Source: Ruditapes philippinarum
Lineage: Eukaryota
NCBI RefSeq assembly: GCF_026571515.1
Contig: NW_026860867.1
Span: forward strand, 1-64,000
DNA: 64,000 bases
Direction of reading: 5' to 3'
The notes under the pieces are model-generated. The model was not told where the DNA came from, searched no databases, and worked only from the letters and a program-made list of their open reading frames with translations. This document shows positions 1 through 64,000 of this stretch, piece after piece. Both the position numbers and the translations under genes were made by a program. Positions within the stretch are counted from its first letter, which is position 1, and each line of letters opens with the position of its first letter.

Positions 1-3000
1 TTGTACAACACCAACAACAAATCCACTTGCAGCCACAGCAATAAAACAAAGAACGCTAGAAATCCGCCTTCCAAACCTAACAATTGAACAATTAAATACA
101 TGTATTATATTTTCCACATAGATCTGTTAACGTCCTACATACATGAATTCTTAAGACTCAGATGTCAATGATACAGTTTATAAAGTGAATACCAACATTT
201 AAATGTTCCGATAACCCTTAGAAGGAAATATACAACGTTCATAAACAACTTGCGCTAAAATAGTTGGTAAATTTACCTCAGTTGTCTTTGCAACTCTTTA
301 TATACATATTCAATGAAGGCATGTCAACGGAATGCATTTGTATATTTGTATTTGAGAAAACTCCAAAACTTAATTTAATCTTTATAAATAACGATATGTT
401 TTATACACGGGAAGAAAATGTTTATCAAAGTTTTGGTCTCCAACCTGATTTGTAACCAGAGGGCGATGATCTTTGTAGGAATTCCTGCTATACTAAATAG
501 AAATAGGTTCAGATAGATGTTTCCTGAAAGAGCTTGAATGCCAAATGTTATTGCGTACAACACCATCCCTAATGCCAACCTGCAAAGAAATTTCATAACT
601 TTGATTACACTATAATTGCCATGCGGAGGTCTGTTGTTTAAATACAATCGCAGGTCTATCGCACCAGGTAGCATGGACAGTCTGAGACTGTGATTGCAAA
701 AATATGTGATGCTTAATGCATGGGGACTAGTTTTAAATGCCAATGTACACATCAATGCAGGATTATTTCAAACAACAAAATTAATCATATATTGCTTTTT
801 TCTCCCGGTGCACTTGTAAATGAGAAATGATGCAACATTTCTTGGATTAATGAACGAGCCTTTTTTTAAAAACATGTTAATACATTAAAGAGCTTTTACA
901 ATGAAAAAGATCAACATAAGTTAAACTTAATCGATCATTTGAAATAACAAAATTACAAGAGAAAAAACAGGATAATAAACATGCCAGTCAATAGCCAGTA
1001 AGAGAGTGATTTTTGTAAGTTCCTTTGACTTAAACAGGTGTATGAAAGTGTATTTCTTGTCCATCTCTTTGGTTGATTCTTTCTCAATTATAACTGTATT
1101 TCCAACTTCTGGTACAGGCTTATTGTTTATCTTTGCCCATCGTTCTATAATCTTTTGTGCATCGGCGGGACGGTCATGTGCAACAAACCAACGAAAGCTT
1201 TCTGGTATGACGCTATGAAATAATAAGTGATCACTGTCATTTAATAAATAATATAATAATAACATATTAATTTCACAATATGTATGAAATTTCTTGACGT
1301 TTGTTTTTCTTTGTCTAATTTTAAAACGTAACTGTTAAAAGATTTTTAAACAATCACTGGTATTAAAAAAGTAACAAATACAGCAGACAAAAAAGTATGA
1401 AACTATAATGTTGTGCTTCTAGAAGTACTGAGATGATAATTTTTTCTGATGTCTACACGCTCTTATGAATTATGAAAAACAAGATCAACAAGGAAAGGCG
1501 GCGTTCAATGAACGCAACCCCCATATGACCCAGCAACAAGAACCAATGGCAAGGAGCCCAGGCGGACCCCAAACATAAAAAGGACAGGGCAACGTGTCGT
1601 TAATCATTAAATGATAAATAATTTGTAACTGATTAGGAATTCAAAGAAATAATAATAGGCCCACAAAGGGGAAGGGGACAGGAGACCGGGGGAAGGGGGG
1701 CGGGTTAATCAAAGAAATAAAAACTAGAGGCAATGGGGAAGATACTTACCGTAGACGAGAAAACAACAAGGGACACAAGCAAAAGTGTCACCAAAACAGT
1801 ATGAAACAACATAGACATACATCTGAGGAACACAGTGGGGCGCCGCCTTGGAACGGTCAGCAGCATAATAATGACTGCTGGGGCGTTTAAACCGGTTAAT
1901 GGTGCACCAAACCTCGCTCTTAGCCCCACCATGTTCCTATAAACGAGACAGTGTATATAAAATGAATCCCCGCCAAGTGAAATTCTAACAGTTGTCATGG
2001 TTACAAAAGGTTAAATAAGTAAAACACTAAAATGATCATGTAGAAACATATAAAAGTAAACCCAATGACCATAACAAAAGTACTCAATGTCCTAAAGGAA
2101 GACAGAGCAACAAGAAAATCACCTACAAGGGCCCGACGAAGCAAGGCAGAAGACGAACATTAAGACAATTCAGTCCCAAAGGGCTTTACGAACTATCCAT
2201 CATAGAGTCTCCCACTTGGTCCGTCAGATGCAATCAAAAGAGGAAAGCGTAGTGTCCAACTGTAAAAGGGTTGAACACTAAACATGCAGTATGTCTTAAA
2301 ATAGTAGGGTCATAACCTCTTTTAATAAAACGTTTAATAATTTTAGTAAAAACAGCAGAAAAATTACCATGACCCAAAATCTTACGAAGTTTGTAAACCA
2401 CATCGCCATAAAAACCAGGCTGGCTAATCCCTTGTCGCAGAAGAGTTTTTAAATCACTATTGAATTTAGAAATTAAATCAAAGTTACGATTGTAAAATTT
2501 AGTAAAATATTTCCGTAATTTATGATAGCGGTAGCCCTGTTTTAGAAGCTTGCTGGTAATAAAAATATTCCGCTCGTTGAAATCCTTAACGTTGTTACAA
2601 GCTCTAGCGAATCTAATTAACTGAGATACATAAACCCCGTAGGATATTGCATGGGGTACGTCTCCATCCAAATGTGGATAATTAACTATACAAAAGTCAA
2701 AGTCATCTCTTTTATCATAAATTTTCGTGTGAATAGAATTGTTGTTGATAGTAATATGAAGATCCAAAAATGATGTACTAAAATTTCAAGAGTTCGTTTT
2801 ATTAAGTTGTAGTTCATTCGGATAAATGTCAGACACCATTTGATCAAAATAAGGATTATCTAAATTAAAAATATCATCAAGGTATCTGGAAGTAGTATTA
2901 AATGCGACTATAACATCTTGTTGTTTCTCTTCAGACAGACTCAACATAAAGTCTCTTTCATAGCAGTACAAAAACAAATCGGCGACCAGGGGTGCACAAT

Positions 3001-5522
3001 TAGTACCCATAGGAATTCCTATGATCTGTTTAAATAGGGTATTACCAAACCTGACATAAATGTTGTCGAAAAGAAAAGAGAGTGCTCTACAACTTCGTCA
3101 CAGGTCCACATAGTATAATGTTTAACAATACCGTTAGTAAAAAAAAGCTTTGTTCGAATTACATGCTAGAAAAGTAACTTTTTCCCGTGCAAAAGTTTTC
3201 TGAATTAGGGAAATTAATTTATCATTGATTAATTTATGTGGCAAGTTGTATAAAGTGTAGAAAAATCGTATGTACTGACAGTTGAAGCTTGAAAGTTATT
3301 AATTTTGAATTTATCCAAGATTTCACCAGAATTTTTAATTGACCAAAAGAGATGTTTGCCTGTGTTTTCATAGACTTTATCACAATATCTAATTACATGT
3401 GTTTTAATGGCAGTCAAACAAGACGTCAATAAAATAGAAAGTTTACTTGTAGTGCAAGATGTAGAATTAGCAATAAATCTGGCTTTGTAAGGTTTTTTAT
3501 GTAATTTAGGAATCCAATACATAATAGGAAGTTTGAGTTCTTTTTCATTAATTTGACTATGATATCGCCTTCTTATGCCGTAGTTTCCCCTTGCACATGC
3601 CCCAGAATAACAATTAAAGTAAATCAGAATTTTAAGAATCTGTATAAAGTAATTATGTTTGACATAAACATCAGTTTGGAATTTCCGACAAAATACTAAA
3701 ACCCTTACAATTTTAAGTTTCATAAAAAGCATGCTTTATTCGTTTTTTTTGTTTTCAACGCTCACGAGAATCTCCTATGAGAAAACAGTCATTACATTAG
3801 TGTTGCATTATATAGACACTGTTAGGGCCAGGTAGGTTATAAGCATTTCCGTTCAAAAAATTGTTCTTCGACTGACAACTTAAACTTCATTCTATATCAA
3901 ACATTTTGCAAAAACTAAAAACAAATAGCCCTGCATTATTACTTGGAGAACTAATTAGTGAGTGATATGTCTAAATATTACATTCTTTCGTAAAAACTAG
4001 TACAAAATGCTACAGAAACATATATGCATATATAATAAAGTAAGCTTTATAGTACTTTTAAACTACTTACAACCAAGTAAACAAGAATGGTATTCCTAGT
4101 AAACAACAAAATAATTGTATATAGCGCCAGTCTTTAATCAACCAGGACACAAGAGCCAGAGCGCACACTTGTAATGGCCAGGAAGGGAACCCTGTGATCC
4201 ACGGACGCCATTTTGCCGACATAAATTCGGATAAAATGCAATGCTGAACGCTGATGAAGTCTCCAGCACCAATACCGATGAAAAATCGCGAGACAGCAAA
4301 CATAATCCAGTTTGTAGACATAAAACCGATGAAATTGAAGACGACAACGATGATAATTCCGGCAAAGTACGGCCGTTTTCGTCCAAAGGTGTCCGAGAGT
4401 TGCCCGGCAACAAGACTTCCAACTAGCATACCAGACGCTTGTAGTGACATCACAGTGCTCGGTATGTAATCAAGGTCACATAACAGCTTGAACTGCAAAG
4501 CAAATAAGAATATTTTACATCTAACATTCAATGACATACATATTTTACTATGAAATACATCAATCGTTTCGATATACTGTTTAAAGTTACCGTATAAACC
4601 TCTATTAAGATATGATAACAAGATCAACAAAGAAAGGCGGCATTCAATGAACGCAACCCCCACACGACCCAGGAACAAGAACGAGCGGCAAGGAGCCAAG
4701 GCGGACCCCAAACAAGACCATCAAAAGGACGAATTGCTGGGTGATCTCAATTGTGGCTATTCTTATCTATGCTTATATATTTTGTGCTTATATATTTTGT
4801 GGCCATGGTCTATTTTTCTATTTGGAATGAACAAACAAAATGTATTATAACCCAAAGAACAAGCTAGGTGGTCCATATTCCGGATCATGTTTCCACTAAC
4901 ATAAAGAATAGAAAATTAAGTTCTTTTAACAATAATTTTGCATAAAACATGATTATATATTAACTCGTTTCTGAAATTTTTTTAAAAACCTGATATATTT
5001 TGTCAGTTTTTTATTTTTCATTTTATCAGCTTAATTATACATGAAATATATTTAATGAATAAAGAACTTATTATATTCGCCGTATATTAGTTGTTATACA
5101 TATATATCTAAACACTTAAAAAGATGGCAAAACTTGTTGTTATAATATGTTACATTCAAATAACATCAAATGCTTCATTTACAAATTTTATATTTAAGAT
5201 ATTAATTACATACCTCAGATACTGCTGTTCTCACACCAGAAAACTCAAATGTATCACATTTGGTTTTATTTAATATACATGCTTTCTCAGCGCACATGTT
5301 TGTACCATTGTCGTTTTCTGCACAGGAAGCAGTATTATTGCTCGATGTGCCATCAATACACCACCACTTTGGTGTAGCAGTCAACATTATCGTGCTCATC
5401 ACACTAAAACTTATCAGCGTCTTCGTCAGATGAACTGTGAAACCCATGTATTTTTGAAACCTGCCACATCCTCCAAGATTTTCAATTATTTCGTCAGGGC
5501 TTGTTGGTTTTGAAGCAGTCAT
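1..5522 (-). CDS. SLC22-family (Orct-like) organic ion transporter, gene A, 3'-truncated by window edge
   Basis: Coding exons 5522-5214, 4492-4071, 1212-985, 579-445, 76-<1. Exon sizes and phases match the paralogs (422 and 135 nt exons). Motifs: GGCGRFQ, SDTFGRKR, PESFRW, RFGRR. The exon 3 donor is GC rather than GT. Confidence 0.9.
1470..1571 (-). repeat. ~100-bp dispersed repeat (probable retroelement terminal segment) with GCGTTCA-N-TGAACGC inverted repeat, copy 1
   Basis: Closely similar copies at 4611-4712, 25680-25783 and 37599-37700. Confidence 0.8.
2149..2212 (-). promoter_or_regulatory. SECIS-like stem-loop (form 2) overlapping the retroelement stop codon; 3' GA of the core mutated to AA
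   Basis: Minus strand reads GGAGAC-TCT-ATGAT-GGATAGTTCG-T-AAA-GCCCTTTGGGAC-TGAATTGTCT-TAAT-GTTC-GTCTTC. This gives a 6-bp helix I, ATGA, a 10-bp helix II, AAA 12 nt after ATGA and an apical mini-stem. Confidence 0.65.
4611..4712 (-). repeat. ~100-bp dispersed repeat, copy 2 (gene A intron 1)
   Basis: AACAAGATCAACAA..GAAAGGCGG..TTCAATGAACGCAACCCC..GGCAAGGAGCC..GGCGGACCCCAAACA matches 1470-1571. Confidence 0.8.
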
Positions 5523-5884
5523 TTCTCCTACACGTAACAAAAAGATATTACATTCAAAGAAGATAAAACCTATGCAATATGTTTTTTGGTTTGAAAATGT
5601 GAAATACGCACAAACAAGTAGGAAAAACTTTCGAAAGTGTTAAAAACCCGTTAAAGCAAGTTGATTTTTATTAATCGACTAGAATGAATTCATATAACGT
5701 CTTAAACATATATGCAGTGCATATTACTGAATGAGGAATGAGAAGTATAAGAAGTTCTGTATTCTGTTTAAATTTATTGCTTTGAGAAATATATTTTAGT
5801 TTAAGATAATGCTATAACATATCTTTAAACATATAGAAAAAAATCTTAATATACTAATATAACTTTCACACACCTTTGGAGGTA

Positions 5885-6900
5885 AATAATAATAATAATA
5901 ATAATAATAATATCTTTATTTTAAGAAGATTACACATTAAGAACATACAATAACAATCATATATATCTAATTTCCAAAGTGGCCTTCTGAAATAGAAAAC
6001 AACAACAACAACAACAACAGGACATGCATATGTAGAAAATGAATGTATAATATGTAATTTTTAGAATAATACAACTCATATACTTTCGACAGGCACTCAA
6101 CAATTTTTGTTCAAACATATATGTACATTGCATCATTCGTTTGTTCGTTCATTCGTTCGTTCATATATTCATTCATTCATTCATTCATTCATTCATTCAT
6201 TCATTCATTCATTCATTCACTCACTCATTCATTCATATGAACATCAAGATATGCTTTGTATTTTTCTTTAAAACATTTAAGGTTATTAACATTACGAATA
6301 TTTAAAGGTATATAGTTCCAAATGTTCATGCCATAATAAGAAAATGTGTCTTTAATATAATTTGTTTTAGGTCTTGTCCATAATACAATATCTTTCCGTG
6401 ACCTAGATCTTAAGTTATATATTTTGTTGTCGGATAAAGTCATCAGTTCTGTCATATAAGTCGGTGCCATGTTATTTAAAGTTTTAAAAACAAGCACCAC
6501 CGTGTGGTATTTACATCTGTCAAGGAATGGTAACCAATTAAGAGTTTCGAATAGATTTGTTGACGGAGATCTTTGAAGTTGCTGTAAAATGATTTTAGCA
6601 ATTCGTTTTTGTAACTTACAAACATTATTTATGTAGTTTGTGTTTCCTTTACCCCATATAATACAACAATAGTCCATAATGGGCAATATATATGCATTGT
6701 AAAACAATAATTTCATATCAAAGTGCAAAAAATACGATATTTTTTCAATAAGGCAATTTTTCCGTTAAGTTTTTTACAAACATTGTCAATTTGCAAGTGC
6801 CATTTTAAGTTGTTATCTATGCAAATACCCAAGACTTTTTGATCAGTTACATTTTCAAGAGCTATTTCATTTATCTTAAGAATTAATTTTTTAAGTTTAT
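5885..6900 (-). mobile_element. 5'-truncated non-LTR retrotransposon (CR1/L2-like LINE) 3' end
   Basis: ORF 6225-6728 carries LINE RT C-terminal motifs (ILPIMDYCCIIWG, LQKRIAKII, LNWLP, APTYM, YNLRS, FSYYGMNIWNYIP). An upstream frameshifted segment reads KVLGICIDNNLKW. The 3' UTR has AATAAA and a (TTA)n tail at 5885-5911. Confidence 0.85.
6131..6235. repeat. (CATT)n/(CGTT)n microsatellite within the LINE 3' UTR
   Basis: Visible run of ATTC units. Confidence 0.95.
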
Positions 6901-6958
6901 GGAATATTTTATTTTTGAAACAACCGTGTTTCCATAGCGTATAACTGACAACATAAAT

Positions 6959-7171
6959 TGAGCCATGTCACGACAAAACCAACAATGTGGGTTTGCGACC
7001 AGCATGTATCATGACCAGCCTGCGCATCCGCGCAGTTTGATCAGGATCCATGCTGTTCTCTAACAAACTCTATTACAAGTAGAGGAACTGATAGCGAACA
7101 GCGGTTGCAGGCTGGTCTGGATCCATGCTGGTTGCAAACGCACTATGTTGGTTTTGTCGTGACACGGCTCA
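6959..7171. mobile_element. Palindromic MITE, copy 1 (internal deletion)
   Basis: Termini TGAGCCATGTCACGACAAAACCAAC ... GTTGGTTTTGTCGTGACACGGCTCA are inverted repeats; same family as 7881-8117 and 47809-48044. Confidence 0.85.
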
Positions 7172-7248
7172 ATTGTATTTACTTAAAAATGCATGGAAGA
7201 CAAATAACTAAGACCTGCAAAAGTGTGTTATTTACATAACATGTTTAT

Positions 7249-7524
7249 TTGCACTTTCGTATTTAGTACTTAATTGTGTAAGAGATGTTATATAATTCAT
7301 CCGCGGTTGATTACATAACGAGCGTTTCAGGCTGCTGCACAAATATCATCATGCTTTTTTTAATGTGACTTATTATAAGTTCTTAACTTTGTACTTTTGG
7401 ATTTAGTACTAAATAGTGTAAGAGATGTTATATAATACATCCGCGGTTAATTACATAACGAGCGTTTCAGGTTGCTGTACAAATATTATCATGCTTTTTT
7501 TAACGTGACTTACTAAGTTCTTAA
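7249..7524. repeat. Local tandem duplication, 2 x ~140 bp
   Basis: ATTTAGTACT..GTGTAAGAGATGTTATATAAT..CCGCGGTT..TTACATAACGAGCGTTTCAGG occurs at 7261 and again at 7401. Confidence 0.9.
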
Positions 7525-7880
7525 ATCATTTGTAAAGGTGATGAAAGACAAAAGGACCAAAGCAGAGAAAAAGTACCCACCGCATGATATATACCATTGC
7601 ACAATTTTTTCTGTATTGATTTAATTAGGCGAACGGTGGAGGTTCTTGGATTCAATCAATGCGGTATAAGCCCGTGTGGTGAAATTTAAAATCGTTGTTT
7701 TTTTTATTAGACTTTAGAATAATAAAAAAGTATAACGATATATATTCATTGAAAATGTAAATAAAATAAAAGTGTTTGGTGGTTTAAAATGAATAACCAG
7801 TTAAATATAACAGATACCTTTTTTATAAAGAAATCAAGTACGTCAGTTTGATACCTAGTTTGGTTCTCGACACAGAGAAA

Positions 7881-8117
7881 TGAGCCGCGTCATAACAAAA
7901 CCAACATAATGCGTTCGTGACCAGCATGGATCCAGACTAGCCTGTGCATCCGCGCGGTCTGATCAGGATCCATGCTGTTCGCTATCAGTTTCACTACTTG
8001 TAATAGAGCTGGTAAGCGAACAGCATGGATCCTGATCAGACTGCGTGGATGCGCAGGCTGGTCTGGATCCATGCTGGTCCCAAACGCACTATGTTGGTTT
8101 TGTCATGGCGCGGCTCA
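7881..8117. mobile_element. Palindromic MITE, copy 2 (full length)
   Basis: ~100-bp inverted arms (CAAAACCAACATA..CCAGCATGGATCCAGAC..TCTGATCAGGATCCATGCTGTTCGCT) around a short spacer. Confidence 0.9.
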
Positions 8118-9948
8118 AATGCATCTTACATATCACTTTGTTCTCTTATGTTAGCAGTTGTGAGCATATATATTAGTGTTATTGGATGTAAAATTCTAAT
8201 TTGTTATTAAACTATTGAAAAGAACTCCACTGAGATGCAAAACCAAAAAGATAACATATATTAAAAAAAAAAATGTTTTGTGTTATTCTTAGACATTGCA
8301 ACGTTTTTCATATTAAGGCATTTTTTTAAAAATTAGAATCATTCTGGGAAAAAAATGTTAATCAATTAAATATATGTTATTTTATAAACACAAACATTAA
8401 ATAATAAGTAAGATAATTAACATGACAATAAGGTGTATAACTGGTGGAAGTATATAAAATACCACTATATAATATAAAACGGGTATAAATATTTTCATCG
8501 TTTAATTTTCTTTTATCCTTTTGTATTAAGTTTGCTAATCCTTATAATTAAATTTTATAGGAGCAGATAAAGTTGAACTTGCGAATTTATAAACAACCTT
8601 TCACGATACTCGTGTATACTAGTGATGGAAGAAGCTTAAACTATGCTTGGTTATCACGTGATATTTTTGACAGTTTTTGCCGTATATTTGTTGTAAGTTT
8701 AAATAACCACAGTCACATTACAGTCATTTTATCTAACATAAGCCTTAAGAACTAATTTTCGAGACTGCACATACTAATTTGCAGCAAACATGTTTATAAA
8801 GTGACATTAAGCTGATTTTTTTCATTGTCAAGTTGAGCTGATATGACTTTATAATTAAAAAGACTGACTTTTATACTGGCGATGGACCAACAGTTGATAT
8901 TGGAAAATGTTAAGAAAAAAAAAATCTGCCTGAAAAATAAAAGCGACTGCCCTACTCTTTTCCTTTTTATAAACTTAACGTAACAGTTTGAATATTCCAA
9001 TGAATATACCTTGGGCCATGTGAGTTATTTATCTTTCATTCAAAGTGTATTATAAAATTGAAAGGAATTATGGCAAAATGTAAACTTATTTTGCTTTAAC
9101 CTGTTTGAATATAACCTTGACTTAAGAAGTGCATTGTATATGTCATGATTGTCTGACTGAAAAAAACGACGTATTATTAATATATACACACACATACACA
9201 TGTACAATAAACATGTACCTAAGTATACGACAACTGTAAGCTTATTAAAAAAGAACAGCTACTAAGACGTTATTATTATTATTAAAACTATTGAAAAACT
9301 ATACATCATAATAAGTATGTACATGTATATTAACGAATTAATAGATAAAATTATATTAAGCATTTTTTGAATACGACATAACAATTTAAAAAAAATCCTT
9401 TTCCGAATACATTCTTAAGGCTTTTAAAATTAAGTACAAATTAAGGTTTAATTACTATAATCATTTTTGTTGTCTATAAACATATAAATGCCTCCTGTCC
9501 TTCGACTACGTTTGATTTTCCCCAGATGAACCACAACCTATCTTCCATGAGGCCAAACATTTAAATCAACAATTAAAACATGCATATTCTTACCTGAATT
9601 ACGTAAACTGGGAATGTATGATACAGACAGGTACGTGAAATAATAAATCCTACTGTCCTACTGTTTGTAGGTAAAGGTTAATGGAGTTAACAACATTAAC
9701 GTTACGTTAATTAGAACAGATACTTAAATATATTCATGATCACACTATTACGCGTTCAACCTTGATATTAAAGGCAAAATATACTTTTTTAGAAAGAGAA
9801 AGCAGTAGTTTTATCGCGGTTAAACAATGTTTTTTTATGAGTATACTATTATGCTTATTACATGAAAAGGTTGCTCTGAATGTGAAAGTAGCTAAAGGTA
9901 GTATTAGATGTAAACAAAGTTGTATTTGACTTCCATATTTAACACTAA

Positions 9949-10015
9949 AACAAAACCAACATAGTGCGTTTGCGACCAACATGGATCCAGACCAGCCTGT
10001 GCATTGCTGATCGGA
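9949..10015. mobile_element. Fragment of the same palindromic MITE
   Basis: ACAAAACCAACATAGTGCGTTTGCGACCAACATGGATCCAGACCAGCCTG. Confidence 0.75.
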
Positions 10016-10319
10016 TAAAACCCTACTTAAAATAGCAAAATAATATTTTGTTCCGGAACATTTTGTTCTGTTTACGTACATTTTTCATGTGTGTTAAATA
10101 TGTCACTACTTTTTCGGGAATCAACCATGTAATTATGGAACCAATATAATTTTACTGTTGATACATTTAGAAAAAAAAATATTTAATAAGATATAGGTTT
10201 TTAGAGGTTTAATAAATATTGTCTCGTCTAACATGACCTTCTGCTAAAATGTCAAACAGGTTGTAACTTAACGTCCTGGCTGGACATTGAGTTTATCGGT
10301 CATCGGGCGTTACAAGGAT

Positions 10320-10408
10320 TCGGCAACCGGCCTCGACCCTGAGTTACTCGACAGCCGGACACGTCGCTGAGTTACTCGGCAACCTGGCTTGATGCCAAGT
10401 TGCTCGGC
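10320..10408. repeat. Degenerate GC-rich 28-bp tandem repeat (about 3 units)
   Basis: TCGGCAACCGGCCTCGACCCTGAGTTAC / TCGACAGCCGGACACGTCGCTGAGTTAC / TCGGCAACCTGGCTTGATGCCAAGTTGC. Confidence 0.7.
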
Positions 10409-12569
10409 TTCAGGTCTAGAATGGTTGTCATCGGCAGGGCAAGGGCTAAACAATAGTAACGAACATCGAGATGTTGGCTTGGTGTTTCATTTTGTAATTT
10501 AACTTGTTTGAACATATTCTATTTAAAGATAAAAACCACGTATCCTTTACTAAATCAAAACGAATGAATAAAAATATGACTGAAACAAAGATAGAACATT
10601 ACCTTAATATATTTTGATGTAATACCACTAAATATAACTATATCATAAATGACCTTTTGGAAATCCAAATGCAATAATTTTTTATGTTGAGCTCTCAAGG
10701 TTGTTCACTCGTAACGTCGACACTAAATCAGGTTAAAGTTTATTCATGCACACGAATTTTAACTTTTTAAGGGTCATTTATGAATCACGAATGTTCATGA
10801 ATTTAATAACACCATACAAGTACAAACAAGTCAAAGACGGTAGTTGAAAGCGCAAGCTACTGTCCAGCCCCCTACCACAGACTTAAGTATTTAAAAGTGG
10901 CGTTTTGTTTTAATTTGGAACCAAAAGACGGATGTACGTATTCATAATTCTCTCACTATTGTGTTCAGTATATGTTCATAATGTCAAAGGATCTACACAC
11001 AGATGTCTTTCAGGGTATGAAATAATGAACGAAAGGGCACATGCAGGTTATTCTTAACTATAAATGCTGGCACGTTGCATAAACTCTAAAATTGTATGAG
11101 TATATATGAGTTATTACATTGGTTAGAGTTGTTCAGACTATCTCGTATCTATATTTATTTCTAATAAGAAGCGTTTTGCGTTAATGTTTCAATTATATAT
11201 ATATAATTGTCATCAATATTTGAGCCAATGAGCTAAAAAAAACTTAACAATAAGTCATAAACTTTAATAATTTGATACGATTGACGTCAAATGACGTATC
11301 GAGGTGCGTCATCAATACCAATCCCTATAGATATCAATTTTGTCAGTAACCAAGTCAATCATAAAGAAGAGGGAATGGCGTTTGTTTAATTTACATATCA
11401 AGTAAACAAACTGTGGCCGTAGAACTGCAACAAAGCGGGTAATGACGCTTTCAGATCCGAAACAAATATTTTAGAAACAAATGTATCAGCATTAATTGTA
11501 AAGTTACAAAACACTTATATAAAACTGATTTTTCAAATGACCAGAAGCGGTTCATTATTTCGGATTAGATATTAGAAAAAAAAGACAATTAATATTATAA
11601 TGAAATCAATGAAAAAAACGCACAAAAAATGACGACATTTATTGTTTCTGTGACATTCATTCGTTGTCGAGTTAAGCTGAGTTGGCACTGTATATTTAAA
11701 AGGGCCATTAGTTATGAAGTGCCCTTTAAATATTTAGTATGAACGCAGTGACTGTCGCGTTTTAACGTGTTGTTAATTTCTCGTAAATGAATTTACAGAC
11801 ATATAATATGTTGTTCAGGCTTTTCATTTATTAAGGTGGGTTTTGTCAATTGTCTATGATCGCAAGTCATTTCACTATGATTGCTTTTGATTCCACAATA
11901 TGCATTTATTTTTCATCGATATAAGTATGATAACTGTTTATCATTATGATATTTATTTTCCATAATATGATGTAAATTTTCATATGCGCAGCATATCATT
12001 ATCAAAAATTATAAATGCTATGCATAATTACCGTTATTGTGTGTACAATTTCTCAAATGCAATGTTATTTGTCTATTATGTTGGTGAGTTGCAATTTCAC
12101 GAAATATCATTCTGAATGCTAACAATGTATGCTTTGCTGAAATTTTAATATGTTATGTGACATTTTCATTATACTTTATGATATACTTGTTTATTATCGT
12201 GCGCTGTACAATTGGCATGTTTTATCTGTAACCGATGTGATGTTGCAGGGCATGCAATGAGTCGATGAACTTATATAAATAATCAGTATGCCGAGTATGA
12301 TAGTTAATAACGATCATGACATAGCATAATATAAAATTGTACATGTCAATCATTTCAGCGAGAACCAACGTGTTATACTTAACAATGAAGAATTAACATA
12401 GTTTCATTATGATAGACCATCATTAAACTATGAAATAATCTGGCAATCATTATTTGCTGCGCATCCTTAGTATAAAAGTAAACTTAAATCATATATTAGA
12501 AAATGAACATAAATTATTAATATAATAATCAACAAGCATCAAATAAAAACAATTATCAAAATAAAAGAA

Positions 12570-13378
12570 TTTTTGTGCATTTGGGGCATTTATAAGATTT
12601 ACCCTTGTCAGTTCGTCCGTCCATCCGTCCGTCCGTCCGTTCTCATTTTGTGTCGCACGTAGCTCTAGGTCAAAACGTATTTGACATAGAGTCATGAAAC
12701 TTTACAGGAATGTTGCTCAACATGTGTAGCTGTGCACCTTTGTATTTTGTGTTGATTCATTCAGTATTTGAAGTTATTGCTTTTGACTAAGTAAAAATTT
12801 GCAATTTTCAAGTTGTGTCGCACGTCGCTCACTAAGTATTTGACCTAGAGTCATGAAACATTACAATAATGTTGCTCGGCATGTTAAGTTGTGCACCCGG
12901 GGTCTCACTTGTGGATATAGTCTGTTTTGAGTTATTGTTATTGACTTAGTAAAAACCGTTCTATTATGTTGTGTTATTGGTTCCTTGAGCGTTCAAGTTA
13001 GAATCAACCAACTTTACAGGAATAATGATCAACATCACTGTGAACCTATGCATCTGGGGTATGGCATGTGGATTATTTTACGTTTTGTATGAGATTTTGC
13101 CCTTGAATTAGTATAAATTAGTATGAATTTGCAATTTTCAACTGTTCATGCATAACTCAAAATTATTAGTCCTGTAGTCTTGAAAGTTTATAAGAATGTT
13201 GACAAGCACGTGTACTTTTGCACAGTTGGATTTGCTTGTGGATTTATTGAGTATTTGCCCTTTACTTAGTAAAACATTTTTAGTTTTCAACTTTAGGCAC
13301 ATGGAACCCAAAAACTATTTGACCTAGAGTCATACGATTGACTTAACAGTGGAGTGTGGGGCACAACATTTCTAGTTA
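12570..13378 (+). mobile_element. HINE/DTC84-like non-autonomous (Helentron-associated) element with (GTCC)n and tandem core repeats
   Basis: (GTCC)n at 12615-12640 is followed by 4-5 degenerate ~160-170-bp units (TATTTGACCTAGAGTCATGAAAC..GAATGTTG..GTGCACC). Confidence 0.75.
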
Positions 13379-13589
13379 ATTTTTCACCATTCATTTATTG
13401 TATATTAACAGTACAGACAGTAATGGCGTTCTATAGATCAATATCGTTATTGCTTAAGAAAAGTTCTATGTCAAATGTATTTTTGATAATGGGAATTCTT
13501 CAACAAAGTGTTTGTTTGAACTAACCAGTTTTTCTTAGCAACAATCGTTTTCCATTTCAAATGAAGGAAGGACAGTGAAGATCAGGCAT

Positions 13590-13689
13590 AGATTGTAAAC
13601 TTCTATTGTCATTGTTTGAACCGATACCCAAGTCATGCTGATGGCCATGAAAGCGAATGCATTTGTAATCGCGTCATGGTGTGAAGTAT
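13590..13689 (-). pseudogene. Orphan relic of SLC22 exon 6
   Basis: TATATCAG acceptor followed by DTSHHDAITNAFAFMA---ISMTWVSVQTMTIEVY, versus paralog DAPHKDALTNAFALFANTGIVTAWGPIQTMTIELY. No neighbouring exons seen. Confidence 0.8.
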
Positions 13690-16600
13690 CTGATATAACT
13701 ATGCTCTGCAAATACACCCAGTTAATAGTTAATCAAATAATCATTGGAGTAACGAGGTCCTCTTTCTAAACCAGCTTCATGCTCAGTGATTTAACAGCAG
13801 GTTTAATGTCCATCAAAATACAACAGAGCTACAAATGAATAAGAAGTAATGACTCAATTTACATTTATGGTACTTGCATCTTCAGTAGCAAGAAAGATTT
13901 AACTAAAGAAAAAGATACACTGATTTACCTTCAAGAATCATAAAAAAGCAAACCATCTTAATTCATTTTTTCTTTCACTTTGAGTTGCGGTAAATATGAA
14001 ATTCCTTAAAATGTTTTATCTTTACTCTACCTACGTAGAAACTCCTAGAAATAATAGTAAAAGGATGGCAATGTGTTTTTGGAAAGAAGTCCACAGTTTA
14101 ACATTCTCAGCAGTCTGAAACATTCGTAAAGTAAGCTTGTGTTCAGCACAATGAAAGTTAATCATAAACGAAGTTTCTTTTTTAAGTGAACACCAACACG
14201 ATTTCTATACCTAATCTGTCATTTTTGAAGCTCTATCCGATCAAAAAAATTAAAAGATATGGATATTTCTTAAACTTTTTCACATTGACTTCAAAGTTGT
14301 TTTTTTATAACAAAAGAACCACTTTGCAAAAGAAGATGTAGGTGTTGAGACAGAAACTACAGAGAAGAAAACAATAAAGTAAAGGAAATATTTCGGGCTT
14401 ACCCTTCCCCGGGATCAAATATAAGGAGACACTGCTTAACAAATTGCATTATACTCGCGATTTCACTCTCTTAAAGTAACAAAAAGCATATTGAGGTATA
14501 TTTTCCAACAGCTTGGGCTATTCCTGGCACAAGTTCCCCAACTATAACACCCACAAAGCAAACGATAAAAGAAAGTTTAACCTAAATCTATAAGTCTAAG
14601 AGTTACAATTTAATGAATACCTTTTATACATGATACTTTTATATCATAAAAAACGAACATTGTCACTATGATATACTTGTTCAAATTTTCAAAAGATATA
14701 TACATTTAGTGACATGTTAGGGGCAGACTTCTTATGTATCCAACGATCAAATCTAGAGGTCATTTATCAGACCGATTGTTTAAACATTCAATTATATGTT
14801 TTCAGAAACATTTAATATATGTCTATTAACACAACACAATAACAGTATTTAGGTCATTTGTTTAATTTTTCAGATAGTCGAGCATGCGATCCTCGGATAA
14901 CAAACCCGATACTTTCCCCATTGAGCTAAGCGGGCGGACGCCAATTTGTACCCCCACCTGAATGCTTCCATTTACACGTATACACCGTATACAGATAGTT
15001 ACAAAGTTTGCCGAGTATACGATTTATTTGCTGATGAATTGACTACAGTATACCCATACCTAGTCAAATAGACAGTAATCAGTTTTGCTGGTATGCTAAC
15101 GATAATGAACAAGAACAAATTGAAGTAGATATTCTTGCTATAGCGTGGATGCCAAAGCTTTTTATACCATAAAATACCAAACCAAAAGCAAACCTATATC
15201 AACAAGATAATTTTCTTAAGCAATTTAATTCTGCTTTTCTAAAACTACAACTATAAAACCATGTGCAAAGTATGAAAGCAACAATGCAATAAAATGATTA
15301 TAATCATTTATAGTATATTTAATGTATTCAAATGTTATGATAAAAAAGAAATGGAAGAAAAAATATTGTACAAATAAATGTAAACAATCCACCGCATGTA
15401 ATGAAGTGATGTTATACAATACTATTTGCAGTTGATGGAAAGCGATACTGTTGTATTTGCTAATTCCTGTGACTAAAACAGATTAATATATTTTTTTGTC
15501 ATCTTAGTTCAGATAAAGTATGACAATGTCCGATATGGGACGCTAATTGATCCTAGCATCACGTGCTTTAACCTTGGATGCGTCTACAACGCGATTCCTA
15601 GCTTTTTGCCATAGAACAGTTTCAGGTTAAAACTGAAAATATTAATCGCATAATGATGCAAAAGTAAATAAAGATATGCATTAAAATATTTTATTTAGAA
15701 CGAAAGTATTAAGAATATATATGAAATATCTTTAACTAAATACACTCGTTAAAGGCATATATTGTTTATAAATTAACTAACACGTGTTAAATTATAATTT
15801 AAGGCAATTACTGTGAACTTGAGAATGACTTACAACCAAGTCAGAAGACAATGTAGAACAAGGAGACAGCACAGTAGTTGAATATACCGCCAATCCTGAA
15901 CAGCCAAACACAATGCAACAAATAAGTAAGAAAGTCCAAGTAGGAAAACCGAACAGGCATGGACACCATCTAGCTAATTAATATACTGAACAGTCCAACA
16001 CGTTATGTACCTCCATAGAAATGTAATATACGTTCAAAGACAATGCAGAGTAATCTGGCGGTACAAACACGGCTTTAAGTGTTATTTAAGTCATGGTTAA
16101 AGGTATCAACATATGTTCAATGACATGTCCTTCAGGAACAAAAAAGCCAAGAAAGCTTTATGGCCAAGTGTGACATAAAAAGGAATATTTATATTTATTG
16201 TTTATAATTCCTTTTTGCGACCACGTCAGACTTAAAAGTCATTAAGATAATCATTGAACAATGTCAAAAATCATTTATTATCAAGAAAAGAGGTATATTT
16301 TTAAATAAAATATAACAGAGATTTATTTATAATAATATGTAATCTAGCTCGAGTTTACCACAAATATAAAAAGAAACATATCCCACGAAGTTAATAATCA
16401 TGCTGAATAGTTCAGAACAAGTAATAATGTACATAAACGTTTATTTAACATCTCAGTTTACCTACTTTAATCCTTTGAATTGACTTTTATATGAATGATA
16501 GTACAAAATTAAGTCTTAGCACCTTTCAACTTGTAGGTTAATGCACGCTAAATTTTTGTCCCTTGAATTTTTTATTTCCAAAGACTGATAAAGTTACTGT

Positions 16601-19142
16601 CACGATTATCATTATTTACGATAAGTCGCTTGATGATACCAGAGAAAATTTATACCTGATACTTTCAACAGCGGGTTATGTATGCGCATTTGAAACCCGC
16701 AATTTTCCTTATATCCGTTAATGTAATCACGTTTTGGGTACTAACCGCTTTAATCAAGTCAAACGATTGTTTTGTCGGCGACAAAATTAGAAATCACAAG
16801 GATTTTTTCGATGAGAAAAGAAAGAGAGAATAGTGCATAGATAAGAAGTTCAATGCGTTAAATATGATATTACACATGTAGCAAGCATTTGTACACTGTC
16901 ACTGACAATTTGGGTTCTATATCCGGGTTACACATTTTAGGCACACTTAAATTGAAATTGTAATATATATATATTACAAATTATTCATCGAATTAACCAG
17001 GGATCTTCAAATTTGGAAAAATGCGGAAAAATTCAAATTATATCCTTATATTACTATTTGTATCGGTTACTTGTCAACAATTCTCGCTTCTAAGCAGTTG
17101 ATTTTTCCTTTTGATTAGATTTAATTGTTTACTAAATTGTTTGATGCTAAAAAGAATTGTCTTTTCCGGTATCGCTATTTTGTCATCCATAGAATTCGCA
17201 TGTTCGAAATGTAACTTCGTTTCTAGCGAATCTTAGTGTAAAAAGGTCTATGAATTATGTTTGTTCGAGAAAGTTTTTGCATTGAAACTATTTGGCTTTC
17301 TTCATTGGGATTTCAAGGACAAAGAAAGAGCAAAACAACTACACGTGTTTTACAAAAAAATATAAAAATGTTTTAATTCTGTAGTGTAGCAAATCTCTCT
17401 TAAATAATTAACTGTTATAAATATGTAAATTATTATTATATACGTTCGCGAGTAGATTAGACAAGTAAAAAGTTGTTGTATAAGGTATTGTGTTCTTCTC
17501 TATACAAAGGTACTAGTTTATTTGTTTTCGTAAGTTCACATTACTTCAAATTTTTTCAATTCAAATCTTATTTAATTATTGCATTAATCTAAGTCTAATC
17601 TAAACATGTTAATCTAGTTTCAGCGATGTGTATTTAACCTTTCTTTTAAATTAAGGTTTCCTTAATTATTTACCGTACTAAATAATTCGAATAATGTCTT
17701 TACCGGTCGTTGTCACACATTTGGTTTTGAATCTTGATCTTATGTTGACACACGTACCAGTAAGGCACAAATAAAATCTTGTTTATTTCTTTTTAATTGT
17801 TGGTTTTGTTTTTATTGTCACGGGTCACATAAAATAGATCAATTATGGCTTTAAGTAACAAATACAGTGCTGGTCATCCGTGTCTTTATTATAGCTGTGA
17901 AGACACCAAAATAAGAGATCCCATTTCGCCGATAAATACACTGTGTTAATTGTGTGTGCATGTTTGTTCGCGTGCCTATGTTACATTTTTTCTCCCATGT
18001 TTATTAGCTATTGTTTTCTTACTTATATTACATTATATATATATACAAGGTATGATATATAATTAAAGCTTTATAAATAAGAAAACAATATAATTATATA
18101 TAAACAATATACATGTATATATTGTTTTCTTATTTATATTACATTATATATATATGTATGTAATACTTGTTGGATTCCTGCCGGCAATGTTTAGGTGTAC
18201 AATTTGTAATATAGAGAAACCTAATGCAATATATATCTCTTATTTGCTAATATCTTATCGCAACGTTTGCAAATAGCCAAATTACTATACAACGCATGGT
18301 GTAATATCTATGTTGTCTATTTCGATCAAATACCTGAAAATACATTATGAATAAAACACAGTAAACCTACCGTTTATAACAAGAGCTTTGAATACTGATG
18401 CTTACGCCGTTTAGTCGAGCTATAGTTAATTAAGTCGATTATAAACAACTATGACATTTTATAGGGAAGAAGGTTTATGTAAGGAGATTTTATGATCTAT
18501 GGTAGGTTAATATTTTGTTATTTTTTAAATTTATTTACGGACGTTCACATAAAGTGTATAATAAATGTTACTTTTAAATAAGCTTTATCTTTAACTTTGG
18601 GTCAACCTATTTTACAGAAAATAAAGCGTTAAAATAAGAAATCAGTGAACTACGCAACAAAAATGAATTAGAGTGAACTCATTTTCTAAAAGTTTTTTAA
18701 ATATTAATAAAACAAACAGAAATGCACCATTTAGATACTCATATAAAATATTTCTTTAAAAAGAGTTCCATGATGAATAATATTATTTTGTTCTATAGCA
18801 TTAGTTTTCTGCTCTCTCTCTATATATATATTTGTAATATCGAATCATGTATGATTGCATCTCACACTTTGCAGAAAATCCATTTATATATCAGTCATAG
18901 TCTGTTGTCTTGAATGATACTACATTGCATTCTATCAGTTTAATTATTCATGTTAATAACAAACCTATCATTGTGGACAAATTCGCTTTAAGGTATGGAA
19001 ATAAAATGAAAGTCGGGGCCAGTCACAATTGCTTGTAACAAGCCTTGACTTTCTACAGCATTGTAATTATATAGATGAAGATGTACGTTCTCAAATACTA
19101 TGCTTAGAAAAACAAATTTATTTGCAGTAACTCACTCTGGAA

Positions 19143-22100
19143 ATGACTGTTTTTCAACGAAATAACAAGGACGAGGAAGAGAAAATTGGCCCAGATGAAA
19201 TAATCGATGAAATCGGAGGATGTGGGCGGTTCCAAATTCGGATGAGTATCATTGCTCATATGATGAAAACCATTGTCTGCTTTAGTTTTGCTGGAATGGT
19301 TATTTTTACCGCTCCACCTGATTGGTGGTGTGAAAGTGACGCCCTGCTGCACAATATGACGTCATGTAGTAGATTTGAAAATCGGACATCTGTGAACTAC
19401 TGTCAGAAGCATTCATGCTACACGGCTAATGGTTCACAATGTACGTCATATGGCTTTGATGATAGTTTAAGTACTGCTATAAATGAGGTAACCTTTCTAA
19501 CATTCTTTTCTTTAATGTCAATCAAAAAAAAAACAATGATCTATTTGACTGACAGTTTAAGACTCGTTATATCAATATCTCCTTATTGTATAAAGAAATT
19601 ATGAAGCCAATTTAAAGGTGATCGGTGCTTCAATCAAAATATCCATCCATGAGTATTTTCTCATCTTTTCCTCATCCGCTGTCATCCTTTGCTCATCCGT
19701 TCAAAAGTATTTATTGTCTGAATTTCAAGCGTACGGAAGTATGATTGTTTAATACTTAACATTCTTACTTTGATTTGAAATGTTGAATCAGATGTCTTTG
19801 ATATCTTTTAAGGTAAAGAATTGTCCTCTTATGTGTTGCAGCTGCAAATACTTCTCGTTCATCATTCAGTTTAACAATAATTACAAAACATTTCATCTTT
19901 TAAACTTGCAACCTGGGACGTTAATTTACATTAACATCAGTTACTGTCATTCTTTAACTAGCTCTATTAAGACAAGTCGGCGGCAGTTAAGTTTGGTCGT
20001 GATGAAAAATATTCAAATACTCCTTCTATTAATTTCTTTAATTCTTGCATGACAAATTAAGGTTACTATAGACCCAAACATAAGTTAAAATATTTAGTTT
20101 ATTCGAGCTTCTGAATATGTATTCAGTGTAACAGTGTGAAATAATTTTGAATTGTAAGAAATCTCAAATGAGCATGAAATTCTTCCTTAGTTATTTTTTT
20201 TTCTTTACTTTTCTTTCCTTTTCAGTTCAATCTAGTATGTGACCAAGACTTTATTCCAAGTACGATCAATTCCATCCAACTTGCCGGAATAATGTTTGGA
20301 AACCTTATATCAGGGCAAATTTCGGATTTGTTTGGACGAAAACGGCCTATGTTTATGTCCATTGTTATCATAATGGCGGCAAATCTTCTTGGATTTTTCT
20401 CCACGTGTTGGGAAATGTTTGCTGCTGCTGCCTTTTTCACTGGAGTTGGAGGAGGTTTTTTCCTGACTACCCATTATTGTCTTTTGTCGGAATTTTCACC
20501 AGCAAAATGGCGTGTATGGATTACTGGCTTTCCCTCTTGGCCGGTGCAGGGGTGTTTCTTATCACTTGTATCTTGGCTTTTACACGACTGGAGATATATT
20601 CAATTAGTAACAGCAATTATGGCCTTGCCATTTCTGCTTTCTTGGTTGTAAGTTCTTTGCAATATTTATATTAATTCAAGTAAATCATTTGTTTTGTTGC
20701 ACATGTAATGCATGATTTTATCACTTTTCAAACGTTATGTATAATTTATGCATGGTCTAGTGAAAGTAGCTATGTAGAAACTTGAATGATAATTTCACAT
20801 AAAGAAGAATCTCAACATTCAATGACATTTTAGTACCATATTTATAATTTAATATTTTAACAATGCAAACATTCATGAAACATAGATTTCAAGATAATAA
20901 CTGAAACAGTCAACCTGTATATACGATAAACTATTAGATTTGGAATTATTCTTATTGCAAAGACATGGAACTAACCCCCTCCCCCTAATATTGTGAACCG
21001 AGATGAATACTCAAAAATTTTTTTTATAGTGTCATTCCGGAAAGTTTCCGATGGTATTTAGCACATGACAAACCGGAAAGAGCCGGAAATATTCTCCGAT
21101 CTGTAGCGAAGTACAATAAACATAATGATGTCAACTTCAATAAGGCTTTAAAGAAACCGGAAGATACACACGACCGGCGATATACTGTTTTAGATTTGTT
21201 CAAAACGAAATATTTGATCAGGATATCATTGCTTTCATCTTTGAGTTGGTAAGAATGACGACATACAATGTAATTGTAAAAACAGTTAAAAACTACATAA
21301 TCATTGAATTCATAATTGTAACACATGTAAAATGCTAAACTTTACTCAAGTCGATGCTAGTTCGACTTGGACGGTAACTTGCATTATCCAGTATCGTCAG
21401 TGAAATCGAGCCTGCAACATTTTCAATTTTGCTGTGTTGGGGAAACTTCTTTTGGGATTATTATTTTCTATATTTAATAAATTTTCGGTTGTAAACTCGA
21501 CATTGAACATTGATTTAGCGTACCATATTGCTACAGTGATATTTCAAATGTATAAGTTGTTTTTTGAAATCCAAATTTTTAAAATTACCAATATATTTGA
21601 TTTGTCGTCAATGCTTTATATATCAATACTATAATAATTATGACATTTTTTTAAGGTTTGCTCTTGGATTTTGTTCTTTTGGTCTGGCTTTTGGGATCCA
21701 GTCACTGTCAGGAAACATTCATTTTAATCTGTTCTTGTTTAGTTTAACCGGAATCCCTTCAAAAGTGATAGCACTTTGGCTACAGAATAGGTACTTGATT
21801 GTTATATTCCATTATTCCTGTCAACTTGGCTCTCGGTATACCAATTTATTGCCAAAAAATAACATGTAGCAGTAATAAATAATGAGATAAAATTATAGTT
21901 GTATTTTGATGTCGCAAATTTTAGATTTGTAATATATAAATAATTGTGTTTTTATCTGTTTAGCAATGATTTCGTGCATGGGTCATTCGCTTTGATGGTA
22001 ATTTAGTAAGAAAAGTCTTTCAAACAAGCATTTTGGAAGTATCTTTTTTAATGAAAATACAAGCAATCATCTTTGCAGCAGATATATTGCCTTGACTTTA

Positions 22101-24316
22101 AATAAGTCATTTAAAGACTTAATACCTTTATTTCAAATAGATACAATACATTTGATTTTACTTTAAATTATCAGTCGCACGAAAATTAAATCAATATTTA
22201 CAATACGCGATGTTGAAAGAATACATGACTAGTCATATAGTTTATTAAAATTGACGTGCAGGTTTGGTCGTCGAGCTTCGTGCATGTTGTGCTTTGTTAT
22301 CGTTATGATTGGAGGGTTTACTGTTGGTATTGTACAAACCACTGGTAAATATTTACAAAATATACAATTCTTGTTTCGAATGTATCAGGTTTTTTTGAAT
22401 ATATTAGAACATTTAAGAGGTAAGTCTTAAGATGAAGGAGGTCCTGCTGGAATTCGATATCATTAAAATGATCCATTATGGAATACATGATTTAAGCCAT
22501 AGCGTTGCTTGATTTGTTGAATTTCAAAGAAATAAAATAAGGTAGGAATAATAAATTGATATCAATGATATTTTGCTATATAAAACAAGAATGACTAGGT
22601 GGAGTTAAAAATTTTCTATTTTGGATAATCAAATATTTGAATGTTTAAAAGTTAAAAACTTAAAGGAACATAATGTTCTAATTTTCTTACTGTTATTTAA
22701 AAGGCACTACAAAGATAATAAAAAATAACATTTCTACTACAGACGCTCCTCATAAAGATGCTCTCACAAATGCATTTGCATTGTTTGCAAACACTGGTAT
22801 TGTGACGGCATGGGGACCAATTCAAACAATGACTATAGAGTTGTATCCAACGGTTATTCGGTGAGTACCTTTGCTTACTAGTATTTAGATACTCTCCATC
22901 CCAAAAGCGGTTAGCTCAATATGTAGATCGTTGGACTTTGAATCGGGCGGCCCGGGTTCGATTCCCTGACGTCGCAGGTCACTTTCGTTGTGATTGATTA
23001 TGAAATCTTTACTACGGTCATTCCCACTGTACCTCTGCTCTGGCAAGTACAGAAGTTTCAGTTTCTTGCGAAAGTGAAGGCAACTTGTACTGGTAAACTG
23101 CTTGACAGCCTGCCCAGGAACGATGCGGTGGTTGAACTGTGTTCTGGTGAATTCAATGTGGCTTACTGTCGTGATCCGGAATGCAAACTACCATCACCAC
23201 CACCAAAAGCGGTTTTATGATTATAAGATGTGTTTTGTTGGATTAAAATAACATATCGACACTGTAAAGGTAACATGTTAACCTTCTATGAATTCCTTAG
23301 CTAACTATCTGCACATTTATTTAGCAACGCGCATGCGCATGAGGTGTAGCACCGGCCTTCCGTAAGCTTACTAAATATCTTCCATTGTCTTCGACGTGAT
23401 AATTTCGGAAGTTTGTGTTAAATTAGGGCCAAGCAGAAAATAACACAAATTATGGACCATATCCTTACTTTTTTTTTTAAAAACAAATACTTCAGGGAAA
23501 AATTTTAGAACACTTCGAAAAAGACTAAAATTTTAATCTATTTTAAAAAATTTTTAATTTATCGTTAACAAAATTAAAAAAAAAGTACATTCTTCTTTTT
23601 GAAAAATACACTTAAGTCTCCTTTCCAACTAAATTATTTGTTGTGTGAACGTAATGTCTTATTTTTTCTTAGTTGCATCATATATTTAATATATGTTTTT
23701 CATATTTTTTTTAAAAATTCGTTCATTTCTCAACAGAAATGTTGGGTTTGGCACACTAAGTGTGACCGGAAGAATTGGGGGAATAATTGCCATGCAGATC
23801 GTCTATTTGGTAAGTACCGTTTAAAAATTTGTAATAGTACAATTTATGTGCAGAATGAATCTTTGAAAACTGTTCCCTTTAAACAAGCTATCTTGCACGG
23901 TAGTTACTAAAATTTGAAGATTGATGCTTTTTGTGATATGCTTTCGATATGTTGGTGAGTTTATAATCAGAATACAATCTTTTTTTTTTAGATAGTATTC
24001 CATATCTTTGAGAATGAAAATATTTCATGACAGTATTATTTGGGACGATTTAAAATATCATGAAATGAAATGTATATTTTATATGAAATGAAATATATTT
24101 TTGATATATTCCTTACGTTTTTTAGTATTCATACCTTTAATATTTCTCTTCTATTTCAAGAACATGCATGTGCCAGGGTTACTATTTTACGTTTGCGCTT
24201 CGATATCTGTCGCAACATTGGTCAGTCTTATATTCTTACCTGAGACAATGGACAAGAATCTAACAGACAAAATCAAGGAGAATAATAATCTAAATAATAA
24301 AATAGTTCCTGCGTAA
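19143..24316 (+). CDS. SLC22-family (Orct-like) organic ion transporter, gene B, complete, 516 aa
   Basis: Exons 19143-19487, 20226-20647, 21030-21248, 21656-21790, 22262-22344, 22743-22860, 23737-23809, 24161-24316. All introns are GT-AG and the exons sum to 1551 nt in frame. Motifs: DLFGRKR, PESFRW, ELYPTVIR, LPET. Confidence 0.95.
22913..23202 (+). mobile_element. tRNA-derived SINE (Meta-domain-like) in gene B intron 6
   Basis: A box TAGCTCAAT and B box GGTTCGATTCC; central TGAAATCTTTACTACGGTCATTC; (CCA)n tail. TSD CCAAAAGCGGTT at 22901-22912 and 23203-23214. The site is empty in gene C. Confidence 0.85.
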
Positions 24317-24974
24317 TGGAGGACACACCTTTTTTAATGTAGAGAATGAACAATTTGTTTTGTGCTAAAGTGTCTGAACATTTGACATCATTGCTAAGAC
24401 TAGATTCTGCTTGAATGTTTGTAAATGTACGTGTTAATTGTAATAACGTAATCCCAACCGTCACCCCCGTATCAACAGCAATAAAAAATAACAAATATCT
24501 ACAGGAAAAAACAATTTAGTTATATGAACAGTATATGTTTAAAGTCTAAAACAGTGAAAGTTCACAATACCTGTTATACAAACATATTTAAAAAGGTAAA
24601 ACAAGTAGTTTAAATTTGACCCTTTACATTGCTATTGAGCTGTAGAAAAGAGTGAGCTTAAAATGCAAAACCCGAATTGCGTTATGTTGAGAGCATTCAG
24701 CATAAATATATAATGTGTCTAGTTCTGAAATAATTATTGCATACATTTATAAGGATAGTTTCGAGATTTGTTTTTAGCACACAATAATAATTAACCGGAT
24801 TTGCTGAACAGCGTTCTGGGGATACTGCCTCGATCCGGAGGGTTAACTACCAACACCGAATTAATTTCAGAACTCGTCAAAAATAATTTAAAAGCAGATA
24901 AATAAAAACAACATGATTTTTTTGGGGGTGGGGGTGGGGTGTCGATGTAAATTTAACATGATAAATGCGATACA

Positions 24975-25110
24975 TACTAGAAAACTTCAAATAAAAAGGG
25001 TCAAAGAAACTGCCTACAAAACTTATGTAAGGCCCCAGTTAGAATACTGTTCCACGGTTTGGCACCCTTGGCAAAAATATCTAGATTACAAAAAAGAACA
25101 TAAGACACAC
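24975..25110 (+). mobile_element. Short LINE reverse-transcriptase fragment
   Basis: KETAYKTYVRPQLEYCSTVWHP motif; absent at the paralogous site near 37070. Confidence 0.7.
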
Positions 25111-25499
25111 TTTAGAAAGAAAACCAAAAACCTTGTTATATGACGATTCTTTGCAACAGAAGTGTTAACCAGTATTTGTAATTTTAAATTTGTTAATAAA
25201 ATGAAAATAAAATCAGCTGAAAAATTGGAGGGAGTCTACATTATCAACCTTGGATATGTACTCAAATGATGATTCTTATTCTTAACCTTTGCTGGGGTAG
25301 GTGCGAATTATTTTTGCTTCCAGTCAGCAGTATCTACAAGAGAGCATAGTGAAAATCTTTCATACGCTGCTAACTAAGAGGCCTATTTGTGAGACTATGC
25401 TATAGATAATCTCATATCCGCGAGATCAATCACAGACATCAGTCACCTATCTTAAGTGCTTGTTTGTTTTTATATTTTATTTTATTCATACCGAAAGAA

Positions 25500-25612
25500 A
25501 AGGTCAGACGTCGACTTTCGAACATTTCTGGTGGAGGAAGACCTAAGGTGCCTCTTTGTGCATTATTTCAAGCACTGGGTATCATTTGAGTAAAGCCACT
25601 CACCTTCCGCAT
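25500..25612 (-). mobile_element. Degenerate V-type SINE fragment (paralogous copy at 37430-37540)
   Basis: GGTGGAGGAAGACCT..GTGC..GTGCATTATTTCAAGCAC is the reverse complement of the core of SINE 34919-35185. Confidence 0.7.
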
Positions 25613-25679
25613 TGTCCCAGCTACAATGCTAGTGTTACCTTATCATGAATAACACAATTATATTAAAAAAAGATGACAC

Positions 25680-25783
25680 AGGTCCTCCTGGGATCCTTGC
25701 CGCAAGGTCTTGTTGCTGGGTCGTACGGAGGTTGTTGCGTTCATTGAACGCCGCCTTTCCTTGATGATCTTGTTTATCATATT
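25680..25783 (+). repeat. ~100-bp dispersed repeat, copy 3
   Basis: Reverse complement of 1470-1571 (TTGCGTTCATTGAACGCCGCCTTTCCTTG..GATCTTGTT). Confidence 0.75.
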
Positions 25784-27586
25784 TTGACTCTGAAAGCTAC
25801 ATTTCCTACCTTAATAGCACGCAATGTTTACCCCCCCCCCCCCAAAAAAAAAAAAAAAAAAAAAGGAAAAAAAAACTTAAGGATATTATAACATGTATAA
25901 TTCATAGTTAAGGAAACCTTAACATTTACTTTCGAAGCACAATGAAAAGCAATTATGACTAATTCTACCTTAAAATCTACATTTGAAAAAAGATATGGAT
26001 ACTGTATAAGCAAAAGTTTTATAAAAAAATAAAATAATAATGTTACTGTACCAGAAATACCAAACAAGGACGAGGTATGTAGAAGAAACACTTTATGGGT
26101 ATTTATAACTTTTCAAGAATATTTTATCATGATAATATTGTCATGAAAACAGACATTTTCTACTTCAAATTAAGTTTTAAAAAAGGACTTTGAATGTGTT
26201 TGGTACATCTTATATACAATCGCCGTCGTTCCAATCAATATTGTTTCTTTATTCCTGGTCTCCATAACTACAAGAAAACTTCAGGTACTGGTAATATTCT
26301 TCTATGCCATTAGAACTTTTCTGGTATTGTTGCAACAAGTCTTATCACTAACCTAGAAGATGTGGAGATCCGCCGTGTGCCACTGTCAGGAAATGCCTGT
26401 ATTGTGGAAACCTGAAAGGAAAAGTGTATTAATACTATTAATATGGATGCAATAATATTTCTCAAATTTATAAAACTAAAATAGCTCCCACATTATCTTC
26501 AATAACCGTGCTGATAATCATTTCTATGCGTTTGAAATGTATACTTAAAATATTTTGAAACGCTACCATGACATTGAAATGCATTACTAAAAAGCCCCTG
26601 GATCTGGAAATCAAGGTACAAAAGTGCTTAATATTAAACTAAAAGCAAACAAAGTATTATTTACAGGATCATTTCCTACATTTTTATTGTATGTGGGACT
26701 AAAGAGGATCCCGTCTTACTCTTATTTGATTACCGTGCATCACATGCCTCATCATCATTAATTTAACAGGCATATAAGAAGCAATTAATATTGTTTAAAA
26801 AGTCAGCTTATACGTATCAAGTGTTGCAACCACTGGACGCAGCTGTTTTGTGGCTGCTTCAAGACGTTTCATTGTTATCATCATAAACCTGATTCATAAA
26901 ATGCTCAAATTGTATTAAAAAGAATTCTGAAGATGGGATTGATGTGTGTTCGGGGAGATAACTCTACCAACACTCTGTTTAGATCCAGATATCAAAATCG
27001 TGTCATTGGGCCTATGTGATTTTTCCAACCATTGGGTGCACCTTAATTTTTGCACCAATGTCCGACGCCACAGCTAATTCATTTGTATGCATTGAAAACG
27101 TGAATCAATGGTTTCCCGGTATTTGTGAATGATTTAAATAAGAGTTTTCCTTTGATGAATAACCATTTAACTGTTTATATATATTTTTACTTTTTCTTTT
27201 TCATGTACTGTTTTGCAAAACAACCAGCTTTAACCCCCATCAAATCCCAGTAAGATATGAGAAAAACACCTAGCTTATAGGGCAAAGGTCAGTATTTTCA
27301 AAAACAAATTAAAAGAAGAACCGTCGTTGGCAAACAGACAAATATCCAAACCCCAGCTCGGCCCAGAAGTGGAACCATTACCTTTTGTAATAAATCTAAC
27401 TATCTTTCGACTCAATTATTTTCTACTTTACTAATCTTTGAAGTTTGTCAACCCCTGTCAACATCATGCTTTCTTTTAACGTTTTAAAGATATGATCCAT
27501 AACATAAACATATTGATATAATTGTGCTTTAATTAAATTGCTTGTTTTGTTAAAATCGGTCGGTTCTACCACAGACAGACATTTAT

Positions 27587-27628
27587 GGCCGCATGACGTC
27601 AAGGCCGCATGACGTCATGCGGCCTTGA
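27587..27628. repeat. 30-bp perfect palindrome plus overlapping 15-bp direct repeat at the B/C duplication junction
   Basis: TCAAGGCCGCATGAC|GTCATGCGGCCTTGA at 27599-27628; GGCCGCATGACGTCA occurs twice. Confidence 0.95.
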
Positions 27629-29226
27629 ACGCGCATCTGCGTCCAACAGTCAAATTATCGCGGGCACATCTTTTACATCCGGGTCGGATGACGTAAACGG
27701 GTCAACAATGACCGCTTACATACGCTTCAGATAATAGAAAAACGGCTTTTTCAAAAATTATTATCATTTAAAATATTTCCATAAAAACCAAAACCGTAAC
27801 CATGCATCTAAGAAAGTCATTTATTTTCGTTTAAGCATTTACTACAATGTTGATAATAACTCTTTAAGGTATCAAAATACATGTATATTCAATGGCATAT
27901 CCTTTACAAAAGCACTAAAAGAATACGTCGTGGTGAAGTGTGGCATAAAAACGAAATAAAAAATAGTACTGTTAAGAATTCTTTCTTGCGAACCATTTCG
28001 GACTTGAAAACCGTTGAGATTATCATTGAACAAATGTCGGAATTGATTTCTTACCAAGAAAAGAGGTATACTTTTGAAAAAACAACAACAAAAAAACCCA
28101 GAGATATATATAATATATTAATATGTAGTCTAGCTTGAGTTAACCACATATATGAATCAAAACATTTCCCACGAAATTATAATTCTGAATAGGTCAAAAC
28201 AGGTAATAATGTTTGTACAGTTATTTATCTAATCCTATGAATTGATACATTGACTCAATTGATACAAATGATTGTATAAAACTAAATCGTATCACCTTTC
28301 AACTTGAAGGCTAATGCACGCTACATATTTTGTCAATTGACATTTTTACTTTCAAAGAACGATAAAAGTTACTTTCACGATTATCATAATTAACTTAGTT
28401 CAAGAACGTGGAAGCAATGGAATGATTTAGAAATTGGCTGTAAAAACAACCGGTCACGTGACCATATGTCTTATACTTAGCATTTAGATAAACCCCATGA
28501 TCAATGGAAATGTGGAGTACCAGCAATGTAATATAATGTAATGCATGGGTAAAATTTGTTCTCCAACACTCTGATATTATTTAGACTATTAATGAGAAAG
28601 TCGCTTGATGATTCCAGAGAAAATTTATACCTAATACTTTCAACAGAGAGTTATGTATGCGCATTTGAAATATTCAAATATATTCCCGATATTTTTCTTA
28701 TATCCGTTAATGTCATCACGTTTTGGGTACTAACCGCTTTAAGTCAAGTCTTACGATTGGTTTGTCGGTGACATAATTAGAAATCACACAGGCATTTTTG
28801 TATGAGAAAAGAAAGAGAGAATGGTGCATAGATAAGAAGTTCAATGCCTTAATGATGATATTACACATGTAGCCAATATTGTATACACCGTTACTGACAA
28901 TTTTGTTTATAGAGATAGGGCTCTATAACACGGTTACACATTTTACGTTCACTTAAATTGAGATTGTTTAATTCCAAATCGTATATATATAACGAAGATT
29001 CATTGAATGAACCCTTTGAAAGAAAGCGGAGAAATTGGAATTATACCCTTATAATAATCTTTATATCGGTTACTTATCAACAAAGAATCTGGAAACGAAG
29101 TGATCCCTCGGAAGCATTAATCACAACAGAATTGCAGACTCGGTTTGATCGAATCTCTTGCTTCTCAACAGATGATTTTTCCTATTGGTTAGATTGAATT
29201 GTTTACTTAATTGTTTGATACTAAAA

Positions 29227-30092
29227 CTAATAAAGTTTCCTTTTAAAAGGAAAGGCTTGCTCAGTTGTGCCATCATCCCTTCCCTTTAAATTTTTTTTTG
29301 TTTCAATTTATTATCACATTTTTTTTTTAATTACGTATTTGTATATCATAAAGGTTAAAATTTTTTTTTTCACTTTTAAAGGGATATGTACTGTAGGGTT
29401 TTTTCGTTTTGGCAGCTGCTAATTTCATTAATAAAGCTGCTTTAGAGACAAGTAACGTTACGTTGTACCAATTAATAAGCATGTATCAACTATGTTACAC
29501 CTAAAATATCTATGATCGACAACACAGGAGATCAGCACGTGGCAAGGTTAATTGTATGCATGGGCTATTTTTAGATTACCTCACCGAGACGTTTAAACGT
29601 CAGTAGATCTAAATATAACTTGATCATGCACTAATATTCTGCGTGATTCGGTTACGATCTTTTGATAAGCAGGACCGCCCTTTGGAGACGGAATACAGTA
29701 ACCATTCTCTATTGTATAAAACTAATAAAGAAAAAAAAAAACAATTATAAAAGAAACTAACTTTTGCGTCTTGAAAAATAATTGAAACGGAATCAAGTAA
29801 AAATAGAAATCCTACTGGGATTACCGAAGTAACTAAAATAGCTTAGATTTCCGTAATATTACTACGTCTGATTCCGCAGTATGACGGAATCGCCCGAATT
29901 GTCACGACTGCAATCGGAACTACATCGGCTATTATCATTAATCCGAAGAGTGACGGAAAGGACCAAAAAGTTGCGATTGGCACGATTGCAACTGGTTTCC
30001 CGTTCAAACATGCACTAACAAAAGTAAGCAGGAAACCACCTAACCGGAACAAGTTTTCCAAAACAAATGTCTTGCAGCCGTGGCTGCAAGCC
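29227..30092 (-). mobile_element. Helentron/DINE-1-like non-autonomous element
   Basis: Absent from the paralogous site near 17150. One end has CTTGCAGCC-GT-GGCTGCAAGCC (subTIR plus inverted repeat). The other has the palindrome TTTCCTTTTAAAAGGAAA next to subTIR GGCTTGC. Inserted in an A/T run. Confidence 0.75.
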
Positions 30093-31203
30093 AAAAAGAA
30101 TTGTGTTTTCCGATATCGCTATTTTGTCATCCATAAAATTCGCATGTGCGAATTGTTACTTCCGTTTCTAGGGAAAATCGTAGTGTAAAAATGTCTATTA
30201 ATTATTTTTGTTCTAGTAAGTTTTTGCACTGAAACTATTTTGCTTTCTTAATTGGGATTTCAAGGACAAAGTACACTTTGTAATATAGAGAAACCTAATG
30301 CATTGTAAGGATTTTTAGTTACACATATATCGCTTATTTGATAATATCTTATCGCAATGTTTGCGAATAGCCAAATTACTATACAACGCATGGTATAATT
30401 TCTATGTTGTCTCATTTGATCAAATACATTAAAATACATTTTGAATAAAAAACCTTAAACCTACCGTTTATGACAAAAGCTTTAAACACTGATGCTTATG
30501 CCAAGTCGAGCTAAAGTAAATTAAGTCAATTATATACAACTTTTATATTCTATGTGGAAGAAGGTTAAAGTAAGGAAATTTTATGTTCTATGGTAGGTTA
30601 AAATATTTGTTGTATTTTTGCATTAAAAAGTGTATAAACTGTATAAATGTTAATGTAGCTTTTTCTTTTAACTTTGGGTTTACCTAATCTATAGAAAATA
30701 AAGCTTCCGTTTAAATAAGAATTCAGTACACTACATACAAATGAATTAGAGTGGGCTCATTTTCTACATGATTTTCAAATATTAATACGACAATCATATA
30801 TTCATCATTTAGATTCATATAAAAAAGATTACTATGATGAATAATACTATTTTGTTCTATAACAATTTTTTTATCTGCTATATAAAGATTTGTGATATCG
30901 AATCATGTATCTCACACTCTTAGCAAAATATTTCATTCATTTTTTGTTGCCTCGTATGATACTTAATACTATCAGTATAATTATTCATGTTAATAACAAA
31001 CCTACCATTGTGGACCCATTCTCTTCAAAGTATGGAAATAATATGAAAGTCAGGGCCTGTCACAATTGCATGTAACACGCCCTGACTTTCTGCAGAACTA
31101 TGACCATGTAGATGAAGATGTACGTTCTCAAATATTATTTTTTTAAACTAACTCTTAAAAACACAAAACAAACCCACTTTATTTGCAGTAATTCACACCG
31201 GAA

Positions 31204-34200
31204 ATGACTGTTTTTCAACAAAATAACAAGGACGAGGAAGAGAAAATTGGCCCAGATGAAATAATCGACGAAATTGGAGGATGTGGGCGGTTCCAAATTC
31301 GGATGAGTATCATTGCTCACATGATGAAAATCATTGTCTGCTTTAGTTTTGCTGGAATGGTTATTTTTACCGCTCCACCTGATTGGTGGTGTGAAAGTGA
31401 CGCCATGCTGCACAATATGACGTCATGTAGTAGATTTGAAAATCGTACATCTGTGAACTACTGTCAGAAGCATTCATGCTACACGGCTAATGGTTCACAA
31501 TGTTCGTCATATGGATTTGATGATAGTTTAAGTACTGCTATAAATGAGGTAACCTTTCTTACATTCTTTTCTTTAATGTGAATTTTAACAAACAGTGGTC
31601 TGTTTGACTGACAGTTTAAGACTTGTTATATGACTTTCTCCTTATTTTGTATAAAGAAACCATGAAGCCAGTTTAAAGGTGATCGGTACTTTAATCAAGA
31701 TAACCATCCATGAGTTTTTCCGTATCTTTCATCATCCGCTTCCATCCGTTCAAAAGTCTTTATTGTCTGATTTCGAGCGTACGGAAATATGATTGTTAAA
31801 AAAATTTGCATTCTACTTTTGTTTTTTAATGTTAAATTCAGATTTCTTTTAAGGTGAATAAATGTCCTCTAATGTGTTTCAGCTGCGAATACTTCAAATA
31901 CTATTTGTTCATCATTCAGTTTAACAATAACAACAAAATATTTCACGTTTTTCACTTCCAACCAAGGATGTTTATTTGCATTAAAAGCAGTTACTGTCAA
32001 CCATTATTTGGCTCGATTGAGACGAGTTGGCGGCATTTCAGTTTGGTCGTGTTGAAAGATCTTTAAATGTTCCTTCGATTAATTTCCATTAAATCTTGCA
32101 TGACAAATTTAGGTAACTATAGACATATTAAGTTAAAAAATTAATTTAATTTGAACATTTGAACATGAAATAAGTGTAAAAATATGAAATTATTTTGAAT
32201 TGTAAGAAATCTCAAATGTGCTTGAAACTCTTCCTAAGTTATTTTTTCTTTACTTTTTTTCCTTTTCAGTTCAATCTAATATGTGACCAAGACTTTATTC
32301 CAAGTACGATCAATTCTATCCATCTAGCCGGAATAATGTTTGGAAACCTCATATCAGGACAAATTTCGGATTTATTTGGACGTAAACGGCCTATGTTTAT
32401 GTCCATTGTTATTATGATGGCGGCAAATCTTCTTGGATTTTTCTCCACGTGTTGGGAAATGTTTGCTGCTGCTGCCTTTTTCATTGGAGTTGGAGGAGGT
32501 TTCTTCCTGACTACCCATTACTGTCTTTTGTCGGAATTTTCACCAGCAAAATGGCGTGTTTGGATTACTGGCTTTCCCTCCTGGCCTATGCAGGGGTGTT
32601 TGTTCTCACTCGTATCTTGGCTTTTACACGACTGGAGATATATACAACTAGTTACAGCAATTATGGCCTTGCCATTTCTGCTGTCTTGGTTGTAAGCTCT
32701 TTGCAATGTTTATATTAATTCATGTAAATCATTATTTTCGTAATGCATGATTTTATCACTTTCCTAACGTTATGTATGATTCATGATTGTTCTAGTTAAA
32801 TTTTATTGAATGTAGAAACTTGAATGATAATTTTACATAAAAAAGTCTTAAAAGATTACATGTGGCATTTAATATCATTTTGTATCATTCTTAAATAATT
32901 TAATCTTCTAACAATGCAAAAATTAATTCTAAATAATAATTAAAACAGTCAACCTTTATGGACGATAAACTATTTGATTTGACATTATTCTTATTGCAAA
33001 GACATGGAACTTCCCCCAATATCATGTACCGAGATGAATACTCAAATATTTGTTTTATAGTGTCTTTCCAGAAAGTTTCCGATGGTATGTAGCACATGAC
33101 AAACCGGAAAAAGCCGGAAATATTCTCCGCTCTGTAGCGAATTACAATAAACATAATGATGTCAACTTCAGTAAGGCTTTAAAGAAACCAGAAGATACAC
33201 ACGACCGGCGATATACTCTTTTAGATTTGTTCAAAACAAAATATATGATCAGGATATCATTGCTTTCTTCTTTGAGTTGGTAAGAATGACGACATTGTCA
33301 TATGTTCTTACATTAAAAAATGTAACTACATAATCATTGAATTCATAATCGTAACTCATGTTCAATGTTGAAATTTGCTTAAGCCGATGTGAGGCCGATG
33401 TGAACTGTAGCTTGCATTATACAGAATCGTCAGACAAATCGAGCCTGCAACATTTTCATTTTTATCGTGTTGGCGTTCCTTTTAGGATTATTATTTTCCA
33501 TATTTTAATAAATTTTCAAATGAAAATGAAGTTGTTAACTCGACATTGATTTAGCGTAACAAAATGCTTCAATGATTTCACAAATGTATAAGTAGTTTTT
33601 GAAAACCAAATCATTAATATTAACGATATATTTGATCTGCCAAATGTGTCAATACTATAATAATAATCACATTGTTTTCAAGGTTTGCTCTTGGAATTTG
33701 TTCTTTTGGTCTGGCTTTTGGGATACAGTCGCTGTCAGGAAACATTCATTTTAATATGTTCTTGTTTAGTTTGACCGGAATCCCTTCTAAAGTGATAGCA
33801 CTTTGGCTACAAAATAGGTACTTGATTTTGTATTTAGTTATACCTTTCAACTTTCACGTTGGCTCTGGTATATCAATTTATTGCCATAGACTAACATGTA
33901 GCAGTGTTAACTAATAAGATAAAATTATAGTTGTATTTTGATGTGAAATATGACGGCCGCAAATTTTAGATTTGTTATACAATAAATAATTTTGTTTTTA
34001 TCTGTTTAGCAATGATTTCGTGCATGAGTCATTCGTAATTTAGTATGATACTTCTTTCATACAAGGATTTAGGAAGTAACCTTTTTTGCAAATACATGCA
34101 ATCATGTTTGCAGCAGATAATGATATATTGTCTTGACTTTAAATAAGTCAGTAAAAGACTTTAATACATTGGTTTCAAATGAATACAACACATTTAATTT

Positions 34201-36483
34201 AATCTTTAATTATCAGTCGCACGTAAATTAAATTAAAATTTACAATACGCTATGTTGAAGGAATACATGACTAGTCATATATTTTATTAAAATTGACGTG
34301 CAGGTTTGGTCGTCGAGCTTCGTGCATGTTGTGCTTTGTTATCGTTATGATTGGAGGGTTTACTGTTGGTATTGTACAAAGCACTGGTAAATATTTACAA
34401 AATAAACAATTCTTTTTTCGAATATATAAGTTTTTTGATTAGATTTTATTTTCGAATATATTACTTTTTCTCGAATAGATCAGATGATTTGAGGGGTAAG
34501 TCTTAAGATAAATGAGGCCCTATCATTAAAATGATCCATTGTATATAGTAAAAAAACTAACCTTAAGCATTGCTTTTAACGTTGAGTTTCAGTTCTTAAA
34601 GAATTATGATAAGCTAGGAATAATAAGTAATCATGTTTCGCCATATAAAACAAGAATGGCTTTTTTATTATGGGAAATCAAAGACTAAATGTTCAAAAAG
34701 TTAAAAACTAGAAGGAATATAATGTTCTCATTTTCTCACTGTTATTTGAAAAGCGCTGCTACATAATAAAAAATAACATTTCTATTACAGACGCTCCGCA
34801 TAAAGATGCTCTCACAAATGCATTTGCAAACACTGGTATTGTGACGGCATGGGGACCAATTCAAACAATGACTCTAGAGCTGTATCCAACGGTTATTCGG
34901 TGAGAACCTATGCTTATTGGGGCGTCCGTGGCCGAGTGGTTAAGGTCGTTGACTTCAAACAACTTGTCCCTCACCGCTGGGGGTTCGAATCCCGACATGG
35001 ACTTTGGATTCTTTCATGTGAGGAAGCTATCCAGCTAGCTTACGGAACGTCGATGGTTCTACTCAGGTGCCCGTTCGTGCCTGAAATAATGCACGGAAGG
35101 GCACCTGAGGTCTTCCTCCACCAATAAAGCTGGAACGTCGCGATATGACCTATACTGTGACGTAAAACCCAAAACAAACAAACAAAACCTTTGCTTACTA
35201 GTATTTAGATACTCTCCGTCCGTACAAGCGGTTTTATGATTATAAGATTTTCTGTTGGATTTATAAAACATATCGACACTGTAAAGGCAATATGGCAACA
35301 TTTTCTCAACTACCCATCTGCACATTAATTTATTTACGAGCATGCGCCTGAGGTGTAGCACCGACCTTCCGTGAGCTTATTAAATATCTTACATTCTCTT
35401 GAATATGATTATTTCGGAGGTCAATAGAGAACCATATGACATATCTGCTTTTTAAAACTTATGTTTGGGGGGAAGAAGAAGTTTTATATTTCATGACAGT
35501 CTTATCTATAATAACTTAACAGTTGAGTTGACTGGGGCTATTTTTAGATTTTACATAACAGTCTCTTAATCATTACTTCGGTTTTGTCAAAAAGAACTCC
35601 ACCAAATGTTAATTGGTAGTCTTTACGTGCAGTGAATAACTTCAATTAGATTTCTATTAAATGGTACATTATACAGCAAATAAGTAATATTTCTGAGTAC
35701 ATTACTACTTAGAATTTATATGTCATCTTCAATCATATTCATCTTTAATCATATTCAACAAGTACATTAAAAAATATTTAAAAATGAAAATGATCATTTT
35801 TTTTTCAACCAAATTATTAGTTCTATGAACAAAATGTCGTATTTGTTCTTAGTTGTATCATATATTTCACATGTTTTGCATATCTATTTAAAAATTTGTT
35901 CATTTCACCTCAGAAATATTGGATTTGGTACACTAAGTGTGACCGGAAGAATTGGGGGTATAATTGCCATGCAGATCGTCTATTTAGTAAGTATCGTTTA
36001 AAAGTTTGAAATTGTACAATTTATCTGCAGATATAAATCTTGAAAACTTTTTGCTTTAAACAAGCTGTCTTGCCCGGTAGTTAGTAAAATTTGGAGATTA
36101 ATGCTTTCATGTGATATTCTACCTATATTTTGGTGAGTTTTAAATCAGAATACTATCTATTTTTGAGTAAGTATTCCACATTTTCGAGAATGAAAATATT
36201 TCATGACAGTTTTTTTGGTACTATTTAAAATATCATGAAACGAAATATATCTTATATGAAATATGTTTTATATATATTCTGTACGTTTTTTAGTACTCAT
36301 ACCTTTAATATTTATTTTCTTTTTAAGAACATGCAAATACCAGGGTTACTATTTTACGTTTGCGCTTTGATATCTGTCGCAACTTTGGTCAGTTTGATAT
36401 TCCTACCTGAGACAATGGACAAGAATCTAACAGACAAAATCAAGGAGAATAATTATCTAAAAAATAAAGTAGTTCCTGCGTAA
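31204..36483 (+). CDS. SLC22-family (Orct-like) organic ion transporter, gene C, complete, 513 aa (recent duplicate of B)
   Basis: Exons 31204-31548, 32270-32691, 33061-33279, 33683-33817, 34304-34386, 34791-34899, 35914-35986, 36328-36483. GT-AG introns, 1542 nt, with a 9-nt in-frame deletion in exon 6. Confidence 0.93.
34919..35185 (+). mobile_element. tRNA-derived SINE (V-domain-like) in gene C intron 6
   Basis: A box TGGCCGAGTGG and B box GGTTCGAATCC; core GGATTCTTTCATGTGAGGAAGCTATCCAGCTAGCTTACGG; (CAAA)n tail. TSD AACCTWTGCTTA at 34905-34916 and 35186-35197. Confidence 0.9.
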
Positions 36484-37598
36484 TGGAGAACACACCTTTT
36501 TAATGTAGTGAACAATTTGTTTGTGTTAAAGTGTCTGACCATTTGACATCATTGCTAAGACTGGATTCTACTTGTTTGTAAATGTACGTTTTGATTAATA
36601 TAGTGTAACCCCAACCGACATCCTCGTAACAACAGCAACTAAAATCAACTAGAAATACAAGTTAAATATATGAACCGTATATGTTAAGTTTACAGTCTAA
36701 AAAAATGGAAGTTCACAATACCTGTTATACAAATATATTTAAAAGGGTTAAACAAGTAGTTTAAATTTGAGCTTTTTAAGATGAGAGCGTTCAGCATAAG
36801 AATATAATGTGCCGAGTTTGAATTTGCAATCATATTATTGCACACATTTATAAGGATATTCTTCGAGATTTCATGCTTTTTTATCACATGATGATTCATA
36901 TTCATTTTTATTTACCATGTGGACTAAATTGTGCTCTGGTGAATCAAAAGTGGCTTACTGCCTTGATCCAGAGGGTAAAGTACTTACACCAACACCACTA
37001 ACCGAATTCATTTAAACTCTGGTTCAGCATACTCTGGTTGACCTGCTGTATACTTATGATAAATGCGACAATAGTTTCTTTTAAAATAAACTCGGAAACC
37101 TTGTAATGTTACAGCTCTTTGCAACAGAAGTGTTAACCAGTATTTGTAAATAGTTAATTTGTATAGCTTTGTTAACAAAATGAAAATAAAATCAGCTAAA
37201 AAGGTGAAGGTAGTTTACGTGATCATCCTCGGGAATTTACTCGAATGATGACCTTTGTTCACAACCAGTGCTTAGGTGAGTGCACATTATTTTTGCTTCC
37301 AGTCCAGAGTATCAACAATAGAGTTAAGTGAAAACCTTTCATATGTTGCTTACTAAAATATGCATTAGATAATCTAATATTCGCGAAATCAATCACAGAC
37401 GCTCGTCAGCTTACTTAAGTACTTGTTCGTCAGACGACGACTTTCCAACATTGCTTGTGGAGGAAGACCTCAGATGCGTCTTTGTGCATTATTTCAAGCG
37501 CCGTCTATCACTTTAGTATAAGCCTCTCACCTTCCTCGTGGTCCCAGGTGCTAGTGTTACTTTATCACGAATAACACAAGATTAAAAAAAATTGACAT

Positions 37599-37700
37599 GG
37601 GTCCTCCTGGGCTCCCTGCGACTGGTTCTTGTTGCTGGGCCGTGTGCGTGTTGCGTTCATTGAACGCGCCTCTCCTTGTTGATCATGTTTATCATATTTT
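37599..37700 (+). repeat. ~100-bp dispersed repeat, copy 4
   Basis: Paralog of 25680-25783. Confidence 0.75.
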
Positions 37701-40700
37701 GACTTTGAAAGCTGCTCTTTACCTTAAAAGCATGCAATGTTTAAAACCCAAAAGAAAAGAAAAAACTTTCAGGATATTATAACGTGTATAAGTCATAGTT
37801 AAGGAAACCTTAACATTTACTCTCGGAGCACAATACAAAGCAATAACGTTTACTACTACCAAAAAATCTACATTTAAAAAGATATTTATACTGTATAAGA
37901 AAAAGTGTTCATAAATTAAGAAATAATAATGTGACTGTACCAGGAATACCAAGCAAGGACGAGGTCTGTAGAAGAAACACTTTATGGGTATTTAGAACTT
38001 TTCGAGAATATTTTTTCATGTAAACATACATTTTCTACTTCTTATTCAGTTGTACAAAAGGGCTTTGATTGTATTTTGTGCATCTTATATACAATCGCCG
38101 TCGTACCAATCAATATTGTTTTCTTATCCCTGGTCTCCAAAACTACAAGAAAACTTCATGTCCTGGTGAAATTCTTCTACGCCATAAGAAGCTTTCTGAC
38201 ATCCTTGCAACAAGTCTTATCACTAACCTAGAAGATGTGGAGATCCGCCGTGTGCCACTGTCAGGAAATGACTGTATTGTGGCAACCTGATAGGAAAAGT
38301 GTATAAATACTATTGATATGGATAAAATAATATTTTTCGAATTTCTAACATTAAAATAGCTCCAACATTATCTTCAATAACCGTGCTGATAATCTTTCCT
38401 ATGCGTTTGAACTGTATACTTATAATATTTTGAAACGCTACCATGACATAAAAATGCGTTACTAAAATGCCTCTGGGTCTGGAAATCAAGGTACAAAAGT
38501 GCTTATTTTACTAGAAGCAAACAAAGTATTATTTACAGGATCATTTCCTTCATTTTTTGTTGTATAAGGGACTAAAGAGGATCACGTCTTACTCTTATCT
38601 GATGACCGTGCATCACATGCCTCATCATCATTAGTTTAACAGGCAAATAAGAAGCATTTAATATTGTTTGAAAAGTCAGCTTATACGCAACCACTGGACG
38701 CAGCTGTTTGTGTATTATTATCATCATAAACCTGATTCATAAAATGCTCAAAATTGTATTTAAAAGGATTCTGAAGATGGGATTGATGTGTGTTTGGGGA
38801 GATAACGTTTCCAACACTCTGTTAAGATCCAGATATCAAAATCGTGTCCTTGGGCCTGTGTGATGTTTGCAACCATTAGGTGCACCTGAATTTCGGCATG
38901 TCAGACGCCACAGCCGATTCATTTGTATTCATTGGAAAAATGAATCAATGACTTCCTCGTATTTGTAAACGATTTAAAAATGTGTTTGTATTCATTAAAT
39001 GAATGACCATTTTACTTTTTTTATATATATTTTAACTTTTTTTCATTTTCATGTACAGAATTTATAAATTCCTCTTTCAACTAAATCATACAAAAGTTAA
39101 CTAAAATTTATGTCAAATTGTTTATTTGTTCATTAAACACAAAAATGTATTACGATAATGCATCTTTTCTTTTAAATTAAAGAGTGACACTAATGATAGT
39201 GTGTAGCATTACAACCATGGCATAACAACCGGCCTTAATCACCAATCGAATACCAGTAGGATATGAAAAAACACCTGGTTTATACGGCAAAGGTCAGTAT
39301 TTACAAATACATCATAAACGAAGATAATTATGTCGTCGGAAACAGACAAATGCCCAACCCCAACACGGCCCAGTAGAGGAACCATGACGTTTGGTAATAA
39401 ATCTAACTAACTTTCGTCGCAATTATTTTCTACTTAACTAATCTCTGTAGCTTGTCAAGCCCTGTCAACATCAAGCTTTCTTTTAGCAAATGTTTAAATG
39501 TAGTACTCCATTAAATACAACCGCAATATTACTGCACTAAGTGACTGCTTTTAACTTTAATATCCAAAGTTCACAAACGTACCATATCAACTTTTAAAGA
39601 TATGATGTATAAGACAAACATTGTCATATAACTGTGCTGTAATTAAAATGCTTATTTTGTCAAACTCGGTCGGTCAGGAGGTGAGACGAAACCAAACTAG
39701 GTTTATCCTCGTGTCAACCATGTAAGTATGTCAAGTTTGTTCGATGTTTTTGAGTTTACAAATGTATAATTTAAACATGTGCAGAACAAAAGTACTGTGT
39801 GTTTTCCCCCTAAGGCTTTGTGTTTTGGAAACAGAAAAACTGGATATTTGATGTTTAAATCTGTTGAATTATTCTAATTTACCTCTTTATCGCTTTTAAT
39901 TATTCAAATGTCCACTAAAGCAAAAAGTCGCATCTTTAATTAAGTTGGGGCAAACGTGTTTCGAGGTTGTAAGCTATATGCCTTTCTAGTATCACAATAT
40001 CATTAGAAATGTAGACACTAGTGGGAAACATTGAAAAATAAGAGAGTTGTTGTGTTTTGAATTGAGGAAATTTAAACGTTACACATAAAGACCACATTAA
40101 TTACAGTTTCAGTTGTTCAATATCGGGAAAGTATTTACAACATATATTACAGATTCAAAAATATTAAGTTATATATGTGGAACACGTTTACTACAGATTG
40201 TAAAGTAAAATAGTGGGACACATTTAATACAAACTTAATTGTTGGCCACATTCACTACATTTCATAACTTAAATTTTCGGGGAAAAAGTTAACTACTACA
40301 GCAAAAGCTAAATAAAAAGACAATCATTACCACACACTTAAAAGTAAATTTACAACTGTTCCAAAAGGTAAATTCTTTAATATATTAACTACATATGAGA
40401 GTTAAAATAAGGGGAACTCAATCTGTACAGATATAAAAGTTTAATATGAGAACATCATTTACTACAACAAGTTCATACATTTAATATCAGGACTAAATTT
40501 ACTACGGATTCAAATGTTAGATACACAAAACACATTAACTTTTACAAAAGCAATATAATCGTGTTCTAGCACTCAAATAGGATGTAACGTTAATATGCTA
40601 TGTTATATTGTCTTTGCATAATATATCTGAAACATCAAATTCTTTTTTTAATGGAGTAAATGGAAGTGTTTCCCCATCAATATTTGATATACACATGCAT

Positions 40701-41554
40701 TGGGTATTTTATTCTACGGTATTTTTGATATTCTTTTATGCTATTCAAGATATGTATACAGACATGTTTTATGGCCGGTTTGCAATCCTTTATGACACAT
40801 GTTGTCTGAATAATATACTGTCATCTTTACAAAAATCGTTAGCGTAACTTACCTTAGCTATATAAAACTTTTACAAATACCTTGCTCTGCACAACTGAAC
40901 TATCATCCCATTCAAGGACAAAGGTCACATCTCGGTCAAATCTTATAATCTAGTTTACTGCCTTACTATTACCATCTGCAATTATGTAATCCAACATCAA
41001 TTAACTAATTAGTAAATAAAAGCATTTGTTTCAATTTAAAACCGCACATCAGAAAAATTTAAAGCCGTACCCACGCTACTTAATTATATCCACAATGTTT
41101 CGTCTGTAGTACTATTGTTGTTACTCATTTCACCTTTTAAAAGCGTTGGTAAAGTTTATAATAATTCGTGTTGTTATTGAACATTATGCAATATATTTAT
41201 TATTCAAAGACTTTTTCAGTCTGTTTGAAATCGATGCTGTTTCAATATCAAATATATATTGTACATATTGTACGCAAAGAAACTGTATCTTTAGTATAAT
41301 ATAAGACACTGTTGATTTTGAGGGTGTTCTTTAATTCAATATATTTCCTCCTTAAGAAATGTTGGTGTGAAATACCTAAAGAGTTTATAATACATTGTTG
41401 CATTGATACCATACTGATTTTGTTGAACTTGTTCACAGCTGCAAAATCTCTTTTGGACGAGGCGCTATATTGAACTTTGCTAGCGTCTCGACCAATAAAG
41501 ATTTATATATTTCAGGTGTGTACTCGTCCAATAGAAATCAGTATTGTATAGCTG

Positions 41555-41788
41555 AATGGTTGCCTTTAATGGCTGACGCATCAGAATTGCAGCCACCGTT
41601 TATCCCTACGTGATCGGAAGAGGCAATACCCGGTAAAATGGGTTCGAATTACTGAAGTCTATGCATCTTTTAGATCGAGCAGGTGAGATTTTGACCCCTG
41701 ATGACCTCAATCTGTATCACCCGAGGTAAGCCAAAATCATATGACCTAAATTGTGTTGGTGCACCATAAAACCAAACAAAACAAAATA
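41555..41788 (+). mobile_element. Degenerate SINE-like element
   Basis: GGGTTCGAAT B-box-like motif; tail ATGACCTAAATTGTGTTGGTGCACCATAAAACC-(AAAC)n. The 3' part is repeated at 53462-53550. Confidence 0.55.
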
Positions 41789-42439
41789 ATATCATAACAA
41801 ATTACAAAATATTCGAGTAGTTAGTTACTCATGGATATTTAGCACGACCTACTTTACCAAGCTGTTACCACAGTCACAACGAAATGGGATAACTGTCACT
41901 TGTAAACTTTAATTTTTTATCAGACAATTTATAAACATTATTGTATGAATAACTCCCCATTACAATAAATATAATATTTACACAAAGGAAAGTAATTGAG
42001 TTGTTGTTTTAATTTGAATATCAATGGAATATTTTTAATTCATGACTGAAATTTGATATCATAGATGAAAAAGCTTTTTAATATTGTATGAAACATATTT
42101 CTACAAGTAAGAGTTTATTTTCAAAGAATATAATAATATAATCATTTTATAATGTATATGATACAAATTAATATGCTATATTTTAAAAAAGTAGTCATAG
42201 CTCTTTTTATTAAATTACAAATTAGCAATACATCTGTTTTGTTACAATGTTTAAGTAGCACCTTTTTAATTTAAGTTCGTTTTTTACTTTAATCTTCTAT
42301 ATTTATGGTTTAAATTTAGTTATTTTATAATTTATCTGCTATTAACGCATTAAAAATATTGCAAATATTTTTGTTTTAATATGGTGCACATTCTTATCAA
42401 TCCATACCCTATCATACAGTGAATTTTAATACATTTGAA

Positions 42440-43109
42440 ACAAGAAGTATCTTTAAAAAGATACTCGGCCGAAGTCAAACTTGTTATCTTGCATAGGATA
42501 AGATACTACTAACCATGCTTACCGCAAACAGAACATTTTATTCGTCCTCAATAGTTTTATTTAAGTTCATTTTTCTCCATTAATTGTCATCTAAGATTTA
42601 AACAATATTACTTTCATTATTTGATTTTAATCAAAATGGAATTTGATTTGATTAGGAATTTATAACAAAACAAAGATTTAGTAGATAATGCACACTAATT
42701 CCGAGGAGAATTTGGAACTGTAAATTAGTCGAAAGTTCGTTTAAATAATCTTATGCCCGGTTCGAGAAGAGAATTTAATGACTAGAACAGCTTAGAAAAG
42801 AAACCTAATCGAACGCAAAAGTATCAAAAAGGCGATCTGTCATATTTATTTTCATATAATTATTGAAAAGCTGTTAGAAACATCTAGAAAATATCATTAT
42901 TGTGTTTTTATATTTATTCTGACTTCTTTCTTTTTCAAACACTTATTGCCATCGCGCAATCGAACAGACCTCTACCTATAACGGATGCTCTTCTAAAATA
43001 TCAATCGAACAGGCTATTATTGTTAAAATGACCAATTGAAATTCTGCCTATATTCATTTCTTTACTTTTAATTTTAGCGGAAGTCAAGGTTCAGACGGCC
43101 TTAGGTCGA
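42440..43109 (-). mobile_element. Probable HINE-like insertion upstream of gene D
   Basis: Absent in the unit E copy. ACAAG plus palindrome AGTATCTTT-AA-AAAGATACT plus CGGCCGA at one end; CGGCCTTAGGTCGA plus an A run at the other. Confidence 0.55.
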
Positions 43110-43451
43110 AAAAAAAGATAAATGTAAATTTTGCAAGCTAATGTGATCCTAAAATTTAAAATGTAAATACATGTATATTGGCAAAATGATGTTACAGCTA
43201 TTTTATGCTTAATAAATTAAAGATTTTGTCTATACAGTTACAAAAAGCCGATTTTAATTCTTTATTCAGACAAAATATTTTTATTGATAATGGGGAAAAA
43301 TTGACACTATTTTTTATTTTTTGTCTCTTATTCCTAGCAGGCTGCATTGAAATATAAAAGAATGTACTTGTATTTGTGCATTTTTTTGGAATAAGATGAA
43401 TGGTTAAACTTATGATTAATATTTTGTTACATACCCACTAGTACGTAAAAT

Positions 43452-46400
43452 ATGCCTACCCAAGCTAAGGATGGAGAAAGTAGTCACGTCAGTCCGGACA
43501 AAATTATTGAAGATATTGGCGGATGTGGTCGGTTTCAGGTACGCATGGCAATAGTTGTTCATCTCATCAAGACAATAATCTGCTTCACATTTACTGGAAT
43601 GATTTTCATATCAAAGACGCCAGCGTGGTGGTGTGAGGATGAAATGATTGGAAAGAATATGACGTCATGTATTGCTGACGTAAACGGGACATCATTTGAT
43701 TTCTGTCCGAAGAAAGCGTGTAATATAAATGGAGCGGCGTGTTCTAGAGTGAATTTTGATAGAAGCCTTACAACAGTAGCCACTGAGGTAAAATGGTATT
43801 CTTTTTCACAATCTATGTCGTTCAATAATTATTACAATACGTACATGTTTAAATAAATCATAGTAAAATTAAGTGCACCACAGAATAATGCGTCATAATA
43901 TGTAATGAGCATCGAATCGATTACTCAGTTATATTATTTTTTTCCTCTTGCTTCTTTGCCTATATATTTGCATGTTCATTATTTTATTAAAGACACATGA
44001 TTTTTATTGATGAGCAATGGTGCATTGATAACTTTCTACTTACTATTTCTTTTTCAGATAAGATATACCCAGATATAATGTCCTAGATTTCCAAAAATAA
44101 ATTCCGCAATAGAAGTATTAGTATGAGCATAGTAGACCTTCAAATTTTATAAGTGAACATTAATCTTTTGTTATCTTCTTTTCTTTTTAATATCTAATTT
44201 ACTTGGCTAACATCAATACCAAATCACATTTAGAACATGTCATAGCGGTACAGTTGAACTGGGTCTTTGCCGCTGGCACTGGCGCACATCCAACATATTA
44301 AGACTATTTCCAAGTGACGTGTAAAGGCTGCTGCACTTGACTAATGAGCTTTTCCACCATATAGGTCCGTAGTAAAGACAACTAAATCATTTTGATACAA
44401 TGAAATGAGCATTGGAATTCCCCTTGTACATATGACGATTTATACCCTTTGGTACGATAACTAGCCACCGGATAATGTATGCAAAATGGGCAGGCTATTG
44501 TCAGACAATATTGTTGAACCAATCACTGCTTACCTTGATTATAAAACAAGGGAACCACATCATATCGTTCCAGCATTAACTAAACAATGGTGAATGCTAC
44601 TTACTATAAAATAGAAAAGTAGAAGATAAAGAAATTAAATTACATTTTAAAAGATGTTAGATACCGACTTACATAATCATAAAGTTTATAGCAATTCCGT
44701 AAGTTTCTTTTCAGTTGAACACATATGTCGATGTCGTGGACTTGATCAGATCAGTAAAAAGTTTTATTTTCTTTTGTTTGCAGTTCAATCTTGTTTGTGA
44801 TCAAGACTTTATTCCAAGTACGATCAGCTCAGTACAAATTGCTGGTACACTTGTTGGCAATATTGCTGCGGGACAAATTGCCGATTTAATTGGGCGCAAA
44901 CCACCATTTTTTGCATCAATTCTTCTTATTTTCTCATTTAATATTGTCGGCTATTTTTCATCAAGTTGGCAAGTATTCGCAGTTGCACGATTTTTCCTTG
45001 GCATTGGCTGTGGTTTCTTTCTGACGACACAATATTGTTTCCTTTCGGAATTTTCTCTGGCACGTTGGCGTGTTTGGATAGTGGGGTTCCCTTCATGGCC
45101 TATTCAGGCAGGTGTGTTTTCCCTGTTGGCATGGCTGTTACATGACTGGCGATACATACAACTAATGACGGCTCTTTGTGCTATTCCATGTCTTCTTGCA
45201 TGGTTGTAAGTTTTTTGTTTACAATGACACCTCAAATGCACATTTTTATTGACAAAATGTAAATAGTTCTGCCTTAAAATTCCAGAAGAAATCTAAAAAA
45301 ATACAAACCACATAAAATTCGACGTTAATTTTAATTCATTATTTAATTTGCTTCCTTTTTCTGTTTTTTTCTTCCAATATTTTCTTTGCATAAAATGAAC
45401 AGTAAGTGTCGAGCTTAATAAGTGTTTAATTTTATTGTAAATTATTAATCAATTGCTGTCATTTTGAAATCAATCGTTACGTCAAATAATTTCAATTCAA
45501 ATGTTTAGTTCTGCTCGGACCAGTGAACGACACGCCGACCATGAACATACTCAATAAAACCGAACCTGCAGCATTTTTAACTTTGCCGTTTTGGCCTACC
45601 TTTATGGTTTGTAATTTCACTTTTTTGTAGGAGACAGAAAACGGATCTTCATTCCACTAATATTATTAATTACCAAATCTGTCTTTTCAGCGCATTGCCA
45701 GAAAGTTTCCGTTGGTACATAGCCCATGATAAACCAGAGAAGGCAGCTCAAATCATTACACGCATAGCCAAATATAACAAGCATGAAGAATCCGATATAG
45801 ACAAAGTTCTAGATAACCAGGAAGAGCAAGAAGATCAGAAATACACAGTGTTACATTTGTTCAAATCAAGATACTTGACAAAAATAACGATTCTTCTGTC
45901 ATTCAGTTGGTACGTTTTAACTTCAGTTGTCTCAGACTGTCACTAGACTTTAAAGATTTATGAAAAATTAAAAAATCCAGTAAAGCAAAAACCGGAGGGG
46001 CCTACTTATGGGATATAGAAATAGGGTCCGTCCGTCTGTCCTTCCGTCAGTCTTTCGTGTCCGGTCCATAGCTTTGTCATTTATCAAATGAATCTGAAAT
46101 AACTTGACACAAATGTTTGTTATAATAAAACGATGTGTCATGCGCAACAACCAGACCCCTACCTCCAGGGTCAAGGTCACACTAGCTCATTCAAGGTCAA
46201 CATTGTCTATTTTAGGGTATATGTCGTGTCCGGTCCATAACTTTCTTATCTTTGAAGGGATTTTGTAAATACTTGCCACAATTGTTCACAATAATAAAGC
46301 AATGTGTCATGCGCAATAACTGGTCTCCTACCGCCAAGGTCAAGGTCACACTTTGAGGTCAAAGATTAACATAGTCTATTAAAGGGTATATTTTGTGTCT

Positions 46401-49400
46401 GGTCCATAACTTTTTCATAGATCTGAGGATTTTGTAAGTACTTGCCACAAATAGTCACTATAATAAGACGATGTGTCATGAGCAACACCTGCATTCCTAC
46501 CTCTAAGTTCAAGGTCACACTTAGAGGTCAAAAGTTAACATAGTCTGTTTAAGAGTATATTTTGTGTCCCATCCAGAGCTTCTTCGAGATTTTGAAATAA
46601 CTAGGCATACATAGTCACAATAATAAGGCGATATGTCAAGTACAACACCTGCACCCCTACCTCCAAGGTCAAGGTCACACTTAGAGATCAAAGGTTAACA
46701 GAGTCTGTTATATGGTATTTTTGTGTCCCGCCCATAACTTCTTCATAGATCAAATGATTTTGAAAATACTTGGCACCAATAGTCACAATGATAAGATGAT
46801 ATGTCATGCGTAACACATGTGTCCATACCTCCAAAGTCAAGGTCACACATAGAGGTCAAAGATTAACATAGTCTGTTATAGGGTATATTTTGTGTCCAGT
46901 CCATAACTTTTTCATAGATAAAGGGATTTTAAACATACTTGGCACAAATAATCACAGTAATAAGACGATATGCCAGGCGCAAAACATGGGTCCTTACCTC
47001 CAAGGTCACACTTGGAGGTCAACACACTTGGAGGTCAAAGATTAACATAGTCTGTTAAAGGGTATATTTTGTGTCCGATTCATAACTTCTTCATAATTCA
47101 AGGGATTTTTAAAAATACTTGGCACAAATAGTAACAATAATAAGGCGATATGTCGTACACAACATCTGCACCCCTACTTCCAAGGTCAAGTTCACACTTA
47201 GAGGTCAAAGCTGAACATGATAGATTTTTAAATTCCGTGTTTCATTTTATTTCTTAAATGAATTTATTGTTGCATTTGCAGATCTAGCATTGATCATAAT
47301 TTTGGACTGAAAGTCCTGAGATCCATACCTTAATCTTTTGAAATAGCACCGTTTTATGCTTCATATAAAACTTCCCCGAGGCGGGGGACGTTGGTAACTC
47401 TGTTACAAATTCTTGTTCAAAAGTGCAATAGACTTTCAAAATAAATTTTCCTTGAACATGTACGTATTGATATGTGAATGATATATTACCATTTAGGTTT
47501 GCCCTTGGTGTTGTGAAATATGGAATTGAATTTGGGATCCAGGAACTTTCTGGAAACATTTATTTAAATGTTTTCCTATTTAGTATTGTTGGTATTCCAG
47601 GCAAAGCAGTAGCGCTCTGGCTTCAAAACAGGTACAATTGAAAAATTTAAAGGCAAATATTACACTAAAATAAGATTACTATTAGATGCTCCGTTTTAAA
47701 ACAAATTTTTGTAGCAGGTTAATAAAATAATAATAATGATAAAATGATTAACTGTTGCAAATAATACCGAGTTTTTAAAGACAACAAACCATGGAACTAA
47801 AAATCATATGAGACGTGTCATGACAAAACCAACATAATGGGTTTGCGACCAGCATGGATCCAGACCAGCCTGCGCATCCGCGCAGTCTGATCAGGATCCA
47901 TGATGTTCGCTATCAGTTTCTCTACTTGAAATAGAGTTGGTAAGCGAACATCATGGATCCTGATCAGACTGCGCGGATGCACAGGCTGGTCTGGATCTAT
48001 GCATGTCGCAAACGCACTATGTTGGTTTTGTCATGACGCGGCTAATATGGACAATATGGTATGTTTGATATACATGATCCGATATCGCATATCTCTTATT
48101 TATAGCCGATAATAAAGTGTTCTAGAACAAAATAATTTTATTTATAAATTAAAACTAAATCACTGAAAACCCCATAAAATATCATGTAACACAATGTTTT
48201 ATGGTTTAATATCATATTTCATAATTGATTTAAGGCAACCCCTCAGCTACAGAAGGTGAAGTGTGTTTTCATTTTACGTTTACTTAACAGGTTTGGTCGA
48301 AGAGCAACATCGGTTATATGTTTTATAGTTGTTGCTGTAGGTGGATTTGTTGTCGGATTTGTACCGACGTTTAGTCTTTTAATCATTCTTTCATATTTTT
48401 ATCATGAAACATTTGACATTTAACTTCTAACTACTGTTTGACCTTTTTATAAAAGCCATCGTTAATACTTTTGGTATATCAGAGTTCTTGTAACATTTTG
48501 AAAATAAAGACTTTATAAGAATCATTGGATTATTAAGATAGGGAATTTCTGTATCACTCATAATAATTTATAATCATCCCTACTTCAAGGAGACTCGCAC
48601 CTACAAGAGTTAGTAAAAATCATTTTTAAAGCTGATGCAAATGGTACAACTGTTTATCACTAAATGTGCTCAGATGTAAAACACTGACACATTGAACCAA
48701 AGTTCAAACCAAAGTTCAAAGCCTTATCCCAAAACTTATAGAAATCATTGTCGTATCTTCAAACTTGTTTTAAAAAAATGGTTTAACAACACAACACAAA
48801 CAAATTGCAAAATAATCGATATACTTCGCAAATCATTTAAGAAATTAAAGGATATGTACGATCATGTTTTTTTCTCTGACTAGATTTTGTTTGTTTGTCT
48901 TTTGTCATCAGTACGTATATGTATGTAAATATTCATTTGGCTAGATGTATTAATCAGGTGCTAAATAAATTGTTGTTGTAAATAATATACTTATGTTATT
49001 CATTAGATGCACCGCACAAGGACGAACTGACCAATGGGTTTGCCCTGGTAGCCAACATGGGTATAACTATGGCATGGGGACCAGTACAGACGATGACCAT
49101 TGAATTGTACCCCACTGTCATCAGGTACTTCTATCTTAGATTGTGACGAAATTCTTGATGTACAATGACTGATTTTACCACCAAGAATCCATTTTCAAAG
49201 AACATCAGATTGACTGTTATTTTTCAGTTTATTTCGATTTTTATTTCATTGTGTTTATTTAGCTTTTTAAAAAACAAACATGATATATTCTGTCGCATAA
49301 AAGTTTAACGTAAAGATTTGAGTAAGGATTATTTTATATTTGTCGTTGAAACGCCTTTATTTCTAATGATGCGGAACAAACTTGATAATCTTTGAAATAT

Positions 49401-51279
49401 CATCTTTATTTGATTTTTATGTGGAGTAAAATTATATTCAATTAATCTGCAAACATATTCTTAGGCAAGAAGTAATCGTTATATCTCTATGAAATAAGTA
49501 GATATTTAATTATATATTTTTATTGTTAAATTATATAAATGTTATATTAAGTTAACGTATGACAAATATTATATAAACAATGTTATATAAACGTTTTTTT
49601 CTAATATAGTTATTATTAATATAATATAAACAATATTGTATAAACGTATTACTTATATAATTATTACTTACTTGTGTACATGTATATACTATAAACAATG
49701 TTATATTAACGTATTGCTAATATAATTATAACATATATAATATAAACAAATTTATATGTATTTATATGTATATATATGTAGCGTATTTCTAATATAATTT
49801 AAACAATGTTATATAAACGTATTACTAATATAATTATACTTACGTGTATAGCATAAACATTGTTATATTAACGTGTTACTAATATATTATAAACAATGTT
49901 ATATAGACGTGATGCTCTTATCAAATTTATATTAAATATCATGTTTTAACACTTTTTTCTTTTAATAAATTATGCAGCAACTTTAATAAAGTTTGCTTGT
50001 TTGTAGAAATATTGCTTTCGGATCACTGAGCGTCACAGGACGAATAGGTGCCATATTGGGACCTCAGTTAGTTTATTTGGTGAGCAATTTTCTTGATTTA
50101 TTTTCCCCTTAAATTGACATTAAGGGCATATAGTGAGTGAACATGTGAAAGTCAAAATAAGTTTACGTGTTCCTATAACTCTTTTCAATATTATAATTTA
50201 AATTGCATAAACAATAAAGAACTCATCTCACCCAGGGAAACCTCTGTAATTATCGTTCAGAATTTACCTGTAACATTTGATATATAAAAAGAGTGCGGCA
50301 TATATTTTTGTCAGACTTATATTTTGTTCTAAACATTAAATTTTTTCAAAAGCTATTGTTTGTCAATCACCATTATAACAGTCACTCTTTTTGAAATAAG
50401 CACATATTTGTCAATTCAGCACCGCTTGACAATAAAAACATAATCACAATGTCACTTATTGTTTATGATATTTAAGAATACATAATTATAAGTAAGAAAA
50501 ACAGTAAATCTTGAATAACGTTAGTTTATTTGCTACACTTTTATTTTAGTAAGTTTGGTGAGGATTTAATATATTTTATATAAAGCAATTATTGTATATT
50601 AATGATATTTATGAACACATAAGTAAGATTAAACCTGCATTTCCTTCGTTTTAATGTAGATTACATTTACAACGCATTAAATGATAAGGGTAAAGCTGAT
50701 GACTTTATTAGTTACTTTAAGTAGCGCTGTAAAGGTCACACGATGTACTCGTATGTCCATTTTTTTCATAGTTGTCATTCAAGGCGGTATTTCAAGCGAA
50801 AGCAGACAACTGATCCGGATAACTTTCTTACACAAAATAATGCGGAATAAATCTGGTTGGATTCAAACCCACAACGGATAAGGACTATATTTCGTTATTT
50901 TGTAAAAATGAAAATAATGACAAGGCAGCGTTTGAAAAGTTTTTTTAGTAAATACACAGTTAAATTAGTATGTTATTTTTTTCAGAATACTTACACACCA
51001 GGCTTGTTGTATTATTTTTGCGCAGGAATATCTGTCGCTTGTATGATCGGACTACTTTTCTTGCCGGAGACTATGAACCAAAATTTAAGTGATAAGATCA
51101 ACGAAGAAAATAAAATAGAGAACGGCGGTGACAATGTAAAAGAAAAGTCCACTGAATGGCTCGACAATGTGAATGGATATATAACACAAAGCGACAAGAA
51201 AGTGTTTACAGTTACTAAGGCTGATACATCAGAGAAAATTCGCTCTACTGAAAACATTATATTTTCGACACAGATGTAA
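43452..51279 (+). CDS. SLC22-family (Orct-like) organic ion transporter, gene D, 559 aa
   Basis: Exons 43452-43787, 44784-45205, 45691-45909, 47497-47631, 48291-48373, 49007-49124, 50007-50079, 50986-51279; 1680 nt in frame. The exon 5 donor is weak (GTCTTT). Confidence 0.92.
45967..47418 (+). mobile_element. HINE/DTC84-like element with internal ~165-170-bp tandem array in gene D intron 3
   Basis: (GTCC/GTCT)n at 46026-46052, then about 6-7 units of ATGTGTCATGCGCAAC..CCTACCTCCAAGGTCAAGGTCACACTTAGAGGTCAAAG. The 3' end has GGCGGGGGAC, palindrome TTGGTAACTCTGTTACAAA and TTCTTGTT. Absent from gene E intron 3. Confidence 0.85.
47809..48044. mobile_element. Palindromic MITE, copy 3 (gene D intron 4)
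   Basis: Same arms as 7881-8117; absent in gene E. Confidence 0.9.
49520..49910. repeat. AT-rich degenerate minisatellite (AAACAATGTTATATAAACGTATTACTAATAT-like units)
   Basis: Multiple copies; shorter version at 58650-58810 and inverted version at 53300-53450. Confidence 0.8.
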
Positions 51280-52052
51280 ACTATACATTAAAGATTTACA
51301 TGTATACTAAGAATATATATTTTCAAATATGTATTAATTTTGAAGATTCCGTTTATAATATAACGTAGTGTTGATAAATAGTAAACAAATATTAATACTT
51401 TGCGGGTATGTTCTCTTTTTATGATACTAAGTTTGATTTTTATTTCGCTATAAGGACCTGTAAAAGTGATAGATGTGCATTTTGTTTAAGTCCTGCCCAG
51501 CCGGTTGTCTGCTACCTAGACCTGGCCTCTTCATAATATAAAAAATAACCTGCATTTTTCTTATCTTAACGAGAATTTATGTTCACGTTATACAATACGT
51601 TTGTTCTTAATCAACAGATATGTGACTTAGGATTTCTTTTCAAATACCTGTTATAATCTTTGTAATGCCTGAAGACATTTTATTTATCTTATATAAAATA
51701 AAGAAATTAATACAGATAATTAATTTTCAAAGTTTTGTTGAATAGCATTTCTTCCAGTGCTTCATAAAAGAAACTGAAGCTGTTAAGGATCAGACCGAAC
51801 TGCATTTCTTATCTTTGGTTGAATATTCATACGAAAGCATGTATTGTGCTTTATATTATTTCACAACTTATAAAAACGAGTCTCATCGTTTAAACCATGT
51901 TATATCCCAAAATAAATCACTGTTTGATACAATCGTACCAATTAAGCCTCGTTTTAATATTTGAAAGTCCACAATTTCATACCGAATTCCGATTGTACTT
52001 GAAGTGAAAGGTTTTGCCAAATTGTCATGAAATATTGTTGTGAAATAAAGAG

Positions 52053-52196
52053 GTTATTATACATTGTTGATAAACAATACTGATTCTATTGGACTCGTAC
52101 AGAGCCAGACTCTGCTCGCACCTCGACTAATATAAGTTTGACAGCTGTGCAAGTCCAATAGAACTCAGTATTGTACTCAACAATGTATATAATAAC
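52053..52196. mobile_element. Small foldback/MITE-like element
   Basis: GTTATTATACATTGTTGA..ACAATACTGA.TTCTATTGGACT is inverted against AGTCCAATAGAACTCAGTATTGT..TCAACAATGTATA.TAATAAC. Confidence 0.75.
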
Positions 52197-52755
52197 GTCA
52201 TAATATTCTATAATTTATAAACAGCTTTGAACTGTCTTTCAGATCTCTGGTCGACTAAGAAGTTACTTTTGGTAAACATAAAATGTCAATATCAGAGTAT
52301 TCACTGTTCTTTCTCCTAAGAATAACTTTTCAAAGTATATTCACCGTTGATTGTTTTTACATAAATATATGATTTCTGGAAATCGTCCAAAGGACGCGGA
52401 AATATAATGTAACATCACGCCAAGTTTGTCATCATTATTCCAAAATAAAAAAACCAACACAATTAGATGACTCGCAAATAAAGTCAAATTAGTCAGTGTT
52501 AGCTTATTATATCGTTGTGACTTATCCTGTATCAATATATGCAATATATGCATCATTAAACAATTTGTTGTATCACTGTTTGCGATTACATATTTAACAA
52601 AATGCTTAAAAACTTATTTGTAAAGTAGGGTTTCCATCTTGGCCTTTCATGTTATACGTTAAACTTGAAACATAAAATGTGGATGTAATTTTGATCTGAT
52701 ACAAAGCATTTTAAGGCCCATTATAAAGAATCTAAAAAATATGGATTTTTGAGGC

Positions 52756-53450
52756 ATAATGTGCTCATGTTTTCATTTTCAAGCTGTGCTGAATTGACAA
52801 AATATGTGTATATTTCAAAAAGATTGACTGTTTCAATGGTGATTGACAAACACTTGCTTTTGAAAAAAAATTTTTTTTCGAACAAAGTTTAAGTCTGACA
52901 AAACTATAAAAAGATTGCTGCACTCTTCTTATAAATTAAATGTTACAGGTAAATTCTGAACGATAACAACAGAAGTTTCCTTGGATGAGGTGTGTGATTT
53001 ATTGTTCTTGCAATTAAAATTATAAGATTGAAATAGTTATAGGAACACGTAAACTTTTTTGACTTTCACATGTTCACTCACTATATTCCCTTAATGTCAA
53101 TTTAATGTGAAAATAAATCAAGAAAAGTGCTCACCAAATAAACTAACTGAGGTCCCAGTTTAGCACCTATTTGTCCTGTGACGCTTAGTGAGCCGTGAGT
53201 AATATTTCTACAAACATGCAAATTTTATTAAAGTTGCTACATAATTTATTAATAGAAAAAAGTGTTAAAACATGATATTTAATATCAATTTGATAAGAGC
53301 ATCACGTTTATATAACATTATTTATAATATATTAGTAACAGGTTAATATAACTGTTCATTTCTTTATGCAATAATTATATTAGTAATACGTTTATATAAC
53401 ATTATTTATATTAAATATGTAATCATTATATTAGTAAAACGTTTATATGA
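52756..53450 (-). pseudogene. Inverted duplicate of SLC22 exon 7 with flanking introns (source about 49760-50450)
   Basis: The minus strand at about 53207-53135 reads NITHGSLSVTGQIGAKLGPQLVYL with intact TAG acceptor and GTGAG donor. Flanks match gene D introns 6 and 7. Confidence 0.9.
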
Positions 53451-54492
53451 CAGTATCATCAGGTTTGACCCCTGGTGTTGCTTTAAGTCTGCATCACCCG
53501 AGGAAAGCCTAAATCAATTGACCTAAATTGTGATGTTGCACCGTAAAAAAATAGTAAGTAACTCATGAATACTTAGCATGACCTACTTTACCAAGCTGTT
53601 TCAGTGACATTCACAACGTTATGGGATAACTGTCACTTGTAAACTTGTAAAGTTTTTTAATCAGACAATTTAAAAACATTATTTGCATGAATAACTTACT
53701 ATACCAATTAATATAATATATACGTGAAGGAAAGTAATTGCGTTCATGTTTTAATTTGAATAACAATGGGATCTTTTAATTCATGACTAAGGTTTGATTT
53801 CATAGATGAGAAGCTTTTAAAAATTGCATGAAACAAATTTGTAAGTGTTTTCTTAAAAATAACAATATAATATGTTTATAATGTGTATAATACATTCAAC
53901 TTAGTGAGCTATATTTAGAAAAGACATTCATAGGTCTTTTCTTAATTACAAATTAGAAATTATACAGCTTGTATGCGACAATGTTCAAGTCATATCAATT
54001 TTTTTTGTTTTAATTTAGTCATTTAAAAATTAATCAGCTATTAACGCATTCAAATATTTCTTTTTAAATCTAATAAGGTGCACATTCTTAATACTCCATA
54101 CTCCACTGTACAGTGAAATTTAGAAACATTTAACTAAAGTGGAAAGAAACGGTTTATTTGTTAAAAAATTATAATGTAAATACATGTACACATGTATATT
54201 GGCAAAATGTATGCTAAAGCTATTTTATGCTTATCAAAGATTATGTTCTATACAATTAAAAAAGCCAATTTTTATTCTTTATTCAAACAAAACTTTTTTT
54301 ATTCAACTGGGTAAGAATTGACATATTATGTATTTTCTTGTTTCTTATTCCTAGCTGACTGCATGCATTGTAATATGTAAGAATTTACTTGTATATGTGC
54401 AGTTTCTGAAATAAGATAAATGGTTTAACTAATGATTAATATTTTTGACTAATGATTAATAGTTTTGTTACATACCCTCTAGTACGTAAAAT

Positions 54493-57400
54493 ATGCCTAC
54501 CCAAGCTAAGGATGGAGACAGTAGTCACGTCAGTCCGGATAAAATTATTGAAGATATTGGCGGATGTGGTCGGTTCCAGGTACGCATGGCAAAAGTTTGT
54601 TCACTCATCAAGACAAAATCTGCTTCACTTTTCTGGAAAAGATTTTTTATATCAAAAACGCAGCGGTGGGGGGTGAGGATAAAATGATTGGAAATAATAT
54701 GACGTCATGTCATGCTGACGTTAACGGGACATCCTTTGATTTCTGTCCGAAGAAAGCGTGTAATATAAACGGAACGGCGTGTTCCAGAGTGAATTTTGAT
54801 AGAAGCCTTACGACAGTGGCCACTGAGGTAAAATATTACTATAATCTATTCCGCAAAATAACTGTGTTGATACATTAATCATTACAATACATGTTTCAAT
54901 GTTTTAAGGTAAATTTAAGGGTACCAAAAATACGTGTCATAAATGCTAATGTTTTCAGACAATATTATTGAACCAATCTCTGCTTACCTTGATTAAATAA
55001 CAAGGGAACCATATCATATCTTTCCAACATTAACTAAACAGTGGTGGATGATACTTATTATAAAATTGGATAGTAGAAGATAAAACAATTAAATTTTATT
55101 TAAAAATATGTTTGATACCGACATACAGATAATAATACCGACAAACAAATACAATTTATAGCAATTCCGTAACGTTTGTTTTTAATGAAATACAAATGTC
55201 TTGAACTTAATTATGTCAGATGTTTTATTTTCTTTATTTGCAGTTCAATCTGGTTTGTGCCCTAGACTTCATTCCAAGTACAATAAATTCAGTACAAATT
55301 GCTGGTACCCTTGTTGGCAATATTGCTGCAGGACAAATTGCTGATTTAATTGGGCGAAAACCACCGTTTTTTGCATCAATTCTTCTTATTTTCTCATTTA
55401 ATATTGTCGGCTATTTTTCAACAAGTTGGCAAGTATTTGCAGTTGCACGATTTTTCCTTGGCATGGGCGGTGGTTTCTTTCTGACGACACAATATTGTTT
55501 CCTTTCGGAATTTTCTCTGGCACGTTGGCGTGTTTGGATAGTGGGGTTCCCTTCATGGCCTATTCAGTCAAGTGTGTTGTCCCTGTTGGCATGGCTGTTA
55601 CATGACTGGCGATACATACAACTAATGACGGCTCTTTGTGCTATTCCATGTCTTCTTGCATGGTTGTAAGTTTTCTTTTCACAATGACACCCTCATTCCA
55701 GAAGAAAATCTAAAAGAATAAAAACTACATAACAATATATTATTTTTAAGACATTATTTCATTTGCTTGTTACTCTAGACTGTAAATATTTTCTTTGCAT
55801 AATAAGAACAATAGAGTGTTGAGCTTAATAAGTATATATTATAATTTTATCGTAAAATATTAAACGATTGCTGTCATTTTGAAATAAATCGTTATATTAA
55901 ACCATTCCATTTAAAATATGTAGTTCTGCTTAGGCCTATGTATGGCAGACTGACCATGAAACCAAGCCTGCAGCATTTTCAACTTTGCCGTTTTTGGCTT
56001 ACCTTAAAGGTTTGTAATTTTACTTTTTTGTAGGAGACAGAAAACGGATATTCATTACACTAATATCGTTTTACTACCAAATCTATCTTTTCAGTGCATT
56101 GCCTGAAAGTTTCCGTTGGTACATAGCCCATGATAAACCAGAGAAGGCTGCTCAAATCATTACACGCATAGCCAAATATAACAAGCATGAAGAATTCGAT
56201 ATAGACAAAGTTCTAGATAACCAGGAAGAGCAGGAAGATCAGAAATACACAGTGTTACATTTGTTCAAATCAAGATACTTGACAAAAATAACGATTCTTC
56301 TGTCATTCAGCTGGTACGTTTTAAGCTTGTCTTATCTTAGATCTCAGGGTGTCACTAGGCGGCTTTAGATGATAATGAATAAAAAAAATAACCCTATAAA
56401 AACCCCGGAAAAAACAACAACAAACAAAACAGAAATGTAAAAACTGGAGCGGCATAAACATTTTATTTTGTATGACTTAAAACCTTTGTGTGATACCTTA
56501 TGTATTGAAGCTTTAAAATCATAGGATTAGAATTTGACAAAAGAGTCAAACTTATAGATTGTTGGCGAATAAAATTGATTTTAAATTGGTATAAATTTAA
56601 ATTTATAACGTGTTTTTGTAGTTCACTGATTCCATAATTTTTATTTACCATGTACGTATTAATATGTGACAGATATATTACCATTTAGGATTGCTCTTGG
56701 TGTTGTGTCATATGGGATTTCATTTGGGATCCAGGAACTTTCTGGAAGCATTTATTTAAATGTTTTCCTATTTAGTATTGTTGGTATTCCCAGCAAATCA
56801 GTTGCGCTCTGGCTTCAAAACAGGTACAATTTAAATCATTTAAAGGCAAACATTACACTTTAATAAGTAAAGCTGGAAAGTTGCCATATGACCTATACTG
56901 TGTTAATGAAACGTAAATCTCAACCAAAAAGAAAGAAAGAAAGAAAGAAAGAAATAAAGAAAGAAAGAAAAGGAGAAGAAAGAAAGACAGGAAAAAACAA
57001 CATATTTTTACGATTTTTTTCAAGAAATAATTTATAATAATATCCTAATGATACATTTTTATTTTTCTTTTGTTTATATCAATATTTGAACTACTTATGA
57101 AAAATGTGCCCATTGTAGATCAATCTACTTTAATGTATTTTCCCTTTATTACACTTTATGATGTTGATATGATTCTACGAGTTTAAAATTACAATAACAA
57201 TTTACAAGGACAATCTTCTATCAATGTTGAATTGACGTTTGATTTAATTTGATTAAAATTGATTAACGGCAACGCCACAGCCACAAAATGTGAAATGTGT
57301 TTAGTCTTTACATGTTTTCATTTTGTGTTTACATAACAGGTTTGGTCGAAGAGCGACATCGGTTTTATGTTTTATAGTTGTTGCTGTAGGCGGATCTGTT

Positions 57401-60043
57401 GTAGGATTTGTACAGACGTTTAGTAATCATTCTTTATTATTTTTTATTATGAAACATTTGACATTTACCTTACTAATAACCGTTTTGTCTTTTCAATAAA
57501 ACCTTAAAACTTAAAATATTTTGGTTTATCAAAATGCTGGTAACGGTTTGAAAATAAAAACTTTATAAGGATCATTGAATTATTTAGACACCAATGCAAT
57601 TAATGCTATTTATTAATTGAAACGTCTTTATTTCTAATGATGCGGAACAAACTTAATAATCTTTTAAACATCAACTTTATTTGACTTTTTTTTCTGTGGA
57701 GTAGAATTATAACACAACAATAATGCAATAAAAATGTCTTTATCCCTCGTCTCTCCCTCGTTATAATTTATAGGCACCCCCACCTCTTTAGGGGAGACTC
57801 GCGCCTATTGGGGCTAGTCAGAATCATTTTTATTGCTGATGCAAAGGATACAGTTATTCTTTGCCTTGGATGTAACAAATTCTTCTGCTCAGATGCAAAA
57901 CACTGATAAATTGAACCATACCTTATCCGACAATAATAGAAGTCATTGTCGTTTATTTTTCTTTAAAAATGCTATATAATAAGAAATAACAAACACAAAC
58001 AGCAAACAAAAATCGATATACTTTGCAAATCCAAATTGAAGGATTTGTACGATCATGCTTATTTCGCTATTTTTTTTTATTTGTTTGTCTTTTGTAAAGA
58101 GTCATTCGAAGTTCACGTCAGTACGTATATGTATGTAAATGCTAGGTGCTAAATAAATTGTTGTTGTAAATAATATACGAATGTTTAATCCTAAGATGCA
58201 CCGCACAAGGACGAACTTACCAATGGGTTTGCATTGGTAGCCAACATGGGTATATCTATGGCATGGGGACCAATACAGACGATGACCATTGAGCTGTATC
58301 CGACAGTAATCAGGTAGTTTTATCTTAGATTTCAACAACATTCTAGGTGTACTCTGACTGATTTTACCGCCAAACCTCCATTTTTAATGAACATCTGAGA
58401 GTACTTCAACTGATATTTTCGTGTTTTTTTTATTTTATGGTGTATTTTATGTTTAAATGTTTATGTGACCATTTTAACAAAAGAAAGTTATATTCTGTCG
58501 CATAAAAGTTTGACTTGAAGATTTAAATAAGGATTATTATTTTTTATATTTGTTGTTACCACGTCTTTATTCCTAATTATGCGGAACAAATATATATGAA
58601 TATAAATATATATGAAATAAGTAGACATTTATGTTTTTATGCTTAAGTTATATAAATGTTATAAAAAAGTATAAGTGATATTATATAAAAGAAATGTTAT
58701 ATAAACGTATTACTAATTTCATATAAACAATGTTATAAATATAAACGTATTACTTATATAATAATTACAAATATGATATAAACAATGTAATATAAACAAT
58801 GTTGCTCGTATCAATTTGATATTAAATTTAATGTTTTTTAACACTTTTTTTCTTTTTATAAATTAATATATTTATAAATTTGATATTCAATATAGTGTTT
58901 TTTACACTTTTTTCTTTTAATAAATTATGTAGCAACTTTAATAAAGTTCGCTTGTTTGTAGAAATATCGGTTTCGGCTCACTAAGCGTCACAGGACGAAT
59001 AGGTGCTATACTGGGACCTCAGTTAGTTTATTTGGTGAGGAGTTTTCGTGTTTTTTGTTTTCATTAAAGTGACATTAAGGGTGTAAGTTAGTGAACATGT
59101 AAAAGTCAAAATAAGTTCATATTTTCCCATAACTCATATCTATATTTTATTAATTTACTTTGCATGAACGATATAAATAAATCACCTGACCCAAAAGAAG
59201 TTTCTATAAATTTCCATCAGATTTTACCAGAAAATTGTCAGTTTTAAGCCCATATACTGATTGGAAACTGTTACACATATTGCTTATGATATTTAAGAAC
59301 ACATATTTATAAGTATGAGAAACAAAAAAATCTTGAATAACGTTAATTTATTGCTTTATTTTTATTTTACTAAGTTTTGTGACGATTTTGTCGTATATAT
59401 TCGATATACAATTTTTGTTTTGATATTTATGAGCACAACGCATTAGATAAAAGTAAAAAGGTTAGTTACTATAAAAACATGTAGCACAGACATACTACAT
59501 GTATGATCATATAACGTATTTCCTGTCTTTTCATAGATGCCATTCTAGGCGGTATTTCAAGCGCAAGCAAACAGCTGATTCGAAACAAAGCTAGATAGCT
59601 TTCATACACAAAATAATGCGAAAATAAATATGGTTGGATTCAAGCCCACAGCGGTTAGGGGCTACATTTTGTATTTTTTTAAAAATGAAATTAACCATTT
59701 TCTTTTGTACAAACGTGCACTGTTAAATAAGCATTTTCTTTATTTTCAGAATACTTACACACCAGGATTATTGTATTTCTGTTGCGCAGGAATATCTGTC
59801 GTTTGTATAATCGGACTACTTTTCTTGCCAGAGACTATGAACCAAAATTTAAATGATAAGATCAACGAAGAAAATAGAATAGAGATGGAGGGTGACATTG
59901 CCAAAGAAAAGTCCACGGAATGGCTGGACAATGTGAATGGATATACAACACAAAGCGGCAAGAAAGTGTTTACAGTTACTATGGCTGATACATCAGATAC
60001 AATTCACTCTACTGAAAACATTATATTTTCGACACAGTTGTAA
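54493..60043 (+). CDS. SLC22-family transporter, gene E (duplicate of D); net -1 frameshift in exon 1, so a pseudogene or an assembly error
   Basis: Exons 54493-54827 (335 nt versus 336 in D), 55244-55665, 56095-56313, 56689-56823, 57340-57422, 58196-58313, 58962-59034, 59750-60043. Exons 2-8 are intact. Confidence 0.85.
56866..56995 (+). mobile_element. 3' fragment of V-type SINE with (GAAA)n tail
   Basis: TAAAGCTGGAAAGTTGCCATATGACCTATACTGTG matches 35125-35159 and is followed by GAAA repeats. Confidence 0.75.
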
Positions 60044-60044
60044 A

Positions 60045-60047
<3 letters not shown>

Positions 60048-60082
<35 letters not shown>
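60048..60082. repeat. (TA)n microsatellite just after the gene E stop codon
   Basis: Visible TA run. Confidence 0.95.
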
Positions 60083-60085
<3 letters not shown>

Positions 60086-60757
60086 ATAATTATATAAAAC
60101 AAAAATTTGTCATGTACTATGAATACAAAAATGTATATATTTACAAATGTGTGTTGGAAAATTCTGTTTATGATAGCGTAATGTTATTAATCTGGGCACA
60201 GATATTATAGTATAATCTATAAATTTCTTCAACTTTTCGGCATTTTCTAGTTGGGTGGTTCCAATATTCCTACTTGAATAATGTTGAATCACCCTTAGGA
60301 TATGTTGCCTGCTTTTTAAATTTGTCTTTTGACGTTTTATCTGTGATACGCAGGCTTCATAACCTCTGATCCCCTTTCAAAATTCCATTTTATTTAGTTC
60401 CGCCCATTGTTTTCTCGTTTAGGGCACACACTTTTTATTACTTGGGGACCATACGCCGCTTTTCATGGAATGGCACGGAAGTGTCACATTGAAGGTTCCA
60501 TGATAACCGCTGTATGAACACATCTGCGGATGTTTCTAAATTCAAAATTTTACTATTGCATGTTTAAATGTTGAATTCTGCTTAAGCCGGTGCTAGGGGG
60601 CGTGGACGGTAACTTGCACTTTCCAGTACCGTCCATGAACAGGCTCAATCAAACCGAGCCTGCAACATTTTCAATTTTGCCGTGTTGGGCTTTCTTTAGG
60701 GATTTTGTATTTATCTATTTTAGTACTGACTTTCAGATATCTACTTGATTCCGAATT

Positions 60758-60984
60758 TGTTTTTGTTTTGTTTGTTTGTTTGTTTCATTTTACGCCTTTT
60801 TCCAACAGTATTTCAGTCAAATAGGCGGGTTGTTTCCTAACCATCGTTCATGGAGAGTTACACCAGTACTAGACTACCTTCCTCCGCGCTAAACTACCAA
60901 AGCATCTTCCGGGGATCGAACCCGCGCCAGAGAGGTAACTGGATTAGAAGTCATCGACTCTAACCCCTCGACCACGGAGGCGGT
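60758..60984 (-). mobile_element. tRNA-derived SINE
   Basis: Minus-strand head GCCTCCGTGGTCGAGGGGTTAGAG..GGGTTCGATCCCC and (AAAC)n tail. TSD TTGATTCMGAATT at 60745-60757 and 60985-60997. Confidence 0.8.
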
Positions 60985-61872
60985 TTGATTCAGAATTAAC
61001 GTTTGTAAAACATAAAAGGTCAATATCAGAGTATTTTTAAAACTTCTTTAACTTTTCAAAGTATATTCACCGTTGATATTTTTTATATAATATGCCTTTA
61101 ACAGTGTATATTTCTCACAGTCAGTCAGGCCAGCTTAGTGTTTGTTAGCGTATACGCATAACACGTAAACAGTCATAATTGTGCACTCAAGAGATAATTA
61201 GAGTGTTATACGGGATGACAATTACAAACGAAATCCATTTGTCATCTTTACGATGCATATAGGTAAATGTAGCTAGGGCCAAATAACGTGGACTTGAAAA
61301 ATTCATCTCTTGAAACATAAAAGATGTTGTTTTTAAACATTAAGAAGGATTAACAGTTTGCCTGAATGTAATATCATTAAAATTAGAAAGGCTTGCGGTT
61401 TTTGAGGTATGTGTTTGCATTTGCATTTTATATTAAATATTTTTTATAATGAAACAATAAAATCATATGAATTCGCAATGTTGTTTGTATATATAAAACA
61501 GTTACTTTTAAGCTGTTAATAAAATGTTGACGTGTATACACATAATAAAGTGAAAAACTTATGATATTTTTTTAAATATAACTATTTATTAATTTCTAAA
61601 TATTGGTTATTGTTTAAATATTCAACTTTTATACAAAATTAGATTCCTTCAAATAAATTCAACTGCGAGAACAATCACTTAACAATATCTTTTTACTTTT
61701 CATTCTTTAGAGTTATAAATCTTACCTAGAATACATTAAATATATCTATTTGTTTTAATAAAACAACAAACATCAGCTTAAAGTATGTAATTTCTATATT
61801 ATATATCAAAGTAACATAACGCTTATTCTTTCCAGAAAATGTATAATATATAAAATACAGACATAACTCGCA

Positions 61873-63874
61873 ATGACGACCGCCAATACTTCCAAAGATA
61901 ATGATACCAAAGTAGCAAGTCCAGATGAAATTATTGAGAACCTCGGAGGATGTGGTCGCTTCCAGATTCGCATGAGCGTTGTCGTTCATTTGATAAAGAC
62001 GGTCATCTGCTTCAGCTTCATGGGGATGATTATAATATCTGCAGCGCCATCATGGTGGTGTACAGATAGCGCCACCGGAAATGATGTAAAGACATGTACA
62101 GTTTATGAAAACAACACTGCCGTGCAGTATTGTCAGTCTAAATCGTGTGTTAACGGAAACAACTCCAAATGTCAAAACTTTGGATTCGAAAGCAGTTTGA
62201 ATTCCATAGTAAATGAGGTAAGATATTAGTTTATCTTTACTCGTTGAATTAGCCGCTGAAGTTCGAGAAGGGGCTGGTCATGAGAGATGTTGCAATCATG
62301 AACACACTCAATTTAACTGACTCTGCGGTTTTCAACTACGTGTATATATTTCGCATACGCACAAACGAGTATATTTTTTGTTTTGTTACCCAGCACATGG
62401 TTTTCCCGATATATGTTATATTACAAGAAAAGTTATTTAATGAACTATAACATAAAATATCATCAATTTTGTTTTCAGTTCAATCTAGTTTGTGATCGAG
62501 ATTACATACCGAGTATCATTAACTCCATACAGATTTCCGGCGTGCTTGTTGGGAACATTGCAGCCGGACAAATAGCAGATCTATTTGGAAGGAAACCCCC
62601 GTTCTTTACATCTATCGTTATTCTGATCGGATTTAACCTGTTTGGATTTTTCTCTACAAGCTGGCAAATGTTTGCGATTGCACGGTTCTTTACAGGTGTA
62701 GGTTCTGGATTCTTTCTTACAACTCAGTATTGTCTCCTGTCCGAGTTTACCTTGGCGAAATGGCGTGTTTGGATAGTAGGTTTTCCATCTTGGCCTATTC
62801 AGTCGTGTCTGTTTTCACTTCTGGCCTGGTTAATTCATGACTGGCGGTATATACAGTTGATGACAGCTTTTATGGGCATACCCTGTTTTCTGGCATGGTG
62901 GTGAGTCGAATTAATATATATGTAAAATTTCTCTTACATGACAAATGTGTGTAATTAACCAATATAGTTGCAACTAAGAATGTTGTATATGGAAATAAAT
63001 ATATTAAGGCACTTTATATGAACATATACACTGTCAAAAAAAAAACAACAACAAAAACTTACAGATATCCTTTTGACAAATTTATAATACTGCACAATTC
63101 TTTTTTTTCAAGAAAACTAAGCAAATCCGTTCAACCGTTTATTTGAAGACAATAAACGTGTCAAAATTCGCAAATAGGAATCGAGAAAATAACGTTTAAA
63201 TGTATTTTCAAAATTTTCGAATTGCAATGACAAAAGCCACGTTTATTAAAAAGCCCATATGCTCCATACCTGCTTTTATACACTTCTTTTAATGTTTTTG
63301 TGTCCGTTCTGTAATAGTTTCCAAAAAGTTACTCATTAGCTAATTTACTGAATTATCGAGTTTTGTTAATGTGTACATTTATAATGATTTAGTCAAATAG
63401 TTACTTTGTTAATATTTTACTACATTTATTACACGAAATTTCACAATCAGTCATACATTGTGCAGGTGATAAGCATCAAACTTACTCCACAATCATTATT
63501 AAACGTTATAAAACTGACATTTGACCTTTTAAAAGAATAATAATTTATTCATTTCTAAAACATACTGTTCCTTTTATCCAACCGTCTTTAATCTATATTT
63601 CAGCAAGAAAATTACAAGTACATCTCTATCACTGCTTTAATTTATTTTCAAACAGCGTTATACCGGAGAGTTTTCGGTGGTACATAGCACACGACGAACC
63701 AGAAAAGGCAGAGGTCATTGTAAGAGCCGTGGCAAAGTTTAATAGACGCACTGACTTTGATATAGATAAAGCTTTGAGGAAGCCAGATACAAAAGAAGAT
63801 AAGAAATACACGTTTTTAGATCTGTTTAAATCAAAGGAAATGGTGAAAGTAACCTTTTTACTGGCAGCCAACTG
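61873..63874 (+). CDS. SLC22-family (Orct-like) organic ion transporter, gene F, 3'-truncated by window edge
   Basis: Exons 61873-62217, 62479-62900, 63656-63874; GT-AG introns with the same phases as the paralogs. Confidence 0.92.
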
Positions 63875-64000
63875 GTAAGTTCTGTTATTAAAATTTCAAA
63901 GATGAAAATATTATTGAGCGCGCTTAAAAACTAACATGGCATTATACGCCATTTACACAATCTACTTACGGTTTATAAATAAAATGAGTTTTCAACTGAC

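What the first reader, a model, noticed from the sequence alone, without database searches (positions are those of the whole stretch)
2149..2788. Penelope-like retroelement whose RT ORF has in-frame UGAs and ends inside a SECIS hairpin (candidate selenoprotein-encoding Naiad)
Seen: ORFs 2786-3010 and 2234-2767 are in one frame, separated only by TGA (2788-2786, NKTNS*NFSTSFLDL). A second TGA (2236-2234) is followed in frame by LHLTDQVGDSMMDSS-TAA. The last codons fold as a form-2 SECIS: helix I GGAGAC/GTCTTC, ATGA at 2203-2200, helix II GGATAGTTCG/TGAATTGTCT (10 pairs including wobbles), apical AAA and a mini-stem. The only defect is TAAT instead of TGAT (position 2161). Established: Naiad PLEs have a C-terminal RT, and some in clams and spiders encode selenoproteins (Craig et al. 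2021). Inference: this is a decayed copy of a SECIS-bearing family. Caveats: the copy has frameshifts, the cysteines are ordinary TGT/TGC, the first TGA could be TCA>TGA, and the second could come from compensating indels in F-D-C.
Basis: partly seen in the sequence, partly recalled or inferred. Interest (0 to 1): 0.85.

Follow-up and report, generated by a model that had tools for sequence, protein, structure and literature searches.

The report
Selenocysteine-coding Naiad retroelement, odd SECIS core
This is a truncated copy of a very abundant jumping gene (a Naiad-type Penelope-like retroelement) whose protein is written with UGA "stop" codons read as selenocysteine. That kind of element was described in clams in 2021, but here the RNA hairpin that should direct the recoding lacks a base held to be invariant, in about 1,600 copies.

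Summary
On the minus strand, TGA 2788-2786 joins two RT reading frames. TGA 2236-2234 and TAA 2188-2186 end the frame. Bases 2211-2150 match Rfam SECIS_1 at 33.0 bits (cut-off 35, E 0.0015), and the 3' core reads UAAU.

The window copy (3555 to about 1467) is a 5'-truncated member of a family of about 3.9 kb, 98.5% identical to intact copies.

- A full-length copy (L031) has one frame with six TGAs and no other stop.
- Four of the TGAs sit on cysteines that are invariant in 8 of 8 Cys-type homologues. These have an N-terminal GIY-YIG domain, a CxC linker and a C-terminal RT, which is the Naiad architecture.
- Eleven contigs of related families from marine metagenomes (eight distinct hairpin sequences) carry the same hairpin, with strong covariation and a canonical GA.

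The interpretation therefore stands, and this kind of element is already published (Craig et al. 2021).

The correction is that A2161 is not a private defect. Genome-wide, 1587 copies read TAAT and 12 read TGAT, across subfamilies whose ORFs diverged under purifying selection (dN/dS 0.12). Among the young copies sampled, all but two TAAT-bearing, shared variants are 18 synonymous to 1 non-synonymous.

The most likely reading is a working SECIS with a non-canonical A•A core. That part is inferred, not shown.

The scan's first-stage readers noted this family on other pieces of this genome.

The parts
1467..3555 (-). 5'-truncated copy of the retroelement: the RT C-terminal two thirds plus the whole 3' UTR. 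It lies in an intron of an MFS/SLC22-like transporter gene, in the same orientation.
   Evidence: Aligns 98.5% to the full-length copy L031 from window 3555 to 1466. The 3' end was defined by 30 or more copies that diverge after ...GATCTTGTTTTTCATATTT. Host exon: Pfam Sugar_tr/MFS_1.
2789..3555 (-). RT core (PKLHK…, DFSTLYT, IPMGTNCAPL, RYLDD). Three ±1 T indels at window 3242, 3139 and 3090 break the frame.
   Evidence: The same homopolymer sites vary by ±1 in other copies, so assembly error is possible.
2786..2788 (-). In-frame TGA 'U5' at a variable, non-Cys site of RT motif 6(D).
   Evidence: TGA in 33 of 34 copies and TCA in one. Related families have Ser, Leu or another sense residue here.
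2237..2785 (-). C-terminal RT/thumb part of the ORF (183 codons).
   Evidence: It has 65-81% amino-acid identity to 11 metagenome relatives.
2234..2236 (-). TGA 'U6', 22 nt before the Rfam hairpin. It is the probable real terminator, being too close to the SECIS to be recoded.
   Evidence: Homologous proteins end here. Copies show TGA 37, TAA 2 and AGA 2. Craig et al. describe the same layout for Naiad-Mmer.
2186..2188 (-). TAA, the first non-UGA stop. It overlaps the apical AAA of the hairpin.
2150..2211 (-). Form-2 SECIS hairpin with ATGA 2203-2200, apical AAA 2187-2185 and 3' core TAAT 2162-2159 (A2161 where G is expected).
   Evidence: Rfam RF00031 33.0 bits, E 0.0015. Homologous hairpins in related families show covariation: 92.2% of cells paired against 73.3% in shuffles, 0/500.
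1467..2149 (-). Rest of the 3' UTR up to the element's 3' end.
   Evidence: It holds no second SECIS candidate.
4599..4714 (-). Separate fragment of about 115 nt from the 3' tail of a related copy, in the neighbouring intron.
   Evidence: 89.7% identical to the last 116 nt of L031's element.

Best explanation
Window 3555-1467 (minus strand) is a young, 5'-truncated copy of a Naiad-type Penelope-like retroelement of about 3.9 kb.

The family's single ORF runs GIY-YIG endonuclease, CxC linker, then reverse transcriptase. It is written with five internal UGA codons and ends at a sixth:
- U1, the first Cys of the CCHH finger;
- U2, the Cys before the GIY-YIG motif;
- U3, the first Cys of CxC;
- U4, the Cys eight residues after DKA;
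- U5, a variable site in RT motif 6;
- U6, the terminal UGA, which lies too close to the hairpin to be recoded.

The hairpin at 2211-2150 is the element's own SECIS. On the element's mRNA it would recruit SBP2, EFsec and Sec-tRNA so that the upstream UGAs are read as selenocysteine. The window copy carries only U5, U6 and the SECIS.

In this genome the SECIS core reads AUGA/UAAU, not AUGA/UGAU. That puts an A•A pair at the k-turn's 2b•2n position. This is the family's state, not a lesion of this copy. Lineages carrying it kept a protein-constrained ORF and multiplied to about 1,600 copies or more, so the variant hairpin most likely still works.

Shown here: the architecture, the fixed UGAs at Cys sites, the conserved and covarying hairpin, the family-wide A, and purifying selection.
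Inferred: that Sec is inserted, and that the UAAU core is competent (my odds about 0.6).
For: Family and copy
- More than 2,600 candidate copies; the best 40 are 99-100% identical over 701 nt.
- The common 3' end and varied 5' truncation points are typical of target-primed reverse transcription.
- The 5' end is sharp at L031:4777 in 39 of 39 other hits, with at least 177 candidates.

Reading frame
- Full-length copy L031 has one frame of about 1,050 codons with six TGAs and no TAA or TAG.
- The TGAs are fixed across copies, including subfamilies only 81-88% identical.
- U1 to U4 align to Cys in 8 of 8 full-length homologues. Seven of the eight carry Pfam GIY-YIG at the N terminus and five have weak RVT_1 matches further C-terminal.

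Hairpin
- Rfam SECIS_1 at 33.0 bits is the only hit in the element. A pattern scan of the 3' region finds no other candidate.
- The six best SECIS_1 hits in the whole 1.4-Gb genome (39.6-41.6 bits) are all copies of this hairpin that happen to carry G.
- Related families at 65-81% amino-acid identity (11 contigs, L054-L064) carry the hairpin at the same place with a canonical GA by eye. Ten of them match SECIS_1.
- On the alignment of nine hairpins (window, one C-type copy and seven relatives), 9 of 10 helix II pairs show double changes. The covariation score is 0.699 against 0.344 in shuffles (0/500), and versions with partners slid by 1-3 columns score at most 0.197. RNAalifold predicts the same fold.

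Family-wide A
- Exact 17-mers: TAAT 1587, TGAT 12.
- Control A>G changes at neighbouring As: 3 and 5 copies.
- An old subfamily (ORF about 79% identical) also reads 14 TAAT to 2 TGAT.

Selection downstream of the UGAs
- L031 against the C-type copy L037: dN/dS 0.12 with dS 0.33 over 446 codons.
- Among 33 young T-type copies (31 read TAAT; L036 and L039 read TGAT), variants shared by two or more copies are 18 synonymous to 1 non-synonymous. Singletons are 47 to 60. P is at most 1e-9 against the neutral expectation of 21-28% synonymous; Fisher 2.5e-5.
- 22 of 31 young copies have no frameshift or new stop.

Precedent
- A natural k-turn with A at 2n still folds and binds an L7Ae protein (PMC3985660).
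- SBP2 and L30 are L7Ae-family proteins (PMC3706390).
Against: - The 3' GA of the quartet is described as invariable in eukaryotic SECIS elements (PMC2647825). Mutations in the GA tandem abolish L30 binding (PMC3706390).
- SECISearch3 would discard this hairpin outright (PMC3753652). The window hairpin is 2 bits under Rfam's cut-off.
- No expression, ribosome or selenium data could be obtained.
- Within the family, helix II shows no strict compensatory change, and about 20% of copies carry an A•C mismatch.
- Pfam gives no direct GIY-YIG or RVT_1 hit on this family's own ORF pieces. Membership rests on alignment to homologues.
- No in-frame AUG lies between the element's 5' end and the first UGA.
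- The selection tests use about 30 copies chosen for similarity to the window, all compared through one reference copy.
Confidence: 0.75

Rival explanations
1. It is the same Sec-type Naiad, but the UAAU hairpin is dead. The family's ORF would stop at the first UGA, and copies would be made in trans by other Naiads (Cys-type, or the rare G-bearing lineages). The A spread because it is neutral for a parasitised RNA.
For: The 3' GA is held to be invariable, and GA-tandem mutations abolish L30 binding. All eight distinct related hairpins seen elsewhere keep GA. C-type TGAT copies (7) exceed the control A>G counts (0-1), which hints that G was ancestral in old lineages.
Against: RNAs mobilised in trans should lose ORF constraint. 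Yet variants shared among the young copies (31 of 33 read UAAU) are 18 synonymous to 1 non-synonymous. Subfamilies in which UAAU is the majority state differ with dN/dS 0.12-0.25. G-bearing masters would hand G on to their copies, but 99% carry A. The G copies held are scattered and several are otherwise broken (AUAA, AUGA deleted, no AAA).
Confidence: 0.18
2. The UGAs are passed by a route that does not need the hairpin's core. Examples are near-cognate or Cys insertion at UGA, or A-to-I editing of A2161 in the transcript.
For: It would reconcile ORF constraint with a non-canonical core. The site lies next to a long helix. The rare genomic G copies could be taken as cDNAs of edited RNA (0.75%).
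Against: The G frequency matches ordinary A>G change at neighbouring sites for the young subfamily (5 against 2-5). The rest of the SECIS (AUGA, AAA, both helices) stays conserved at 6-9% divergence where third codon positions differ by 18-41%, which argues that the hairpin is in use. From my own knowledge of the pair geometry, inosine would lack the guanine N2 amino group that the sheared A•G pair uses, so it would offer no more than A; the Kt-23 paper reports only that A•A keeps a single hydrogen bond. Five successive near-cognate readthroughs would be very inefficient.
Confidence: 0.05
3. Null reading: a decayed RT pseudogene with chance stop codons next to a chance hairpin.
For: Hairpin stability is not unusual (z -0.55). 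The window copy has frameshifts.
Against: All in-frame stops of an intact copy of about 1,050 codons are TGA, and four sit on invariant Cys sites. The hairpin is conserved with covariation across families. Rfam E is 0.0015.
Confidence: 0.01

Closest known systems
Naiad-Mmer and Naiad-Scon, selenoprotein-encoding Naiad PLEs of the clams Mercenaria mercenaria and Sinonovacula constricta (Craig et al. 2021, PMC8557442)
   Same: N-terminal GIY-YIG, CxC linker and C-terminal RT. UGAs at the first CCHH Cys, at the Cys before GIY-YIG and at DKA+8, plus one in RT6(D) as in Naiad-Scon. The SECIS lies directly at the ORF end. As in Naiad-Mmer, a UGA sits just upstream of the SECIS and the first non-UGA stop lies inside it.
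   Different: This family has five internal UGAs (the published families have three or four), including the first Cys of the CxC motif. The published consensus SECIS elements were SECISearch3 'grade A', which requires the GA-AG core. This family's hairpin reads UAAU in about 99% of copies. The species of this genome is not known to me, so identity with a published family cannot be excluded outright.
Canonical eukaryotic SECIS, form 2 (Rfam RF00031; core UGAN/KGAW)
   Same: AUGA 5' core, 12 nt to the apical AAA, a helix II of 10 pairs, a mini-stem, helix I, and a position in the 3' UTR after the recoded UGAs.
   Different: The G of the 3' GA is A. The score is 33.0 against a cut-off of 35; the same hairpin with G scores 41.6.
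Kt-23 k-turn of Thelohania solenopsae (A at position 2n; Huang & Lilley 2014, PMC3985660)
   Same: The same substitution in the same place of a G•A/A•G k-turn (A•A at 2b•2n). It still adopts a k-turn and binds an L7Ae-family protein.
   Different: It is a ribosomal RNA element bound by L7Ae, not a SECIS bound by SBP2. The mapping of SECIS core positions onto 1b/1n and 2b/2n is my inference.
Toxoplasma and Neospora SelT SECIS with a GGA/GA core (cited in PMC2647825)
   Same: A natural SECIS that departs from the 'invariable' quartet.
   Different: The change there is on the 5' strand (U to G). The 3' GA is kept.
Selenoprotein P
   Same: Several UGA-Sec codons are decoded on one mRNA; bivalve SelP has very many (cited in PMC8557442).
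   Different: It is a host gene with canonical SECIS elements, not a mobile element.

Membership tests
Naiad clade of Penelope-like elements | GIY-YIG endonuclease N-terminal to the RT in one ORF | tested here: met
   In L031 the frame runs …YVLT-U…YVGQT…R…H…E..WI..L.T..P.GLN… and then the RT. It aligns to homologues of 915-1105 aa. Seven of eight carry Pfam GIY-YIG at residues ~50-200, and five have weak RVT_1 matches at ~550-810. Pfam does not hit this family's own pieces directly. The window copy lacks this part because it is 5'-truncated.
Naiad clade of Penelope-like elements | Linker with a CxC motif between EN and RT, and Zn-finger-like CX2-5CxxC and CCHH motifs in EN | tested here: met
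   U-D-C aligns with the CxC motif of 8 of 8 homologues. KCNSKRCGCC and U1…U2…H…H align with the fingers. The presence of the CCHH motif argues against Chlamys.
Naiad clade of Penelope-like elements | PLE-type RT motifs (DKA, PKxHK, YxDD) | tested here: met
   PADKAANN, IPKLHKKPYKARFIA and RYLDD. There are 14,886 homologues at E<=1e-3. A PDB sequence search gave nothing useful. No labelled phylogeny could be built.
Naiad clade of Penelope-like elements | Tandem or inverted arrays (pseudo-LTRs), and no canonical hammerhead ribozyme | tested here: inconclusive
   Head-to-tail and inverted neighbours occur on contigs C4632, C581, C148 and C1241, but most 5' flanks are unrelated. No ribozyme family reaches E<=10.
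Selenoprotein-encoding Naiads (Craig et al. 2021) | In-frame UGAs at conserved Cys positions in an otherwise open frame | tested here: met
   Six TGAs and no TAA or TAG in L031. The TGAs are fixed in copies. U1 to U4 fall on Cys in 8 of 8 homologues. Related families swap Cys and UGA at U1 and U3.
Selenoprotein-encoding Naiads (Craig et al. 2021) | High-confidence SECIS at the ORF end or in the 3' UTR | tested here: inconclusive
   The hairpin has the right place, shape and covariation. The GA-AG core that SECISearch3 requires is absent in 1587 of 1599 copies.
Selenoprotein-encoding Naiads (Craig et al. 2021) | Sec is actually inserted | not testable with these tools
   The only indirect support is purifying selection downstream of four or five UGAs.
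Eukaryotic SECIS (Rfam RF00031) | Score at or above the gathering cut-off of 35 bits | tested here: not met
   Window and L031 score 33.0 bits. Rare G-bearing copies score 39.6-41.6. Relatives score 26.6-38.8.
Eukaryotic SECIS (Rfam RF00031) | Quartet UGAN/KGAW with tandem G•A and A•G pairs | tested here: not met
   The 5' AUGA is present, but the 3' strand reads UAAU. This is the family-wide state.
Eukaryotic SECIS (Rfam RF00031) | Unpaired AA(A) 11-12 nt after the core, a helix II of about 10 pairs or more, and helix I | tested here: met

The most novel reading that the evidence does not exclude
This would be a natural eukaryotic SECIS that lacks the 'invariable' G of the 3' GA (an A•A pair at the k-turn's 2b•2n position) and yet supports processive decoding of five UGA-Sec codons. 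It would do so in a retrotransposon lineage that outgrew its canonical relatives to about 1,600 copies or more. Standard selenoprotein pipelines, which filter on GA-AG, would be blind to such elements and to any host genes that have captured them.
Probability: 0.55. Interest if true: 0.8.

Novelty: new variant of a known kind. Interest (0 to 1): 0.6.

Why it matters
Selenoprotein-encoding transposons have been known only since 2021, from four families. This genome adds a much larger one, and metagenome contigs add eight distinct relatives, together showing that Cys and Sec swap freely at several sites (2 to 6 UGAs per family).

The sharper point is the SECIS core. The 3' GA is the one feature that every prediction tool takes as fixed. 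Here a lineage without it shows every evolutionary sign of still being translated.

If the UAAU hairpin works, the rule for SBP2 recognition is looser than assumed, at least in this animal. SECIS searches that filter on GA-AG would then miss real elements. A simple reporter pair (natural A against natural G allele) would measure the cost of the substitution.

If it does not work, the family is a rare, datable case of a retroelement that lost its own translation and kept spreading.

Either way, about 1,600 SECIS-like hairpins scattered through introns and UTRs are raw material for new host selenoproteins, and a nuisance for annotation.

Tried and rejected
- Pfam on the window's and on L031's ORF pieces gave no RVT_1 or GIY-YIG hit. 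Identity came from homologues instead.
- A PDB sequence search gave nothing useful.
- Folding energy against shuffles was not informative.
- A second, canonical SECIS was sought elsewhere in the element with Rfam at E<=10 and with my own pattern scan. None was found.
- The idea that the G-bearing copies are the functional masters was rejected. They are 12 of 1599, scattered over subfamilies, and several are broken elsewhere. For the young subfamily they are no more frequent than control A>G changes.
- Covariation inside the family: there is too little variation and no strict compensatory pair. Covariation was shown across related families instead.
- My own covariance model, run on 80 metagenome loci, found the hairpin only in the relatives at 65% amino-acid identity or more.

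Tools that could not be used:
- One pattern was too long.

None of these was retried by another route. The species was not identified.

No family consensus was built.
Full report
**1. Observation**

On the minus strand the frame 3010-2789 continues, after TGA 2788-2786, into 2785-2237. Then come TGA 2236-2234, fifteen codons and TAA 2188-2186.

Rfam's SECIS_1 model matches 2211-2150 end to end at 33.0 bits (cut-off 35). E is 0.0015 for a 9-kb scan of both strands against all 4227 families, and the 3' core reads UAAU. Stability alone is ordinary (z -0.55).

**2. What the copy is**

The 701 bases around the finding occur in more than 2,600 candidate places in this 1.4-Gb assembly, and the best 40 are 99-100% identical.

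- Copies share one 3' end (…GATCTTGTTTTTCATATTT, window about 1467) and stop at different 5' points, the mark of target-primed reverse transcription.
- The window copy runs from 3555 to 1467. It is 98.5% identical to a full-length copy (L031).
- It differs in its ORF by three ±1 T indels at homopolymers that also vary in other copies, so they may be assembly errors.
- It sits in an intron of an MFS/SLC22-like transporter gene, in the same orientation.
- Full-length copies are about 3.9 kb, with a sharply defined 5' end: 39 of 39 other hits start at the same base, and there are at least 177 candidates.

**3. The reading frame**

In L031 one frame of about 1,050 codons is open from the 5' end. 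It contains six TGAs and no TAA or TAG. Across the copies held, the six sites read TGA in 3/3, 3/3, 7/7, 11/11, 33/34 and 37/41, including copies only 81-88% identical.

A search of 1.8 billion representative proteins gave 14,886 homologues. The full-length ones (915-1105 aa) have Pfam GIY-YIG near the N terminus (seven of eight) and weak RVT_1 matches further on (five of eight). Aligned to them:

- U1 falls on the first Cys of the CCHH finger;
- U2 on the Cys before the GIY-YIG motif;
- U3 on the first Cys of the CxC linker;
- U4 on the Cys eight residues after DKA.

Each of these is Cys in 8 of 8 homologues. U5 is a variable site in RT motif 6, and U6 lies where the homologues end.

This is the Naiad architecture and the pattern that Craig et al. 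(PMC8557442) described for clam Naiads. The published clam families carry U1, U2 and U4, plus an RT6(D) UGA in Naiad-Scon. In Naiad-Mmer a UGA lies just before a SECIS that overlaps the first non-UGA stop. The present family adds the CxC site.

**4. The hairpin is a real, conserved SECIS homologue**

A scan of metagenome contigs with the C-terminal ORF piece gave 80 loci. The eleven at 65-81% amino-acid identity (L054-L064, eight distinct hairpin sequences) all carry a hairpin at the same place, directly after the ORF. Rfam SECIS_1 scores ten of them at 26.6-38.8 bits. Every one has a canonical 3' GA.

I aligned the window hairpin, one C-type copy from this genome and seven of these relatives (alignment A2). 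On that alignment:

- 92.2% of cells pair, against 73.3 ± 2.3% in shuffles (0/500);
- the covariation score is 0.699 against 0.344 (0/500);
- versions with partners slid by 1-3 columns reach at most 52.6% paired and a score of 0.197;
- 9 of 10 helix II pairs and 3 of 7 helix I pairs show changes on both sides;
- RNAalifold predicts the same fold on its own.

The 5' UGA, the apical AAA and the A-U that follows the key position on the 3' strand are invariant. The only departure in the core is the window family's A.

These relatives also carry in-frame UGAs, always at U2 and U4 where the contig reaches them. At U1 and U3 they have either Cys or UGA, and one has a UGA in the CX2-5CxxC finger. More distant relatives (about 50% identity) end in TAA and have no such hairpin.

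**5. The A at 2161 is the family's state**

All young copies first fetched read TAAT. The six best SECIS_1 hits in the whole genome (39.6-41.6 bits) turned out to be copies of this very hairpin that carry G, which at first suggested a canonical family with a mutated subfamily.

Exact pattern counts say otherwise. ACTGAATTGYCTT-A-ATG occurs 1587 times and the G form 12 times, with no hits for the reversed controls.

- The A form covers both main subfamilies: about 80% GUCU and 20% GCCU among the listed places.
- The G copies are scattered, and several are broken elsewhere (AUAA, AUGA deleted, no AAA).
- A>G at two neighbouring As occurs in 3 and 5 copies. So the five young G copies are ordinary mutation, while the seven older C-type ones are a mild excess that may be ancestral remnants.
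- An old subfamily whose ORF is only about 79% identical reads 14 A to 2 G.

The G>A change is therefore old within this genome's family. Because every related family elsewhere keeps G, the A state is derived.

**6. Is the variant hairpin in use?**

No other SECIS candidate exists in the element. The ORF downstream of four or five UGAs has stayed under purifying selection in lineages that carry A:

- L031 against a C-type copy gives dN/dS 0.12 (dS 0.33, 446 codons), and older comparisons give 0.10-0.40.
- Among 33 young copies (31 read TAAT; L036 and L039 carry G), variants shared by two or more copies are 18 synonymous to 1 non-synonymous, and the one exception is a CpG change. Singletons are 47 to 60.
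- The neutral expectation is 21-28% synonymous, which gives P of at most 1e-9. Shared against singleton variants give Fisher P 2.5e-5.
- The hairpin differs by 6-9% where third codon positions differ by 18-41%.
- 22 of 31 young copies have no frameshift or new stop.

This is what a cis-preferring, self-translating element shows. It is not what an RNA copied in trans would show.

A structural precedent exists. Kt-23 of Thelohania solenopsae has A at the same k-turn position (2n), keeps the A2b-N6 to A2n-N3 bond, and binds L7Ae (PMC3985660). SBP2 and L30 belong to that protein family (PMC3706390).

Against this stand three points from the literature:

- mutations in the GA tandem abolish L30 binding;
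- SECISearch3 discards anything without a GA-AG core (PMC3753652).

I could get no reads, so expression and the RNA letter at 2161 are untested. I put the odds that the UAAU hairpin is competent at about 0.6.

**7. Verdict**

The new points are:

- the size of the family;
- five internal Sec codons, including the CxC site;
- a family-wide non-canonical SECIS core with evolutionary evidence of continued use.

The scan's first-stage readers noted the same family on other pieces of this genome.

Limits:
- the species is unknown to me;
- the copies analysed were chosen by similarity to the window;
- no labelled PLE phylogeny was possible;

Noticed in passing
L031:4398-4777 (minus strand); no counterpart in the window copy: No in-frame AUG lies between the element's sharply defined 5' end and the first UGA. 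The first Met comes after U2. Related families (L058, L064) have a Met about 10-15 codons upstream of the matching point. Where translation starts is open.
   Followed up: partly
window 4599-4714 (-), 25681-25784 (+), 37599-37699 (+): Three isolated fragments of about 100-117 nt, 87-90% identical to the last ~100 nt of the element. They are either extreme 5' truncations or a SINE-like repeat that shares the Naiad 3' tail.
   Followed up: no
L054-L064 (metagenome contigs): Related Sec-type Naiads differ in which cysteines are UGA. L058 has U1, U2 and U4; L059 has U2 and U4; L060 has U2, U3 and U4. L064 has U1 to U4 plus one in the CX2-5CxxC finger, as reported for spider Naiads. Cys and Sec seem to swap often.
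   Followed up: partly
window 3242, 3139, 3090, 1649; the same sites in L034, L024, L025, L007: All indels of the window copy are ±1 T in T runs, and the same runs vary in other copies. These may be homopolymer errors of the assembly rather than real frameshifts.
   Followed up: partly
window 375-620, 930-1215, 4070-4500, 5202-5540 (minus strand): Exons of an MFS/SLC22-like transporter (Pfam Sugar_tr and MFS_1 on the 4070-4495 exon). The retroelement lies in one of its introns in the same orientation.
   Followed up: partly
G000 contigs C581, C4632, C148, C1241, C1329: Several copies lie head to tail at 4.1-4.7 kb spacing, or inverted next to copies of the other subfamily. This fits the complex tandem/inverted arrays described for PLEs.
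   Followed up: no
window 7939-8059: A long, near-perfect inverted repeat gives sub-threshold microRNA-family hits (mir-589 at 29 bits against 54.8). It looks like a foldback or MITE-type repeat.
   Followed up: no
window 6225-6728 (-): A 167-aa ORF (…LNWLPFLDRCKYH…) that looks like the C-terminal tail of a non-LTR retrotransposon RT. It is another, unrelated retroelement remnant.
   Followed up: no
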